A DNA stretch of 64,000 nucleotides from Candidatus Calditenuaceae archaeon HR02 (GTDB lineage Archaea; Thermoproteota; Nitrososphaeria_A; Caldarchaeales; Calditenuaceae). Within the stretch, counting starts at the first letter, position 1, and each line of letters begins with the position of its first letter. Shown piece by piece: positions 1-64,000 of this stretch. Under the pieces are notes generated by a model. The model was not told where the DNA came from, did no database searches, and saw only the letters and a list, made by a program, of their open reading frames with translations. The stretch lies in assembly GCA_002898395.1 (NCBI GenBank), contig BEHE01000003.1:32001-96000 (forward strand), given 5' to 3'. Both the position numbers and the translations under genes were made by a program.

Positions 1-938
1 CTGACGACACGGGGTCCGCGGTATGTCAGCGCCGTGTAGATTTGGACCGTAGACGCTCCGAGTCTAAAGGCTTGCAAAGCATCCTCTGCGGTGAATATGC
101 CGCCAACAGCATTTATCTCGCAGTTGCCTCCGACAAGCCTGCCCAACTCTCTAAGCGTCTCCAGCATGTAGGGGTTTAGCGGCCTCCCACTTAATCCCCC
201 GAACCCAGTAGAGAGCCGGGCCTCACTGACTGGAAGCGTGTTAACGGCTGTAATGCTCTCAAAGCCCCGGTCAACCCAGATCTTTACAGCCCTCAGGACG
301 TGGCTCCTAAGCTCCGTCCGCGCCAGTGGCGGTATCTTAAGCGCTAGGGGACACCACTTGACGCTAGCAAGCAGCTCGACTAGGCGGCTAAACCTCTCCT
401 CAGACCATATCATAGCTGCATCCCGGAGGCTCGGCGAGCTTAGGTTTACCTCGACACCCGCGACCACCCCTCTCAGCCTCTCATAGCAGGCGACAATCTC
501 CAATGGATCTGATCCAGCGATGCTCGCAACCACCGGGACCCCTGCAAGCGGCACCCCAAGAGACAAATTTCTTGCAAATACCTCTATACCAGGGTTTGGA
601 AGGCCCATAGCGTTGACGAGTGCCTCGCCCCTCCTCCTAACTACCCTGGGCTTCTTGTTCCCTGGCCTAGGGTTTAGCGTAACAGAACCTGCCACTAGGT
701 ATCCGAACCCCAGGCCGGACAAGTGCGCTACACTCTCGCCCGTCTTGTCGAAGCCGGCTGCGAGTCCTATAGGTGGAGCGAGCCTGCCGAGCCATGTCTT
801 GAGCTGGATTCCCTCAGGAAGCTCAACCTTTCCGGGCCTGAGGAGCTTGACCAGTCTTAAACCTGCTTTATGGGCATCCTCTGGTGGAAGAAGCCTCAGG
901 AACTTGTGAGCTATACTGGGTATCACGAGCCCTGTCAC
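1..938 (-). CDS. pyrD: Dihydroorotate dehydrogenase, class 2-like (3' end runs off the window)
   Basis: My translation of the minus strand gives LLPPEDAH...PIGLAAGFDK...GSVTLNPRPGN...NAMGLPNPG...GGLSG...GASTVQIYTAL. The start is GTG 938 or GTG 926. Not in the ORF track because it is truncated. Confidence 0.9.
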   Translation of the reverse strand, partial: MTGLVIPSIAHKFLRLLPPEDAHKAGLRLVKLLRPGKVELPEGIQLKTWLGRLAPPIGLAAGFDKTGESVAHLSGLGFGYLVAGSVTLNPRPGNKKPRVVRRRGEALVNAMGLPNPGIEVFARNLSLGVPLAGVPVVASIAGSDPLEIVACYERLRGVVAGVEVNLSSPSLRDAAMIWSEERFSRLVELLASVKWCPLALKIPPLARTELRSHVLRAVKIWVDRGFESITAVNTLPVSEARLSTGFGGLSGRPLNPYMLETLRELGRLVGGNCEINAVGGIFTAEDALQAFRLGASTVQIYTALTYRGPRVV

Positions 939-963
939 GCCGGAGGGTATTGTTATGCCGCGC

Positions 964-1419
964 CTATTTATTTGGGGATTGCGCGTGGAGCTCAGCCGGG
1001 CTGTCAGCCGAGGCTATTATCCTTCCACTCCAAGGACAGTATCGGCCAACGGTGTCTATCCAGTAGTCGAGCTCACTCTCCACATAGCTCGGAAGACCGT
1101 CACACAGCTCTATCGAAAACTCAGCCATCCTGACTGTGTCGGGTCGGAGATGCCAGCTCCAAGGCTTGTTAAAGCCACCATCCCCCCGCTCAAGCTCACC
1201 GGTTGGAAAGAGATTATTCAACCCCCTTAAATTATCCTCAGCCAGCCTTATCGTCTCCTCGTCCGTCACATATATGATGAATCGCTCACCTGATACATCG
1301 ACCAGAAAATACCTGCCACCACTCCCCCTTCCCCCTACTAGTAGGGGATAAAATAGTAGTAATGCTGCAACAGAAACAGCTAAGAGAGTGATAAGAAGAA
1401 TTAGAGAGGTTCGACGCAA
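964..1419 (-). CDS. Secreted or membrane-anchored BP74-like protein
   Basis: N-terminal hydrophobic helix; motif GFNKPWSWHL...IELCDGLPSYVE...YCPW resembles the BP74 N-terminal family. Confidence 0.65.
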   Translation of the reverse strand: MRRTSLILLITLLAVSVAALLLFYPLLVGGRGSGGRYFLVDVSGERFIIYVTDEETIRLAEDNLRGLNNLFPTGELERGDGGFNKPWSWHLRPDTVRMAEFSIELCDGLPSYVESELDYWIDTVGRYCPWSGRIIASADSPAELHAQSPNK

Positions 1420-1470
1420 AACCTACACCTACAAATTCTTGGATCAATATTAATTTATTATTATGCGATT

Positions 1471-1734
1471 TCAGTACACTCTATCCCACTCCTTCACTGT
1501 ACACCTTCGGAGCCCAAACTTTACATATGGGTCAGACTCCGCTAACGATCTAGCCTCCTCAATGTTCTTAGCCTCCAGTATGTAGAGTCCTCCGCTACCG
1601 TCTTTAAAGCGTCCTGATGCGAAGAGAATTCCGCGGGCCTTGAGGGATGCGAGATGGTCGAGGTGAGACCGCCTCTGGTTCTGTGTGGGCTCCACCCCAG
1701 CTATGGTCTCAAGTAGGACAACGAAGTATGGCAT
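1471..1734 (-). CDS. YciI family protein
   Basis: 87 aa with RRSHLDHL...SGRF...GGLYILEA...AESDPY. Confidence 0.85.
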   Translation of the reverse strand: MPYFVVLLETIAGVEPTQNQRRSHLDHLASLKARGILFASGRFKDGSGGLYILEAKNIEEARSLAESDPYVKFGLRRCTVKEWDRVY

Positions 1735-1795
1735 TATCTCTGCCTCACCGATTGGTTGAGAGGGCTTAATTTAAATGCTATTTCGTAGATTAAGG

Positions 1796-2314
1796 TTAGA
1801 GCTCCATGAAAATAGTTATCGAGTCACCTGTCTTGGAATAAATTTTGAGGGGGCCTGTCTTTGATCCATCCATCCCTGGAGACCCCTGCGGCATTCCTGG
1901 GAGTGCGATGCCATCTACATCAGGCCGCTCCACTAGGAGATTCGAAATGGCCTCCAGCGGGACGTGCCCCTCGACGAAATAGCCATCCAAGACCGACGTG
2001 TGGCAGCTAAACAGCTGACTCGGTATCCCAAGCTTCTTCCTCATATCCAGCAGTCCCTGAGGATCCATCATCACTGTCTGCACCTGGACCCCCCTACTCT
2101 TCAAATAGCCTTCATATTTCCCACAACAGTCACAGAGAGAGGTTCTATACAGTTTCACCACAGGGTAAGCTATGCTCGTAAAGGTCGGTTTCTCACTGTT
2201 GGTGGAGCCCTGATTTAGGACGACCACAAGAGCTAATAATATTGTTATCACACTGGCCACGATGGAGTACAGCAGTATGTTACTCTTTTTATTGCCTTTT
2301 CTTTTTCTCACCAT
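1796..2314 (-). CDS. DUF411 (CopG-like) metal-binding protein, membrane anchored
   Basis: CDCC, SCHT, VEGHVP and GIALPGMPQGSPGM motifs; N-terminal TM helix. Confidence 0.9.
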   Translation of the reverse strand: MVRKRKGNKKSNILLYSIVASVITILLALVVVLNQGSTNSEKPTFTSIAYPVVKLYRTSLCDCCGKYEGYLKSRGVQVQTVMMDPQGLLDMRKKLGIPSQLFSCHTSVLDGYFVEGHVPLEAISNLLVERPDVDGIALPGMPQGSPGMDGSKTGPLKIYSKTGDSITIFMEL

Positions 2315-2317
2315 GTT

Positions 2318-2713
2318 TCACTCACCCTTTTCAGCCGTTGCAGCCTTCCAAGTTAGTGCAAGAATTCCTCCGACTATCCCTAGAAGAGACCCTACAATGA
2401 AGCCGCCGAACCCTAAAAGCCCGACTAGTGAGAACACGAGTATAACGGCTCCCCATGGTTGAGCTAGTTTAGGGTCGCTGAAGATAGCTAAGGCTCCAAT
2501 TATAATCACTGCCCCTGAGGCTATGCCTATAATCGCGGGAATCCACCACATCCAAGGCATCCACCACATCATCATTGGCATCATCATACCGCGCCATCCG
2601 CCCCAAGCTGGATAATATGACCAGGATAGAGCGATGGCGCCTCCTACTAGGAGCAACACTCCGGCGGCTAGAGAAAGTACGAAGGCGCCTAGCGGCTTAT
2701 CCCCCTGGCTCAA
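2318..2713 (-). CDS. Small membrane protein with a Met/Trp-rich loop
   Basis: 3-4 hydrophobic helices; loop WGGWRGMMMPMMMWWMPWMWW. Confidence 0.75.
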   Translation of the reverse strand: MSQGDKPLGAFVLSLAAGVLLLVGGAIALSWSYYPAWGGWRGMMMPMMMWWMPWMWWIPAIIGIASGAVIIIGALAIFSDPKLAQPWGAVILVFSLVGLLGFGGFIVGSLLGIVGGILALTWKAATAEKGE

Positions 2714-3426
2714 TGCCCCTCACCAAGTTCCAACTCCCTGATAAACTCGCCATGCCATGAGTGATACCATATATCCCCCGTATAGCCGTTAACGCTGAGC
2801 ATTCCATGCACCTCGCCGTTTAGCTTATAGTCCATGGTGTAGTAGCCGTAAAACCTTGTAGGCTCCAATACTTCTACTATTCCACTACCGTATCTTCGGG
2901 ATAGGTAGTCTAGGGCTAGCCTCATAGCCTCATCTGAGCTAATAGGCATGTCAGCTGAAGGCTCTGTACTTTGCCCCATCATCGCATAATGCATCCCGTA
3001 CTTCCTATTCCACATCATGTTCGGCCCGGGCTCGGGAGAAACAACGCTTGTATACGGGTCGACAAGCAGTTCAAATGCACCGAGACTAGTATCACTCTCA
3101 ATAACAATGGCGTAGAAGTTATTCTCAAACTCCATTATCTCTTGTATTCTAGGTCCTGGACCGAACCTGGTTGAAATATAGTCCTCGACTAGCTCGAGCG
3201 CCCGTTCTATACCTATTCTAGCCCCTCCTGCGGATGGTGTTTGACCCCACATCCATGGGCACCCTCCCATCATCCAGCCACCTATGCCGTAATTAGGAGG
3301 CGCCACGTTCTGCGGATAGGTTGTTATTGGCCCCCTCCTCCAGAAATCATATACGGCTACGGCGCTACCAGCCACCACTACTGATACGGCGACTAGAGCT
3401 ACAGTGATTAAACCCGGCCTCACCAT
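2710..3426 (-). CDS. Exported PepSY-like repeat protein with Met/Gly-rich linkers
   Basis: Signal helix; two repeats ending ELLVDPYT and MLSVNGYTG; linkers GGWMMGG and MMWNRKYGMHYAMMG. Confidence 0.7.
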   Translation of the reverse strand: MVRPGLITVALVAVSVVVAGSAVAVYDFWRRGPITTYPQNVAPPNYGIGGWMMGGCPWMWGQTPSAGGARIGIERALELVEDYISTRFGPGPRIQEIMEFENNFYAIVIESDTSLGAFELLVDPYTSVVSPEPGPNMMWNRKYGMHYAMMGQSTEPSADMPISSDEAMRLALDYLSRRYGSGIVEVLEPTRFYGYYTMDYKLNGEVHGMLSVNGYTGDIWYHSWHGEFIRELELGEGH

Positions 3427-3477
3427 GCCTCAACACCTACCACATATGAGTTGGCAGGGGTGGGAAAAAGGATATCC

Positions 3478-3502
3478 TGAAACGGTCTTGAAACGTTGAA
3501 AC
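3478..3502. promoter_or_regulatory. Three TGAAAC direct repeats in a divergent intergenic region (candidate operator)
   Basis: TGAAAC at 3478, 3489 and 3497. Confidence 0.45.
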
Positions 3503-3571
3503 CCTTATTAGGTGATTGGCCGTGTCGGCATGGAATGCTTAAATAGGCTGTAGTTAGAATCTAGAGCCGTA

Positions 3572-4063
3572 TTGGCTATCAGCCGTCACGGCAAGGTTCT
3601 AGCCCTCTTGATGGCCACCTCTGGTGTATCCCTACTCCTCATCACACTCTTCAGCATCTGGCAGCATAACAATATTATGAGCGAGGTTATGGGGGATATA
3701 ATCAACATGCCAATACACGAGTCAATGTTGTTCTGGATGAGCGTTCCACTTGTTGCGGCGTCTCTCATGCTTATCATAGCCGCAATCGCCATCTCTCTAG
3801 TCCAGCAGAAGAAGAGGGTAGATAGTGGTGTTGTAGGGCTAAACGATAGAGAGAGCATGGTTGTCGGGTATCTGATAGAGCGTGGAGGGGTAGCTGAGCA
3901 GCGGGAGATAGCAAAGGGGCTCGGGCTTACTCGTCTCCAAACCCACAGAATAGTCTCATCACTCAGGAATAGGAATATCGTAGACGTGGAACGCTATGGC
4001 AGAACTAATATGGTGAGGCTTAAAGCCGACAAGGTGAAGCAGCTAGGCCAGCGATCTACCTAG
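3572..4063 (+). CDS. Membrane-anchored winged-HTH transcriptional regulator
   Basis: Two TM helices with a His/Met-rich loop; C-terminal LNDRESMVV...EQREIAKGLGLTRLQTHRIVSSLRNRNIV..GRTN. Confidence 0.8.
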   Translation: MAISRHGKVLALLMATSGVSLLLITLFSIWQHNNIMSEVMGDIINMPIHESMLFWMSVPLVAASLMLIIAAIAISLVQQKKRVDSGVVGLNDRESMVVGYLIERGGVAEQREIAKGLGLTRLQTHRIVSSLRNRNIVDVERYGRTNMVRLKADKVKQLGQRST

Positions 4064-4068
4064 TTTGA

Positions 4069-5235
4069 TCATTTGGACCTGGCCCGCTCAACGAAGGCGG
4101 CAATCCTCTCGGCCGCCTCCACAAGCTTCTCAGGGCTAGCCGAGAGAGTTATCCTGAAATGCCCTTCACCACCCTTGCCAAACGCCTTCCCAGGAATAGT
4201 AACCACCCCTGCCTCTTTTGCAAGCCTGTTACAAAAGGTTTCCGAGTCTAGGGGAAGTGGTATCCTGGGAAACAGATAGATGCCACCTCTGGGAAGGTGC
4301 GCAGATACTCCATGGGAGTTTAACTCCCTGTGTAGAACATCTCGCCTCCTCCAGTACTCCGAGACTTTTTCATTTATCATCTTATCCACCTCGCTGGATT
4401 TGAGGGCGTATAATGCGACGTATTGTGCGACGCTAGGCGCGCAGGCATTAATGTATGCTTGAAGCCTGATGACACGGGTCTTTAAGTGCGGGGGTGCTAT
4501 CATGTATCCCAGCCTCCACCCCGTCATCGCAAGGGTCTTCGAGAAACTGTTGATAACAACAATCCTATCGTATTCTCCCCAATACTTCGCAGCGCTGGTG
4601 TATTCTACACCGTACACAAATCTCTCGTAAACCTCATCAGATATCAGATAGGTCCCCCTCTCCCTGCACAGTTCCACCACCTCCGAGAAGGCCCGCTCAT
4701 CAATCACAGTACCTGTAGGGTTTGTAGGACTGTTGAGTATCACCGCAACCCCCTTCTCACCCAGTGTTGACTTGACTCCCCCCACATCAAGCTGGAAGTC
4801 GCTCTCTGGGAGCGGCTCCACCTCAACTACCCTACCCCCCAAAATCTGTGTTAGGGCCTTGAACGAGGGGAAGGAAGGGGTGGGGATAACCACCCAGTCC
4901 CCCGGCCGGATTATCGAGGCTAACGACATGAAGAGTGCGCTTGAGGCGCCTGGCGTCACTACTACGTTGTCAGGATCTATGTCAACACCCCACCTCCTGC
5001 TGTAAGCCCCGGCTATCGCCTCTCTCAGCTCAACTATTCCAGCTGTCATAGTGTACTTGTTCAACCCCCGCCTAATTACGCGCTCAGCCTCCTCCTTAAG
5101 CGGCTCAAACATGTCGAAGTCCGGCTCGCCAATGCCCAAGTTTATCATGTTTCCAGCGTTGCCTATATTGTCAAAATATTTTATGACCCATGAGTCGTCG
5201 CCATCACCGTGCTGCATTTCCTTACCCAATTTCAC
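4069..5235 (-). CDS. PLP-dependent aminotransferase class I/II
   Basis: LGIGEPDF, NSPTNPTG, SDEVY and SFSKTLAMTGWRLGY. Confidence 0.95.
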   Translation of the reverse strand: MKLGKEMQHGDGDDSWVIKYFDNIGNAGNMINLGIGEPDFDMFEPLKEEAERVIRRGLNKYTMTAGIVELREAIAGAYSRRWGVDIDPDNVVVTPGASSALFMSLASIIRPGDWVVIPTPSFPSFKALTQILGGRVVEVEPLPESDFQLDVGGVKSTLGEKGVAVILNSPTNPTGTVIDERAFSEVVELCRERGTYLISDEVYERFVYGVEYTSAAKYWGEYDRIVVINSFSKTLAMTGWRLGYMIAPPHLKTRVIRLQAYINACAPSVAQYVALYALKSSEVDKMINEKVSEYWRRRDVLHRELNSHGVSAHLPRGGIYLFPRIPLPLDSETFCNRLAKEAGVVTIPGKAFGKGGEGHFRITLSASPEKLVEAAERIAAFVERARSK

Positions 5236-5323
5236 CAGATATGTGCTCTAACGCCTCTCTATTACTTTTCACCACCCGGGCAAGTGGGGCATCATGACTT
5301 ATTAGCGACATATTCCCATGTAG

Positions 5324-6154
5324 TTGGTGGAGTTGGTCTTGAAGGTCGCCGTGCTCCAGCTAGCCTTAAGGGAGGATCAGGAGGAGAGGCTCAAAGAGGT
5401 GGAAGCGTTAATCAAACTCCTTCACAATCGCGAACCAGACATATTCTTATTGCCGGAAGCGTGGATTAGTCCCGACCCCCTAAACAATCTGGGAAGAGCT
5501 GTGGCTGAGAGCAATGTGGCGATAGAGAGGCTGCAAAAACTTGCGGAAGAGCATGGAGCCGCCATACTTGGCGGTGGCCTATACCTCGCCAGGGAGGAGA
5601 AGGTTCATGTCGCCTGCCCAATAATCAGCAGTAACGGAGAGGTTATCGGATTTCAAGAAAAGATACACCTGTATAGGCGCGAGAACGGCATAATCCAGAG
5701 AGGCGAGGCCTTCAAAACATTTATGGTCAAAGGGGTGAAGATAGGAGTAGTAATCTGCCACGACCTCGTCTACCCCGAGGCTGTTAGGACGCTCACCCTA
5801 GCCGATGCCCAGATCATATTCAACCCTGCAAGAATACCATCCCACGGAAAAGAAGCATGGCACCTCTACCTTAAAGTCAGGAGCCTCGAGAACCGGATAC
5901 CACTCTACGCAGCAAACCTCTGGTCACCGCCGAAATATTCGGGCGGCTCCTGCTCAGTCAAGCCAATCCACTACGGCGATGAGATATATCTCCCAGAGCT
6001 AATAGAGGCTAGACCGGGTGTATCCGCCGTTATGGATGAAGTGGACGAGAAGGCGTTGGGTGAAGCGAGGCGTAAGAGACTGGGTGGAAGAATACCGCAT
6101 GCCTACTACGCGCCAAGTGGCGGAACGATTATTGGTATTGGTGATGGATACTGA
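5324..6154 (+). CDS. Carbon-nitrogen hydrolase (nitrilase/omega-amidase family)
   Basis: E-K-C triad: LLPE, QEKIHL, ICHDL; also RSLEN. Confidence 0.9.
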   Translation: MVELVLKVAVLQLALREDQEERLKEVEALIKLLHNREPDIFLLPEAWISPDPLNNLGRAVAESNVAIERLQKLAEEHGAAILGGGLYLAREEKVHVACPIISSNGEVIGFQEKIHLYRRENGIIQRGEAFKTFMVKGVKIGVVICHDLVYPEAVRTLTLADAQIIFNPARIPSHGKEAWHLYLKVRSLENRIPLYAANLWSPPKYSGGSCSVKPIHYGDEIYLPELIEARPGVSAVMDEVDEKALGEARRKRLGGRIPHAYYAPSGGTIIGIGDGY

Positions 6155-6981
6155 GCGAGGGTGAGGGGAGGCTATATAGGAAGCTAAGCCGGGCAGAAGC
6201 CCTAGCAGACATAAAGAATAGAATGCTGGAGAAGGACCGCTCACTGGACTCTTCCGCCTTCGAGGAGGTCTTTGACCGGGTCACACTCCAGTCACTATAC
6301 GAGTTGATAAGGCGTGGCGTCTTCGAAGATTTTTACGGAGTTGTCAGCGCAGGTAAGGAGTCGAGAATATATTATGCACGGAGTAGGGATAGTGCAGAGC
6401 TAGCGGTCAAGATTTACCTGGTAAACAACACCGAGTTCCGAAGAACGCGGATGATATACGTGGCTGGTGATCACGACTTCGAGAAACCGGGGCTTGGTCT
6501 GAGGAAATTCATAGATGCTTGGGCTAAGCGAGAATTTAGGAACTTGAAAACAGCTTTCGAAGCAGATATTCCTGTCCCAAAGCCCTACACTGTCCATAGA
6601 AACATTCTTGTTATGTCTTTTCTGGGCTCGGATGGCGTTCGATACCCCCTGCTCCGCGAGACCAGATACAGTGTTGAGGAGTACTCCCAAATCTATGAAA
6701 GAGTCATCGACTACATCTTCAAACTCTACAGAAACGCTCGGCTGGTTCATAGCGACTTAAGCGAGTTTAACATCATGGCCCCCGACCCAAATACCGTCTA
6801 CTTCATAGACCTCTCACAGGCCGTCCCACTAACAAACACATACGCTCATATCCTCCTCATGAGGGACTTGAGAAACGTAAATCGCTTCTTCTCCAGCATG
6901 GGTGCCGAAACCTGGGAGGAAGACTCCCTATTCAGAGAGTTGACGGGCGAAGAGCCGCCATCAGGGCTTACACCTATATAA
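6151..6981 (+). CDS. rio1: RIO1 serine/threonine kinase (start probably CTG 6151; first ATG 6223)
   Basis: SAGKES, AVKIY, LVHSDLSEFNI and FIDLSQAV; the frame is open back to 6151. Confidence 0.9.
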   Translation: MSEGEGRLYRKLSRAEALADIKNRMLEKDRSLDSSAFEEVFDRVTLQSLYELIRRGVFEDFYGVVSAGKESRIYYARSRDSAELAVKIYLVNNTEFRRTRMIYVAGDHDFEKPGLGLRKFIDAWAKREFRNLKTAFEADIPVPKPYTVHRNILVMSFLGSDGVRYPLLRETRYSVEEYSQIYERVIDYIFKLYRNARLVHSDLSEFNIMAPDPNTVYFIDLSQAVPLTNTYAHILLMRDLRNVNRFFSSMGAETWEEDSLFRELTGEEPPSGLTPI

Positions 6982-7005
6982 GGAAAACAACTTATCTTCA
7001 GTAGC

Positions 7006-7410
7006 ATGACGCAGTGGCACACGGACTCTCATAAGCGTAAAAGGAGCGGCGGCAAGAAGGGGGTACATCGGAAGAAGAGGAGGTATGAGAGGGGAAGAGA
7101 CATGATATTCTGCACTATTGGGGAGCCAGAGAGGATAAGCATCAGGACTCGAGGTGGCGGAATTAAACAGATACTGAAATCCGATAGGCTTGCTAACGTC
7201 TACGACCCCACTAGCAGGAGAATTATCAGAACAGAGATACTTGGTGTGAGATCCAACCCGGCGAACAGTGATTTTGAGAGGAGGGGTGTGATAACGAGGG
7301 GAGCGATAATAGAGACCAAGCTTGGAGATGCCAGAGTTACATCAAAACCGGGCTCTGATGGTGTGATAAACGCTGTTTTGATAAAGACTGTCTCAACCAG
7401 TCCAGCATGA
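7006..7410 (+). CDS. rps8e: 30S ribosomal protein S8e
   Basis: HKRKRSGG...KKRRYERGR...RTRGG...ARVTSKPGSDGVINAVLI. Confidence 0.97.
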   Translation: MTQWHTDSHKRKRSGGKKGVHRKKRRYERGRDMIFCTIGEPERISIRTRGGGIKQILKSDRLANVYDPTSRRIIRTEILGVRSNPANSDFERRGVITRGAIIETKLGDARVTSKPGSDGVINAVLIKTVSTSPA

Positions 7411-7691
7411 TACGGAGAGAGGGCTACATCATATGGACTATGTATTTCGACGCAGCCCTGAGCAGGTCTAAGGGCAGGCGAGTACCTTTAAAGCTAGCAG
7501 TCAAGAACCCCACACAAGAAATCCTAGTCAGATCGCTGCAAAGGCTGGGGTGGCAGTACGAGACTCTAGATAAAAGCCATCCAGCAGCGTGGTGGAGGAA
7601 AAAAGCCTCAATCCTGGTTAAGCCGCCTAAAAAAATTAAGAAGACTGAAGCCATAAGACTGATTGCGCAGCATATATGGGATAAGCGTTGA
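7407..7691 (+). CDS. srp19: Signal recognition particle protein SRP19
   Basis: IIWTMYFDAALSRSKGRRVP..AVKNPT...KSHP. Confidence 0.92.
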   Translation: MIRREGYIIWTMYFDAALSRSKGRRVPLKLAVKNPTQEILVRSLQRLGWQYETLDKSHPAAWWRKKASILVKPPKKIKKTEAIRLIAQHIWDKR

Positions 7692-7969
7692 ATCAGGAGG
7701 GGCTGGTACCCCTTGGAGAGGTTTTCAGAATATTCCGGGGAAGTGTCCTCTTAAAGGGTAGTGTTGTGCCGAGGCTAGGTGAAACAGTATATACCACCGA
7801 CGGCGAAGTCATAGGCTATGTCTCAGACATATTCGGCAAAATAAGCGGCTTCTATATTCTTGTAAGGCTAACCAGCGAGAAGATAGAGGTCGAGATAGGC
7901 GAGAAGCTCTATCTTCAAGGCAAGACAGGCCCTGTAAGCCCCTCAGGGAAAGCTAAGCCGCAGTTGTAA
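7688..7969 (+). CDS. gar1: H/ACA RNP subunit Gar1-like
   Basis: PRLGETVY...IGYVSDIFG...YILV; lies after srp19. Confidence 0.75.
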   Translation: MNQEGLVPLGEVFRIFRGSVLLKGSVVPRLGETVYTTDGEVIGYVSDIFGKISGFYILVRLTSEKIEVEIGEKLYLQGKTGPVSPSGKAKPQL

Positions 7970-8399
7970 TTTTTCTAAGATTGTTGACAAGCTCCTTTAC
8001 CTTGGACTTGGCTACGTCCTGAATAATCCTTGCGCCTAGGCTTGCCGCGGCACCTCCTACAGTCACATCAGAGACCCATCTCACTTCAGAGAGTCTCTCC
8101 CCCTTTTCGACGATTTCTAAGTCTATTTTCAAATCGATTGTCGACTGCATGCCCGACCCCCTCCCCGCAAGGGTTACGTGGCTTGGCTCCCTCAAATCAA
8201 TGTATGTGAAGTCCATCTTTATGGTGCCGCTTAAAACTCCAAGCTTCACCTTAAACTCAGCCTCAAACCCCCGGTCTGACTTAATGTCTAGTTTTTTTAG
8301 ATCGGGTATTGCCTTACTGATCTGCTTCGGGTTCGTTACCAGCTGCCAGACTTTCTGAGCTGGAAGAGGAGTCTCAAAAGACCCTTCTAGCCTCATCAC
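7953..8399 (-). CDS. coxG: CoxG / SRPBCC family protein
   Basis: KVWQLVTNPKQISKAIP...VGGAAASLGARII; next to coxD/coxE. Confidence 0.85.
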   Translation of the reverse strand: MMRLEGSFETPLPAQKVWQLVTNPKQISKAIPDLKKLDIKSDRGFEAEFKVKLGVLSGTIKMDFTYIDLREPSHVTLAGRGSGMQSTIDLKIDLEIVEKGERLSEVRWVSDVTVGGAAASLGARIIQDVAKSKVKELVNNLRKITTAA

Positions 8400-8409
8400 G
8401 ACCTAATGC

Positions 8410-8517
8410 TTCTGCCCCATAAATAAACCATGCCTGTTAACTTGGAATTACTTGACTCCGAACACCCAAACTAGCTTCCTAAGCATGCCCTTCACCATCT
8501 CTTTCTGCCCCATAAAT
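8410..8517. repeat. 15-bp direct repeat TTCTGCCCCATAAAT, two copies
   Basis: Identical copies at 8410-8424 and 8503-8517. Confidence 0.85.
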
Positions 8518-8593
8518 CTACCGAGAATATAAGATGAGGGAAAAGTTTTATTAATTCAGTCAACAAGAAAGATTTGGATGGTGTATCAATAGG

Positions 8594-9499
8594 TTGTCTA
8601 AAGCCGATTTTCTTGAGGGCCTAACGATAGATACTCTGATCGAAAGGCTCGAGAAGCACCTTTACGTCGCAGACAGAAGTCTAGCTACAGCGCTCTATCT
8701 CGCCATTAAGATGAATAAGCCCCTCCTCATTGAGGGTGAGCCCGGGTGCGGGAAGACAGAGATTGCCAAGGTGCTTGCAGAGGTTCTACAGACAGACCTG
8801 ATACGGCTCCAATGCTACGAGGGCCTCGACGCCTCCGACGCCATATATGAGTGGAACTATCCTAAGCAGCTCCTCTACATCAGGCTGCTGGAGAATAAGG
8901 GTGACTTAAGGGATGTAGAGTCGGAGATATTCAGCGAGAAGTTCCTTCTTAAGCGGCCGCTCTTAGCGGCCGTAATGCATGAGGGCGAGATTCCGCCGGT
9001 TCTCCTAATAGATGAGATTGATAGGGCCGACGAGGAGTTTGAGGGGTTCCTACTTGAATTTTTAGCCGAGTTTCAAGTTACAATACCTGAGATAGGGACT
9101 ATCAAGTGCAAGAAGCAGCCTATAGTCATACTTACCTCGAATAGGACTAGGGAGATTGGTGACGGCTTAAAGAGGCGCTGCCTCTACTATTATCAGTCTT
9201 ACCCGAGTAGGGAAAAGGAGTTAAAGATATTGAAGCTGAAGGTAAGGGGGCTGGACGAGTCTGTTATGGCGAAGATAGTCGACTTCGTGAATGTCGTTAG
9301 ACAGAGGCCTGAGATTTCAAAAAAGCCTGGTATCTCCGAGTCCCTCGACTGGGCAAACGCGCTGGCCAGGCTGTCAGCGAGGGATCTCAACAGAGATACT
9401 GTAATGGCTACTCTCTCTTGTATAATCAAGACTCAAGAGGACTTAATGAGAATGGATGTTGACTCAATCCTCTCCATGATAGGGGGTAAAAGCGGCTAA
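8594..9499 (+). CDS. coxD: CoxD-type MoxR AAA+ ATPase
   Basis: GEPGCGKT, RLQCYEGLD, YEWNYPKQLL and LLIDEIDRADEEFE. Confidence 0.9.
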   Translation: MSKADFLEGLTIDTLIERLEKHLYVADRSLATALYLAIKMNKPLLIEGEPGCGKTEIAKVLAEVLQTDLIRLQCYEGLDASDAIYEWNYPKQLLYIRLLENKGDLRDVESEIFSEKFLLKRPLLAAVMHEGEIPPVLLIDEIDRADEEFEGFLLEFLAEFQVTIPEIGTIKCKKQPIVILTSNRTREIGDGLKRRCLYYYQSYPSREKELKILKLKVRGLDESVMAKIVDFVNVVRQRPEISKKPGISESLDWANALARLSARDLNRDTVMATLSCIIKTQEDLMRMDVDSILSMIGGKSG

Positions 9500-9501
9500 A
9501 G

Positions 9502-10662
9502 ATGCATCTCTACGACTTCGTCTGCGGGCTGGCGAGAAGCTTAAGGATGCAGGGTCTAAAAGTTGGCGTCTCAGAGTCTATCGACGCATGCCAGGCCATC
9601 GGCCTTGTGATTGATCGGGGCTTCGAAGATATACTGACCGCGATACGCGTTACAATGGTGAAAGACCCCTCAAAGTATCATCTCATCGAGCAGGCTCTCG
9701 AGTATGTTGCCTCGGGAGGCGGCGCGTCGGGGGAAGGAGAGTCTGGTGAGGGGGGTAGTGAAGGCTCTGAGTATGCTCTTCAGCCGATGGGTATGTCTAG
9801 AGGCTCGGGGCAAGACCAGAATAGCGCCTCGACTCAGTTCGTCATGTATAGTCCTGCTGAGTCGCTGCACAGGAGGAGCCTAAGGCCAATAGACGTTCAT
9901 GCCCTGAAGACCGGTAAAAGGATAATCAAGAGGATGCGCCGGAGGCTAGCTGTCCTTCCCGGTAGGCGCTCAACCGCCTCAAAGAAGGGCGATATAGCGT
10001 TTGCAAAGACCATCAGGCACAGTTTTAGAACTTTTGGAGAGATAATGGCGCTGAGAAAATCCACCAAGATTCTCTCACGCGCGAGGCTGGTGGCTCTTAT
10101 CGACATAAGCGGCTCAATGGACACGTATACGGACTGGCTTGTCAGGGCCATGTATCTATTCAGCAGGTTCACTCGTCGCGTGGAGGTGTTCGTGTTCAGT
10201 ACTAGGTTGAGGCGCATAACGGATCTTCTCGCAATAACAGACTTCGACGAGATAAGGAGGAGATTATCAAGCGAGGTTGACTTGTGGGGGAGTGGTACAC
10301 GTATAGGCTACAGCCTGAAAATATTCATAGACAATTATGGCAACATGCTGAACAGGAGCTGGATAGCGGTTATAGTTAGTGATGGCTGGGATACAGGTGA
10401 ACCCGAATTGCTGAAGTGGAGCATGAGCAATCTGAGGCAAAGAGTAGGACGGATAATATGGCTGAACCCACACACAGATAAGCCAAACTTCAGGCCCCTC
10501 ACAATAGGTATGACGACAGCCCTCCCCTACATCGACGTTTTGGCAGGCATGAGCGTGCTCGAGGACTATAGCTCATTTCTGAGGTTCTTCGGAAAGTCGA
10601 TTAAACCATTGAGGCGTGGTGAAAGCCTTGTCAGACGCCAGCCCGAGAGACTGGCGTTATAG
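9502..10662 (+). CDS. coxE: CoxE-type VWA domain protein
   Basis: MIDAS motif DISGSM; GSGTRIG, SDGWDTG and WLNP. Confidence 0.9.
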   Translation: MHLYDFVCGLARSLRMQGLKVGVSESIDACQAIGLVIDRGFEDILTAIRVTMVKDPSKYHLIEQALEYVASGGGASGEGESGEGGSEGSEYALQPMGMSRGSGQDQNSASTQFVMYSPAESLHRRSLRPIDVHALKTGKRIIKRMRRRLAVLPGRRSTASKKGDIAFAKTIRHSFRTFGEIMALRKSTKILSRARLVALIDISGSMDTYTDWLVRAMYLFSRFTRRVEVFVFSTRLRRITDLLAITDFDEIRRRLSSEVDLWGSGTRIGYSLKIFIDNYGNMLNRSWIAVIVSDGWDTGEPELLKWSMSNLRQRVGRIIWLNPHTDKPNFRPLTIGMTTALPYIDVLAGMSVLEDYSSFLRFFGKSIKPLRRGESLVRRQPERLAL

Positions 10663-11923
10663 GAGGATATCAAAATTCAGCGAGGTTGAAGAAGTCCTAG
10701 CCGAGGTCACGCAACGTATAGCTGTGAAACTGGGTACGGTTAACTTGAGGCCTAGGTATGCCGTGGGCCATGTATTGGCGGAGGATGTTTTTGCGCGCTT
10801 CGATTTACCGCCTTTCCACATGTCTCATGTCGATGGGTTCGCGGCCCGGAGCTCAGACCTTACTGGTGCTTCTGAGGACGCGCCTGTAGGGCTTGTTGTC
10901 GAAGGACATATTGGGCCCGGAGAGCGTGGGGGGAGGATAGGGCCGGGCAGTACTTTTAGAATTCACACTGGGGGGTATCTCCCCGAAGGCGCTGACACGG
11001 TTATCCCGCAGGAGGATGTCTTCACCGACGGCTCGAAGATCTATGTCCTTCGCCCATATCGCCCATTTGAGAATGTGGTCCCAGCTGGCAGTGACGTGCG
11101 TCAGGGCCAGTTATTGGCTAGGAGGGGGGATGTCTTGTCAGCGGCTAAGGCCTCCCTATTTGAGACGCTCAGGATATACGAGGTTGGTGTTCGTGAGGCT
11201 CCTAGAGTCACAGTACTCTCCTTCGGGGACGAACTCACCGATAATCCCGCCGAGGCTGAGAGCGGAAGAAAGATTCTGAATACACACGCGGTATTAGTTT
11301 CACAAATGGCTCGAGCCCTTGGGTGTGAGCTTATAGGAAACGCTATTGTTCCAGATAGGCTGGAGGCTGTTGGGGCAGCCATAGATCAGGGGATAAAAAA
11401 TTCTCACTGCGTCTTAACAATTGGTGGGTCAAGTGTGGGTGACATCGACTTGGTTGGTGCTGAGCTTGGTAAGCGTGCGGAGCTTTTCATACAGGGACTT
11501 AAGTTACAGCCTGGCAGGGTGGGTGGGGTAGCGTTGATAGGGGGTAAGCCCTTAATAATGCTTCCAGGTCTCATACACTCTACTGTCAATGTCTTTAACT
11601 ATCTTGCGGCGCCAGTATTGCTGCATATGCTTGAAGCTAGCGTGGAGCAATTCGTCATAAAGGTAGATGCATATTTGGCGGAAACTGTAGAGTTTCAGCG
11701 CTGGATCGACTTCAGAAGGATTGTCTGGGTCACTCTAAAGCGGCGGGATGGTGAAGGGTATAAGGCACACCCAAATGTTGCAGACGCCTCTAACATCTCG
11801 TCAATCGCCTATTCACATGGATTCATAGAAGTGCCACCCAATAAGCCGGTCGTCGCTAAGGGAGAAAGAGTGGTGGTTAGGATTCCACTCTGGATTACGC
11901 GAAGCATCAAGGAGCCTGTCTAA
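10616..11923 (+). CDS. moeA: Molybdopterin molybdotransferase MoeA
   Basis: LPPFHMSHVDGFA, IHTGGYLPEGADTVIPQED, GDEL and GGSSVGDID. Confidence 0.93.
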   Translation: MVKALSDASPRDWRYRRISKFSEVEEVLAEVTQRIAVKLGTVNLRPRYAVGHVLAEDVFARFDLPPFHMSHVDGFAARSSDLTGASEDAPVGLVVEGHIGPGERGGRIGPGSTFRIHTGGYLPEGADTVIPQEDVFTDGSKIYVLRPYRPFENVVPAGSDVRQGQLLARRGDVLSAAKASLFETLRIYEVGVREAPRVTVLSFGDELTDNPAEAESGRKILNTHAVLVSQMARALGCELIGNAIVPDRLEAVGAAIDQGIKNSHCVLTIGGSSVGDIDLVGAELGKRAELFIQGLKLQPGRVGGVALIGGKPLIMLPGLIHSTVNVFNYLAAPVLLHMLEASVEQFVIKVDAYLAETVEFQRWIDFRRIVWVTLKRRDGEGYKAHPNVADASNISSIAYSHGFIEVPPNKPVVAKGERVVVRIPLWITRSIKEPV

Positions 11924-12011
11924 GCATACTGCCTGCGAATACAGGGATATTATCAATCTGGGCCGAGCAGATAGAGGTACTGCTTATTAAGACGCAGGAG
12001 TATGAAGTGTT

Positions 12012-13451
12012 GTGAAGCCCTCAGACCCTGAATACCGGGTTGAGAAAGACACGATGGGTGAGATGCGTGTCCCGGTAACCGCTTACTATGGCGCACAGAC
12101 TGCGAGGGCCCTTGAGAACTTCAAGTTTTCCCAACTTACTATGCCCCGCCAGTTCATTAAAGCCCTTGGGCTTATCAAGGCTGGCGCTGCGAAGGCTAAC
12201 ACCGAGCTTGGTTTGCTCCCTAAGCATATCGGAGATGCGATCTATAAGGCTGCACTAGAGGTTGCGGAGGGCCTCCATGACGACCAGTTCGTAGTGGATG
12301 TGTTCCAGACTGGGTCAGGCACCTCAACCAACATGAATGCGAACGAGGTAATAGCGAACAGGGCCTCTGAGCTGCTGGGCGGTAGGAGAGGCGACAAGAT
12401 GCTTGTCCACCCCAATGACCATGTCAACATGGGGCAGTCGACTAATGACGTGATACCCACCGCCATAAGGGTCGCCGTCGCATCCTTAATTCATGAAAAG
12501 CTCCTGAAGAGGCTTGACCTGCTGGCAAGCACCCTTGAACTCAAGGCCCAAGAGTTTAGGGATGTGGTCAAGAGCGGTAGGACACACCTTCAAGACGCCG
12601 TGCCTGTGACACTTGGTCAGGAGTTTAGTGCATATGCAGAGATGATGAGGAAGAGTGTCTATAGGGTTAGGAGGGCCTCAGAGGGTCTTCTCGAGCTACC
12701 TATAGGTGGTACAGCGGTTGGAACAAGTTTGAACGCTCATCCCGAATTTGCACCAAGGGTTGTGAAATTCCTCTCGGAGACCCTCGGCATACCATTTGTG
12801 ACTGCGAGGAACAGGTTTGAGGCGATGGGCAGCCAAGATGCATGTGTTGAGGTCAGTGGAACACTAAGGTGCGTGGCCGGTAGCATTCTAAAGATATGCA
12901 ATGACCTGCGACTCTTATCGTCTGGTCCGGTGACAGGGTTTGGAGAGATTGAGATACCGGCTGTCCAGCCGGGCTCCTCAATAATGCCCGGCAAGGTCAA
13001 CCCCGTGATCGTTGAAGCGTCAATGCTCGCGGCCTGCATGGTAATAGGCTATGACGCAGCGATCTTTGAGGCATCCCGTGTAGGCGAGCTTGAACTGAAC
13101 ATGGGCAACCCGCTCATCGCCTACTGCCTAATAAACTCCGTAGAGCTCCTGAGTAGAACTGCCCAACACCTCGCCGACAAGGTCATACCCGGAATTACGG
13201 CGAATGTGGAGAGGTGCAGGCTCTATGCGGAGAGCAGTCCAGCCACAATCACGGTGCTTGCCCCTCTGATCGGGTATGATAAAGCCGCTGAAATCGCTAG
13301 GAGGGCGATGGGTGAGAGGCGCTCGATAAAGGATATTGTCGTTGAGATGGGACTTATGAGCAGGGAGGAGATCGATAAGGTGTTTGACGTGAAGAGGATG
13401 ACTGAGGGTGGCATACTAGTGCTGAAGAGGGAGCAGGCTCCTCACGGATAG
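12012..13451 (+). CDS. fumC: Class II fumarate hydratase
   Basis: QTGSGTSTNMNANEV, GRTHLQDA and GSSIMPGKVNP. Confidence 0.93.
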   Translation: MKPSDPEYRVEKDTMGEMRVPVTAYYGAQTARALENFKFSQLTMPRQFIKALGLIKAGAAKANTELGLLPKHIGDAIYKAALEVAEGLHDDQFVVDVFQTGSGTSTNMNANEVIANRASELLGGRRGDKMLVHPNDHVNMGQSTNDVIPTAIRVAVASLIHEKLLKRLDLLASTLELKAQEFRDVVKSGRTHLQDAVPVTLGQEFSAYAEMMRKSVYRVRRASEGLLELPIGGTAVGTSLNAHPEFAPRVVKFLSETLGIPFVTARNRFEAMGSQDACVEVSGTLRCVAGSILKICNDLRLLSSGPVTGFGEIEIPAVQPGSSIMPGKVNPVIVEASMLAACMVIGYDAAIFEASRVGELELNMGNPLIAYCLINSVELLSRTAQHLADKVIPGITANVERCRLYAESSPATITVLAPLIGYDKAAEIARRAMGERRSIKDIVVEMGLMSREEIDKVFDVKRMTEGGILVLKREQAPHG

Positions 13452-14650
13452 AGTATTGGCTCAGGGTCTATATCACCTAACTCCCTAATTTTTTCAAGCC
13501 TTGACATCAGATAGTCTCGGATAGCACGAGTGCTTGGAAGCTCGCCCACAATCTCGCCGTTGAGTATGAGGGGCTTCAACAGCCCCTCAACCGGTCTACC
13601 ACACCTCGGGCACCGTTCAAGCTTTTTCTCCCGAGGCACGACTGTGTCGTGGAACATTCCACACCTGTAGACCTGCTTGGGGGAGGGTAGCTTCCCCCTC
13701 TTAGACACGGGGCGGCCCTCAACCTCCACAATATCTAAGGCTAGGTCAATGGATGGTGGGAACGCTATCGAGGTTCCCACACCAAACCCGTCGGCAACAT
13801 CATAGAGCTCCTCAACTTCGCTTTCATCAATCCCACCGCTCACAAATATCCTGACATCCTTATAGCCGTTGACGGCGAGCGTCCACTTAACCTCCTCCAC
13901 AATCCTCCTCATATTCCCCCTCCTAGAAGAGGGGGTGTCTAGTCTGACACCGTAGAGCCTGTCTCCGAGCGTTCTTGCTGCAAGGAGGGCCTCCTCCCTC
14001 TCGTCTAGGAAGGTGTCGCAGAGCGCGATCCTTGGAACATCTTCGGGTATGGCCTCATCGAAGGACTTCCAAGCCTCTGTCTGGCTTCCCGAGACTATTA
14101 TCAGGGCGTGGGGCATTGTTCCTACAGGTCTCTCACCGATTAGCTCCGCCCCTAAAACCCCTGAGACTGCGTCGCAGCCGCCTATGAACGCCGCCCTATC
14201 TACCGCGGGCGCCACAGTCGGATGGACACATCTTATCCCAAAAAAGATCATCGTCTTTCCCCAGCCCTTCAGCCTAATCCTAGCCGCCTTAGTAGCCACG
14301 CTGGAGCCATGCCGTAGCATGCCCAGTATAGTGGACTCATAGACACCAAACTCGCCATAAGCACCTGAAACCTCTATCACAGGCTCGAAAGGCCTGAATA
14401 CCTCGCCCTCCCTCATCGAATAGACATCGACGCGTCTCCCCTCTAAGACTGCAACAACCTCCTCCACACCGGCCAAGACAGCCCACCGATACCCGCTTGG
14501 AAGACCGTAGGCGTGGACATCGGCAACTACCCTCCTGTCTAGGAGCCCCTTAGATGAGAGGACCTCCTGTGTCCTCAGAAAATATACATCGGTAACCTTT
14601 CCCCTCTTTATATCATCAACCGAAGCGGTGTAAACATTAGGCCTCGCCAA
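13442..14650 (-). CDS. pncB: Nicotinate phosphoribosyltransferase
   Basis: TDVYF, GTMPHAL, GVRLDTPSSRRG, SGGI and KRGK. Confidence 0.93.
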   Translation of the reverse strand: MARPNVYTASVDDIKRGKVTDVYFLRTQEVLSSKGLLDRRVVADVHAYGLPSGYRWAVLAGVEEVVAVLEGRRVDVYSMREGEVFRPFEPVIEVSGAYGEFGVYESTILGMLRHGSSVATKAARIRLKGWGKTMIFFGIRCVHPTVAPAVDRAAFIGGCDAVSGVLGAELIGERPVGTMPHALIIVSGSQTEAWKSFDEAIPEDVPRIALCDTFLDEREEALLAARTLGDRLYGVRLDTPSSRRGNMRRIVEEVKWTLAVNGYKDVRIFVSGGIDESEVEELYDVADGFGVGTSIAFPPSIDLALDIVEVEGRPVSKRGKLPSPKQVYRCGMFHDTVVPREKKLERCPRCGRPVEGLLKPLILNGEIVGELPSTRAIRDYLMSRLEKIRELGDIDPEPILYP

Positions 14651-14787
14651 AACACTTCAAGGCATCCACTAAGTAAAGGACGATAAAAACCCTTAAAAAA
14701 TCATCTCCAATCCCACACCCTACAAGGAGATGTGCCCTCCCCGGAAATAGGCCTTATAAACAGCCCGGAGGAAAGGGGCCTAAAGGA

Positions 14788-15207
14788 ATGCCGCGGTTCA
14801 GGCTACAGCTCAACAGGCCATACGGTGTAATCAGCGTAGAAGCCGAGAGCGTCGAGGAGATCGCCGCCTCTCTAAACAAGCTGGTAGAGCTCTCAAATAC
14901 TATTGACAAGAGCCTAGGCCTAGCCTCCCCTGCGGCTCAACAGCAGGCGCCCTCCCAAGGAAGGTCTAGGCGGAGGAGGGGCAGCTCAGAGGCAGTGCTG
15001 GCCCTTGACACAATTGAGAGGCAAATTTTAGGGTCCGGCTTCTTCTCAACTCCGCGCTCAACATCAGAGGTTAGGCAGAAGATCTATGAGTTGACAGGCC
15101 TAAGGCTTCAGAGCAGAAAGGTCAGCCAGGCGCTGGGGATATTATACGAGTCTAAGAAGATTATGAGGGTGGGGAGCAGAGGCAACTATAGATGGTTTGA
15201 GAAATAG
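14788..15207 (+). CDS. Hypothetical protein with a C-terminal winged-helix-like domain
   Basis: Follows a TATA-like TTATAAA; FFSTPRSTSEVRQKI...VSQALGILYESKKIMRVG. Confidence 0.6.
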   Translation: MPRFRLQLNRPYGVISVEAESVEEIAASLNKLVELSNTIDKSLGLASPAAQQQAPSQGRSRRRRGSSEAVLALDTIERQILGSGFFSTPRSTSEVRQKIYELTGLRLQSRKVSQALGILYESKKIMRVGSRGNYRWFEK

Positions 15208-15220
15208 GCGGTCAGTAGGC

Positions 15221-16189
15221 TTATGCGAGGTATGCGTAGACGAACCTATCCAAATGCTTTATACGCTTTGCAGGGTGGGGATGCGTGCTGAAGAGGTCGC
15301 TCAGGGGGTTGGGCTTAGCCCTCCTCAACTCCTCGATAGCCCTCTCGACATCGATGTATGGGTCTACTGCGTGCTCAGGGTCCGAGATGAAGAACATCTT
15401 CAGCTGCTCGGTCCGAGCCCTGGCCTCTGGCGCAATCCTGCCTGAGAGTGCCATAATCCTCACTAGAGCCCTCTGAAGCTTCCTAGCACCGTCACTGACC
15501 ACGGTAGCAGCATGGCTGTCGGCATAGTATTCGCGAAGCCGGCTCATAAGAAAGACGAACAGGTTGAATACGAAGCTCAAAACTATTAGCCCGATGCCTA
15601 TCAATATTGGTGCTGCGCCACCCCCATTCCTCCTAGCGCCTCCGAAAAGACCAGACATGTAAAGTGTATACCCGATATAGTAGATTATCGCCGGTATGAG
15701 ACTTATCATAAGCATGACCACGACGTCCCTGTGCTTAAGGTGCCCCACCTCATGTGCCAAAACCGCCTCAAGCTCTTCGCGCGGGATACGGCCCAAGAGG
15801 CCGCTGGTAACAGCCACCATAGGGCCGGTCAACGGGCTTCCATATGCGAAAGCATTTGGAATATTAATGTTCGCTATCATAACCTTTGGCCTCTGGCGCA
15901 AACCACTCTTAGCCGCCAGCTCGTCAACCATCTGGTACAGCCATGGGTACGCTGTTTGATCTGCCTCTGTCACCCTATAGATAGCGTTGATCAAGAATGG
16001 TCCGAAGAGCCACTGCAAGATGTTTAGGATCACAACGAAGCCTATGACGCCGTAGATATAGAATATTGGCAGTCCTAGATAGAGTATGAGCGCGGTTAAT
16101 AGAAGGGTGGCTGTACCCACAACTGCGAGCCAGATGGTTATCATGCTGACCCGTAGTCCAAGTAGTGAGACCCGAACCTGCTCCATCAT
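15221..16189 (-). CDS. htpX: Zinc metalloprotease HtpX (M48)
   Basis: PNAFAYG, AHEVGHLKHRD, SRLREYYAD and STHP. Confidence 0.95.
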   Translation of the reverse strand: MMEQVRVSLLGLRVSMITIWLAVVGTATLLLTALILYLGLPIFYIYGVIGFVVILNILQWLFGPFLINAIYRVTEADQTAYPWLYQMVDELAAKSGLRQRPKVMIANINIPNAFAYGSPLTGPMVAVTSGLLGRIPREELEAVLAHEVGHLKHRDVVVMLMISLIPAIIYYIGYTLYMSGLFGGARRNGGGAAPILIGIGLIVLSFVFNLFVFLMSRLREYYADSHAATVVSDGARKLQRALVRIMALSGRIAPEARARTEQLKMFFISDPEHAVDPYIDVERAIEELRRAKPNPLSDLFSTHPHPAKRIKHLDRFVYAYLA

Positions 16190-16340
16190 GAGAACACCCT
16201 GAATACAAATAGTCGGGAAGCCAAGTATTAAATCTTATCTGACATATAGCGTTCGTTACTGAACCTATTTTTATTAAAAAGATGGAAATGGAGATGTTAA
16301 CGGTTAAATAAGTGATTTGGCGAGCGGATGAGCCATGTGA

Positions 16341-16625
16341 TCATATTATCTCGCGTACCTTTCTTTCCTCTCTGGGTCTGACCTTGAGTACGCCGTAGTG
16401 TATGGCGCAGGAGATGCAGAGGTTCTCGGTGACTATGTTCTGTGAGATGTATGCACCAGCCTTCTTCAGCTCTCTGAAGAGGTCTCCGCGGACTAGTGAT
16501 ACGCGCCGAGTTACGCGCTGAATCTTGCTCCTAGGAACAAGTGCGCCGCAGTTATCGCACTGAACCATCGGCTCAGAGCCTTTCTGCCCCTTCGCCCTAC
16601 CCCTATTCTTTCTCTTTACAGGCAT
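16341..16625 (-). CDS. rps26e: 30S ribosomal protein S26e
   Basis: MPVKRKNRGR..VQCDNCG..VPR...CISCAIH..VRPREER. Confidence 0.96.
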   Translation of the reverse strand: MPVKRKNRGRAKGQKGSEPMVQCDNCGALVPRSKIQRVTRRVSLVRGDLFRELKKAGAYISQNIVTENLCISCAIHYGVLKVRPREERKVREII

Positions 16626-16726
16626 GTTGTCCAGTGATAACTTGCTAAGGAGCGATTTAAACCCTTTATCTACCTATATTCACGCCGTCAACGCCTTGTT
16701 CAGCCCTTTAAGCCTATACGCCTATG

Positions 16727-17230
16727 CTAGGCCCTCCGCTTTTTCTCCGCCTTCAAGTAGGTCTCAAAAGCCCTGAGAGACTCTTCTTGGACTGGGTCAA
16801 CCGATCCTGGCCTGACCGTCCTAATCCAGTTGAGCGCCTCCTCACTACTCATCCCTTTGCTGTATATCATGTATGCGGCTACTATGGATCCTGATCTCCC
16901 CTGTCCCGCGGCGCAGTGGACCAGCACACTCCGCCCCTGTCTTCTCATCTCGTCAATAAACTTGACCGACTTAAGGATTGTTTCTAGTGGTGGGGGGTCG
17001 TGGTCTGCTGTCGGTAAGTGTTCATAGACGATGTCGAAGCCTTCCAGGAAGATTGGTGGGATCTTGTCCTCGGTCAGGGAGAGTATGGAGCGTATGCCAT
17101 TCTCGTGAAGCCACTGTATCTGCCTCCGTGTAACTGGCCGGCCCGAGACAGCCAAACCTTCGGCAACCCAGCCAAAATTGAAGGGTATGTCTGTAAACAT
17201 TCCCCTTATGCGTCTCGCAACATCCCCCAA
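16727..17230 (-). CDS. Dual-specificity protein phosphatase
   Basis: VHCAAGQGRS (CX5R). The real start is probably TTG 17230 or slightly downstream, because the track ORF overlaps prs. Confidence 0.88.
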   Translation of the reverse strand: MGDVARRIRGMFTDIPFNFGWVAEGLAVSGRPVTRRQIQWLHENGIRSILSLTEDKIPPIFLEGFDIVYEHLPTADHDPPPLETILKSVKFIDEMRRQGRSVLVHCAAGQGRSGSIVAAYMIYSKGMSSEEALNWIRTVRPGSVDPVQEESLRAFETYLKAEKKRRA

Positions 17231-17321
17231 ATTATCCACAGATAATAGTATGCTAGGGGCTTGTATAAGACCCTTGGTCTGGGGAGGGGATATAAATCCC
17301 GAGGAGAGAGTAGTCTCGGTG

Positions 17322-18215
17322 ATGGTGGGGAGGTTTTCACTGGTAGCAGGACCCGCCTCAAGTGAGCTGGGGCTTAGAATTGCTGAGGCGATGGGTCTAA
17401 GAGCCCTAGGGCTCCAGCACAAGACTTTTCCCGACGGCGAGTCCTATTTCAGATTCCTCGAAAAACCAGACTCTACCGTCGTTCTGGTCCAGGGTACGCA
17501 CCCGCCCCAGGATAAACACCTTCTCCAGCTGCTCCTAATGTCGATGGGTCTCAGGGAGCTCGGGGCGTCGCGAATAGTGGCCTTAGTCCCTTACCTCGCA
17601 TATGCGCGGCAGGATAAGGCCTTCTTGGAGGGAGAGACTGTGAGCCTTAAGGTGATTCTACATCTGATGAAGTCGTCCGGGATTGACGAGCTAGTAACGG
17701 TGAATCCACACGCCCCCTGGGCTCTCCGAGAATCTGGTGTCGTGAGCCACTCTATCAGTGTTGCAAAGACTCTTGCATCTAATGTGAAGAGGCGTGGCTG
17801 GCATGTATCCTATGTTGTCTCGCCTGGGAAGAAGGGGATGGAGCTGGCTGTCGAGGCCTCACTCGTGCTTGGAGCTGAGCCTGTGAAGGCTGAGTCGTGG
17901 CGAGACCCAAACACTGGAGAGGTCAGGGTAGAGGTGGAGGATGGGCAGAGATTCAGTAACAAGGGGGTGATGGTTATAGACGACGTGGTAAGTTCGGGGG
18001 GAACCATGAGCAAGCTTGTAAAGAAGCTGAAGTCTGCAAAAGCCTCAAGGGTCTATGCATGCTGCATCCATGGGCTATTCATAGGCGGCTCAGACCAGAG
18101 AATCCTTGAGGCGGGAGCAGATGCAATATTAGCCACAAACACTGTTCCAAACAAGTATGCAGAGGTAGACATATCGGCCGAGGTCGCCGACTTTTTAGCC
18201 ACACTGATATCTTGA
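17322..18215 (+). CDS. prs: Ribose-phosphate pyrophosphokinase
   Basis: FPDGE, PYLAYARQD and IDDVVSSGGT; ATG 17322 is the likely start. Confidence 0.93.
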   Translation: MVGRFSLVAGPASSELGLRIAEAMGLRALGLQHKTFPDGESYFRFLEKPDSTVVLVQGTHPPQDKHLLQLLLMSMGLRELGASRIVALVPYLAYARQDKAFLEGETVSLKVILHLMKSSGIDELVTVNPHAPWALRESGVVSHSISVAKTLASNVKRRGWHVSYVVSPGKKGMELAVEASLVLGAEPVKAESWRDPNTGEVRVEVEDGQRFSNKGVMVIDDVVSSGGTMSKLVKKLKSAKASRVYACCIHGLFIGGSDQRILEAGADAILATNTVPNKYAEVDISAEVADFLATLIS

Positions 18216-19243
18216 AGCGTCTTCTCGCACTGCTTTCAGGCGATGCACCTGGACTTGCATTAAGCGAGCTAAAGTCAATACTCCACATCTTCTACGGCAC
18301 GGACAATGTCGAGAAGATCACAGATAGGGTTGTCCAGATCAACGCCAATATCAGTGACGCCGGAGCCATAACTGGACGCGCGGCATATGTGAAGGAGCTG
18401 GTGGAGCCCCTCATCTACTCCCCAAAACTTGGTGTCGGTGGCGCAGTTGAAGTGGCCGAGTCTGAACTCCTGAAAGGACCGCGTAGTTTTGCTGTAAGGG
18501 CTGTGAGGCTTGGTGGAGTCAAGTGTGATAGGACAGCGGTGGAGAGGTTGCTTGGCGGGGTGGTCATGTCTAGCTATCCTCACCTCAAGGTGGACCTATC
18601 CTCGCCTGATATCGTTATTCACGCGTATATCACGGAGAATGGCGTCTATGCTGGCCCTCTCCTCTCACGGCTAAAATACAGCAGATTAGAGGCTAGGCGG
18701 CCTAAAATGAGACCCTTCCGCCACCCCTCGGCTCTTATGCCGGGACTTGCAAGATGCATGGTCAACCTCACAAGGGTTAAGCCACCTGGATGGATAGTCG
18801 ACCCCTTCGCGGGCACTGGCTCGATCCCTATGGAGGCAGCCGATATGGGGTATAGAGTTGTTGCAATCGAGTTGAAGAGGTGGATCGCGCGTGGATGCCT
18901 CACGAACCTGAAGTGGAGTAGCCATGCCGAGAGGGTTGAGCTGTTATGTGGGGATGCCACAGCCCCTCCGTTGAGGGGGAGGTTCCAGGGTGTAGCAACG
19001 GACCCGCCCTATGGCCGCTCAACACAACTAAGCGACAGAAACATCGAGAGGTTGTATCTAAGCGCATTCTCATCGATTGCAGAGCTACTCGAGCCCGGTA
19101 GTAGAATCGTCGCAGCTATTCCGCAGCAGCGGGTTGATCCGTCACTGCTAGAAGAGATTGGACTCCACCTACTAGAGCAGCACCCCATCAGGATACATTC
19201 GAGCCTTACAAGGGTTGTTTGTGTCTATGGTCGAGGGTCTTGA
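18212..19243 (+). CDS. THUMP-domain tRNA m2G10 methyltransferase (Trm11/TrmG10)
   Basis: THUMP region (SFAVRA, KVDLSSPD); RPFRHP, DPFAGTGS and TDPPYG. Confidence 0.85.
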   Translation: MKRLLALLSGDAPGLALSELKSILHIFYGTDNVEKITDRVVQINANISDAGAITGRAAYVKELVEPLIYSPKLGVGGAVEVAESELLKGPRSFAVRAVRLGGVKCDRTAVERLLGGVVMSSYPHLKVDLSSPDIVIHAYITENGVYAGPLLSRLKYSRLEARRPKMRPFRHPSALMPGLARCMVNLTRVKPPGWIVDPFAGTGSIPMEAADMGYRVVAIELKRWIARGCLTNLKWSSHAERVELLCGDATAPPLRGRFQGVATDPPYGRSTQLSDRNIERLYLSAFSSIAELLEPGSRIVAAIPQQRVDPSLLEEIGLHLLEQHPIRIHSSLTRVVCVYGRGS

Positions 19244-19416
19244 ACTATTCGTTGTCATTTAGCTAATCCCATGCCATGGCAAATATACGGGGTAGCTAAA
19301 AATCGCTCGTCAAAATTACACCAATTTATCATAATAGATGTTAATATTACGTCTATACTGCTCAAATCATGTAAGAATGCTTATTAATGAGAGTTAACAT
19401 TCCTAATTGGTAACTT

Positions 19417-20418
19417 ATGGAGACTGAGGTCAATGTAGAGCTTCAAAGACTCGCGGAGGTCCTAAGGCATAGTTGGAAGATGGTGAGGACGCCGCGGATG
19501 AAGACCATACTTAAGGTACAGGCTGTCGCGTGCGACGCCATGCGTAGCTACTTGAAGTCTGAGGGCTTCATCGAGCTACTCCCACCTATAATCGGGCCGG
19601 TCACAGACCCAGGCATTAGAGGTGCAAAGCAGGCGACCTTTGACTACTATGGCAGGGAGTACAAGGTGATGAGTAGTGCGATATTGTATAAGCAGGCTGC
19701 GATGAGCGGGCTTGGCAAAATATTCTTCATGTCACCCAATGTGAGGCTTGAGCCTATAGACTCAGCCCTCACTGGTAGACATCTTGTGGAGTTTGTGCAG
19801 CTTGACCTAGAGATGGCGGAGGCAAGCTACTTTGACGCCATGGCCGTGGCAGAGCGGCTCTTATCCGAGGCAGTCAATACTGTCCGTGACACTTGCCAAA
19901 GGGAGTTGGAGCTGCTTGGTCGTGAACTATTAACATTCAAGCCACCATTCAAGAAACTCACCTATGATGAGACCTTAGAATATCTGAGGATGAGGGGAGT
20001 TAAAATGCGGTATGGTGTCGAGATTCCATGGGATGCGGAGCGGTTCCTTTCAAAAGTGATTGGTGAACCCTTCTTCATAATAGATTATCCGAGGGGTGCT
20101 CGCGGCTTCTATGATAGGGAGGATGAGAGGCGGCCGGGAATACTCCGGGACTTCGACCTGATCTATCCCGAGGGGTATGGTGAATGCGCCTCTGGCGCCG
20201 AGAGAGAGTATCGATACGAGAGGGTGTTGGCGAGGATGAAGGAGACTGGTGAGGACCCGAGGAAGTATGCCTGGTATCTTGAGATGCTGAGGGAGGGTAT
20301 TCCGCCCAGCGCTGGGTTCGGGATGGGTGTGGAGAGGCTTACGCGCTACCTCTGTGGGCTGGAAGCTGTTTGGGAGGCTAGGCTCTGCCCAAAGCTAGCC
20401 GGAATATACTCGCCATAG
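19417..20418 (+). CDS. asnA: Archaeal asparagine synthetase A (AspRS/AsnRS catalytic-core homolog)
   Basis: Class II aaRS core without an anticodon domain: SPNVRLE, RHLVEFVQLDLE, SGAERE and GFGMGVERL. Confidence 0.85.
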   Translation: METEVNVELQRLAEVLRHSWKMVRTPRMKTILKVQAVACDAMRSYLKSEGFIELLPPIIGPVTDPGIRGAKQATFDYYGREYKVMSSAILYKQAAMSGLGKIFFMSPNVRLEPIDSALTGRHLVEFVQLDLEMAEASYFDAMAVAERLLSEAVNTVRDTCQRELELLGRELLTFKPPFKKLTYDETLEYLRMRGVKMRYGVEIPWDAERFLSKVIGEPFFIIDYPRGARGFYDREDERRPGILRDFDLIYPEGYGECASGAEREYRYERVLARMKETGEDPRKYAWYLEMLREGIPPSAGFGMGVERLTRYLCGLEAVWEARLCPKLAGIYSP

Positions 20419-20445
20419 ATATTAAGCGGGGCGGTACGCTTCAAA

Positions 20446-21819
20446 GTGAGCCTCTCAAAACCCTTCTTGAACGTCTTCCTAAGCCTCCATCGATTCTACT
20501 CATTATTCTCAGACCTCGCAGAAATGTGGAGTAGCTATCCATTTAGAGAGATTATTGAGCGCGCACGTAAAGGGGTTGACGCCATATATCCTGCAGACCT
20601 CTTGAAGCCTTCAATAATGCTGCTCAAAGGCGCCAACATATACAAGCAACCAACACGCTATGCCACGCTTGACGAGCTGCTGCTTCTCCCACCAGCATTC
20701 ACCCCCCTCAGACTTAAGAAGATGTCCGAGCTGCTGCGTGAACCTATCTTCAGCGACGTCGATCTGAGGCATAGCGTGGGTGGCTTCAACGTAAATATGC
20801 CTGCGGTGGTGGCGTCTATGGGCTCCGTACAGGTTGCAAACAAGATCTCCCTCGAAATTGCGCGGGGTGCTGCGCGCATCGGTGTCCCGATGGGGATAGG
20901 CGAGAATGTAGCCACTATGTGGGGGTATTCGAGGAGGGTTAAGAGAAACCAGCCTTCCTTTAAGGAGAGGGTAATGACATATCTCGAGAGCTTGGATGGC
21001 AATGTTGGTGGAGTAACTATCCAACAAAGCGTAGAAGACGCATACAACGAGCTTTGGAATAGGGTCTACTCAGACCCCGATATCGAACCATTCATTCAGA
21101 AAGGGCTTATCGGATTAGAGATTAAGATCGGTCAAGGTTCTAAGCCCGGGCTTGGAGGTGAGGTGAGACTATCAAGAGAGGAGGCTGAGCGCCTCATGGA
21201 TAAGTACCACCTCTCAGAGGACCCGCGGAGCTCCGCGAGAGAGAGCATTGAGAGACACTCAGCCCCGGGGACGTTTACGCCCGAGATACTACGAGGCATG
21301 ATCAGAATGATGAGGAACAACTATCCCAGGTGTAGGATCTGGGTGAAGCTGGGCCCATTCAGGGACTTGCCCGAGGTTCTTAATGTCTTGACCTCAGAGG
21401 GCGTGGATGCTGTATGGATTGACGGGAGGGAGGGTGGGACGGGTATGAGCCCCTACGCCTCTATGAGGCATCTCGGCCTCCCCCTCGTCGCGATATTATG
21501 CCACATATCTAGACAGCTAGAGTCGAGGGTTGGCTCGACCTCTTTTATAGTCTCGGGGAGGCTTTACGACGGTGGCCACCTAGTAAAATGCCTCTCCCTC
21601 GGCCTCGATGGGGTGGCGTTTGGGCGCCCTGTCGCTGTTTCAGCGTGGGTCGCCGGTTCGCGTGGTGTGGAGAACTATCTTAAAACCGTGGAGCTAGAGG
21701 CCAAAATGCTCATATCCGCCCTAGGCAAATACCATGTGCGGGACTTGTCACGTGAAGATCTGGGGTGCCTGGATAGGGATATTGCTGAGAGGCTAGGTGT
21801 GAGATACGTATACTCGTAA
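20446..21819 (+). CDS. FMN-binding glutamate synthase family protein
   Basis: MGIGEN, EIKIGQGSKPGLGG and IDGREGGTG. Confidence 0.85.
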   Translation: MSLSKPFLNVFLSLHRFYSLFSDLAEMWSSYPFREIIERARKGVDAIYPADLLKPSIMLLKGANIYKQPTRYATLDELLLLPPAFTPLRLKKMSELLREPIFSDVDLRHSVGGFNVNMPAVVASMGSVQVANKISLEIARGAARIGVPMGIGENVATMWGYSRRVKRNQPSFKERVMTYLESLDGNVGGVTIQQSVEDAYNELWNRVYSDPDIEPFIQKGLIGLEIKIGQGSKPGLGGEVRLSREEAERLMDKYHLSEDPRSSARESIERHSAPGTFTPEILRGMIRMMRNNYPRCRIWVKLGPFRDLPEVLNVLTSEGVDAVWIDGREGGTGMSPYASMRHLGLPLVAILCHISRQLESRVGSTSFIVSGRLYDGGHLVKCLSLGLDGVAFGRPVAVSAWVAGSRGVENYLKTVELEAKMLISALGKYHVRDLSREDLGCLDRDIAERLGVRYVYS

Positions 21820-21873
21820 TCATGGGTGAGGGCTATAACTTCCCAGCCAGAGGACTAGTCCTGTGGCTCGGCG

Positions 21874-22794
21874 ATGACTCAGATGCTTGTGTGTTTCTTG
21901 GGCACAAGCGGTGGCATGCCCACCCCCCATAGAGCTCTGCCAAGTGTGGCTGTAAGGTTTGCCGGCTCTCTACTGGTCTTTGACTGTGGGGAGTCTACTC
22001 AGAGGCAGCTCCTAGCCTCAGGTCTAGGGTTGCCGAGGGAGTTCAGGGTTTTTATCACACACCGACACGCCGACCACCTCCTAGGCATACCGGGCGTCCT
22101 ATACACCCTCAGCATGATGGGGAGGGAAGACCCCGTAACCATTTTTGGACCCAAATCGGCCTGCGAAGTCGTCAGAAATCTGCTAGAAGCCCTCGAGACA
22201 GAGGTGGGGTTTGATGTGGAAATCAACTCTGTAGGGCCTGGTCTAGTATATCAGGGGAGGGGATTTAAGGTCGAGGCCGTCGAGGCGGTACACTCAGCCG
22301 AGGCGATATGCTACAGGCTTCTGGAGGACGACCGGCCTGGAAGGATGAGGGTCGGGTATCTGGAGAAGCTTGGCCTCCCGCGAGGCCCGCTCTGGGGCAG
22401 GTTGCAGAGAGGCGAGCCAGTAACGTATCAGGGAAAGGTGATTAGTCCGGAGGAGGCAGTAGACCCGCCGAGGAGAGGGAGAAAAATAGTCTACACAGGC
22501 GACACAAGGTACTCAGAGAGAATAGTGGAGTTCGCTCATCAGGCCGACCTACTGATACACGACGCCACGTTCGACCAGAGCCTCTCAGACCGTGCAGTGG
22601 CGGAGGGACACAGCACCGCCTCCGAGGCTGCGACCGCCGCCCTACAGGCGCAGGCCCGCGCACTGGCCCTCTTCCACATAAGCCCTAGATACCACGGCAA
22701 GGAGGACGTACTTCTGAACGAGGCGAGGAAAATATTTCCAAACACGATCCTGCCGAGCGACTTAGAGAAATTGGAGATCCATTATCCTAAGTGA
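21874..22794 (+). CDS. rnz: Ribonuclease Z
   Basis: FLGTSGG, DCGE, THRHADHLLG, flexible arm GPLWGRL, YTGDT, HDATF and HISPRY. Confidence 0.95.
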   Translation: MTQMLVCFLGTSGGMPTPHRALPSVAVRFAGSLLVFDCGESTQRQLLASGLGLPREFRVFITHRHADHLLGIPGVLYTLSMMGREDPVTIFGPKSACEVVRNLLEALETEVGFDVEINSVGPGLVYQGRGFKVEAVEAVHSAEAICYRLLEDDRPGRMRVGYLEKLGLPRGPLWGRLQRGEPVTYQGKVISPEEAVDPPRRGRKIVYTGDTRYSERIVEFAHQADLLIHDATFDQSLSDRAVAEGHSTASEAATAALQAQARALALFHISPRYHGKEDVLLNEARKIFPNTILPSDLEKLEIHYPK

Positions 22795-23246
22795 CGTCTT
22801 AGCGTGTATATTTGCGGGGGCCACTCTGACAGGTCTATCCATCCCGTCAAAACATCATCCAGCGGAAAACTCTTTACTTCTTCAGGCTCCTTCCCATCTA
22901 TCTTTCGGCGAAGCCTATAGTCACTTCCGACGATAAATTCATCCTCACCTAGGTGGGGAGTCTCTATCCTAACCTCTTCGCCTGGCTTCACCGCAATCGC
23001 TGTGACATCTGGGGGTATGGCCCCAGACCCCCTCCAGAATACTACAACCCATCTAGCCTCGCCGGGTTCTAGAAGCTCCAAGAGACCCTCTGTCGAAGTC
23101 ATGGTCCCTGGCCCCCTGAGCCCAACCTTCGTCGCACCACACCTCCTACACCTCCACGCTTCCACAACCTTCACCACCTCCTCGCCCTGCATAATATTCA
23201 AAGCCCCCGCGTACTTCAGGTCGTGGACGCAACCGCTGGCTGACAC
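22782..23246 (-). CDS. Hypothetical protein with a CxH...CxxC zinc-ribbon-like motif
   Basis: GCVHDL...WRCRRCG; co-oriented with the MBL hydrolase. Confidence 0.65.
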   Translation of the reverse strand: MSASGCVHDLKYAGALNIMQGEEVVKVVEAWRCRRCGATKVGLRGPGTMTSTEGLLELLEPGEARWVVVFWRGSGAIPPDVTAIAVKPGEEVRIETPHLGEDEFIVGSDYRLRRKIDGKEPEEVKSFPLDDVLTGWIDLSEWPPQIYTLRRHLG

Positions 23247-23257
23247 TTATAGACCAC

Positions 23258-23926
23258 CTATCCTTCGGGCTCTAGTATCTCGACCCTACACTTCGCCATC
23301 TTCTTAAACTCTTCAGCGTCCTTTCGCGAGCCTACTATCGTGCCGTAGTGCATTGGAATTGCGACATCAGGCATTATGGTGTTTGCGGCTTCAGCTGCCT
23401 CAGCAGCCGTCATGACATATACCCCGCTCACGGGCAGAAAGGCTACATCTATCTTTCCCAGCCCTTTCATTTCAGGGATAAAGTCGGTGTCTCCTGGGTG
23501 GTAGACCCTTACACCAGCCAGCTCCACAAGATATCCCACACCACCATACTCCTTTGGATGATATACGACGCCCGGCGACCTGAACTTATTCACATTATAG
23601 GCCGTGACCACAGTGTATCTGAGGTCTCCAGCCTCTCCGTGGTCGCCCGTCGTAACAAACACTTTAGACCTGCATGAGACGCTCACGAGCCCTGACATAC
23701 AGTTTTTCGCAGCTACTATAGTTGTTCTCTCTGGAGAGGTTACTTTTGCTAGGTCATTGGCCGAGAGGTGGTCGAAGTGGTCGTGCGTAATGAATACTAC
23801 ATCTGCCGCCATCTTGGTCTTAGTCTTGAGCTGGTAGGGGTCAAACACTACCTCGCGGCCGCTCCAGCGGATGCTGAAGCCCGCGTGGCCAAGCCATCTT
23901 ATCTCAAGCCCCTTGTATACCAGCAT
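23258..23926 (-). CDS. Metallo-beta-lactamase-fold hydrolase
   Basis: WLGHA, THDHFDH, YHPGDT and PMHYG. Confidence 0.92.
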   Translation of the reverse strand: MLVYKGLEIRWLGHAGFSIRWSGREVVFDPYQLKTKTKMAADVVFITHDHFDHLSANDLAKVTSPERTTIVAAKNCMSGLVSVSCRSKVFVTTGDHGEAGDLRYTVVTAYNVNKFRSPGVVYHPKEYGGVGYLVELAGVRVYHPGDTDFIPEMKGLGKIDVAFLPVSGVYVMTAAEAAEAANTIMPDVAIPMHYGTIVGSRKDAEEFKKMAKCRVEILEPEG

Positions 23927-24166
23927 CGAGATAACTAGCTATACCTTCCCCTATATATCAGTAGCCATACATCACTCCATAGTTATATCGCAGGTGGTCA
24001 TGCATCGGACTTGTACTTAAGGCGAGGCTTTCAAAACCTTTATGGTTAAGAGGACGGCATCGGCTTGAGATGGATCGAAGTTGTTGATCGAGAAGATCGC
24101 ACTCGAGCTTGGGCCTGAGATTGACGTGGCTCTTGTGGAAGGTGATGTTAAGATTAATGAGCAGGT

Positions 24167-25165
24167 GTGAATCCCTTGAGTGATGGATTGGCTCTGCAGG
24201 AGACCATACCGTGGATTGAGAAGTATCGCCCTCGAAGCCTCTCCGAGATAATCAACCAAGAAGCAATCGTGAACAGCCTCAAGACGATACTGTCCACACA
24301 CTCCGTTCCACATATGCTGTTTACTGGGCCGCCCGGCGTCGGGAAAACCGCCACAGCCCATGCCTTTGCCATCGACCTTTATGGCGGAAGATACGTTGAA
24401 GATGGACACTTCCTGGAAATTAACGCGAGCGATGAGAGAGGTATAGACGTCATAAGGGATAAGGTTAAGGGGTTCGCCAGAACCATACCTATAGGAGGAA
24501 TAGGGTTCAAGATCCTACTACTAGACGAGGCGGACCAGCTCACAGCTGACGCCCAGCACGCCTTTAGAAGGGTCATGGAGCAGTTCTCAGCAACTTGCAG
24601 ATTCATCCTAGCAGCAAACTACGCCAACAGGATAATCGAGCCTATACAGTCGAGGTGTGCAGTCTTTAGGTTCAAGCCGATAGAGCTGGAGCACATGAGG
24701 ATTGCTGTACAAAGGATAGCCTCCAAAGAGGGCCTAGAAGTTACGGGCAGGGCAGTTGAGGCCCTATACGAGGTCACGGAGGGCGACCTGAGAAGGTGCA
24801 TCAACCTACTCCAAACAGCGTCAACCTACAGCAAGAGAATAGATGAGAACCTTGTCTTTCAGGTTGCGGGGCTCGCTTGGGGGAGTGAGGTTCGTCGGCT
24901 ACTGGAATTGGCCGCGGCTGGCAAGATAGAGGATGCCAGAAAACAGCTTAAGCTCATACTCTACGTCAACGGGGCCTCGGAGAGGGATCTTATCGGCCAG
25001 ATATACCGCGACCTATTCTACCTCTCAATCCCGGAGAAGAAGAAGCTGGAGCTGATATCGCTGCTAGGTGAGGTTGACTTCCGGGTCTCTCAGGGAGCTA
25101 ACCCCGAGCTGCAGATTATGATGTTCTTGGCGACCCTATACTCTGCATCTCAGGTGGGTAAGTAG
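24167..25165 (+). CDS. rfcS: Replication factor C small subunit
   Basis: PWIEKYRP, GPPGVGKT, NASDERG, LDEAD and IQSRC. Confidence 0.96.
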   Translation: MNPLSDGLALQETIPWIEKYRPRSLSEIINQEAIVNSLKTILSTHSVPHMLFTGPPGVGKTATAHAFAIDLYGGRYVEDGHFLEINASDERGIDVIRDKVKGFARTIPIGGIGFKILLLDEADQLTADAQHAFRRVMEQFSATCRFILAANYANRIIEPIQSRCAVFRFKPIELEHMRIAVQRIASKEGLEVTGRAVEALYEVTEGDLRRCINLLQTASTYSKRIDENLVFQVAGLAWGSEVRRLLELAAAGKIEDARKQLKLILYVNGASERDLIGQIYRDLFYLSIPEKKKLELISLLGEVDFRVSQGANPELQIMMFLATLYSASQVGK

Positions 25166-25169
25166 CCGT

Positions 25170-26483
25170 TTGAGCCTGCCCTGGACCGAAAAGTATAGGC
25201 CGAGGCGCGTCGCCGAGGTGGTGGGCAATGAGGAGGCTAAAAGGCAATTTGAGATGTGGATGAGGGATTGGGAGAAGGGCAATCCCTCCACCAAAGCCGC
25301 CCTACTAGTGGGGCCCCCAGGAACCGGCAAGACGTCTCTCGTGTTGGCCTACGCCTCTGAGCATGGCTACGACGTTGTAGAGATAAACGCGAGCGATGAG
25401 AGGAGCTCTGAAAAGCTGAAGACTATTGTGGGAGAGTCTGCGCGGCAGACCACGCTGAGCGGAACCAGGAGGAGGATTATACTGCTGGATGAAGTTGACG
25501 GGATTGCGGGAAGGGAGGCGGCTGGCGGCATAGCCACACTTTCCTCGATAATAAAGTCTACGCGAACCCCTATCGTCATGGTTGCCAACGACCCCTGGAG
25601 CCCTCGGCTAGCGCCGCTGAGGGAGAGTGCCCTAATGATAAAGTTCAACAAGCTCAGGCAGCGGGAAATAGTCTCTCGCCTGAAGAGGATACTGGAGTCG
25701 GAGGGGGTCCACCTCGACGAGGAAATTCTGGCCGAGATAGCTAGGCGCAGCGAAGGCGACATGAGAAGCGCAATAAACGACGCCCAGGTCCTCATATCAA
25801 CACGCGGCTCAGCCGAGTCACTGCTAGCCACTCTCGGACTTAGGGATAGACAGAAGACATCCTTCGAGGTCTTGGCAGAGATCTTCGGCTCAACCTCGGC
25901 AGCATCAGGCAGAGTATCGGTCCAAGGCTCAGACATGGAGATAGAAGATATCGTGACTTGGGTATGTGACAATATTTTAAACCAAATACATAGCCCGCAG
26001 GCCATTGCCGACGTCTTTAAGCTACTGGCAGATGCTGACCTTCACTACTCGAGGGTAAAGAGGCTTCAGAGGTGGGAGCTTCTGCGCTATGTCGCCCCCC
26101 TACTAGGTGCCGGCCCCGGCGTTGTGAAACACATGTATGGTGAAAAGGGGGTGAGATTTGAGTTCCCCTCAACAATCAGGTTTATGCAGCAGACAAGGGA
26201 GCAGAGGGCTCTAATCCAGTCTGCGCTGGCAAAGGTGGCCGCAAGGACTAAGATGTCGAGAACTAAGGCGGCTAGTGAGATGCTGCCATTCCTAGCGGAG
26301 ATGCTCAGGAGGGGGGAGAAGGGTGTTGCGCGCTATTTCGAACTGTCAGACGAGGAGGTAAAGGCCTTAATCGGGCTAGGCGGCCGGCAGCCATCTGAGG
26401 TCACCCACGCGACAAAGGCCGCGCCGCCGAGGGGGAAGGCTACTCGCCCTCGGCAGACTCGAGGAGCGCGGAGATCTCCCTAA
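25170..26483 (+). CDS. rfcL: Replication factor C large subunit
   Basis: PWTEKYRP, GPPGTGKT, NASDER and LDEVDG; extended C-terminus; follows rfcS. Confidence 0.94.
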   Translation: MSLPWTEKYRPRRVAEVVGNEEAKRQFEMWMRDWEKGNPSTKAALLVGPPGTGKTSLVLAYASEHGYDVVEINASDERSSEKLKTIVGESARQTTLSGTRRRIILLDEVDGIAGREAAGGIATLSSIIKSTRTPIVMVANDPWSPRLAPLRESALMIKFNKLRQREIVSRLKRILESEGVHLDEEILAEIARRSEGDMRSAINDAQVLISTRGSAESLLATLGLRDRQKTSFEVLAEIFGSTSAASGRVSVQGSDMEIEDIVTWVCDNILNQIHSPQAIADVFKLLADADLHYSRVKRLQRWELLRYVAPLLGAGPGVVKHMYGEKGVRFEFPSTIRFMQQTREQRALIQSALAKVAARTKMSRTKAASEMLPFLAEMLRRGEKGVARYFELSDEEVKALIGLGGRQPSEVTHATKAAPPRGKATRPRQTRGARRSP

Positions 26484-27591
26484 CCATGATCGATGCGGGG
26501 ATGCCGGGCAGTGTTATGAAGCTCTTTCTCCCATGTAACTCACCCTTGCCTATCTTTATCCTAATTAGGCCAAGGTCTTCTAGGCGCTGCATATGTTCCC
26601 AAAACCTCGTGTAGGCCCTTGCCGGGGCTCCAAACTCCTCGCAAACGACCTTGTATGCTTGATAGAGCTCGGTGGAGGAGATATGTGACTTGCCGCTACT
26701 TAGCAGGAGCCGAGCTGCTGCCAGTAGCAGGAGCTTCTCATGCCTAGATACGTATGTGAGAACCTCCCTCTTGATGGAGGGATATATGCTAGCAGCCGCC
26801 TTCCTGACATGCTCTGGGACCACCTTTGTCGCGCCCTCATTCTCCGCGTATTTCCCAGCCCTCCATAGGAGTTCAACAGCATACCTCGCATCACCCCTCT
26901 CCGATGCCATTTCAACGATGAGGCTCTTAGCATCCTCAGTCATTACGCCTGGATAGAAAGCCTCCGAGCACCTATACTCCACAATATCCGCTAGCTGGCT
27001 GTGGTTGTACTCCTCCAAGTAGATCACGCCGGCTTGAAATACTCCTCTCACACTCTCATCCATCTCCTCCAGAATCTCGGCATTCCTGCTGATCGCTATG
27101 ATTGAGATTCTAGCCCCTCTATCAGTCTCCTCTCCCAGACGGAGAAGGGTGTAGACGCCCCTCGGGTCCGAGTGTAGAAAGCCGTCAAACTCGTCCAGCC
27201 CGACGACTGCGAGAATCTTCTTACGCTCCAGAAGATCCACTATCCTCGCTCCAAGCTCCTCAGCGGCGAGTCCGCGCGAAGGAATCGGCGCCCCAAGTGT
27301 CTCGACTATCTTCTTTAGGATGGAGCTAAGTGTTGCGTGTATCCTGCAGTTTATGTGGATGTATTTGGCTTGGCTGCTGGACTCCTCTAGCTTCCGGCCG
27401 AAGAGCTTGCTTAAAGCAGTCTTGCCAGTCCCTACAGCTCCCACTATCAAGACCCTAACCGAGACGGCTGGTCGCCCAGCCATGTAGCTGGAGAAAAAAG
27501 TCTCGAGAAGACCCAGCTCCTTCTCCCTATGAGGAAGTCTCGGCGGTACATACTCGGGCGATAGCTTCTCCTCACTCTTAAAAATCCTCAA
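26440..27591 (-). CDS. cdc6: Orc1/Cdc6 replication initiation protein
   Basis: LSPEYVPPRLPHRE, GAVGTGKT, LDEFD and GDARYA; C-terminal winged helix. Confidence 0.93.
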   Translation of the reverse strand: MRIFKSEEKLSPEYVPPRLPHREKELGLLETFFSSYMAGRPAVSVRVLIVGAVGTGKTALSKLFGRKLEESSSQAKYIHINCRIHATLSSILKKIVETLGAPIPSRGLAAEELGARIVDLLERKKILAVVGLDEFDGFLHSDPRGVYTLLRLGEETDRGARISIIAISRNAEILEEMDESVRGVFQAGVIYLEEYNHSQLADIVEYRCSEAFYPGVMTEDAKSLIVEMASERGDARYAVELLWRAGKYAENEGATKVVPEHVRKAAASIYPSIKREVLTYVSRHEKLLLLAAARLLLSSGKSHISSTELYQAYKVVCEEFGAPARAYTRFWEHMQRLEDLGLIRIKIGKGELHGRKSFITLPGIPASIMVREISALLESAEGE

Positions 27592-27659
27592 TCTCCAGCC
27601 AACATGCCTCTCTCAACAGAATATTAAAGTGTTAAAGAGGAACCAGCACGTACAAGGCC

Positions 27660-27953
27660 TTACCTATTTTTCAGGCGCTTTGAGGGAAGCTTCAGAAGGC
27701 TTCCTTGGCCAAGGCCAGGGGGCAGTCCCACGGTGGCCTGCTCGCTGAAGACAACCACGACCACGTCGCCGGCGCTATCAACTATCCTACCTCTCCATGG
27801 ATTGCCATTGTAGTCCTCGTACAGCGCCTCCTCTCCGACGAAGGAGGTGAGCTGGGAGGGCTCTATAGGTGAGGTGGGCGAGGCGAGTATCCTCTCCTCC
27901 TCGTCGAACCCGACCACTATTGCGTCGATCCACTCAACCTCCTCATCAGACAT
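27660..27953 (-). CDS. Acidic protein resembling ribosomal protein L35Ae
   Basis: FVGEEALY..NGNPWRGRIV...VVVVF...GLPPG follows the L35Ae pattern by eye. Confidence 0.5.
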   Translation of the reverse strand: MSDEEVEWIDAIVVGFDEEERILASPTSPIEPSQLTSFVGEEALYEDYNGNPWRGRIVDSAGDVVVVVFSEQATVGLPPGLGQGSLLKLPSKRLKNR

Positions 27954-28045
27954 ACGTGAGAAAAGTCTGCGTCTCCCATTTTTAAATCCTTCCCAGACCG
28001 CCGCCTCATAGATACTGCTATATCCCTCTAATCTGGTTTTTCTGT

Positions 28046-29539
28046 GTGTGCGCGAAGTATTCTCTGGGCTCTGAGTTTAAGTTTGGCTTTTCAACTGTAG
28101 GCGTGCAGCATGAGATGGGTGTCCCGGGCTCTGAGTTCAGCTCCGACTGGGTTGCCTGGCTTCATGACCCGGAGAACATACTAGCTGGGATTGTGAGCGG
28201 CGACGCTCCCGAGGATGGGCCTGGATACTGGAGGCTTTTCAGAGAGGACCATGAAAGAGCGCGGAGCATCGGAATGGATGCGGCTTGGATAACGGTCGAG
28301 TGGGCGAGGATATTCCCAAGGCCGACCTTTGATGTGAAGGTACCTATGGAGAAGGCTGGCAGAGTCATTACCCGGGCCTTAGTTGAGAGGAAGCATTTAG
28401 AGGATCTTGAGAGGATAGCCGACATGCAAGCGCTCAACCACTACAGGGAGATACTCTCTGACTGGAGGAGCAGGGGCGGCCTCGTAATCGCAAATCTCTT
28501 CCACTGGTCCCTACCACTCTGGCTCCACGACCCTATCAAGGTGAGGAAGCTTGGGCCTGACCGGGCGCCATCCGGCTGGATTGATGAGAGGTGCGTCACA
28601 GAGTTCGCCAAGCTCTCAGCATTTCTAGCCCACCACCTAGATGACGTGGTTGACATGTGGTATACGATGAACGAGCCACTTGTCATCGCCAACGCGGGCT
28701 ATCTCCAAGTAAACTCTGGATTCCCACCCGGTTATCTCGACCTAGAGACCTTTATGACTGTCATCAAAAATCTCGAGATGGCGCATGCAGTCGCCTACGA
28801 CGCTGTAAAGAGCTATTCTAAGAAGCCTGTCGGCGTGGTGGAGTCGGTGGCCCACTGAACCCCCTTAACAACCGAAGACCAGGCCGCGGCAGATAGGGGC
28901 TTCGAATTTAACATCGCGATATATGATGCGGCTGTGAGGGGGCTTGTAGGTGGAGAGGTTGTTGACGAGGCTCGAAATAGGATTGACTGGATTGGTCTCA
29001 ACTACTATTCCAGAATGGTTGTTAAGGCTGAGAGTAGGTCGCCCACAGGGTTTAGGATTGTTAGCGGCTATGGCTATGGCTGCCAGCCTAGAGCATACTC
29101 GCTCGATGGGAGGCCAACAAGTGATTTCGGTTGGGAGGTTTACCCAGAGGGTCTCTACCACGTGGCTAAAAGGCTCTACGGCCGCTATCGATTACCAATC
29201 TACGTGACTGAGAATGGGTGTGCGGACTCTGAAGACCGTCTAAGACCAAGGTTCATTGTCTCACACCTTTACCAGATATACCTCGCCAAGAGAGAGGGTG
29301 TGGATTTGCGGGGATACTTTCACTGGAATCTTACCGACAACCTGGAGTGGGCGAAGGGGTATAGCATGAGGTTTGGGCTATTTGAGGTTGACATGTCTTC
29401 TAAGAAAAGATTCGCTAGGCCTAGCGCTTTGGTCTTCAGGGAAATAGCCACCTCCAAGGCGATACCTGAAGAGTTTGAGAACATCACTCATCCCCCGTCG
29501 AGAAGAAATAGATGCCCCGTTCACACAGATATTTGTTAG
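28046..29539 (+). pseudogene. GH1 beta-glycosidase interrupted by an in-frame TGA at 28856-28858
   Basis: The NEP acid/base motif lies before the stop and TENG...WNLTDNLEWAKG after it, in the same frame (...VAH*TPLT...). Confidence 0.88.
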
Positions 29540-29547
29540 TATCTTCT

Positions 29548-29907
29548 TTAGGGCTGTTCGCTGGTCCACTCGGACATTAGTCTATCGTACCAAGAGTCTT
29601 CCTCTTCGATCTCCTCATATAGCTTCTCCCTCAGCGCAATCTCTAGGGCCTCTAGGTGATAGCATCTTGCCTTCTGCCTATGTAGGACCCTGAAGTAGAA
29701 GTCGTCACAACTGCAGTATGGCGCCTCTGGGAGGAGCAGATAATCCCTCTCCCTCCCGACCACCACCCACCTAACCCTACCACTCGGCTTGAATACATAT
29801 CGCTTAACCCTCCCGCTTTCCGCCAGGATGCGTGGAGCCTCTATACTATTACCAGAGCTCTCTCGATCTGACACACCAATCGACACTCCCGAGCCTCGAC
29901 CCATCAA
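29548..29907 (-). CDS. SWIM zinc-finger protein (start may be GTG 29874)
   Basis: YCSCDDF...CYHL. Confidence 0.82.
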   Translation of the reverse strand: MMGRGSGVSIGVSDRESSGNSIEAPRILAESGRVKRYVFKPSGRVRWVVVGRERDYLLLPEAPYCSCDDFYFRVLHRQKARCYHLEALEIALREKLYEEIEEEDSWYDRLMSEWTSEQP

Positions 29908-30658
29908 GCATCAGGACACTAGCATCGCTGAGACTGAATAACCCGCTTCTAAGCAGGGGGCTAACACCCCTACCCCCCCTTAGGAGCTGTGAGAGCTCTA
30001 CCCCCTGTAGGGCATTGTTAAAGTGAGGCATGACGAGAAGTGTGACCTGACGCCTACGCCGCGCTGTGAGGGCTCCACCCATCTTACTCGAAAGCACTTT
30101 GACGACCCTGCTTCCAGATGCTTTCATCATCAGGAATACCTTCCGCCTCGAACCCGGCTCACGCGCCAAGCTAATCACAGGGTGTGTATGCCCTATTATT
30201 ATGATCTTGGCGTCTGCTGCCTGGGGTGGAGGCCAGCAGTGGCCGTGAAGCATCCATGCCTCTCCGATCCTTATTCCCCGCCCCGAGACCACTTTAGCCA
30301 TATCGCCGGCAAGGTTCATTATGCCCGCATCATGGTTTCCAGGCGTAATTATGATTTCTCTTACCCTTGCTTTCACGGAGTGTAACAGATCTACCACCTG
30401 TCTAGACTCTCTCCAGCTAACTCCAGCCACCCTGTGCTTCACGTCTCCGAGAAGAACAAGGGCGTCCGCTCTATGATCCTCTAGGAGCTTCAGGAGCCTC
30501 TCGAGTATGTTGGGGAGCTGGTTGGGGAAGTGTATGTCTTCACGAGCAAGCTCCACCTCGTATCCAAGGTGCAAGTCCGAGACAATCAGGTATTTCTTAC
30601 CACCGCTCTCTAAGACAATCGCTGCCTCGTCTCCAGGGAAATTCAGCATCACTGGCAA
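29849..30658 (-). CDS. Calcineurin-like metallophosphoesterase
   Basis: SDLHLG, LGDVKH, PGNHD, HGH and GHTHP. Confidence 0.9.
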   Translation of the reverse strand: MPVMLNFPGDEAAIVLESGGKKYLIVSDLHLGYEVELAREDIHFPNQLPNILERLLKLLEDHRADALVLLGDVKHRVAGVSWRESRQVVDLLHSVKARVREIIITPGNHDAGIMNLAGDMAKVVSGRGIRIGEAWMLHGHCWPPPQAADAKIIIIGHTHPVISLAREPGSRRKVFLMMKASGSRVVKVLSSKMGGALTARRRRQVTLLVMPHFNNALQGVELSQLLRGGRGVSPLLRSGLFSLSDASVLMLDGSRLGSVDWCVRSRELW

Positions 30659-30687
30659 GAGAATGATGTATTTGGGGCTGTTTATCC

Positions 30688-31818
30688 TTAGCGCTTCTGT
30701 AGCTCGGCAAGCCTCTCGGGTAGGAAGTCCTTCACAATGAACTCGAGCCCATATCTCGAGAAGGCCTCCAGCTCGGCCTTCCGCTTAATCTTTCCGAAGA
30801 ACTGGACCTCACGCCTCCACGGGTCCACCGTATATCTCGGGTCCTGCTCAAGTTCCCTGAGCCTCTTAAGGTCCTGCTCCGTCAGCCTCATCGCAGGCAG
30901 CCTATACTTTGTGATGTCTGTAGCGTATACTCCTGCCCATACCGCGTCCGGAACATTTATCTCCCTAATATGCGCGGATAGGGCCGACCCGTGGATAAGT
31001 ACGCTAGCTATGTGGACACCGTAAGGATCGGCATCCGTAAATATGTATACTGGCAAATTCAGCTCCTCTCTGAGTCTCCGTATAAGTTTTCTACAGTTCC
31101 TTGGCGACTGTCCCGCCGTGTGAATGAGGAGCGCCTTGAACTTCTTATCAGCCCTCTCCTCAACGAACCTGCTGAACACAGCACCCTTCTCTATCACGAA
31201 GACCTGCTCCGCCCCGCATTTCACGAACTCGGACGTCGTCAATGCCGGCCCGATCGCGTAGCCGTCTGGATGCGTGGACAGGTCAACCCTCTGACCCCTA
31301 AAACCCGGTACCGTGTACTCAATAACTAAGTCGCCGTATATAGAGGCCCTCTCTTCAGGGAAGATATTCATGTCTTCTCTTGGATGGTTGATGAGGCTCT
31401 CCACCTCCATGATTATGTCGTCGCTCTCGTCTTGAGACTCGAAATCTATTCCTTCACCTATTGCGACATAGTATGTATCCCTAAGCGTTGATGTCTTACC
31501 ATTTGTTAAGAGCTGTTTTGCGAATTTAGACACCCAGATGAGCTGGGCGAAGGGTCTCAAATGCCGGATATTTGCTACAGTCCTCTCCGCCTTCTTAGAG
31601 CCCAGAACATATTGGCGTAGACTGTGGTCGTAGACTATGTTCTTGGTGCTTCTCACCGGGAGGTAGAGGGTTGGCCAATCACCCCTATTGAGGGCCTCCA
31701 CAACCTCCTCGCCTATCCTTTTCAGCTTGGCTAAGACCGCCCTTTTCACCTCGTCAGACTTGTAGTGCTGCCCCACTCTACCTTCGGTCCCAGCAGTCTC
31801 GCCACGCTTCTTGGGCAC
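30688..31818 (-). CDS. top6A: DNA topoisomerase VI subunit A
   Basis: STLRDTYY, FVIEK, TDADPYG and KAELEA. Confidence 0.95.
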   Translation of the reverse strand: MPKKRGETAGTEGRVGQHYKSDEVKRAVLAKLKRIGEEVVEALNRGDWPTLYLPVRSTKNIVYDHSLRQYVLGSKKAERTVANIRHLRPFAQLIWVSKFAKQLLTNGKTSTLRDTYYVAIGEGIDFESQDESDDIIMEVESLINHPREDMNIFPEERASIYGDLVIEYTVPGFRGQRVDLSTHPDGYAIGPALTTSEFVKCGAEQVFVIEKGAVFSRFVEERADKKFKALLIHTAGQSPRNCRKLIRRLREELNLPVYIFTDADPYGVHIASVLIHGSALSAHIREINVPDAVWAGVYATDITKYRLPAMRLTEQDLKRLRELEQDPRYTVDPWRREVQFFGKIKRKAELEAFSRYGLEFIVKDFLPERLAELQKR

Positions 31819-31886
31819 GAGTATCTAATGTATAGGGCGCCTAATTAACAAGACTCGAGAAATAGCCTTCTATACACTTAGGTGCC

Positions 31887-33368
31887 TCACACCTGAGATA
31901 GGTGTGAGGCAAGCTGGAAAACGATTGAGAGGAATGGTGAGGAATAGACTCCTATCAGGACGCATAGAGCCGCTAGGACTAGGAGTGGGGCAAGCATCGC
32001 CGGGCCAGCCTCTTGACCGGCAGAGGACTTCGCGGTCTCCGGCTTTAGGAAGAGTGTCTGGACAACCCTAAGATGGTACATAGCTCCAATGATTACGTTT
32101 ACCAGCATTATCGCGCCGGGAACAAAGTAGCCTGCCGAGAAGGCGGCCAAAATTATGGCATACTCGCTTACGAAGGAGTTTAGTCCAGGGATTCCTGCAA
32201 GGCTAAAAGCCCCTATAGAGTATGTGGCGGCTGAAAGTGGCATCCTTTTACCCACCCCTGATAGCTCGTCTAGGCTCCTCGTCCCAGTCGACTCTATGAG
32301 GCAGCCAGCGGAGAGGAAGAGCAGGGCCTTCGCGATTGCGTGGTTCATTACGTGGAGGAGTGCGCCAGCCAACGCCAGCGGGGTATTAATGCTAAGCGCA
32401 AGAACAATGTAGCCTATGTTTGCTATGCTGCTGAAGGCTAGAAGCCTCTTAATATCGCTCTGTAAAGCGGCCATAAGATTGCCAATACTCATGGTTAACA
32501 ATGCAAGGGCCATAAGGCCGCTTCCCCATCCGTACATCTCAGGGGGATACAGAAGAGTAAACACGCGAACCATTGCGAAGACACCTGTCTTGATCACAAC
32601 ACCTGAAAGCATAGCGCTGATAGGGCTGGGAGCAGCCGGATGCGCGTCCGGAAGCCAGTAATGGAAGGGGGACATGGCTATGTTGACTCCGAGCCCACCC
32701 ACGATCAGGACAAGGGCCGCCATGTTCCAGAGCTCGGATCTTACCCCCTGACTTGCCAAGATGTTCGACAGCCCATCGAACGTGAGCGTCCCCGTCAAGC
32801 CGTATAGGAGGGAGAGGCCGAAGAGGATGGCCGCTGAACCTGTAGAGCTCATTATCAAGTATTTCAGCGAAGCCTCGACAGCCTCCCACTCCCTATAGTT
32901 GAAGGCTACAAGCAAGTAGGAGGAGATGCTCATGACCTCCCAGAATACGAAGAAGGTGACAAAATCGCCTGAAAAGAAGACGCCAACCATGCCTAGAACC
33001 ATGACCAATAGGAGCGTGTAGAACTCCGCTATCCTCTCTTTGACGTATCCGAGAGAATATATCGCTGACAAGAGCCCTATGCCGAGGATTATTGACGTGA
33101 AATAGTATGTGAGTCCGTCAGCGAGAATCATAGAGCCCTGCACCTGGTTGAACCTCGTCGATAGTGTTCCGGAGTGTGTTGCCTTGTTGAGGCTCTCCCA
33201 GAGCGTGTAGGCCAATACCAGTGATGCATACACGCCTATTATCCGCGGAGCCTTCGATACCCTCGCCAACACCATCAATACCGGCGAGATGAACACAGCA
33301 GCTAGAAGGAGGCTCAGAATAGGAACGGTCACAATCCCCGGAATCGGTTCAGCCATGCTTGACACCAC
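31887..33368 (-). CDS. Proton-conducting membrane subunit (MrpD/NuoN/MbhH-like)
   Basis: About 14 TM helices; FVFWEVMS, WLPDAHPAAPSPISAMLSG, KRLLAFSS and NHAIAKALLFL. Confidence 0.88.
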   Translation of the reverse strand: MVSSMAEPIPGIVTVPILSLLLAAVFISPVLMVLARVSKAPRIIGVYASLVLAYTLWESLNKATHSGTLSTRFNQVQGSMILADGLTYYFTSIILGIGLLSAIYSLGYVKERIAEFYTLLLVMVLGMVGVFFSGDFVTFFVFWEVMSISSYLLVAFNYREWEAVEASLKYLIMSSTGSAAILFGLSLLYGLTGTLTFDGLSNILASQGVRSELWNMAALVLIVGGLGVNIAMSPFHYWLPDAHPAAPSPISAMLSGVVIKTGVFAMVRVFTLLYPPEMYGWGSGLMALALLTMSIGNLMAALQSDIKRLLAFSSIANIGYIVLALSINTPLALAGALLHVMNHAIAKALLFLSAGCLIESTGTRSLDELSGVGKRMPLSAATYSIGAFSLAGIPGLNSFVSEYAIILAAFSAGYFVPGAIMLVNVIIGAMYHLRVVQTLFLKPETAKSSAGQEAGPAMLAPLLVLAALCVLIGVYSSPFLSIVFQLASHLSQV

Positions 33369-33403
33369 TCATTTAGAACTGAAATTTATGGTTACCATAC
33401 CTT

Positions 33404-34204
33404 CTAGGCCGACCTGGAGAAGAAGTCCATTCTCCCCCCATCTACGGAGATTACTTGGCCGGTGATGAATCCGGCCCGGTCGGAGGCTAGGAAGGCGACT
33501 ACCTCCGCTATGTCCTCGGGCTCACCTACCCGCCTCAAAGAGGTTATCGACTCCAGTTGCCTGATAGCCGCCTGCAGCTCCTCGGCTGGCCTATTCATCG
33601 TCATATCGGTCTTCGTGAAGCCAGGTGCTACAGCGTTCACTGTTATCCCATACTCTCCCAGCTCGAATGCAAGCCTCTTGGTCAGAGTTATTATCGCCCC
33701 CTTGGTCATGGCGTAGTAGGTCGTGTTCCGCGAGGTGGTTCCGAAGGCTGCTATAGAGGCTATGTTGATGATTCTGCCATACCGCTGCTTTATCATGTAT
33801 TTGAGGCTCGCGGCTATGCAGTAAATGACGCCCTTGACGTTGACCTCGAACACTCGGTCCAGTATGCTTATGTCGTCAAGCACTCCACCCCTTATGAGGA
33901 TTCCTGCGTTATTGACGAGTATATCCAGCCTGCCGAAGGCTTTAACAGCCTTCTCGACCATCGCCTCAACCTCCACTTTTGACGAGATATCCGCTCTAAT
34001 CGCTATCGCCTCCCCACCCCACTCAACTATCCGAGAAACCACTTTACTCGCAGCCTCCTCACTCTTGCTATAATTACAGACGACCTTCGCACCACTGAGC
34101 CCAAGTTTAGTCGCTATCGCAGCACCTATCCCGCGCGAAGCACCAGTCACAAGTGCTACACGACCCTTCAGAGAATCGGAGACCATCAGAACACCTGTAA
34201 GCAC
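33404..34204 (-). CDS. Short-chain dehydrogenase/reductase (FabG-like)
   Basis: TGASRGIG, NNAG, YAMTK and VNAVAPG. Confidence 0.93.
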   Translation of the reverse strand: MLTGVLMVSDSLKGRVALVTGASRGIGAAIATKLGLSGAKVVCNYSKSEEAASKVVSRIVEWGGEAIAIRADISSKVEVEAMVEKAVKAFGRLDILVNNAGILIRGGVLDDISILDRVFEVNVKGVIYCIAASLKYMIKQRYGRIINIASIAAFGTTSRNTTYYAMTKGAIITLTKRLAFELGEYGITVNAVAPGFTKTDMTMNRPAEELQAAIRQLESITSLRRVGEPEDIAEVVAFLASDRAGFITGQVISVDGGRMDFFSRSA

Positions 34205-34255
34205 TCCACGATTTATGTAATACGTATTTGTCTAAGTCCTCTATCTCTTTATCAT

Positions 34256-34804
34256 GTGCGGTTCGGAATAGTGACTGCAATCATAACTCTCGGAGCGTAT
34301 ACTGTGCTAGGTTTGGCATTAGCTCCTATCGATGGTAGGGAGGGGTTTGCCTTAATCCCAAGGGATGTGGCTTCATTCTTTCCCCACATCATAGCCGTAA
34401 TCAATCTGTCCACGGTGGTTCTTCTTCAGCTAGGGTACCGAAGCATCCGGGGAAAAAGGATATCCCTGCATGCAGTTTTCATGGGCGCCTCCTTCACACT
34501 TATAGTAGCATTCCTAGTCCTATATGTTTTGAAGGTTGCCACACTGGGTCCAGAGGCCTACAAGGGGCCAGAAATCCTGCGAAACTTAGTCTACCTCCCC
34601 GCCTTAACAATACATCTGACACTCTCCATCATATCTGTCCCACTCGTAGTATACAACGCCCTGACTGGACTCTGGCTCAGAGCGCAGGCGGGGATATCAC
34701 ATCATCGACGTGTGGGGAGAATAGCCTACCCTGCGTGGACAGTCAGCCTAGTCTTGGGGCTACTCGTCTATGCTATGCTACGACTTCCGATAGGTGGGGG
34801 TTAG
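34256..34804 (+). CDS. DUF420 family membrane protein
   Basis: HAVFM..FLVLY...LTIHLTL...HRRVGR...SLVLGLLVY. Confidence 0.8.
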   Translation: MRFGIVTAIITLGAYTVLGLALAPIDGREGFALIPRDVASFFPHIIAVINLSTVVLLQLGYRSIRGKRISLHAVFMGASFTLIVAFLVLYVLKVATLGPEAYKGPEILRNLVYLPALTIHLTLSIISVPLVVYNALTGLWLRAQAGISHHRRVGRIAYPAWTVSLVLGLLVYAMLRLPIGGG

Positions 34805-35802
34805 GTGACGGAAACAGCCCCACTCATTATCTCCAAGGCTCTGTGACAGGCTACAAAGTGACCCGGCAAATACTCGATTAGCGCCGGCTTCTCGATTCTA
34901 CATCTCTCAGTAGCTACTGGGCATCGTGTGTGGAATTTACAGCCGCTGGGCGGGTTCAGGGGGCTGGGCGGCTCCCCCCTAATCACTGGCCTCTTTTTCC
35001 GCCTGTTGGCCGGGTCAGGCTCGGGAACACTGTTTAAGAGCAGGATGGTGTAGGGGTGGATTGGCGTCTTCAGGACGCTTGCCGTTAAACCGGTCTCAGC
35101 TATCTCGCCGAGATACATGACGGCAATCCTCTCCGAGACATACCTAGCCGTAGCTATATCGTGTGTGATGTAGAGGACACCCATCTCCCTACTATCCCTT
35201 ATGCTCTTCAGGAGTAGGAGAATCTCAGCCCTGCTTGATGCGTCGATCATCGAGACCGGCTCGTCGGCGACGATATACTCTGGGCCGAGGACTAGGGCCC
35301 TAGCTATGTTGACTCGCTGCCTCTGCCCGCCGCTGAGCTCGTGCGGATACCTGTTCACAAATTCCTCAGGCGGGACCAGCTTAACATCCTCAAGAGCTCT
35401 ATAGACTGCCTCCCTGATCTCCTCTTTACGGTATCCATGTATCTCCAGCGGCTCCGCGACTATGTCGCCGATCCTCATAAATGGGTTAAGACTGGAGTAT
35501 GGGTCTTGAAAGATTATCTGCATCTTCTTTCTGAAACCCTTAGCGCGAAGCTCCTCTTCCTTCATCCTCGAGATGTCCTGGTCCTTGAAGACTACTTTCC
35601 CCGCGGTCACATCTAAGAGTCTGAGAGAGACCCTTCCGAGAGTGGATTTTCCACAGCCTGACTCTCCTACAACGGCCACGGTCTCTCTCTTCCTAATCGA
35701 GAGCGTCACGCCGTCTAGAGCTTTTAGAATCTTCGAGCCCAGCAGCCCTGACCTGACCTCGTAATATTTTTTAACATTCTCGAGACGTATTACCTCCTCC
35801 AC
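34801..35802 (-). CDS. oppF: Oligopeptide ABC transporter ATPase
   Basis: GESGCGKS, LSGGQRQR, ADEP and GCKFHTRC. Confidence 0.9.
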   Translation of the reverse strand: MEEVIRLENVKKYYEVRSGLLGSKILKALDGVTLSIRKRETVAVVGESGCGKSTLGRVSLRLLDVTAGKVVFKDQDISRMKEEELRAKGFRKKMQIIFQDPYSSLNPFMRIGDIVAEPLEIHGYRKEEIREAVYRALEDVKLVPPEEFVNRYPHELSGGQRQRVNIARALVLGPEYIVADEPVSMIDASSRAEILLLLKSIRDSREMGVLYITHDIATARYVSERIAVMYLGEIAETGLTASVLKTPIHPYTILLLNSVPEPDPANRRKKRPVIRGEPPSPLNPPSGCKFHTRCPVATERCRIEKPALIEYLPGHFVACHRALEIMSGAVSVT

Positions 35803-35805
35803 TCC

Positions 35806-36768
35806 TCACTCACCGTGAAGCCAACACCTAGCTACGTGTCCCTCACCAACTTTGAAGAGTGGTGGCTCTTCACTCCTGCACTTGTCAAAGACATAGGGGC
35901 ATCTTGGATGGAACCTGCATCCGGGGGGCGGGGATGCTAGGTCTGGTGGGCGGCCCGGAATGAATTCGGGTATAGTCTCTCCCCTGAGCCTCGGTATGCT
36001 CGCCAGCAGCTTCTCGGTATATGGGTGCTTAGGTGCTTCGCCTAGAACCCTCTCAGCCGACCCAAGCTCAACAATCTGCCCACCATACATAACCATTATT
36101 CTATCCGCAATATCGCTGGCCAGTGCTAAGTCGTGTGTGATGAACATTACACTTAGGCTGAGCTTCTCGATGAGGTCTTTGACAAGGTTTATTATTTGGG
36201 CTTGGATGGTCACGTCGAGTGCCGAGGTTGGCTCATCGAGTATCAGAATTCTAGGGTTCATGACCAGCGACATAGCGATGACGATTCTCTGCCTCATTCC
36301 CCCGCTCAGCTCGTGAGGATACCTGTAGTAGAACTCGCGCGGCAGCCCTACGAGCTCAATCATGTCCATAGCCCTTCTCTGAGCTTCTCCCCTTGAGGCC
36401 CCGCCGTTATATATGAGAGGCTCGGCAATTTGATCGCCCACCTTTAGGACAGGGTTCAGAGAGTTCATCGCCCCTTGGAAAACCATCGATATGACCCTCC
36501 AGCTATACCTCCTCCTGAAATCGGATAGGCTAAGGGATAGGATCTCCTCACCGTTGATGTAGACGCGGCCTGAGACTATAGAGGCGTTGGCTGGGAGAGC
36601 CCTTATCAGGGTTAAGCCTAGGGTGGACTTGCCGCTCCCTGACTCGCCTACAACGGCGAGGCTCTCACCCCGCGCCAAGCTGAAAGACACGTCGTCGACA
36701 GCCCGTACAGTCCCTTTCTCCGTTCTGTAGTAGACCTTCAGCCCCTCAACTGTTAGTGCCTCATTCAT
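35806..36768 (-). CDS. oppD: Oligopeptide ABC transporter ATPase
   Basis: GESGSGKS, LSGGMRQR, LDEPTSALD and GCRFHPRC. Confidence 0.9.
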   Translation of the reverse strand: MNEALTVEGLKVYYRTEKGTVRAVDDVSFSLARGESLAVVGESGSGKSTLGLTLIRALPANASIVSGRVYINGEEILSLSLSDFRRRYSWRVISMVFQGAMNSLNPVLKVGDQIAEPLIYNGGASRGEAQRRAMDMIELVGLPREFYYRYPHELSGGMRQRIVIAMSLVMNPRILILDEPTSALDVTIQAQIINLVKDLIEKLSLSVMFITHDLALASDIADRIMVMYGGQIVELGSAERVLGEAPKHPYTEKLLASIPRLRGETIPEFIPGRPPDLASPPPGCRFHPRCPYVFDKCRSEEPPLFKVGEGHVARCWLHGE

Positions 36769-38193
36769 CTATGCTCTGGTCCTCCCCCTAACCCTCGGGT
36801 TGACGACAGGCTCAAGTCCCAGAGAGATCATCACGAATGTGAGCGAAGTAATTATTATTAGTATTCCAGGTGGCAGTATCCACCACCAGTAGCCAAGATA
36901 TACCGCCGCGCTTCTGAATCCAAGCTCGAGTATCTGACCCCAAGTTGGGAGAGAGGGGTCTCCGAGACCGAGGAAGCTCAGCGCAGCCTCAAGGAGTATG
37001 AAGCTGGGTGTGAAGAAGATAATCTGTGCGATTATGAAGGGGGCTATGTGTGGGAAGATGTGCCGCGCCAGTATTCTCAGCCTAGAAGCCCCTACGGCGC
37101 GGGCCGATTCTATGAACTGTGTTTCGCGGAGCTGTAAGACGATCGATCTCGTAACTATTGTTAGACCTGGCCAGCCGAAGGCCACGAAGGCGAAGATGAT
37201 TATCCATAACTTAGCGCCGAAGCTGAAGACTAGGAATATCAATATGGGGAGTAGCGGAATGTTATTCACAAAGTCTGCCAGCCTCTGGATTATATTGTCT
37301 ATTCTGCCACCCATGTATCCGCTCACTAGTCCTAGTGTAGCACCTATGCCCGTTACTATGACAGAGGTGATTACGCCTATGAATAGAGATATGGGGAATC
37401 CTAGGAGAAGACCAGTGGCTAGGTCACGCCCAATCACGTCAGTCCCCATCACGCCATACGCCTCGCCGCCTATCAGGATTCTGACCCGCTCTATACTAGT
37501 CTCACCTGTACTCTGAATGGCCGTCAGTGTAAATCTATAGACACCATTCAAGGGGGTGATTGAGTCCTCTCTCGGAGTCCCCATCAAGTACCGCTGAGGC
37601 CCCTCCTGCAGAATCCTGTTAGGAGAGACAAGCATGTCGAATCTATCCCCATAGAGCTGTGCTAGGTTTCTCGCAAATTCATCACTAGAGGATATCAATA
37701 TCCTCTCGGGGGCCTGCTCAAACCGGAGAATAGGTGGACTCTCACCCGGCCTTGGTGGCGGCACTGTAAGCCTGGCAGCCTCGACCGAGTAGCCATCAGG
37801 TCTCACGATAGTTAGGACTAAAACTGGGGGTGTGCCTGTGTATCTGAGCTTTTCAACGGCTAGGGTTAAGTATGAGGGATACGTATCAGCCCTGTAATCA
37901 TAGAGCAAGTCTATCGACTTTGTGTTGCCCGAGAGCTGAACACTGCTTGCGATCAGGGTAGTGGTTTCGAGGAGTTTTTTCTCTGAAAACAGGTTAACCC
38001 ATGCCGGAGGTCCGCTTTTAGGATAGTCCACCCAATACTGGGGGTTATTCCACTGGCTAGAGATTTCTGCAACTGGGAGGGCCGTAACCGTGTAGAGGGA
38101 AACTCCTGTCAGGATGATCAGGAGTGCTAGGCCGACCCTTCCTGTCCAGGTTGACCAGAAAATTTTGAAACCTCCCTCGAGCTTAATGCTCAT
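36769..38193 (-). CDS. oppC: Oligopeptide ABC permease with a large extracellular loop
   Basis: MGTDVIGRD, ESARAVGAS and EAALSFLGLG. Confidence 0.9.
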   Translation of the reverse strand: MSIKLEGGFKIFWSTWTGRVGLALLIILTGVSLYTVTALPVAEISSQWNNPQYWVDYPKSGPPAWVNLFSEKKLLETTTLIASSVQLSGNTKSIDLLYDYRADTYPSYLTLAVEKLRYTGTPPVLVLTIVRPDGYSVEAARLTVPPPRPGESPPILRFEQAPERILISSSDEFARNLAQLYGDRFDMLVSPNRILQEGPQRYLMGTPREDSITPLNGVYRFTLTAIQSTGETSIERVRILIGGEAYGVMGTDVIGRDLATGLLLGFPISLFIGVITSVIVTGIGATLGLVSGYMGGRIDNIIQRLADFVNNIPLLPILIFLVFSFGAKLWIIIFAFVAFGWPGLTIVTRSIVLQLRETQFIESARAVGASRLRILARHIFPHIAPFIIAQIIFFTPSFILLEAALSFLGLGDPSLPTWGQILELGFRSAAVYLGYWWWILPPGILIIITSLTFVMISLGLEPVVNPRVRGRTRA

Positions 38194-39236
38194 ATCCTCA
38201 CCCTTGGGTCAACGACTATGTATAGTACCTCTAAGATAAATCTGGCCACTACGTAGACAAGCGTGAACATGTACACAAGCGACAGTATTAATGCCTCATC
38301 CGACTGAACTATTGCCTCAAAAAACAATGTCCCCATGCCCGGCCAGGTGAAGACGGTCTCCGTGAGTATTGCGCCGCCTATAGAGCCCGCAAGTCCCAAT
38401 ATTATGTTTGTCAAGATGGGCGGTGCGGCCACCCTCATGATATACCTCCTATTTACGAGGTTTTCAGGCAAGCCCTTGACCCGGGCCACTTGGACGAAGT
38501 CCTCCTGCGCGATATTCAAGACAATAGTCCTTGTCACATATATTGTTAAACCGACATTGACGATGACTAAGACTGATATTGGGAGTGCCGCGTGCCAGAT
38601 AACATCCAGTGCCCGAAGGAGTGGTTCTGACGGCGGGGGTGAACTGTAGAGACCACCATATGGGAAGAACTTGAGATAGAAAGCAAATATCAGGATGAAG
38701 AGTATACCCAGCCACCATGTCGGCACAGCGTAACTTATTGCTGAGAGGAAGGACGCGGCCCTATCCAGTCTAGAGCCTGGCCTTGTAGCAATCCTCACGC
38801 CGAGGAATATTCCTATCAGGAAGTTAATCGCAATCGCCGTTGAGACAAGTATCACGGTGTTGGGCAGCCTCTCCATGATTATGTCTGAAATCCGGTTGCT
38901 TCCCGTGAATGTTTGGGCGAGCCTAGCCCTCCCGAGGTCTAGAGTGATGACTCTGAGCAGCATATTGGGCAGACGCTCATACCATGGCCTGTCGAGACCA
39001 TAGCTCCGGATCAACTCCCTTCTATACTTGGCGACTGCCTCTTCGAGGGCCTGCGTGTCGTGGATCTGACCCGCAATTGACTGCCTATACAGCCTAACCT
39101 CCTCGTTTATGATTGAGGACAGTACCCGGTCTGAAAGACCCGTAGCGCCGAATATTACTACTACGAAGAAGAGGACGCCGAATAGAACTAGAATTAGTGA
39201 TAGCGCCTTGAGGGCGAGCCTGGTGTATATCCCCAA
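38190..39236 (-). CDS. oppB: Oligopeptide ABC permease
   Basis: YGLDRP, RLPNT, ARVKGL and ETVFTWPGMG; start probably TTG 39236. Confidence 0.9.
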   Translation of the reverse strand: MGIYTRLALKALSLILVLFGVLFFVVVIFGATGLSDRVLSSIINEEVRLYRQSIAGQIHDTQALEEAVAKYRRELIRSYGLDRPWYERLPNMLLRVITLDLGRARLAQTFTGSNRISDIIMERLPNTVILVSTAIAINFLIGIFLGVRIATRPGSRLDRAASFLSAISYAVPTWWLGILFILIFAFYLKFFPYGGLYSSPPPSEPLLRALDVIWHAALPISVLVIVNVGLTIYVTRTIVLNIAQEDFVQVARVKGLPENLVNRRYIMRVAAPPILTNIILGLAGSIGGAILTETVFTWPGMGTLFFEAIVQSDEALILSLVYMFTLVYVVARFILEVLYIVVDPRVRI

Positions 39237-39359
39237 GCTGAGGTATTGAATGTGGGAAGCAGTATTAATTCCTAACCCGGAGAGCTTATACGAGAAGACT
39301 ACTAAGTGCACAGGTTTTCTTGTAAAAGCTTATATCTGTCAACGGGTCATCCTAGTGCG

Positions 39360-42134
39360 ATGAAAACTGTCCTAAGCAGGTTCGGTTTAAGCGCCTTTGC
39401 GGCTGTCATTGGTGTTCTCCTTCTGCTGTCTAGCACGGCTGTTCCAGTGTATGCGCAGTACGTGGCGCCTCACAGCAAGCCGGGACCGGCCGTCGACTCG
39501 ATAACGTTTAAGAGGGTTCCCCTAGACTTGGCCGCGGCAGCGGTAGAGGGTAAAGAAATTGATGCCTACATATTCGGATTAAGGCCGTCACAGGCTAGAG
39601 CGATAGTCGGTAAACCAGGCATTAAACTGTATCCGGCGCCTAGTGGCCTCTATTCCCTTATTCTAAACCCTGCACCGGCTCCGGCAGGCGAGCTGAATCC
39701 ATTATCAGACAGGGAGATACGCTTTGCACTGAACTACCTCATAAATAGGGATTTCATTGTTAGGGAGCTTTTCGCAGGTTTCGGAGCACCTATGGTCGTG
39801 TATCTGACGCCCTGGGACTACGACTACATTGCAAACATCGACCTGATACTCCGGTACGACTTCCGCTACGACCCTGCCTACGCATCCCAGATAATTGATG
39901 CGAGGATGAGGGCCCTCGGTGCCGAGAAGATAGGTGGTAAATGGTATTATCAGGGCAAGCCGGTGACGATTAAGTTCATCATCAGGGTCGAGGATGAGAG
40001 GCGGCAAATAGGCGATTCTATTGCATCTGATCTCGAGAAGGCAGGGTTCACTATTGATAGGATGTATATGGAGTTCGGGCCAGCTATTGAGACAGCGTAC
40101 AACACAGATCCTGGAGAGTTGAGATGGCACATCTATACTGAGGGCTGGGGAAGGACAGGTATTCTAAAGTATGATAGTGATCCTGGCGCATATATAGCGC
40201 CTTGGGAGGGTAACATGCCCGGCTGGGGCGTGGAGGGGTGGTGGCAATACCAGAACGCTGAGATAGACGAGCTGACGCAGAGGCTCTTCAAGGGTGAATT
40301 TGCATCCAAAGAAGAGAGGGACGCTATGATGAAAAGGGCTCTTGAGCTGGGACTTACAGATGCCGTTAGGCTCTGGATTGCAACGAGGTTAGACTCTTAC
40401 CTTGCTAGGGAAGAACTCACCGGAATTAGCCAAGACATTGGAGCCGGCTTGCGGTCGCTATTGGTCTGGAGAAACGCCTATGTTCGCGGCAAATCGGACT
40501 TGACACTCGGGCACCTCTGGGTCTGGACAACAAGGACCGTCTGGAACCCCATGCAGGTAGCATTAGTTGGCGGATTCGTCGATGTATACTCAGTTGACGA
40601 GGCGTATCTCACGTCCGACCCAAGTACTTGGATCCACCCCTATACGGGCATTCCAATCCCATTCCGCTCCAGCTGGGAGGTTAGAACGGCAGGGCCTGCT
40701 GGCTCGATCAATGTTCCGGCTGACGCCTATGTCTGGGACGCAGCAAACGATAGATGGGTCTCTGCAGGTGGTGCTACCGCAAAGAGCGTAGTGACCTTCG
40801 ACTATTCAAAGTTCTTACAGAGCGCATGGCACCATGGAATACAAATATCTCTCGCAGACCTACTCTACCATGTAGCTACACGGTTCGAAGTAGCGTTCGA
40901 TGAAGAGAAAAAAGCCCTCGAGCCCGCTATATCGGGGACACTATCCCCCTCACTTGAACCGGTTAAGGGGATACGGATTCTGCCAGATAATAGGGTTGAG
41001 GTATATATCGACTACTGGTTCTTCGATAATGCATACATCGCGCAGTTCGCGGAGCTGTGGCCTGCTCTAATGGTGCCCTGGGAGGTTATAGCGGCTACTG
41101 ACAGGCTTAACTATGTCGAGAAGAAGTATGCGTATGGCGGCAGCTCCGCTGCAGCGAGAGGAGTTAAGTGGATTAATCTAGTCCTTGCTGAACACGCCGC
41201 GGATGTGGTGGCCGAGCTGGAAAAGATGAAGTCTGAGGGATTCTTCCCCGAGAACTACTTCAGGATGGGTGACAGAGTCTTCGAGACGATAGATGATGCC
41301 ATGGGGAGATATGAGGCGGCCATTGGATGGGGGAATGAGCATAAACATATGTGGATAAGCAACGGCCCATTCTACCTCGACACATTCGACTCAGCCGCCC
41401 AGACCTCTGTTCTGAAGGCCTTCAGAGACCCTACCTACCCGTTCAAGCCCGGAGACAACTTCTACCCCTTCATCACTCCTGTCCAGATACTCAGGATAGG
41501 TAAGGGCACCGTGGTTCCTGGCTCCTCTGCCCAGTTCCTAATAGATGCTGAAGGTGAGGGGGTGTTGAAGTCTAGATATCTTATCAGGGATGTGGCGACG
41601 GGTCAGATACTGACTGTTGGCGACTCGGAGTCCGTGACGCCCAAGAGGATGCTCATCCGCCTATCACCAGATTTCACGTCAAAGCTTACACCTGGAGCAC
41701 TCTACGAGCTAATAGTCGCCACTTATAGCGAGGACGCTGCGACGATCTCTGTCTCCAGGGACTTTTTCGACGTCCTAAGCTTAGCGCCTGTGGAGCGGGA
41801 GATCGAAGCTGTCTCAAAGGAGCTCACAGATAGGCTCAGGACTGTCTCAGAGGATCTTGCAAAAGCCATCTCAGGACTTGGAGCAGCAGTATCGAGTGTA
41901 GACAGTAAACTTGACAGGACGGCTGACAATATCCGGAGTGAGGTGAGGAGTAGCGTGGAGGACGTGAGAGCTCGTGTCGATGCAGCCACAAACACTCTGA
42001 CCAACGATATAAGAAACCTCCAGGCAGTGGCTCAGAGCACGCTGACAGTAGCGCAGATAGTCATGGCCTTAGCCGTAGTAGCCATTATACTGTCAGTCGT
42101 TTCAGTAGTCAGGCGTCCTAAGGCACCAGCATAA
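39360..42134 (+). CDS. oppA: Peptide ABC substrate-binding protein with a C-terminal coiled coil and membrane anchor
   Basis: Signal peptide; NPLSDREIRFALNYLINR and SNGPFYL; divergent from oppBCDF; ATG 39360 likely. Confidence 0.85.
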   Translation: MKTVLSRFGLSAFAAVIGVLLLLSSTAVPVYAQYVAPHSKPGPAVDSITFKRVPLDLAAAAVEGKEIDAYIFGLRPSQARAIVGKPGIKLYPAPSGLYSLILNPAPAPAGELNPLSDREIRFALNYLINRDFIVRELFAGFGAPMVVYLTPWDYDYIANIDLILRYDFRYDPAYASQIIDARMRALGAEKIGGKWYYQGKPVTIKFIIRVEDERRQIGDSIASDLEKAGFTIDRMYMEFGPAIETAYNTDPGELRWHIYTEGWGRTGILKYDSDPGAYIAPWEGNMPGWGVEGWWQYQNAEIDELTQRLFKGEFASKEERDAMMKRALELGLTDAVRLWIATRLDSYLAREELTGISQDIGAGLRSLLVWRNAYVRGKSDLTLGHLWVWTTRTVWNPMQVALVGGFVDVYSVDEAYLTSDPSTWIHPYTGIPIPFRSSWEVRTAGPAGSINVPADAYVWDAANDRWVSAGGATAKSVVTFDYSKFLQSAWHHGIQISLADLLYHVATRFEVAFDEEKKALEPAISGTLSPSLEPVKGIRILPDNRVEVYIDYWFFDNAYIAQFAELWPALMVPWEVIAATDRLNYVEKKYAYGGSSAAARGVKWINLVLAEHAADVVAELEKMKSEGFFPENYFRMGDRVFETIDDAMGRYEAAIGWGNEHKHMWISNGPFYLDTFDSAAQTSVLKAFRDPTYPFKPGDNFYPFITPVQILRIGKGTVVPGSSAQFLIDAEGEGVLKSRYLIRDVATGQILTVGDSESVTPKRMLIRLSPDFTSKLTPGALYELIVATYSEDAATISVSRDFFDVLSLAPVEREIEAVSKELTDRLRTVSEDLAKAISGLGAAVSSVDSKLDRTADNIRSEVRSSVEDVRARVDAATNTLTNDIRNLQAVAQSTLTVAQIVMALAVVAIILSVVSVVRRPKAPA

Positions 42135-42287
42135 ATCTGAAAACCTTTTTTATATATAAAACATCAATCTGATGAAAATTCAAAAATTTTTAGACATTTT
42201 TTACAATTAAATGGGATTTTTTGCGAACATCTGACGGCATATTTATATTCTCCTACGGCGTCGCTTTTATCTCAAAGTGAGCTAATC

Positions 42288-43508
42288 ATGGTAGATACTG
42301 GTGATACCTCCTGGGTACTGGTCTCAGCCGCGCTTGTTATGTTGATGACGCCGGGTCTCGGCTTTTTCTACGCCGGCCTCTCGAGGAGGAAGAATGTTTT
42401 AGCCGTCTTGATGCAGTGCTTCATAGCTGTGGCTACAATCTCTGTCGTATGGACGCTCTGGGGGTATAGCCTGGCCTTCGGCCCCAGCCGGGGGGGATTT
42501 ATAGGTGGTCTGGATTGGCTCGGCCTATCCGGTGTTGGTGGTGAGCCTAACCCCGACTATGCTGCCACAATCCCGCATTCAACATATATGCTGTTCCAAT
42601 TAATGTTCGCCATAATAACTCCAGCACTGATAGTTGGGGCATTCGCGGAGCGTGTCAGGTTCGGGCCATTCCTACTATTTCTCGTCCTCTGGTCGACACT
42701 TGTCTACTCGCCGATAGCTCACTGGGTCTGGGGTGCTGGGGGCTGGCTGAGGAGTTTAGGTGCCCTTGACTTCGCAGGCGGGACGGTCGTCCACATAAGC
42801 TCTGGAGTCTCAGCCCTCGTGGCGGCGATGGTGATAGGTAGGCGGATAGGCTATGGTAGCTTTGCGATGGAGCTAAGCAGCCCTACGCTTGTCATACTAG
42901 GCGCGGCGCTCCTGTGGTTCGGCTGGTTCGGCTTCAACGGCGGCAGTGCACTGTCCTCTGGTGGCCTCGCCTCAAGCGCTTTTATGGCCACGCACCTAGC
43001 AGCCTCAGCAGCCGCTCTGACTTGGATGGTAGTGGGCTGGATACATAAGGGCAAGCCCAGTAGCATAGGAGCCGCAAGCGGAGCTGTGGCTGGCCTAGTA
43101 GCAATAACGCCAGCCTCAGGTTTTGTAGGGCCTCAATCGGCTCTATTGATAGGCGGAGTAGCCGGAATCCTATGCTACGTGGGTGTGAACCTAAGGGCGA
43201 TGCTTGGCGTTGACGACTCACTCGACGTATGGGGTGTCCACGGTGTAGGAGGCACCTGGGGGTCTATAGCAACAGGAATATTCGCAGACGCTACGATAAA
43301 TCCCGCAGGTGCCAATGGACTTCTTCTAGGCAACCCCTCACTACTGGGAGTGCAGCTTATAGGGGTCGCCGCAACCTGGGCCTACGCTGGCGCCATGACA
43401 TTCATCATAGTCAAGCTCGTGGACAAGCTGGTAGGACTGCGCGTTAAGCCGATGGAGGAGATGATAGGGCTGGATATAACGCAACACGGTGAATACGCGG
43501 TTGTGTGA
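42288..43508 (+). CDS. amtB: Ammonium transporter
   Basis: LMTPGLGFFY, DFAGGTVVH, WFGWFGFNGGS and DDSLDVWGVHG. Confidence 0.97.
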   Translation: MVDTGDTSWVLVSAALVMLMTPGLGFFYAGLSRRKNVLAVLMQCFIAVATISVVWTLWGYSLAFGPSRGGFIGGLDWLGLSGVGGEPNPDYAATIPHSTYMLFQLMFAIITPALIVGAFAERVRFGPFLLFLVLWSTLVYSPIAHWVWGAGGWLRSLGALDFAGGTVVHISSGVSALVAAMVIGRRIGYGSFAMELSSPTLVILGAALLWFGWFGFNGGSALSSGGLASSAFMATHLAASAAALTWMVVGWIHKGKPSSIGAASGAVAGLVAITPASGFVGPQSALLIGGVAGILCYVGVNLRAMLGVDDSLDVWGVHGVGGTWGSIATGIFADATINPAGANGLLLGNPSLLGVQLIGVAATWAYAGAMTFIIVKLVDKLVGLRVKPMEEMIGLDITQHGEYAVV

Positions 43509-43523
43509 GGGGGTGGGAGCTGG

Positions 43524-43865
43524 ATGAAGATGGTGCACGCTGTTATAAGGCCTGAGCTCCTTGAAGAGGTAAAAAGGTCGCTTGAGAAGGAGGGATTCTT
43601 CGGGCTCACAGTCTACGACGTGAGGGGGCGCGGGAGGCAGGACAGCTTCTCGTGGAAGGTAAGGGGGAACGTCTACAAGATAGACCTGCTGCCTAAGCTA
43701 AAGATAGAGATAGTGGTTGAAGATGACCAGGCCGGAAGAGTCGCAGAGATAATACAGTCAGCGGCTTCAACTGGAGAGATAGGTGATGGAAAAATATTCA
43801 TCACACATGTCGAGGAGGCCATACGAATTAGGACGGGTGAGCGGGGCCCCGAGGCTGTAAAGTAG
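43524..43865 (+). CDS. glnK: Nitrogen regulatory protein P-II
   Basis: VRGRGRQ, TGEIGDGKIF and IRIRTGERG; downstream of amtB. Confidence 0.96.
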   Translation: MKMVHAVIRPELLEEVKRSLEKEGFFGLTVYDVRGRGRQDSFSWKVRGNVYKIDLLPKLKIEIVVEDDQAGRVAEIIQSAASTGEIGDGKIFITHVEEAIRIRTGERGPEAVK

Positions 43866-43870
43866 AGCCC

Positions 43871-46282
43871 TTAACCTACGCTACCACTCATCTCAAGCTC
43901 TATGAGCCTGTTAAACTCTATCGCATACTCCATAGGGAGCGTTTTTGTGAAACTCTCCAAGAATCCGAGCACTATCATATTTAGGGCGTCCTGCTCAGGA
44001 ATTCCCCTGCTCATCAAATAGAAGATCTGGTCCTCACCTATCTTGCCCACAGTGGCCTCGTGCGTAACTGTAGCATCGTCCTCGTGGATCTCGTTGTAGG
44101 GGTAAGTATCTGTTCTGGACCTGTCATCGAGTATGAGTGCATCACATCTAACACTCGACTTCACACGCTTAGCTCCCTTCGCGACGTGAAGCAAGCCCCT
44201 ATAAGATGTCCTGCCCCCATCCTTGCAGACAGACTTAGAGGTTATCCGGCTGGTGGTATCCGGTGCGAGGTGGATTGCCTTGGCACCCGTGTCTTGGTGC
44301 TGGCCTCTGCCCGCAAAGGCTACCGAGAGGATTTCAGCCCGAGCCCCGCGGCCCAGTAGATAGACGCTCGGATACTTCATCGTAACCTTGCTGTTGTGGA
44401 CTATCATTCCTTGTGCTATGAAGTTGGCCGTTCCTTCAACCTCTATATCATATGTTTTCTTTTCACCCGCTGGTTCTATCTTAATAACAGGAACGAAGTA
44501 TACCTCTGTATCTGGTATTTGATCGCTGAAGTATAGGAAGTAGTGGGTATAAGTTTTCTTCCTCCTACCTAATGGCTTTTTCTCCTTTCTCTGCCATTTA
44601 CTTATTTTAAGCGGGTTAAGACCACACGTGATGGCAAGCAGCTTGGTGTCCTCTAGCAATTTCTTATTAACGCTACATACGCTGAGGTTTTTATGCCCCG
44701 ACCTCACATAACCATCTGCTGCTATGTAGCCTTGTATTAATGCGAGCTTCTGTGAACGAGGTAGTTTAAAGACCCATTTCGGTATCCTCTTTTCTCTAGC
44801 TTTTTTGGCTAGGCCTAGTGATGTTAAGAACATGGCTAAGTTTTTAGAATTAACTCTTAAGACGTTTCCCTGTCGCTTAGCATCTACCCCGAATATCTCA
44901 CTAAGTAATGTTTTAACACGCTTAGCCGCTGGATCATTCTCCGCAACCGCAAAGCATACACGACCCTCACCGTCTAGATATCCATCACCTAAGTAGAATC
45001 CGATTAACCACATAAGGTCGTCTGTTGTTTCAGGGGGCCATTTTATTGGCTTAGCATTTACGCTTGGTTTAAAGGTAATTTTATACGGCTTGCCTTTATC
45101 TGGAATCATGCCCACCACGCCCACTAAATCTCCTGGCTTAATATCCCTGAGCATTCTCCAGTGTAATTTAAAGAACCTGCCTTCTTTGGACAATGTCAGG
45201 AATGGGTGGTTATCAGTTGCAACGATCTCTCTGTAATTTGCTGTGGTTAGCTTATAAACGGGGCGGGGCGGATTAGACTTCTTCCCAACAACCCTTGAAG
45301 TCCTTATCCGGAGGTCGGGCCCTACAGTATAGACTAAATCACCAACCTCCACATCCCTAATCTTCTTGACATCATTATTGGTGAAGACGGCAGTTTCAGG
45401 AACCAAGCACCCTATGTTAGCGTCAACCCACTCGACAACGGCGTCCTCATACGCGAAGGCCCTCTTTGTCACGAGGTTGTAAACATCTGTGCTCCAGTTC
45501 TGGAGAGTCGTATACCTCACATAGGCCCCCTTCATTGCAATAATCTCCACAACAGCCGAGTGTAGGCTCTCTGAACTGTAGATGGGTGCGGTGCAACCTT
45601 CTATATAATGGACTTTGCTTCCTGGCTCGGCTATTATCAGCGTCCTCTCAAATTGGCCGACATTCGCGGCATTAATCCTGAAGTATGCTTGGAGTGGAAA
45701 CTCTACATGTACACCCTCAGGTACATAGACGAAACTGCCGCCGCTCCAGACCGCCGTGTTTAGGGCCGCGAACTTGTTGTCGTTTGGTGGAACGACCGTC
45801 CCAAAATACCGTTTAACAATAGAGGGATATTCTCGAAGCGCTGTATCCATGTCGCAGAAGATGACACCCTGCTTCTCAAGCTCTTTCCTAACATTGTGGT
45901 AAACGACCTCTGAGTCATACTGAGCCCCCACGCCTGCGAGGAACTTTCTCTCCGCCTCGGGAATTCCCAGCCTGTCAAACGTCCTCTTTATGTATTCGGG
46001 AACCTCCTCCCAGCTCCTAAACTTCCTGTCAGTCGGGCTGACGTAGTATCTTATCTTGCCGAAGTCTAGGCTACTAAGGTCCGCCCCCCACGTAGGCATA
46101 CCCCTCTCTACGAAGTATCTGTATGCCTTGAGTCGGAGCTGAGTCATCCACTCAGGCTCATCCTTAATCCTGGAAATCTCTTCGACAACCCTCTCCGAGA
46201 TTCCGGGCTGGAAAATATACTTGTATTCTACCTCGTCTCTGAAATTATATTTACTGTAGTCGAAGCTTATCTCTGTTGTCAT
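43871..46282 (-). CDS. sufB: Fe-S cluster assembly protein SufB with intein
   Basis: GQFERTLI, EGCTAP, LHSAVVE and KVTMKYPS; 339-aa insertion. Confidence 0.96.
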   Translation of the reverse strand: MTTEISFDYSKYNFRDEVEYKYIFQPGISERVVEEISRIKDEPEWMTQLRLKAYRYFVERGMPTWGADLSSLDFGKIRYYVSPTDRKFRSWEEVPEYIKRTFDRLGIPEAERKFLAGVGAQYDSEVVYHNVRKELEKQGVIFCDMDTALREYPSIVKRYFGTVVPPNDNKFAALNTAVWSGGSFVYVPEGVHVEFPLQAYFRINAANVGQFERTLIIAEPGSKVHYIEGCTAPIYSSESLHSAVVEIIAMKGAYVRYTTLQNWSTDVYNLVTKRAFAYEDAVVEWVDANIGCLVPETAVFTNNDVKKIRDVEVGDLVYTVGPDLRIRTSRVVGKKSNPPRPVYKLTTANYREIVATDNHPFLTLSKEGRFFKLHWRMLRDIKPGDLVGVVGMIPDKGKPYKITFKPSVNAKPIKWPPETTDDLMWLIGFYLGDGYLDGEGRVCFAVAENDPAAKRVKTLLSEIFGVDAKRQGNVLRVNSKNLAMFLTSLGLAKKAREKRIPKWVFKLPRSQKLALIQGYIAADGYVRSGHKNLSVCSVNKKLLEDTKLLAITCGLNPLKISKWQRKEKKPLGRRKKTYTHYFLYFSDQIPDTEVYFVPVIKIEPAGEKKTYDIEVEGTANFIAQGMIVHNSKVTMKYPSVYLLGRGARAEILSVAFAGRGQHQDTGAKAIHLAPDTTSRITSKSVCKDGGRTSYRGLLHVAKGAKRVKSSVRCDALILDDRSRTDTYPYNEIHEDDATVTHEATVGKIGEDQIFYLMSRGIPEQDALNMIVLGFLESFTKTLPMEYAIEFNRLIELEMSGSVG
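44393..45409 (-). mobile_element. Intein with LAGLIDADG homing endonuclease in sufB
   Basis: Junctions NIG|CLVP...ATDNHPF...IVHN|SKV; endonuclease motifs LIGFYLGDG and LIQGYIAADG; more AT-rich than its flanks. Confidence 0.95.
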
Positions 46283-46427
46283 TAGGCTCGGTATAACAGT
46301 GTTATTCCGCTATATAAGTTAATGGTGACAACAACCGGGCGGCTAACAGCCAAAATATTTACAACATATATACACACAAGCCGTTAATACGACACATTTA
46401 AATCAGCAAGAACCCAAACATCGACTG

Positions 46428-46922
46428 GTGATAGGAATGCTAGCAGTAGAGCAGGAAAAGGGGCTAAAAACTGCAAGTAGCAGGAAGATTCTGGTATATG
46501 TTGACGGGAATGGAAAGGATGTTAAGGCGTTGGAGGCCGCTGCTAAAATGGCTATAGAAGAGGGTGCAGAGCTTGTCGTTATGACGGTTTTGAAGAAGGT
46601 TAATAGAGTTCCTTACGAATTTATAAAGTTCGTCAACTCGGAGAGGTTTACCGACCCCCCACACTACCTCTACTATCAGTACTTAGGTAGAGCGGTTCTC
46701 GAACCATATGTAGAGATGTTGAGGACCATGGGTGTACCCTACGAGCTCCAGATAGAGTTCGGAGACAAGAAGGAGAGGATCGAGGCTGTCGCTAAAACCA
46801 TAAAGCCGTATAAGGTTGTCATGTCGGTGAATGGCGGGATACGCAGACAGTTCTTTGGTCTCCCGCTCTTTAGGGCTGAGGAAGGCCTAAGACTCGATTG
46901 CCCCATAACGCTGATACCGTAG
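46428..46922 (+). CDS. Universal stress protein (UspA)-like
   Basis: KILVYVDG..KALEAAAKMA..GAELVVMTV...CPITLIP. Confidence 0.75.
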   Translation: MIGMLAVEQEKGLKTASSRKILVYVDGNGKDVKALEAAAKMAIEEGAELVVMTVLKKVNRVPYEFIKFVNSERFTDPPHYLYYQYLGRAVLEPYVEMLRTMGVPYELQIEFGDKKERIEAVAKTIKPYKVVMSVNGGIRRQFFGLPLFRAEEGLRLDCPITLIP

Positions 46923-46969
46923 AAAGAGAATAATCACCCGCTACTACAGGCCTCAATGCGTGTCTTAAT

Positions 46970-47308
46970 TTATGGGGTTTTTATTTTAAATTCTTTCCCC
47001 TCACAGTCCACGACCCCCTGCACGCGTCTGATGAATGAGACGCAGTTGTAGCACATGAGGAATGGGATGGTCTGGCTAGCCACAGGGCACTCTACATACT
47101 CCTTCTTCATCTTCGCTATCATCTTATTGCTCAGGGATTTCCTCAGGCTCTCTATAATCTTTTGATCTACCTTGAGCGCCTTCTGAGATGTCTTAACCTC
47201 TACTCGATATTGCGGAGACCTCAAATCCTGTTGGCGCAATTGCTGAGCCTCGTTATAAATCATCCGCCATCGGTCTAATCCCTGATACACTGTGTAAGGC
47301 TCAGCCAA
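46970..47308 (-). CDS. Hypothetical protein with a C-terminal four-Cys motif
   Basis: VECPV...LMCYNC..FIRRVQGVVDCEG. Confidence 0.7.
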   Translation of the reverse strand: MAEPYTVYQGLDRWRMIYNEAQQLRQQDLRSPQYRVEVKTSQKALKVDQKIIESLRKSLSNKMIAKMKKEYVECPVASQTIPFLMCYNCVSFIRRVQGVVDCEGKEFKIKTP

Positions 47309-47388
47309 ACAGGTATGCGCGGCTCAACCGTTGATGGAGCGGTTTGGACCATGTGGATTCGTTAATGTTTATATATTGACCAATAGAC

Positions 47389-47517
47389 ATGTTCAGGCAC
47401 AGGCGAAGGGTGGTAGTTATTGCTTGGAGCCGTGAACTAGCTCCGCACATCCTACGTGTCACCGACCCTATTGAAAAATCTGCTCCGTCCCTTCGCATCC
47501 TCCTTCTTCTCTGGTGA
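47389..47517 (+). promoter_or_regulatory. Putative leader-peptide ORF (42 aa) / attenuator of the leuA-ilv operon
   Basis: My translation: MFRHRRRVVVIAWSRELAPHILRVTDPIEKSAPSLRILLLLW*. The stop overlaps the GGTGAGG SD-like site 9 nt before the leuA ATG. Confidence 0.6.
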
Positions 47518-47526
47518 GGGTGGACT

Positions 47527-49062
47527 ATGAGCTGGAGAAGTTTCTTGGAGGGGATATATGTTCTTCCAAGTCGTGTACTCTTCTTCGATACTACGCTGAG
47601 GGATGGTGAGCAGACCCCTGGGGTCGCGCTACGCGTAGAGGAGAAGATGATGATCGCTGAGGCGCTGTCTGATTTGGGGGTTGATGTGATAGAGGCGGGG
47701 TTCGCCGTTGTCTCGAAGGGGGAGTATGAGTCTGTCAAAAGGATATGTAGCTTGGGGCTGAGCTCCAAGATCTGCTCCCTGAGCAGGTGCGAGACGAGGG
47801 ATGTTGACGCTGCTGTTGACGCGGGTTGCGACTGGGTCCACCTATTTATCGCGACCTCCGAACTCCACATGAAGTATAAGCTGAACATGACGAGGGAGCA
47901 GGTAGTTGAGAGGGCAGTTAAGATGGTTGAATATGCGAAGAGTCGGGGTGTTGTAGTCCACTTCTCGGCGGAGGATGCGACAAGAAGCGATCCCGAATTT
48001 CTGATGGAAGTTTACCGGCGCGTAAGGGACGCGGGGGCTGACAGTTTAGATATTCCTGACACGGTCGGTGTTGCTGTTCCACACGTGATGAGGTCGCTTG
48101 CTAGTAGGGCAAAGTGTGAGACCGGCCTACCTATCGCCGTCCACTGCCACGATGATATGGGGCTAGCTACGGCTAATACCTTGGCTGGCGTTGAGGGTGG
48201 GGCAGAGATAGTGCATGTTACCGTGAATGGGATTGGCGAGAGGGCTGGAAACACGAGTCTGGAGGAGGTGGCTGTCGCCCTCAAGTTCCTCTATGGCGTC
48301 GAGACTGGGATAAGATATGAGAATATTGCGAGGGTCTCGAGGCTGGTTGCCCGGCTGACTGGAATCCCGATCCCTAAAAACAAAGCCGTCGTCGGGGAAC
48401 ACGCCTTCTCCCACGAGAGTGGAATCCATGTACATGGGGTGATCAATAATCCTGCCACATATGAGCCCATTATGCCTGAGCAGGTGGGGATGAGTAGGCG
48501 GATTATCATTGGCAAGCACTCGGGAGCACACTCGGTCAACACGATTCTGAGGCAGTATGGATTCGTCTTAGAGACTGATGAGGTCAGGGCTGTTCTGGAG
48601 AGGGTTAAGAATGTTGCCGACTCAGGGCATAAAATAAGTGATCAAGAGTTGCTACAGATCGTTAACGAGGTTATAGGTTTAAAGGCCGCTAGGCCGGTGA
48701 CTTTAAGGGGTTTCCAACAGATTACGACAGAGCATGGCGATAGGTGTGTAGCTGAGTTTGAAGTTAACGGGGAGACGCTTCTCGTTGAGGGTGTTGGTGA
48801 TACGCCGCTTAAGTCGGCGATAGATGCCTCGATGAGGGCGTTTACCAACATTTTAGGAGATATTAAGATTGTCGACTACTCTGTATTTGCATCACCATAC
48901 GAGGATAGACACCCCTACGAAGCCGAGGTAATTATAAGGGTTAATGGAAACACCATCGTCGGGAGGGGGATAGGCAAGACGAGTGGCCACACAATACTAA
49001 ACGCCGTATCTAACGCCGTTAATCAGTATCTGCTAACCCAGTCACGGGGGGTTGGGAGATGA
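47527..49062 (+). CDS. leuA: 2-isopropylmalate synthase (LeuA/CimA family)
   Basis: DTTLRDGEQTPG, EDATR, HCHDDMG, GERAGN and HESGIH; C-terminal regulatory domain. Confidence 0.88.
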   Translation: MSWRSFLEGIYVLPSRVLFFDTTLRDGEQTPGVALRVEEKMMIAEALSDLGVDVIEAGFAVVSKGEYESVKRICSLGLSSKICSLSRCETRDVDAAVDAGCDWVHLFIATSELHMKYKLNMTREQVVERAVKMVEYAKSRGVVVHFSAEDATRSDPEFLMEVYRRVRDAGADSLDIPDTVGVAVPHVMRSLASRAKCETGLPIAVHCHDDMGLATANTLAGVEGGAEIVHVTVNGIGERAGNTSLEEVAVALKFLYGVETGIRYENIARVSRLVARLTGIPIPKNKAVVGEHAFSHESGIHVHGVINNPATYEPIMPEQVGMSRRIIIGKHSGAHSVNTILRQYGFVLETDEVRAVLERVKNVADSGHKISDQELLQIVNEVIGLKAARPVTLRGFQQITTEHGDRCVAEFEVNGETLLVEGVGDTPLKSAIDASMRAFTNILGDIKIVDYSVFASPYEDRHPYEAEVIIRVNGNTIVGRGIGKTSGHTILNAVSNAVNQYLLTQSRGVGR

Positions 49063-50792
49063 AGGCGAGCGACGCCCTAGTCAAGAAGATGGAAGAGCTG
49101 GGTGTTGAGATAGTCTTCGGTATTCCAGGGGGCGCTAACCTACCACTATACGACTCTCTACATGACTCTGAAATCAGGAGTGTGCTTGTGAAGCATGAGC
49201 AGCAAGCCGCCCATGCCGCTGAGGGGTATGCCCGGGTCAAAAAAAGGCCGGGGATAGCCCTGGCCACTTCTGGCCCAGGGGCTACAAACTTGATAACAGG
49301 AATCGTAAACGCCTCGATGGATAGTGCGCCCCTAGTAGCCATCACAGGCCAAGTGGTAAGATCCTTCATGGGTACGGACGCCTTCCAGGAGGCAGACATA
49401 GTTGGCATGATACTCCCCCACGTAAAGTACGCCTCCGTTGTTTTCGAGTCGTCAAAGCTAGTGAAAGAATTTGTAAATGCTTATCGGTGCGCCATAAGTG
49501 GGCGACCTGGGCCAACTCTGATAGATATTCCCAGGGATGTTCAACAAGAGGATGTAGGGGATTACGAGCAGCTTGACGACGATGTCGAGGAGAGATTCAT
49601 CAAACCCGCCCCACAGCCCGATGATGGCCAGTTTAGGAGGGCTGCTGAGCTGCTGGCTGATGCCCAGCGCGTTTGCATACTACTAGGTGGTGGAGCGTAC
49701 TTTAGTGATGCGACAAGGGAGGCTCTAAGACTTTCTGAGCTTCTCAACGCCGCTGTGATCGCCACTACACCAGGGAAAACCGCCCTCGTCGAAGACCATC
49801 CAAATGTCCTCGGGGTGGTTGGAATGCATGGCCGCTTCGAATCAAATCTGGCCGTGATCGAGGCCGACGTCATATTATGTGTTGGTACTAGGCTCTCCGA
49901 CAGGGCTATCGGCCCGCCCACAGAGTTCAGGAAGGGCAGAAAAATCATCCACATCGACATAGACGGCAGCGAGATTGGAAAGAATGTTGTCCCAGACGTA
50001 GGAATTGTCTGCGACGCCAAAGTAGCCCTCATGAAAATACTGGAAAACCTCTCAGCGCTGGATATCAAGCCTAAGGATCCGGGATGGGTCTTGGGCCTTA
50101 AGGAGATTGGGCGCAGTTTTGACGACTACATGTTTAACCAAGCTGATGGTAGTAGGCTATCGTCTTGGAAGGTTGTCAAGACTATTAGAGATGAGCTGCC
50201 GAAGAATGCTATAGTGACTACGGGGGTGGGGCAGCATCAGATGTGGTCTCAACTCTTCTTCAAGGTTTTAGAGCCCGGAACCTTCATCACGAGCGCGGGC
50301 CTGGGTACAATGGGCTTCGGTCTTCCAGCAGCTATGGGCGCTAAGGCTGCCGCCCCAGATAAAATCGTGCTCAACATGGATGGGGACGGTAGCTTCTTAA
50401 TGACTTGTCAGACCCTCGGTACCATCGTTGAATACGACCTCCCAGTAATCACGGTGATCTTTGACAACCGCTCGCTAGGCATGGTGAGGCAGTGGCAAGA
50501 CCTATTCTACAAGAAGAGGTTCAAGGATGTTGACATCGAAGATAGAACAAACTTGGTCAAGCTCTCTGAGGCCTTCGGGGTTGAAGGGATATTTGTTGAG
50601 AGCTATGAAGAGTTGAGGACCGCCCTTAGGAGGGCTATCAGAAATAATGAGGCTCTCGTCATAGACGTGCCTATAGACAAGGACGAGAAAGTGTTCCCAA
50701 TGGTGCCGCCTGGAAAGTGGCTTGCGGATGTCATTCTCCCACCGGGGTTCAGCTCATATGTCGAGGAGAAGACTACTAGTCCGGCTAAGTAA
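49059..50792 (+). CDS. ilvB: Acetolactate synthase large subunit
   Basis: FGIPGGA, KHEQ, TSGPGATN, GVGQHQMW, GDGSF and GMVRQWQ. Confidence 0.96.
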   Translation: MKASDALVKKMEELGVEIVFGIPGGANLPLYDSLHDSEIRSVLVKHEQQAAHAAEGYARVKKRPGIALATSGPGATNLITGIVNASMDSAPLVAITGQVVRSFMGTDAFQEADIVGMILPHVKYASVVFESSKLVKEFVNAYRCAISGRPGPTLIDIPRDVQQEDVGDYEQLDDDVEERFIKPAPQPDDGQFRRAAELLADAQRVCILLGGGAYFSDATREALRLSELLNAAVIATTPGKTALVEDHPNVLGVVGMHGRFESNLAVIEADVILCVGTRLSDRAIGPPTEFRKGRKIIHIDIDGSEIGKNVVPDVGIVCDAKVALMKILENLSALDIKPKDPGWVLGLKEIGRSFDDYMFNQADGSRLSSWKVVKTIRDELPKNAIVTTGVGQHQMWSQLFFKVLEPGTFITSAGLGTMGFGLPAAMGAKAAAPDKIVLNMDGDGSFLMTCQTLGTIVEYDLPVITVIFDNRSLGMVRQWQDLFYKKRFKDVDIEDRTNLVKLSEAFGVEGIFVESYEELRTALRRAIRNNEALVIDVPIDKDEKVFPMVPPGKWLADVILPPGFSSYVEEKTTSPAK

Positions 50793-50988
50793 CTCATACG
50801 AGGCTGTCCTGAAGCTTTTACTCTTCGCGAAGCAGGGGAGGATATCGTTAAGGGAATTGCATCTAAAGTCCGATGATGACGAAATATCTGCCGAGATGGT
50901 TGTCGAGGCGCCGCCCGAGAAGGTTGACTGGTTCGTGAAAAAAGCCAGCGGCTCGCCCATAGTCATAGAGTGTAGGAGTCTCGAGTAG
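50758..50988 (+). CDS. ACT-like small protein (AHAS regulatory-subunit-like)
   Basis: About 76 aa with a beta-alpha-beta-beta-alpha-beta pattern, between ilvB and ilvC; ATG 50758. Confidence 0.6.
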   Translation: MSRRRLLVRLSNSYEAVLKLLLFAKQGRISLRELHLKSDDDEISAEMVVEAPPEKVDWFVKKASGSPIVIECRSLE

Positions 50989-50996
50989 CAAGTGGC

Positions 50997-51269
50997 ATGT
51001 CTGCGGGGCTCATAGTCAGGCTCTTGTTCAAAGGGTTAAGAAATGCGCTCACCGCAGTCCGACTTGTTAGCGAATTGGAGGGTTTAGAGGTTAGAGCTAT
51101 ATACATCGGACGGGAAAGTGTTGAAGAAATGTATGAGGTGGTATTAGAATTGTCAGCAAACTCTGTGGTGGTTAACGACTTCTTAAGAAACGTGTCGGCG
51201 AGCAGTGGCTTCATAGAGGCTTGCGTGGAGGACTTGGACGCCCGTGCCGTCTGGGAGGGGATTAGGTGA
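50997..51269 (+). CDS. Second ACT-like small protein
   Basis: 90 aa with an ACT-like pattern (IVRLLF..NALTAVRLVSELEGLEVRAIYI), inside the ilv operon. Confidence 0.6.
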   Translation: MSAGLIVRLLFKGLRNALTAVRLVSELEGLEVRAIYIGRESVEEMYEVVLELSANSVVVNDFLRNVSASSGFIEACVEDLDARAVWEGIR

Positions 51270-51275
51270 GGAATC

Positions 51276-52256
51276 TTGGCTAGGGTCTATTACGACTCTG
51301 ATGCCTCTCTCACCCCCCTCCAGGGGAAACGGGTAGCGGTGATCGGCTATGGCAGCCAGGGTAGGGCTCAAGCCCTAAACATCAGGGACTCCGGGATAGA
51401 GACTGTTATCGGCCTGAGGGGCGAGGGTAAGTCCTATGAAGCGGCGGTCAAAGACGGCTTCACACCATTACCGATAGAAGAGGCCGTCAGGATATCTGAT
51501 GTGATCTTGATGCTTATCCCCGACGTGCCCATGCCTGAGACCTATAAGATGTATATCGAAAACAGCCTGACACCTGGCAAGACGCTAGTCTTCGCCCACG
51601 GCTACAACATACATTATAAGAGAATCGTTCCACCCCCCTATGTGAACGTAGTACTCGTGGCTCCTAAGGGCCCCGGCCCACTCGTGAGGCAGAAATACCT
51701 TGAGGGGCGAGGCGTCCCCAGCCTTATAGCAGTCCACCAAAACCCAACTGGAAACGCGAAGGAGGTCGCCCTCGCGATAGCCAAGGCAATCGGCGCCACT
51801 AGGGCAGGCGTCATAGAGACGACATTCCAAGAGGAGACTGAGACAGACCTTCTCGGAGAGCAGGCTGTTCTGGTTGGCGGGGTCATGGAGCTTATCAAGA
51901 AGGGATTTGAGGTGCTGGTCGAGAATGGATACCAGCCTGAACTCGCCTATTATGAAGTCTGCAACGAGCTGAAACTGATAGTTGACCTGATATACTCGGG
52001 GGGTCTAATGCACATGCTTCGCTCCGTCTCCGACACGGCTAAGTTCGGAGGCCTGACGATCGGCCCCCAGATAATTGACGAGTCTGTGAAACAGAAGATG
52101 CAGGAGGCGTTGAGAAGGATAAAGTCGGGCGAGTTCGAGAAGCTTTGGACAGGAAACCCTGACGCATACAAGATCCTAGATAAGATGATGGAGAAGACGG
52201 AGCAGCACCCGCTTGAAGTTGTGGGAAAACGCCTCAGAGAAATGGCACTAATATAG
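51276..52256 (+). CDS. ilvC: Ketol-acid reductoisomerase
   Basis: GYGSQG, FAHG, APKGPG, ETETDLLGEQ and SDTAKFG. Confidence 0.97.
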   Translation: MARVYYDSDASLTPLQGKRVAVIGYGSQGRAQALNIRDSGIETVIGLRGEGKSYEAAVKDGFTPLPIEEAVRISDVILMLIPDVPMPETYKMYIENSLTPGKTLVFAHGYNIHYKRIVPPPYVNVVLVAPKGPGPLVRQKYLEGRGVPSLIAVHQNPTGNAKEVALAIAKAIGATRAGVIETTFQEETETDLLGEQAVLVGGVMELIKKGFEVLVENGYQPELAYYEVCNELKLIVDLIYSGGLMHMLRSVSDTAKFGGLTIGPQIIDESVKQKMQEALRRIKSGEFEKLWTGNPDAYKILDKMMEKTEQHPLEVVGKRLREMALI

Positions 52257-52393
52257 CATCAACTAAAGCCCCCTATGCTGCTGGCCTCATAACTATTTTC
52301 ACTCCTTCTCGCGGAAGCCACAACAAGAGAATGCAAAGGAGATGGCGCAAATCGGTGAGAGCAGTGCACTACATCGATTATTCCCAGATCACG

Positions 52394-52813
52394 CTAGGCC
52401 TCAAATTCCTGGAACAGCTTCTTGACAAATTCGTATGCCTCCCTAGCCATTTTAAAGGCCTCCTCCGCTTCGGCTCTACTGAAAAGAAGGTCTGCCGGGG
52501 TCATCGAAATCTCATCACCGTACATCGCCGGCTCTCGTTTCTCTGACAGCTTCCTAGAGATTAATGCTAAACTATCAACTGGAAACCATTTCGGGAATCT
52601 GTCTTTAAACTTGATCAACACCGGGCCTACATCGTGTTTCTTTGGATACTCTATTCCCAGAAGTCGTAGGGCTGCCTTCAATCCCAATTCGACAGACTCT
52701 TGCGAGCTTCGAATTGAGTAGGCTAGGCTTCCTCCCCTTAGCTCTCTTTCAGCAGTTTCTAGCCTTCTGGTTGACTGGTTGAGAAGAGATTTTGCGGCCT
52801 CGATATTTCTCAT
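52394..52813 (-). CDS. HEPN domain protein
   Basis: SQESVELGLKA, YPKKHDV and REPAMY; ATG 52813 overlaps the MNT stop (ATGA). Confidence 0.88.
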   Translation of the reverse strand: MRNIEAAKSLLNQSTRRLETAERELRGGSLAYSIRSSQESVELGLKAALRLLGIEYPKKHDVGPVLIKFKDRFPKWFPVDSLALISRKLSEKREPAMYGDEISMTPADLLFSRAEAEEAFKMAREAYEFVKKLFQEFEA

Positions 52814-53559
52814 ATCTCTATCACTTCCCCAATCTTTGCGTCTGGTTTCAGTAGCCAGGCCCACTCATCCCCTGTTAGCCATATTCTCTTTGCCCCCAGC
52901 TCTCTCATTCTAGCTCGCATTTTTTCCGCCTCTCTCTCGTATGTTCCGTCGTCGACTAAGGTTATGCCCTCCTCCACTATGTCGAGGATAATAGGCGGAT
53001 GGTTTTGGAGGCTATGGGTATTTATCGGATGAAATGATATATGGGTCGATATTCCATTGTTCTCTAACCACTCTAACTCTCGGGCAACTCTGGGGGAGTA
53101 TTCCACATCTACTAGTCTATCGATAGCTTCTCCAAGCGATTTGAATGTGTCTGAAACTATCAGGAGATCTACGTCGCTGTCTAATTTTGCGCTGCCTCTG
53201 GCTACGGAGCCGAAGAGCACGATGCTCTTTAAACCAATGTTCTCTCTCAAGGCCTCCGTGCAGAAAATTCCGACTAACCTAGAGTATCTCTGCTGTGGTA
53301 TGTTTTCGAGATTTTTTATTACTTTGCCTACGCTTAGTAGATATGTATCTGGTTCTGCAAGCCTATAGAGCCACTTTTTGGGTCTCTTTTCATGGACATA
53401 TATCGCTCCCGCCTTTCTCATTCTTAGCAGCGCCACTCTTCCCGCAGCTTCACTCCCTAACATTTCTGTGATATCGTTTGAAGTGAACGTGTTTGGTCCG
53501 AATCTTCTGTAGAGCTCTGCGTATAATGCCCCGAGCTTTCTTGAGAGCCACTCAGCCAT
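52810..53559 (-). CDS. Minimal nucleotidyltransferase (MNT) with an N-terminal wHTH-like domain
   Basis: LFGSVARG....SDVDLLIV; about 80-aa N-terminal helix-turn-helix/wing region. Confidence 0.88.
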   Translation of the reverse strand: MAEWLSRKLGALYAELYRRFGPNTFTSNDITEMLGSEAAGRVALLRMRKAGAIYVHEKRPKKWLYRLAEPDTYLLSVGKVIKNLENIPQQRYSRLVGIFCTEALRENIGLKSIVLFGSVARGSAKLDSDVDLLIVSDTFKSLGEAIDRLVDVEYSPRVARELEWLENNGISTHISFHPINTHSLQNHPPIILDIVEEGITLVDDGTYEREAEKMRARMRELGAKRIWLTGDEWAWLLKPDAKIGEVIEI

Positions 53560-53560
53560 T

Positions 53561-53579
53561 CGTTACAAAATTTGTAACG
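53561..53579. promoter_or_regulatory. Perfect 9-1-9 palindrome CGTTACAAA-A-TTTGTAACG (candidate MNT-HEPN operator)
   Basis: Lies between a minus-strand TTATATAT box (about 53583-53590) and the MNT ATG at 53559. Confidence 0.7.
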
Positions 53580-53594
53580 CTCATATATAAGAAG

Positions 53595-53801
53595 CTATTC
53601 GAGGACCTTCTCCACCCTGCCCAGAATCTTCGCCTTACCACCCGTCGGCATGGCCAATGGCTCTCCACACACGTTGCAGGCCACCTGTGTCTTCGCTGTG
53701 TCGGGGAAAATCTGCTTATTGCCGCAATGTAAGCATGTGACAAGAAGGAAGCGGCTCCTGGGCCTCGGGATTAGACGCTCAATAACCTGCTCCCGAGACA
53801 A
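53595..53801 (-). CDS. rps27e: 30S ribosomal protein S27e
   Basis: PRPRSRFL.VTC..CGNKQ..F...V.CNVCG..LA.PTGGKA. Confidence 0.96.
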   Translation of the reverse strand: MSREQVIERLIPRPRSRFLLVTCLHCGNKQIFPDTAKTQVACNVCGEPLAMPTGGKAKILGRVEKVLE

Positions 53802-53811
53802 GCCCTACTGC

Positions 53812-54090
53812 TCACCTCACCATCTCAAGTTTCCTCAGCCTTACTCCTTCCCTCATAGACTTCCTACCACACTTGGAACACGTCAAGACCAGTGTCTTCT
53901 TATCCGTCGTCTTGGCCTTATTCCTCTGGATTGGATACTTCTGGCCACCATACCCCTTCAGCTCCCGCTCATGCCTCCTCGCGCCTATTGCCATCCCCCT
54001 CTCCTTTCCCTTCTTGTAGAGGGTGACCTGGTGCTCGGTGTGCTCGTTACATTTGGGGCAATAGCTGTTAAGCCTCGGCGGAACCTTCAT
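53812..54090 (-). CDS. rpl44e: 50S ribosomal protein L44e
   Basis: YCPKCNEHTEH...KGYGGQK...KAKTTDK..L.CSKCG. Confidence 0.96.
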   Translation of the reverse strand: MKVPPRLNSYCPKCNEHTEHQVTLYKKGKERGMAIGARRHERELKGYGGQKYPIQRNKAKTTDKKTLVLTCSKCGRKSMREGVRLRKLEMVR

Positions 54091-54185
54091 GCTAAAAGAG
54101 ATGTGGAGGGGGCTGGTTTTTTAATATTATGCGGCTGGAGCAATAGGTTCTGGCCTTCTCTTGGTTAACGGATAGTTTCCCCTAT

Positions 54186-54212
54186 ACGGTACTTAACCCT
54201 TTTAAGTACCGT
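54186..54212. repeat. Perfect 11-bp inverted repeat ACGGTACTTAA-ccctt-TTAAGTACCGT
   Basis: Directly visible between the divergent rpl44e and DUF763 genes. Confidence 0.8.
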
Positions 54213-54240
54213 GAGGCTCTAGGCATGTAGTGGCGGCTGG

Positions 54241-55344
54241 TTGAGGAGGGTTGGGAGGACGGAGCTGCTGCTGGTTGAGGGCGGTGTCCCCCATTACAGG
54301 GAGATGGTAGTGCTGGGGAGGGAGATCTCCCGGCTCATTGTGGATGAGTATGGGGCTGATTTCCTTGTAGAGCGGCTTGCAGACCCTTTTTGGCTCAGCT
54401 GCCTCTCTTGCGTCCTCGGCTTCGAGTGGAATACGTCTGGTCAGACTACCGTCACACTTAGGGCGCTCAAAGACGCCCTTAAAGGCTGTGACTTAGGAAT
54501 CGTCTTGGTTGGTGGTAAAGGAGAAGCGATGAGAGAGACTTCCCACGAGCTAAAGGAATCCCTCAAGCGAATTGGGAGAGAAGACCTAGCGCCCCAGCTG
54601 TTGAAGGCATCGACGTTGAGCTGCAAGATCGACAACAATGCCGTCCAAGACTCCTACAATATCTATTTCCACTCTGTAGCGGTCACGGGCTCCGGCTCCT
54701 CAGCAATGATTAACCAAGGTATGAACATTGAAGCACAGACGGCAAGGAGGTACCAGTGGCTAGGATCAAGTGTTAGTGTCGAAGAACCCCACACCGCTAT
54801 CTCCTCTGAAGCTGTGGAAGAAGTTGTCTTAGACTTAACAAGTAGGCAGTCAAGGGAGTGTAGGTATTGTATCCTTGACGTTTTGAGGGACTCCCCGATC
54901 AGGACGATACAGTCAGACCTCGCGAGGGTGAGGAATATCCTTGCCGGGCAGACTACACTCGATGAGCGGCCGTTTAGCGAGGCTCGACCCATAAACCCCC
55001 ACCTAAGGCCTCCTAAAAAGCTGGATGACGAGATCCTGCGTAAGGCTAAAGAGAATGCTGAGAGCTTCGAATCTCTCCTACTCTGCGAAGGGGTAGGCCC
55101 AGCGACGCTCCGGGGATTAGCCTACATCTCAGAGCTGGTTTATGGTGCTAGAGTGTCTTGGAAAGACCCTGCGAGATATGCCTATGCCTTCGGAACCAAG
55201 TCAGGCAGCCCATATCCTGTTGATAGACGCGCAATGGTCAAGGCTGCAGAGACCATAAGACAGGCCCTGGAATCCTCAGATTCAAACGCTTCGAGGGTTA
55301 TGTTGAGGCGGCTAGGCTCACTGCTGACCAGTATAGAGGTGTAG
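54241..55344 (+). CDS. DUF763 family protein
   Basis: RLADPFW...LGFEWNTSGQTT, KIDNNAVQD, GVGPATLR and DPARYAYAFG.K. Confidence 0.88.
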   Translation: MRRVGRTELLLVEGGVPHYREMVVLGREISRLIVDEYGADFLVERLADPFWLSCLSCVLGFEWNTSGQTTVTLRALKDALKGCDLGIVLVGGKGEAMRETSHELKESLKRIGREDLAPQLLKASTLSCKIDNNAVQDSYNIYFHSVAVTGSGSSAMINQGMNIEAQTARRYQWLGSSVSVEEPHTAISSEAVEEVVLDLTSRQSRECRYCILDVLRDSPIRTIQSDLARVRNILAGQTTLDERPFSEARPINPHLRPPKKLDDEILRKAKENAESFESLLLCEGVGPATLRGLAYISELVYGARVSWKDPARYAYAFGTKSGSPYPVDRRAMVKAAETIRQALESSDSNASRVMLRRLGSLLTSIEV

Positions 55345-55350
55345 TTTGGG

Positions 55351-55932
55351 TTGTCAGGGAAGACAGTGTATGACGAGGTTGTCGAGATTTGGGATCTTGA
55401 GAGGACTTCGAAGAGTCTAGTTAAGGTCTCTGACGAATGGGTGAAGAGGCTTAAAGAGTATGCAGAGGGGCTGCGGGTCCGGCTGAGACTTGCGGTAGAC
55501 CGTGATAGCATACATTCAAGGCTCTGCGAGAGGGAGTTGGAAGTGCTCTCAACTCTTATCGCAGATATCTTTAATGCAAGGTTGGAGAAGATCGTGAGGG
55601 CCGCCATAAGAGGCGAGGCTATTGAAAACCTACTCCCAGCCGAGAGTAGGCTCTACGAAAGCCTCACCAAATCCCTAGCAGTCTACAAGGAGTATATCGA
55701 ATATTGTTCTGAGACGCTTGACCTCACCAGGGAGCTTGCAGAGTCTGTCGACAAGGTTGTAGTAGGGTTTTTGAAGGATGCACCGGCCATAGTTGACGCA
55801 GATGGCGTCACTAGGGGCCCATTCCGCGAGGGCTCCATCGCATCGTTGGATCACCGGACCGCAGACTTGCTAGAAAAGGGTGGCTACGTCAGACGTCTCC
55901 CACTCATTAGAGGCGCGTCTCCCGAGGGATAG
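55351..55932 (+). CDS. GINS complex subunit (Gins51/Gins15-like)
   Basis: Helical A domain (ER..LVKV, RLEKIV, NLLPAE); C-terminal B domain FLKDAPAIVDADG..RGPF..G. Confidence 0.75.
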   Translation: MSGKTVYDEVVEIWDLERTSKSLVKVSDEWVKRLKEYAEGLRVRLRLAVDRDSIHSRLCERELEVLSTLIADIFNARLEKIVRAAIRGEAIENLLPAESRLYESLTKSLAVYKEYIEYCSETLDLTRELAESVDKVVVGFLKDAPAIVDADGVTRGPFREGSIASLDHRTADLLEKGGYVRRLPLIRGASPEG

Positions 55933-55984
55933 GTAGAATCACGTATTTGTATTAGGTTTGGTTAGGAATTCCTAGGACCCTGAA

Positions 55985-57076
55985 ATGCAGGGAGACATGG
56001 ACCGGGAGACACGGCTGATCGAGGAGTTCGGCCTAAGAAGTATAACTGGGCAGGAGCTAGGGATTGATCACTATTTTGCGAGGAGGGGCATCATCTATGC
56101 GTGCAGGGGGTATGAGGAGTTGATGGAGGCTCTACAGAGCGGCAACTTTTACACTCTGACCGGAATCATGCCCTCATCAGAGCGGATCCACCTAGGTACA
56201 ATGGCTGTGGTGGAGGCCGTAAAGTGCTTCTCCGACAGGACTAAGCAGACCATCCTCCTAGTCGCTGATTTGGAGTCTCTAGCAACTAGGGAGGTGAGCT
56301 TGGAAGAGGCAAGGAGGATAGCCTTTGAGTTCCACATTCCCACTTATCTGGCTCTGGGAATAGATCCTGAGAAGTGCGTCTTCTACTTCCAGTCAGAGAA
56401 CAAGGATATCCACAAGATAGCTGCTGACGCCTCGAGGGAGATTACGCTCCAAGAATTCAGGGCTGTTTACGGCCTCCTAGAGCCGTCCCGTATAATATCA
56501 TCTCTCTACCAGATAGGTGATATCCTATTTCCCCAGCTTGTAAGGCCTATGATAGGCGTAATCCCAGTGGGTCTGGACCAGGACCCACATATCAGGCTCT
56601 GCCGGGACTATGTTAGACGCTCCAAGTTCTTCCAGTTCAAGCAGGCTGTCGGCGTATACATCAGGGATGTGCCCAGCCTGAAGGGAGAGGGGAAAATGAG
56701 TAAGAGCGAGCCACACGCAGCAATCTTCCTGCCCGAAGACGACTACAAAGAGCTGAAAAGAAAAGTATACAAGGCCTTCTCAGGCGGAGCCAACACGCTG
56801 GAAGAGCAGAGAAAATACGGCGCAGACCTGGAGAAGGATGTTCCCTACAAAATCCTACAATTCATCCTAAAGGACGACTCCGAACTCCAGCGCATAGCAG
56901 AAAGCTACTCGAGCGGTCAAATGATAAGCGGCGAGATAAAGGAATACCTGTATCAGAGGCTAGTCGAGCTGATGCAGGACCTCAAAGCCAAGATCGAGCA
57001 ATACAGAGAGACGGTCAAACGGAAGGAGATCAGGATAATAAGTTCGGCCAGAGAGCTGGCTGAATACCTCGCCTAA
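55985..57076 (+). CDS. trpS: Tryptophanyl-tRNA synthetase
   Basis: TGIMPS..IHLG, PVGLDQDPH, KMSKS and AFSGG...EEQRKYGA. Confidence 0.92.
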   Translation: MQGDMDRETRLIEEFGLRSITGQELGIDHYFARRGIIYACRGYEELMEALQSGNFYTLTGIMPSSERIHLGTMAVVEAVKCFSDRTKQTILLVADLESLATREVSLEEARRIAFEFHIPTYLALGIDPEKCVFYFQSENKDIHKIAADASREITLQEFRAVYGLLEPSRIISSLYQIGDILFPQLVRPMIGVIPVGLDQDPHIRLCRDYVRRSKFFQFKQAVGVYIRDVPSLKGEGKMSKSEPHAAIFLPEDDYKELKRKVYKAFSGGANTLEEQRKYGADLEKDVPYKILQFILKDDSELQRIAESYSSGQMISGEIKEYLYQRLVELMQDLKAKIEQYRETVKRKEIRIISSARELAEYLA

Positions 57077-57284
57077 GTATTCTAGCGGGGATCGCGGAGG
57101 CTCTAAGTACGCTCACATTATGTGGAAGTGTTTTAGAAGCATGGATCATTAAATCAATAATCGGGCTCATTATATGTAATTCATTAAATTGTTCTTAACT
57201 AGCTAAAATCCTAAATAATTAATTGACTTTAAGTGCTTCCGACAGCTTATAAATCTCCCATACGTGATTGAGGGTGGAGACCTC

Positions 57285-58004
57285 ATGAAACGTAGAGCAT
57301 TTCTGGCATATATTCTTGTCCCGGCTTTATCAGTTCTTGTATTAGCCTTGATTGGCTATGGCGGACGTGATAGAAGAATATCGAGACCACTTGAGAAGAT
57401 ATCTTTGCCGCCTCCAAGATATAATAGCAGCGTATCTATCGAGTATGCTTTGAAAGTTAGGAGGTCTATAAGGGAGTACGAAAATAAGCCTTTAACATTA
57501 GAACAGGTGGCTCAACTGGCTTGGGCTGCTCAAGGGATAACAGATGAAAGATATGGTTTTAGAACTGCCCCATCTGCTGGAGCCACATACCCTCTCGAGA
57601 TCTACATAATTTGTAAGAAGAATGGTGTAGAAGGATTGTCTGAAGGAGTATACCATTATCTACCAAGAGAACATGCATTGGAACTAGTCAAGAGAGGAGA
57701 TTACAGTAGAGAGTTGATGAGTGCATGTCTCGATCAAGAATGGGTTAGGGATGCAGCGGTAAATATTGTCATCACAGCTAACTATGAGAGAACTACCTAC
57801 AGGTATGGAGAGAGAGGTAGAATTAGATACGTACACATGGAGGTGGGGCACGTCGGCCAAAACGTATACCTGCAATGTGTAAGCCTTGGACTAGGGTGCG
57901 TAGTCATCGGGGCATTCTATGACGAGGAAATAAAGAGAATATTGGGTGTCGATGAAGAACCTCTTTACGTGATTCCCGTTGGAGTTAAGAAGGGCGGATG
58001 GTAG
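57285..58004 (+). CDS. SagB/ThcOx-type FMN nitroreductase with an N-terminal twin-arginine/TM segment
   Basis: RRSIREY, RTAPSAGATYPLE, EVGHVGQN and IGAFYD; N-terminus MKRRAFL. Confidence 0.9.
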   Translation: MKRRAFLAYILVPALSVLVLALIGYGGRDRRISRPLEKISLPPPRYNSSVSIEYALKVRRSIREYENKPLTLEQVAQLAWAAQGITDERYGFRTAPSAGATYPLEIYIICKKNGVEGLSEGVYHYLPREHALELVKRGDYSRELMSACLDQEWVRDAAVNIVITANYERTTYRYGERGRIRYVHMEVGHVGQNVYLQCVSLGLGCVVIGAFYDEEIKRILGVDEEPLYVIPVGVKKGGW

Positions 58005-58584
58005 TAGTAAAGGGGCGGTTAGTAGAATAGGTTCACGAATATTAGGTATATCTGTTATTGTTTTTCTCCTTGTATATGCATATCCCCGTTTCTATCTATC
58101 CTTGATGGAGTCGCCTAGTTATCTTGTAGAGGAGTTCAGGGGCGGCGGTGTGATCGGATATAGGTATGCCTATGTGGGCGCATGGATGATTATTCTCTCC
58201 CAGCTATACGTATTCGCGAAATATCTTGTCAAGTATTTCAGAGTAAGGATTAAGCTTGCGAGATGGCTAGATATACACTGTACTCTAAACGTTACAGGCT
58301 TCGTCTTGGTGCTCATCCACGCAGGGTTTCCATACGCTTTTAGATACTGGGAACCCTTTACGAGATTGGAAATTTTTGGAGGGCTTGAGGGGTTAATAGG
58401 CATTAGAGGACTGTTAACATGGCTGCTCATATCGGCGTTCATCTCAGGCATGCTAAGTAGGTATGGGGGCAGCCTCCGTCTGAAAAGAATCTTAAGCAAG
58501 GTGCACGTCTACTCGGTGTTATCAACATATGTTTCCGCATCTATCCACATATTACTATCAATAACTTTTCCAGAAACAAGGTGA
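57979..58584 (+). CDS. Membrane protein with two Hx13H pairs (ferric-reductase/cytochrome b-like)
   Basis: About 5 TM helices; HCTLNVTGFVLVLIH and HVYSVLSTYVSASIH. Confidence 0.65.
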   Translation: MELRRADGSSKGAVSRIGSRILGISVIVFLLVYAYPRFYLSLMESPSYLVEEFRGGGVIGYRYAYVGAWMIILSQLYVFAKYLVKYFRVRIKLARWLDIHCTLNVTGFVLVLIHAGFPYAFRYWEPFTRLEIFGGLEGLIGIRGLLTWLLISAFISGMLSRYGGSLRLKRILSKVHVYSVLSTYVSASIHILLSITFPETR

Positions 58585-58746
58585 AGACTCATACTAAACC
58601 TTAAACTGAATATACGGAGCGGCTGTGAAGAATATTTAGTTGAGCCAACCGCAAAAATCCTACCCTAGCGGGGCTCCCTACTCTCGCAAACTTTACAGTT
58701 TTACCTGGAAAGCCTTTAATGCTTAGAAGAGCAGCTAGGTATTCTT

Positions 58747-59068
58747 GGGGTGGCGGGTAGGGCCGGGGGGCTAGCCCTCCCCTACAACCTGAAACGGGCT
58801 TAGGCAGGGGCCAGCAACCGACTGGAAGGGGTGTCCGGCCCTCTGCACGGCCTAGACGAAGGGTGTGAGGCCGCGTCCCACCGGAGAACGGTAGGGTGCG
58901 GCGCCACGCGTAAGCGTGGCCTCCCACACCCGCATGCACCGAACCGCGTCAGGCCCGGGAGGGAGCAGCGCTAAGGTGCAGCCGGGCTGCTGGTGGGGGT
59001 GCGTGGCTGACTGAATCGTCTAGGCGCGGCAGAGGCCCCGGCCCTCGACCAGCCGGAGCCGCCACCCC
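58747..59068 (+). ncRNA. ffs: Archaeal SRP (7S) RNA
   Basis: Helix 8 core AACCGCGTCAGGCCCGGGAGGGAGCAGC; helix 6 with a GTAA loop; 5' Alu-like region; ends pair (GGGGTGGCGG with CCGCCACCCC); upstream TTTAATG box. Confidence 0.93.
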
Positions 59069-59118
59069 CTCTAACAATGTAGAGTTTTAATTAGGGCGCA
59101 CAAATACGTGGGATAGGC

Positions 59119-59586
59119 ATGGCTAGTGAGGAGGATTTTTCATTGGAGGAGGAGTTGAAGCGGCTTAGGGAGGAGAACCTTTACCTCAGGGCCGAGATTG
59201 AGAACCTCAAAAAGTTGATGGCTAAAGAAGTAGAGAAAGCCAGCCGCGCAGTCGCTGAGAAACTACTGTTAGACATGGTCTTGATCTATGAGGAGGTTGA
59301 GAGAGTATTTGCGAGCATCCTAAACAACTCTGACCAGAAACAGGTCACGGAGGGTATCGGCATTCTCCTGAAAGAGATAAGGAAGCTGCTGGCTGAGCAA
59401 GGTGTCAACCAATTAGAAACGATAGGGAGGAAGTTTGACCCATTCATCCACGAGGCGGTCGGCTTCGTAGAGAGAGACGACGTTGAAGATGAGACTATAG
59501 TGGCAGAGATTAGCAAAGGGTATGAATACGTTGGTAAGATTCTAAAACCCCCAAGAGTTATAGTGGCTAGAAGGAGCCGGTCGTAG
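59119..59586 (+). CDS. grpE: Nucleotide exchange factor GrpE
   Basis: LRAEIENLKK, GRKFDPFIHEAV and KGYEY..KILKPPRVIV. Confidence 0.9.
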   Translation: MASEEDFSLEEELKRLREENLYLRAEIENLKKLMAKEVEKASRAVAEKLLLDMVLIYEEVERVFASILNNSDQKQVTEGIGILLKEIRKLLAEQGVNQLETIGRKFDPFIHEAVGFVERDDVEDETIVAEISKGYEYVGKILKPPRVIVARRSRS

Positions 59587-59658
59587 CTTCTCGACCGCGC
59601 ATAAGCGTGAACATAGGTTTAATCTGTTCCCTCTCCTAACTATCAACGGGGGAGGAAA

Positions 59659-60309
59659 GTGGCGCGGAATAGATGGCTCGCGGAGAGGCGTGCCGATCCT
59701 TGGGTCAGGATGGCTAAGAGGGAGGGCTACCCATCCAGGGCGGCATACAAGCTCAAACACATCCAGAGGCTATACTCAATCATAAGCCCTGGAGATGTTG
59801 TAGTCGAGCTTGGGGCTGCACCTGGCGGGATGTTGAAGGTGGCCTCCGAGCTGGTAGGTGAACGTGGGCTTGTTTTGGGCGTTGATATTAGGCCGATACA
59901 CTGCACTGAGGAGAATGTCAGGCATCTAAAAATCGACATCTACGATCCCTCAGCGCCAAGAGAAGTAATGAGGCTCCTAGATGGTGTGAGATGTGACGTT
60001 CTCATATCCGACGCCTCCCCAAACCTAATAGGTGTCCCCGAGATAGATACGCTTAAGCAGCTAGACATAGTTATAAGGTGCTGCGAGATTGCAGACGAAG
60101 TGTTGAAAGATGGTGGCAATATCATGCTCAAGGCCTTCGAGTGCCCAGAGCTCGCGCGGTTAGACAGAGTTCTCCGTAGCTGCTTTGACAACTACAAGAG
60201 AGTCACTACTCCACCAAGCCTGAGGAAGCATAGCTCGGAGGTCTATCTGGTGGGTATCGGTAGGTGGGAGGCGCCAATTGCCCCACTGCTAAGGGCTGCG
60301 GTTGGGTAA
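59659..60309 (+). CDS. rlmE: 23S rRNA 2'-O-methyltransferase RlmE/FtsJ
   Basis: SRAAYKL, ELGAAPGG, ISDASPN and SSEVY. Confidence 0.92.
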   Translation: MARNRWLAERRADPWVRMAKREGYPSRAAYKLKHIQRLYSIISPGDVVVELGAAPGGMLKVASELVGERGLVLGVDIRPIHCTEENVRHLKIDIYDPSAPREVMRLLDGVRCDVLISDASPNLIGVPEIDTLKQLDIVIRCCEIADEVLKDGGNIMLKAFECPELARLDRVLRSCFDNYKRVTTPPSLRKHSSEVYLVGIGRWEAPIAPLLRAAVG

Positions 60310-60316
60310 ACCTGCT

Positions 60317-61768
60317 TCATCGCGTAAGAGTCAGTAAGTGAACCGAACAAGCCGGTAGACTCAATATAATCTCCCCATTTCTACTCTCCACCTTTTCACT
60401 GTCTCTCGGAACAACTTTACCCGGCTCTTCGAACGTATTTCTGTCATCGGGAGTGGAGCCAGCCAGGTATCTATGCTTCACGCTCTTAAAGTCAAAGCCT
60501 GCAACGCGGATACTGCAATCAACCGCCTCATCTTGTGACCCATTCACTATGTGCACATACATTTTATTACCATCGCAGCTAGCCACCGCATCGACTGCCT
60601 GGACATTCTCCTCGGCCTCTTCCGAGTATAGTGTTGGTCCAACAACGCCAGTCCAAGCAACCTGTCTCCCAACGTTGGGTGCGAAGAGCTCATAGACATA
60701 GTACTGGGGGCTCAAGACCATCCTCTCGTCGTCCCCTGTCGAGATAAGTGGCAGAACATTCACGGTCTGTGCGAAACAAGCTATCGGAACCATCCTCGAT
60801 ATCTTCTGGAGCTTAATCAACACTAGGCCCGTAAAAACGGCGTCCCTCATCGACGTGAATTGAACATGCATAGGGGGTACGGCCTCCTTGTACCAGACAT
60901 TCCACTCATCAAATGCTAGTCTAATCCTCTTTACACCGAACTTGCGGCATGTAGCCTCCACAGTTTTGTATATCGAAGTTAGGTTACGCTCAATCTGTAG
61001 TGCGGCGGCGATAAGGTCTTCATGCTTTTTGGGACAGAAAACGTATGTGTGTACAGAGAGATAGTCGATGTAGTTGCCGGCAATCTTTATCATGTCTATA
61101 TTCCACTCTGGATCGTTATCGATGCCGCAGCCCACAATCTCGATGCTTTTATCAACTCTCCTCATTAAGTTTACAAACTCGATTGTCCTCCGCGCACACT
61201 CGGCGCCATCGATACAGAAGCCAACCTGCCAGCGGCCATATAGTTCGTTCCCGACACCCCACAGCTTGACGTTGAAGGGCTCAGACCATCCATCTCTCTT
61301 CCTGAGAGACGAATAGTATGTATCGCCCCTAGAGTTGCAGTACTCTACCCAGGCTGCCGCCTCCTCCGGCGTACCACTACCCGCGTTAACGACGATAAAT
61401 GGCTCGGTGCCCACAAGCCTACACCACTCGATAAATTCCACAGTCCCAAACTCGTTGGGCTCAACCCCCTCCCAAGCTAGTTCGAACTTTCGGGGACGGT
61501 GGAGTCTAGGCCCAATCCCATCCATCCAGTGGTAGGCAGAGGAGAAGTTCCCTCCAGGCCACCTAGTAAGTGGAGGGGATATTCTTTTCACAGCTTCGAG
61601 CACGTCAAATCTATAGCCTCTCAGGTTTGGGATTGGTGAGTTTTCTCCCACCCAAATCCCCCCGTATATGCAGCGACCTAGATGCTCAATGAACTGGCCG
61701 AAAACCCGCCTATCAAGAGGCCCAGCTTTGGAACTGGCGTCCACCCAGACTGTGGCGTGCCTTCTCAC
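60317..61768 (-). CDS. Alpha-L-arabinofuranosidase, GH51
   Basis: FIEHLGRCIYGG, RWPGGNF, GNE, FDEWNVW and AQTVNV. Confidence 0.93.
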   Translation of the reverse strand: MRRHATVWVDASSKAGPLDRRVFGQFIEHLGRCIYGGIWVGENSPIPNLRGYRFDVLEAVKRISPPLTRWPGGNFSSAYHWMDGIGPRLHRPRKFELAWEGVEPNEFGTVEFIEWCRLVGTEPFIVVNAGSGTPEEAAAWVEYCNSRGDTYYSSLRKRDGWSEPFNVKLWGVGNELYGRWQVGFCIDGAECARRTIEFVNLMRRVDKSIEIVGCGIDNDPEWNIDMIKIAGNYIDYLSVHTYVFCPKKHEDLIAAALQIERNLTSIYKTVEATCRKFGVKRIRLAFDEWNVWYKEAVPPMHVQFTSMRDAVFTGLVLIKLQKISRMVPIACFAQTVNVLPLISTGDDERMVLSPQYYVYELFAPNVGRQVAWTGVVGPTLYSEEAEENVQAVDAVASCDGNKMYVHIVNGSQDEAVDCSIRVAGFDFKSVKHRYLAGSTPDDRNTFEEPGKVVPRDSEKVESRNGEIILSLPACSVHLLTLTR

Positions 61769-61803
61769 GTTTTAGTCTCTGACTCGCCATGATATATTCA
61801 TAG

Positions 61804-62826
61804 TCATGGTTTTTCAGCAGATATTCTCTCGCGCGCACCTAGGTTTAGCGTGACTTCGCAGATGTCCGAGCTATATTCTGCGATTCGACGGATGTCTTGG
61901 GCCAGCATGATGACACCAACGTCAGTCTCCCATCTTCCTCCCTTTTTCTTTGTAATGTCCATGAGCAGAAGCTCAAACGCCTCGATCTTCTTCATGGCTT
62001 GACGGGCTTTCGAAATACTTCGCTCCAGCAACGCGGTCTTAGCCTCGGTGAAGAGGCTGCTAGCCTCGTAGCCGGCCCTAATTAGCTCTGGTGGCGGGGT
62101 CTTAGTCTGTCTCTCACCTACTAGGAAGTAGGCTATAGACGTTGCATGGTCTGCCGCTCTCTCGATTGTTTTAGCGGCTATGATATAGGATAGGCACTCT
62201 TGTGGGTTTTTGAGGCCGAGTGCCGCAAGTCTTCGGGGGCTTGAGATGCCTATGTTGAGCTGCCTCACTGCGAAGTGGTAGAACCTGTCCACGTCGTAGT
62301 CCCTCTGTATTATGTCTTGGGCAAGTCCCTCATCGTTGTTCTCAATCGCGTATAGGGCGTCCATCTGCATACTCGCTGCGAGGTCCGCCATCCTCTCGAT
62401 AACCTTGACCGGCTGTAGGCTGTCATGGGTGGGCAGGCACTGCGTGACTATTCCGTGGAAGGTCTCGCCGACTATCTCGACACCAACTAGCCACCTCCTC
62501 ATCATATCCTTCAACTCTTTAGTGTGCCTGTACCCAGACTCCCCGAACTCAAGCCTAATGACATTAAACCCTGCAATGTACATCGAAAGATAGAGCCGCA
62601 GAACCTCCTCGGGCCCCGCATCGGCAGGAACCTTGACAACGGCCTCCTCGATGGCTTCCTGCCCATCCAGCGCAGTTGGCCATATGATAAGCCCCCCACC
62701 AGGCTCCTCCATCAAGTAGAGCTCGTCATGGGGCTTCAGACCGACCCTTCTAACCCACTCCTGCGGCAATGAAACGATGAGTGTCGAGCCACCTGTTTTC
62801 TGCACGCGGCGGGAGTAGACAGGCAT
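61804..62826 (-). CDS. phoU: Phosphate uptake regulator PhoU with an N-terminal AbrB-like domain
   Basis: RRVQKTGGSTLIVSLP.EW, DYDVDRFY and IERAADHA. Confidence 0.9.
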   Translation of the reverse strand: MPVYSRRVQKTGGSTLIVSLPQEWVRRVGLKPHDELYLMEEPGGGLIIWPTALDGQEAIEEAVVKVPADAGPEEVLRLYLSMYIAGFNVIRLEFGESGYRHTKELKDMMRRWLVGVEIVGETFHGIVTQCLPTHDSLQPVKVIERMADLAASMQMDALYAIENNDEGLAQDIIQRDYDVDRFYHFAVRQLNIGISSPRRLAALGLKNPQECLSYIIAAKTIERAADHATSIAYFLVGERQTKTPPPELIRAGYEASSLFTEAKTALLERSISKARQAMKKIEAFELLLMDITKKKGGRWETDVGVIMLAQDIRRIAEYSSDICEVTLNLGARERISAEKP

Positions 62827-62961
62827 ATTGCCTCGACTATGTAGTGGCGATGGTTGAATATATAGGCACCACTTTATTTTATCTCCTATATAGAGATGTG
62901 TGAATAAAATATGGAATATAGGTTTGGCTTAAATAGTCAATATAGCGCTGTTAAGGCCGAG

Positions 62962-64000
62962 ATGATGGCAAATCCGAAAATGTTTGGTTTAATCTTGACG
63001 TTCCTGCTGGTAGGGGGTGTTGTTGGATACGTCGGCGGCTGGTATGCTGCGGGGTCTTCAAATGCTGGCGTTCTGACAGTCACGGAAAAAATAACTGTGA
63101 CCGCGGGAGGACAGACCCAGACAGGTGGCCAGCTGGTCGGTGAGATCGTCATCGATGGCTCAAGTACTGTCTATCCAATAACCGAGGCAGTTGCGGAAGC
63201 CTTCATGAAGATTCATCCTGAAGTGAAGATATCAGTCGGAATATCGGGGACCGGGGGCGGCTTTAAAAGATTCGTAGTGGGTGAGACAGACATCAACGAC
63301 GCCTCTAGACCTATTCTGAAGAGCGAGGCTGAAGCAGCCCAGTCCAACGGAATCGAGTGGATCGAGATACCCGTCGCTATAGACGGCTTAGTGGTTGTGG
63401 TGAGTAGGCAGAACGACTGGGTGGACTGCCTAACGATCTCAGAGCTTAAGAAGATTTGGGAGCCGGGAAGCAAGGTATCAAAGTGGAGTGACATAAGACC
63501 TGGATGGCCCGATGCACCTATACTTCTCTACGGCCCGGGCCCCGACTCAGGCACATTCGACTACTTTACCGAGAGGATTGTTGGGAAGCTAAAGGCCAGT
63601 AGGACAGACTATGTTGCTTCCGAGGACGATAACGTCTTGGTAGCTGGCGTAGAGGGTGAGAAGAACGCGCTAGGATACTTCGGCTACGCATATTATCCCC
63701 CAGCGGCCAATAGGATTAGAGTCGTACCAATACGGGATGACGCCGTATCGGGTTCAGAATGTATCGTGCCTACGGACGCGACTGTAAGCTCGTTTGCATA
63801 TCCTCTCTCGAGACCAATATTCATATATGTCAACAAGAAGGCGTGGAATGAGAAGCCGTGGCTGAGAGAGTTTGTGGTCTTCTACCTTGAGAATGGGGAG
63901 GGATTTGTGAAACAGGTGGGCTATACACCGTTTTTGTCGCAGTACTATAAAGCGGCTGCTGCACTCCTAAGAGCCGGTGTAACCGACGCGCTATACTCGC
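62962..64000 (+). CDS. pstS: Phosphate ABC substrate-binding protein (runs off the window)
   Basis: My translation: IDGSSTVYPI, GTGGG, DINDASR, DSGTFDYF, GYFGYAY and YPLSRP. Confidence 0.93.
   Translation, partial: MMANPKMFGLILTFLLVGGVVGYVGGWYAAGSSNAGVLTVTEKITVTAGGQTQTGGQLVGEIVIDGSSTVYPITEAVAEAFMKIHPEVKISVGISGTGGGFKRFVVGETDINDASRPILKSEAEAAQSNGIEWIEIPVAIDGLVVVVSRQNDWVDCLTISELKKIWEPGSKVSKWSDIRPGWPDAPILLYGPGPDSGTFDYFTERIVGKLKASRTDYVASEDDNVLVAGVEGEKNALGYFGYAYYPPAANRIRVVPIRDDAVSGSECIVPTDATVSSFAYPLSRPIFIYVNKKAWNEKPWLREFVVFYLENGEGFVKQVGYTPFLSQYYKAAAALLRAGVTDALYS

Follow-up and report, generated by a model that had tools for sequence, protein, structure and literature searches.

A putative leucine-specific leader reading frame preceding leuA-ilvB-ilvC in Caldarchaeales/Aigarchaeota

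Results

The window (the whole 64-kb stretch of DNA analysed, with all features given below on its + strand) carries leuA, which encodes a 2-isopropylmalate synthase of 511 aa (47527..49062) and is followed by ilvB, a 90-aa ORF (ORF90) and ilvC. This gene order, read in an earlier note from the sequence alone, agrees with NCBIfam, where the leuA product scores 548 bits with NF002085 (cut-off 517) and 518.6 bits with TIGR02090 (cut-off 484.75). No further amino-acid biosynthesis operon was found in the 64-kb window. The earlier note had also placed a leader peptide upstream of leuA, sensing Val, Ile and Leu and read from ATG 47389 to TGA 47515-17. Its 42 codons and quoted peptide were re-found at their coordinates, as were the AT-rich stretch at 47362-75, the leuA ATG (47527, 138 nt from ATG 47389 and, in the window, in the same frame) and, in a base-by-base check, every complementary word that it had listed. 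Also as it had said, in the window the TGA lies inside the Shine-Dalgarno (SD) region of leuA, GGTGAGGGTGG (47513..47523, assigned from the SD usage of window genes), 9 nt 5' of the leuA ATG. The 42-aa peptide has no match in Pfam.

The leader was compared with 25 loci labelled Caldarchaeales/Aigarchaeota, all from metagenome-assembled genomes, giving 26 leaders with the window. Counts for the 5' motif and the reading frame refer to 20 of these leaders, the six further ones being of a Terraquivivens type; the central part of the leader cannot be aligned across clades. Twenty-one other archaeal leuA loci served as the control set, and the 68 ORFs of the window as the proteome baseline (V+I+L 25.8%, Leu 10.5%).

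A comparative test for a conserved uORF with a codon run on the ribosome-binding site of leuA, as foreseen in the earlier note, was positive: a run of CTY leucine codons and a stop precede leuA in all 26 related leaders. In the window, these leucine codons are CTT 47491, CTC 47500, CTT 47503, CTT 47506 and CTC 47509 (47491..47511), with ATC 47497 sitting within the tract. Leucine accounts for 100 of the 208 codons in the last-eight positions, as against 10.5% in the window ORFs; codon -3 encodes it in 23 of the 26 leaders and codon -2 in 25. The first two positions of the conserved leucine codons are near invariant (C, T), and the third is C or T about equally often. The codons CTG, CTA, TTA and TTG, which occur 15 times among the last eight and mostly 5' of the two fixed CTY positions (-3 and -2), preserve leucine and interrupt the pyrimidine tract. 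Between the run and the stop there is a spacer of either no codon or one whole codon. At least three leucines within a five-codon window, then a stop, are present in 21/26 related leaders versus 1/21 of the other archaeal leuA loci. By these comparisons the terminal leucine run lies far beyond chance, relatives included.

Of the three amino acids first proposed to be sensed, only leucine is enriched; Ile (14/208) and Val (9/208) are at or below their proteome frequency. The 15 V/I/L residues in 42 codons are not significant alone (binomial P = 0.10 against 25.8%). The VVVI run near the start of the 42-codon peptide is not conserved, relatives reading GWGCI, VVPI or RGGNI, and it corresponds to an invariant SD-like GGTGG, a spacer and ATT read as codons.

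The stop of the uORF (TGA, 47515..47517) has a counterpart, TGA, TAG or TAA, at or just 5' of the SD in 26/26 leaders, and the gap from stop to leuA ATG is 9, 10, 11, 12 or 16 nt. These gaps show that the shared frame of uORF and leuA in the window is not a conserved trait, and read-through into leuA was dropped as an explanation, since most relatives have gaps of 10, 11 or 16 nt, which are out of frame. An arrangement suited to termination-reinitiation, with the stop within about 12 nt of the start and the SD between them, is present in 25/26 leaders (gap 9-12 nt; 16 nt in L002). The uORF might then be translated only to feed termination-reinitiation at leuA or to hold the region unfolded, with leucine sensing absent. 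The location of the SD between stop and start fits such constitutive coupling, and so does the gap, which matches the 10-11 bp reinitiation distance of Actinobacteria as given by Korolev et al. 2016 (PMC4833913). Coupling would leave unexplained, however, both the leucine codons at -3 to -1 before a gene of leucine synthesis and the absence of the uORF before leuA in the 21 other archaeal loci, and we regard it as quite improbable. The pyrimidine tract formed by the leucine codons complements both the leuA SD and codons 3-5 of that gene. Its use as an archaeal oligo-T terminator, an option raised in the earlier note, was dropped in view of the few T in relatives such as L009, which has CTGCTCCTCCTC.

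The leucine codons close a longer conserved frame. In the window it runs for 32 codons from ATT to TGA (47419..47517), encoding IAWSRELAPHILRVTDPIEKSAPSLRILLLLW; from the ATT it is open in 20/20 leaders, over 25-37 codons and 9 distinct lengths, and it always closes 9-16 nt 5' of leuA. The +1 frame shuts after 5-9 codons in 20/20 leaders and the +2 frame after 4-25 codons in 19/20 (61 in L013). Since the chance of the frame staying open in per-sequence shuffles is 0.12-0.61, the signal lies in its repetition over lineages and in length changes that are all multiples of 3. The encoded codons are poorly conserved between relatives, and frame and codon phase are kept over many indels, which argues for translation. 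A search of the window and the 25 loci for other codon-run uORFs returned nothing recurrent besides leuA, internal false starts dominating the output.

At its 5' end the leader carries the motif GGTG[GA]-N4-6-ATTGCT, which is invariant among the leaders, lies about 7-12 nt into the predicted transcript and, in the 19 related loci, occurs in a single copy per locus, at the leader position only. Its first part is the SD-like GGTGG (47409..47413, invariant in 20/20 leaders), where the heptamer AGGGTGG is the same as that in the ribosome-binding site of leuA; its second part is TATTGCT (47418..47424), invariant in the alignment columns. SD-led genes of the window usually have GGTG 6-8 nt 5' of the start, and the distance of 4-6 nt from GGTGG to ATT resembles their spacing. 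A repressor might bind the invariant block as a DNA operator (+7 to +25), which would account for neither the frame nor helix P1 (below).

Candidate starts of the leader ORF are AUU, GUG and UUG. ATT 47419-21 stands at the head of the conserved long frame; AUU 47419 is the sole in-frame codon common to all relatives, and no documented case of AUU initiation in archaea was found in the open literature searched. GTG 47410..47412 stands in the frame of the leucine run in the window and in 12/20 leaders overall, whereas spacers of 4 or 6 nt place it in another frame. In-frame ATG, GTG and TTG are all absent in L008, L010, L022 and L023, and in L008 a TGA interrupts the frame three codons 5' of the ATT. 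That no canonical start codon is conserved over the leaders counts against a translated leader, as does the lack of an assignable start in the six Terraquivivens-type leaders, where the frame of the 5' motif is joined to that of the leucine run in five and not in L021.

The canonical TTG within ATTGCT stands in the +1 frame, not in the long frame; in the window, TTG 47420-22 opens a 6-codon mini-ORF (MLGAVN) that ends at TAG 47438-40. Read as a start and a leucine codon, TTG CT[TC] fits the pattern of conservation better than ATT GCT does, being invariant in 20/20 leaders with the wobble base alone varying. The sensor could then be an SD-led mini-ORF of 5-9 codons from UUG 47420, with a leucine CUY codon in the A site and an occupancy that controls P1, hence the leuA start, the long frame being secondary. 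The closure of the +1 frame after so few codons in every leader agrees with such a sensor, and Terraquivivens-type leaders have an SD-led GTG opening a 5-codon frame (VSQLE and stop), likewise +1 to the long frame (by eye). A mini-ORF explains neither the conserved long frame nor the terminal leucine run and stop, however, and a ribosome at the 5' site would free the tract for the leuA SD, which would be the wrong sign under leucine shortage; we consider it very unlikely.

The AT-rich promoter stretch (47362..47377) contains a TATA 8-mer, TTTATATA (47368-75), with purine-rich BRE-like bases 5' of it. The 8-mer aligns with TTTAAATA and GTATAAAT of relatives, and by this alignment the TATA box is kept among related leaders. 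In a pattern search for the proximal box, the spacing from TATA start to GGTGG was 34-41 nt in 17/20 leaders; the proximal pattern had no match in L010 and L023, and in L008 the sole match was distal, at 65 nt. In eight leaderless-looking genes of the window, the TATA 8-mer is followed by the start codon after 23-29 nt (counted by eye). This spacing, together with the onset of conservation, which in distant relatives sets in near 47398-47401, predicts a transcription start at 47398..47401.

ATG 47389..47391, taken as the start in the earlier note, lies only 13 nt past the TATA 8-mer, compared with 23-29 nt for the leaderless-looking genes, and about 10 nt 5' of the predicted transcription start, thus probably 5' of the transcript; a transcript start downstream of 47389, which the same note had named as evidence against its model, is what TATA spacing predicts. 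That model, of a leaderless or near-leaderless 42-codon peptide with two runs sensing Val, Ile and Leu, draws on an ATG that is in frame and retained in the closest relatives (L001, L004; TTG in L007), and on the conservation of 47389-97 in the window, L001, L004 and L007 next to a variable preceding 9 nt. The ATG is kept only there; L002, L003, L005, L006 and all deeper relatives lack it or carry it in another frame. With neither the VVVI run conserved nor Ile and Val enriched near the stop, we give this model very little credence.

Comparison of the leaders points to a long-range helix, P1, that is conserved with compensatory changes. Its 5' strand, GCGAAGGG (47403..47410), spans part of the SD-like motif and its 3' strand, CCCTTCGC (47489..47496), lies directly 5' of the leucine run; both were identified by RNAalifold, duplex tests and pair counts on a CM alignment. 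On the CM-fitted alignment 92.8% of cells pair and 6/8 pairs change on both sides, a value that none of 500 shuffles reached and that compares with 47-59% for slid controls. The duplex energy of P1 beats shuffles at <=0.05 in 7/20 leaders, and RNAalifold on the 8 closest leaders gave P1 and small hairpins with little covariation. One of the small hairpins, GGAGC 47426-30 with GCTCC 47440-44 (47426..47444), is a weak feature of the minimum free energy (MFE) fold, with 80% of cells paired and 2/5 pairs changed on both sides in the CM alignment.

Pairing around the leuA start is more restricted. A hairpin of the window's clade, CUUCUCUGGU (47506-15) with GCUGGAGAAG (47531-40), appears in the MFE fold at 37 and 70 C (47506..47540) and holds the SD and the AUG within a 15-nt loop; this extended form of the CUUCUC:GAGAAG pairing has 10 bp and a dG of -16.8, equalled by 0.01 of shuffles in the window. 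Over the leaders, the leucine tract pairs with leuA codons 2-8 at a native mean of -10.05 versus -9.72 with the partners of other species, which is no general excess, and the pairing is strong in the window clade, L011 and L013. Judged by these values, pairing of the tract with the leuA start is real in the window clade but does not amount to a consensus over the leaders. The pairing CAUCCUC:GAGGGUG is possible in the window, where one pair forms a C-G, U.G, U-A series over the window, L004/L001 and L007 (by eye). Covarying anti-SD pairing, as had been expected in the earlier note, is not supported as a general feature: in the window, 0.557 of shuffles equal the SD pairing of the uORF's final 24 nt (20-leader mean 0.45), and RNAalifold found no pairs, hence no consensus helix, in the leucine-run, SD and start region of the 26 sequences.

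The absence of a hairpin-plus-U terminator, claimed from the outset, was confirmed, with 0 terminator-like sites in 47250-47650, which makes translational control the likelier level. Mutually exclusive antiterminator and terminator helices were likewise not found, the folds yielding only P1 and clade-specific local pairings. In a footprint folding test, as proposed in the earlier note, a ribosome placed on the leucine run raised the computed accessibility of the leuA start by 0.095 on average (at 70 C, up in 13/20 leaders and down in 2). Control footprints 27 and 48 nt further upstream changed it by +0.02-0.03 and 0.00, respectively.

With an E limit of 10, a scan of 46000-49000 with the 4227 models of Rfam 15 matched nothing related to leuA, and neither the Leu leader, the Leu/Phe leader nor other leader families of Rfam. 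A SNORD123 match within leuA (47640-47706) reached 22.1 bits, below the gathering score of 45, with E = 0.45, and was rejected as chance. The leader contains GGGUGGUA, which resembles a T-box sequence; the idea of a T-box leader was dropped, given the absence of an Rfam match at E up to 10 and the varying base after UGG.

These results also bear on whether the leader acts as an untranslated structured RNA, in which the 5' motif, P1 and the pyrimidine tract would bind a regulatory protein or other factor and the open frame would be a by-product. The nucleotides of GGTGG and TATTGCT are more conserved than any encoded residue, the start codon is not conserved, P1 covaries, and in several relatives TATTGCT sits in a hairpin loop with a variable stem (by eye). 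A protein binder is also what the paper on the actinobacterial LEU element favours (Seliverstov et al. 2005, PMC1262725). An RNA of this kind leaves unexplained, however, why the distance from ATT to stop is a stop-free multiple of 3 in all 9 length classes, and why the CTY codons keep their phase, vary at the third position and are separated from the stop by whole codons. The window leader, moreover, folds no better than its shuffles (MFE -40.6; mean of the shuffles -40.84; z = 0.06) and matches no Rfam family at E up to 10. We hold the untranslated leader to be unlikely.

Discussion

Based on these observations, we suggest that leuA-ilvB-ilvC is preceded by a leucine-specific leader ORF acting on translation, a reading to which we assign a probability of about 55%. 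Across the compared leaders the reading frame, its leucine codons, the position of its stop and helix P1 are conserved. Translation of the ORF, its start site, ribosome stalling on it and the sign of the effect on leuA are what we infer. In our proposal, the transcript would begin near 47398-47401, as predicted, and the SD-like GGUGG at 47409-13 would recruit a ribosome to a start at or beside UAUUGCU, GUG 47410 being the alternative start in the window. The ribosome would then translate some 32 poorly conserved codons and reach the CUY codons directly 5' of the stop on the leuA SD. When charged tRNA-Leu is scarce, it would stall on these leucine codons and cover the pyrimidine tract, whose purine-rich partners would otherwise be the leuA SD, codons 3-5 and, further upstream, the 5' strand of P1, so that the leuA start region would be left open. 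When leucine is plentiful, the ribosome would terminate and depart, and the leader would refold into a closed state. A ribosome stalled at the best-conserved leucine codons, -3 to -1, would have its P site only about 19-25 nt from the leuA AUG, and might itself block initiation instead of freeing it.

In bacteria, it is textbook knowledge that ribosomes stalling on a leader peptide can report the supply of an amino acid. In the enterobacterial leu, ilvGMEDA and ilvBN attenuators, a short leader ORF carries tandem codons for the end products and the position of the ribosome selects between RNA structures. The archaeal leader is like these in having an ORF with tandem codons for the presumed regulating amino acid. 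It differs in that it lacks a hairpin-plus-U terminator, is enriched in leucine only, and has its putative regulatory codons at the extreme 3' end of the ORF, overlying the ribosome-binding site of the operon's first gene. To our knowledge, archaeal RNA polymerase does not use hairpin-plus-U terminators. Closer in its logic is the translational attenuation of ermC and cat, where a ribosome stalled on the leader unmasks the start region of the downstream gene, as is proposed in silico for the archaeal case. In ermC and cat, however, stalling depends on drug and nascent peptide rather than on tRNA supply, and the hairpins are well defined, whereas the archaeal pairing is compositional and clade-specific. 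Among archaea, the leuA-Halobacteria RNA motif, reported as a structured RNA of Halobacteria, is likewise a conserved element upstream of leuA.

The nearest parallel is the actinobacterial LEU element, described as a leader ORF whose leucine run forms base pairs with the SD of leuA (Seliverstov et al. 2005, PMC1262725). The two share the gene, leuA, a uORF with a leucine run in a tract complementary to the SD box of leuA, a compact leader closed by a base stem, and the absence of a terminator. They belong to different domains of life and have no sequence similarity; the archaeal P1 connects the 5' SD-like motif with the stretch preceding the leucine run rather than the run with the SD, and the archaeal frame and codon phase are kept over many indels. 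In the same paper, mutation of the leucine codons is reported to have left regulation of the LEU element unaffected, and its authors doubted translation-based control and concluded that the leader is untranslated and bound by a protein (PMC1262725). We suggest that the archaeal element is a leucine-specific, probably translated leader ORF, the archaeal counterpart of the LEU element. Leader genes 10-11 bp 5' of structural genes, enriched in Actinobacteria and ascribed to reinitiation by Korolev et al. 2016 (PMC4833913), are like the archaeal leaders in their distance from stop to start (9-12 nt in 25/26). As given there, that proposal concerns bacteria and is without amino-acid sensing, while the archaeal case has leucine codons before a leucine gene.

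Conclusions

A fuller reading can be put forward only tentatively, at somewhat less than even odds: that this is the first archaeal ribosome-mediated amino-acid sensor, distributed throughout Caldarchaeales/Aigarchaeota and translational in its action, with an SD-positioned AUU start and a CUY run serving both as sensor of tRNA-Leu and as anti-SD mask. No description of an archaeal leucine leader was found in the open-access literature searched, and the archaeal uORFs found there were only ribosome-profiling observations with no signal assigned.

The conserved leader suggests that ribosome stalling may serve to sense an amino acid in archaea too. If so, the logic of attenuation would exist in archaea, recast to act on translation initiation in place of hairpin terminators. 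AUU or another unrecognised start may also be used for archaeal initiation. The leader would also provide a concrete, short (about 130 nt) and transplantable element. For annotation, it would mark a 5' UTR and a small ORF that recur without annotation among organisms in which many genes look leaderless.

The leuA leader in the window

An earlier note had proposed a Val/Ile/Leu leader-peptide attenuator upstream of leuA-ilvB-ilvC. Direct reading of 46900-47800, together with the ORF list, shows the 42-codon ORF on which that proposal was built, running on the forward strand from ATG 47389 to TGA 47515-17 and encoding MFRHRRRVVVIAWSRELAPHILRVTDPIEKSAPSLRILLLLW, in the same frame as the leuA ATG at 47527 and with its stop inside GGTGAGGGTGG, 9 nt from that ATG. 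Bases 47362-77 (+) are AT-rich, and this stretch, the ORF, its stop, its frame and each complementary word offered as a helix strand are all present where the note had placed them. NCBIfam assigns the forward-strand genes leuA (47527-49062), ilvB (49059-50792) and ilvC (51276-52256). At the ilvN position, after a 205-nt gap 3' of ilvB and before ilvC, a 90-aa forward ORF (within 50793-51269) matches no Pfam or NCBIfam family even when E is relaxed to 1.

V/I/L codons make up 15 of the 42, no significant excess over codon usage in the window (P = 0.10), and shuffled sequences fold as well as the leader does (z = 0.06). No terminator-like site was found near it, and an Rfam scan of the leader region matched no family at E up to 10. 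Taken from the window alone, the case for a leader element is weak.

Other features of the window include a probably spurious 195-aa ORF (47301-47888, -) that runs antisense to the leader and leuA start and matches no family; the divergent upstream 112-aa ORF (46970-47308, -), also unmatched, is not syntenic in L001, L004 and L007 (such handles denote LeuA-matching loci in other genomes). Directly after the operon, 52810-53559 (-) encodes a nucleotidyltransferase-domain protein whose MntA-antitoxin-like match is weak (32.9 bits against a cut-off of 60). An intein interrupts the SufB gene (803 aa, 43871-46282, -): NCBIfam finds SufB in two parts, along with splicing motifs of the intein's N and C termini. 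Two forward ORFs (28046-28858 and 28934-29539; profile positions 95-219 and 284-451) together represent a family-1 glycoside hydrolase gene, possibly broken up by frameshift or decay.

Conservation of the leader among relatives

A genome search with LeuA as query returned 80 loci. Twenty-five (L001-L023, L025, L043), with full-length LeuA at 50-94% identity, were treated as the window's lineage on the basis of record titles naming Calditenuaceae, Caldarchaeales, Aigarchaeota, Terraquivivens, Geocrenenecus, or unspecifically Nitrososphaerota/Thermoproteota. Another 21 archaeal loci (Bathyarchaeia, Nitrososphaerales, Sulfolobales, one Desulfurococcaceae and one Thermoplasmata record) formed the outgroup, and the remainder were bacterial.

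Among the related loci, conservation begins just before the TATA box, where upstream synteny breaks. The motif GGTG[GA]-N4-6-ATTGCT is invariant in 20 leaders (window, L001-L015, L018, L022, L023, L043) and stands 34-41 nt past the start of the TATA 8-mer in the 17 with a proximal box found by pattern. It occurs once per locus, at the leader only, in 19 related loci; there are three stray matches besides, two of them in clostridial loci and the third within a window CDS. The 3' end is the same in all 26 leaders (window plus 25 related loci): CTY leucine codons (the Leu run), zero or one further codon, and a stop at or just before the leuA Shine-Dalgarno (SD) sequence, 9-12 nt from the leuA start (16 nt in L002). 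Terraquivivens-type leaders (L016, L017, L019, L020, L021, L025) share this 3' end and carry another 5' motif, CGGTCGGTGAGCAAAGTGAGCCAACTCGA, about 110 nt before leuA (at 4001 in those loci), with Leu run, stop and SD kept. In them an SD-led GTG opens a 5-codon ORF, VSQLE*, whose stop varies from TAA to TAG and which is offset by +1 from the long frame.

Within 260 nt upstream of leuA, none of the 21 outgroup loci has four Leu in five codons, and at least three Leu in five codons before a stop near the start were found in 21/26 lineage leaders versus 1/21 outgroup loci. We regard the leader as very probably a functional, conserved cis-element of some kind.

A maintained reading frame with a leucine-rich end

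The frame beginning at the ATT of ATTGC is open in 20/20 leaders, always to the SD-adjacent stop. In the +1 frame all 20 meet a stop after 5-9 codons; in the +2 frame 19 do so after 4-25 codons and L013 after 61. One open frame is unremarkable, the chance of a single frame staying open in shuffles being 0.12-0.61. The middles of the leaders no longer align between clades, and the ATT frame measures 25, 27, 28, 30, 31, 32, 33, 34 or 37 codons; nine length classes that are all multiples of three would not be expected of a non-coding RNA. A rough estimate of this chance is (1/3)^8, which takes length changes as independent among lineages that are not fully so.

Counting back from the stop, codons -3 and -2 have C and T at positions 1 and 2 in 23-26 of 26 leaders, with C or T about equally at position 3, so that the Leu tract is phased like codons. 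Leucine accounts for 100 of the 208 last-eight codons (10.5% in window genes); 15 of these are CTG, CTA, TTA or TTG, mostly 5' of the fixed CTY at -3 and -2. Outside its Leu codons the encoded peptide is not conserved in the 20 leaders, as expected of a leader peptide. Isoleucine (14 of 208) and valine (9) do not exceed their proteome shares (6.8% and 8.5%), which gives no support to the proposed multivalent sensing of Val, Ile and Leu.

Start codon of the upstream ORF

ATG 47389 is an unlikely start, lying 13 nt after the TATA 8-mer TTTATATA versus 23-29 nt in eight leaderless-looking window genes, counted by eye. Many window genes (e.g. those starting at 7006, 16625, 46282, 46428, 27953, 53559) look leaderless, with a TATA-like 8-mer ending 23-29 nt from the start codon and no SD; operon-internal window genes have GGTG-type SDs. 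The transcription start is predicted at about 47398-47401. ATG 47389 is kept in L001 and L004 only and is TTG in L007; L002, L003, L005, L006 and all deeper relatives either lack it or have it out of frame, so that both spacing and distribution speak against the start first proposed. The VVVI run, formerly read as regulatory codons, is GTG GTA GTT ATT, that is, SD-like GGTGG, a spacer and ATT read as codons; the same position in other clades reads GWGCI, VVPI or RGGNI.

In only 12 of 20 leaders does the GTG within GGTGG share the frame of the Leu-run ORF, the other eight having spacers of 4 or 6 nt. No in-frame ATG, GTG or TTG was found in the predicted transcripts of L008, L010, L022 and L023, and L008 has an in-frame TGA three codons 5' of ATT. 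ATT is the sole in-frame codon common to all 20 leaders, and it lies 4-6 nt past GGTGG, which is leuA's own SD heptamer, at a spacing matching the SDs of other window genes. Because of this sharing and spacing we propose that the upstream ORF (uORF) may start at AUU, the weakest link of the model; a title-level literature search on AUU starts in archaea found nothing. The canonical TTG within ATTGCT opens a +1-frame mini-ORF of 5-9 codons whose second codon is always CTY, and the invariance of TTG CT[TC] is better matched by this reading than by ATT. The AUU proposal is further weakened by the Terraquivivens-type leaders, where a start is unassignable, and by L021 among them, which has its two ends in different frames.

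Pairing and the ribosome-footprint model

The earlier note had the Ile/Leu codon tract pairing with the leuA start region. The window clade has a 10-bp helix around SD and AUG, formed by 47506-15 and 47531-40, that beats shuffles (0.01 do as well for the window) and stays in the minimum-free-energy fold at 70 C, and by our own reading L011 and L013 show matching changes on both sides (GCUCC:GGAGC vs GCCCC:GGGGC). Pairing of the tract with the start region is real in the window clade and not general among relatives: anti-SD:SD pairing did not exceed shuffles in the 20 leaders, and RNAalifold found no consensus helix in the Leu-run/SD region over 26 sequences. Native pairs are no better than cross-species pairs over the 26 (-10.05 vs -9.72), so the complementarity is largely compositional, CUY codons being inherently anti-SD-like. 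The LeuA N-terminus M-[SA]-W-[RK] (ATG NNN TGG AGR/AAR) is kept across the archaeal loci compared, even in Bathyarchaeia without the leader; the purine-rich partner, leuA codons 2-4, is thus constrained at the protein level, and the leader may have made use of this.

A long-range helix, P1, joins 47403-10 (+, GCGAAGGG) with 47489-96 (+, CCCTTCGC), directly before the Leu run. RNAalifold predicts it for the eight closest leaders, with hardly any variation among them; in other clades it is replaced by AGCGGG:CCCGCU, GCCGGUGG:CCGCCGGC, GGGUGGU:ACCACCC or AUAGG:CCUAU. A covariance model was built on those eight; searched against 36 sources with E up to 1, it recovered 17 leaders, namely the 8 seeds and 9 more, two of the latter as partial matches. 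On its alignment 92.8% of cells pair and 6/8 pairs changed on both sides, a covariation overstated by an alignment fitted to the structure; no shuffle out of 500 does as well, and with the partner strand slid along, pairing falls to 47-59%. P1 duplex energy beats composition-matched shuffles at 0.05 or less in 7/20 leaders, and is no better than them in the L015 group.

As a check that the earlier note had suggested, we folded 20 leaders with 27 nt blocked as a ribosome footprint around the P site, which was set at codon -4 so that Leu -3 occupied the A site. This lifted the mean unpaired probability of the leuA start region at 37 C from 0.35 to 0.44 and at 70 C, where 13/20 leaders went up and 2 down, from 0.48 to 0.58; the same mask 27 or 48 nt further upstream changed it by 0.00-0.03. 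This modest computed opening fits a stalling model in which Leu-tRNA shortage would halt the ribosome on the Leu run, where it would hold the pyrimidine tract and the P1 3' strand and open the leuA start. With its P site some 19-25 nt from the leuA AUG, the stalled ribosome would have the SD at its leading edge. Because this geometry is tight, the ribosome might possibly occlude the start rather than open it, or the uORF might act by plain termination-reinitiation; a leader-to-gene spacing of 10-11 bp has been tied to reinitiation in Actinobacteria (PMC4833913).

Comparison with known leaders

The archaeal leader falls outside the definition of a classical transcription attenuator because a terminator is absent. 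It resembles in outline the closest described system, the actinobacterial LEU element, in which a Leu run within a leader ORF before leuA forms, with the leuA SD, the base stem of a compact fold (PMC1262725). The two share no sequence and differ in their closing helix, and the archaeal element has maintained-frame evidence. The authors of the LEU-element paper doubted translational sensing, since Leu-codon mutation had no effect. Haloferax and Methanosarcina uORFs have been reported from ribosome profiling, with no signal assigned to them (PMC10117724, PMC11456600). Our search of openly available papers found no archaeal leucine or amino-acid leader peptide. A leuA-Halobacteria RNA motif is reported as a structured RNA.

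The element singled out in the earlier note is real and conserved, and its class was named roughly right; its start codon, its Val/Ile/Leu specificity and the generality of its helices did not hold. We put at roughly 0.55 the probability that it is a translated, leucine-sensing leader ORF that would control the operon.
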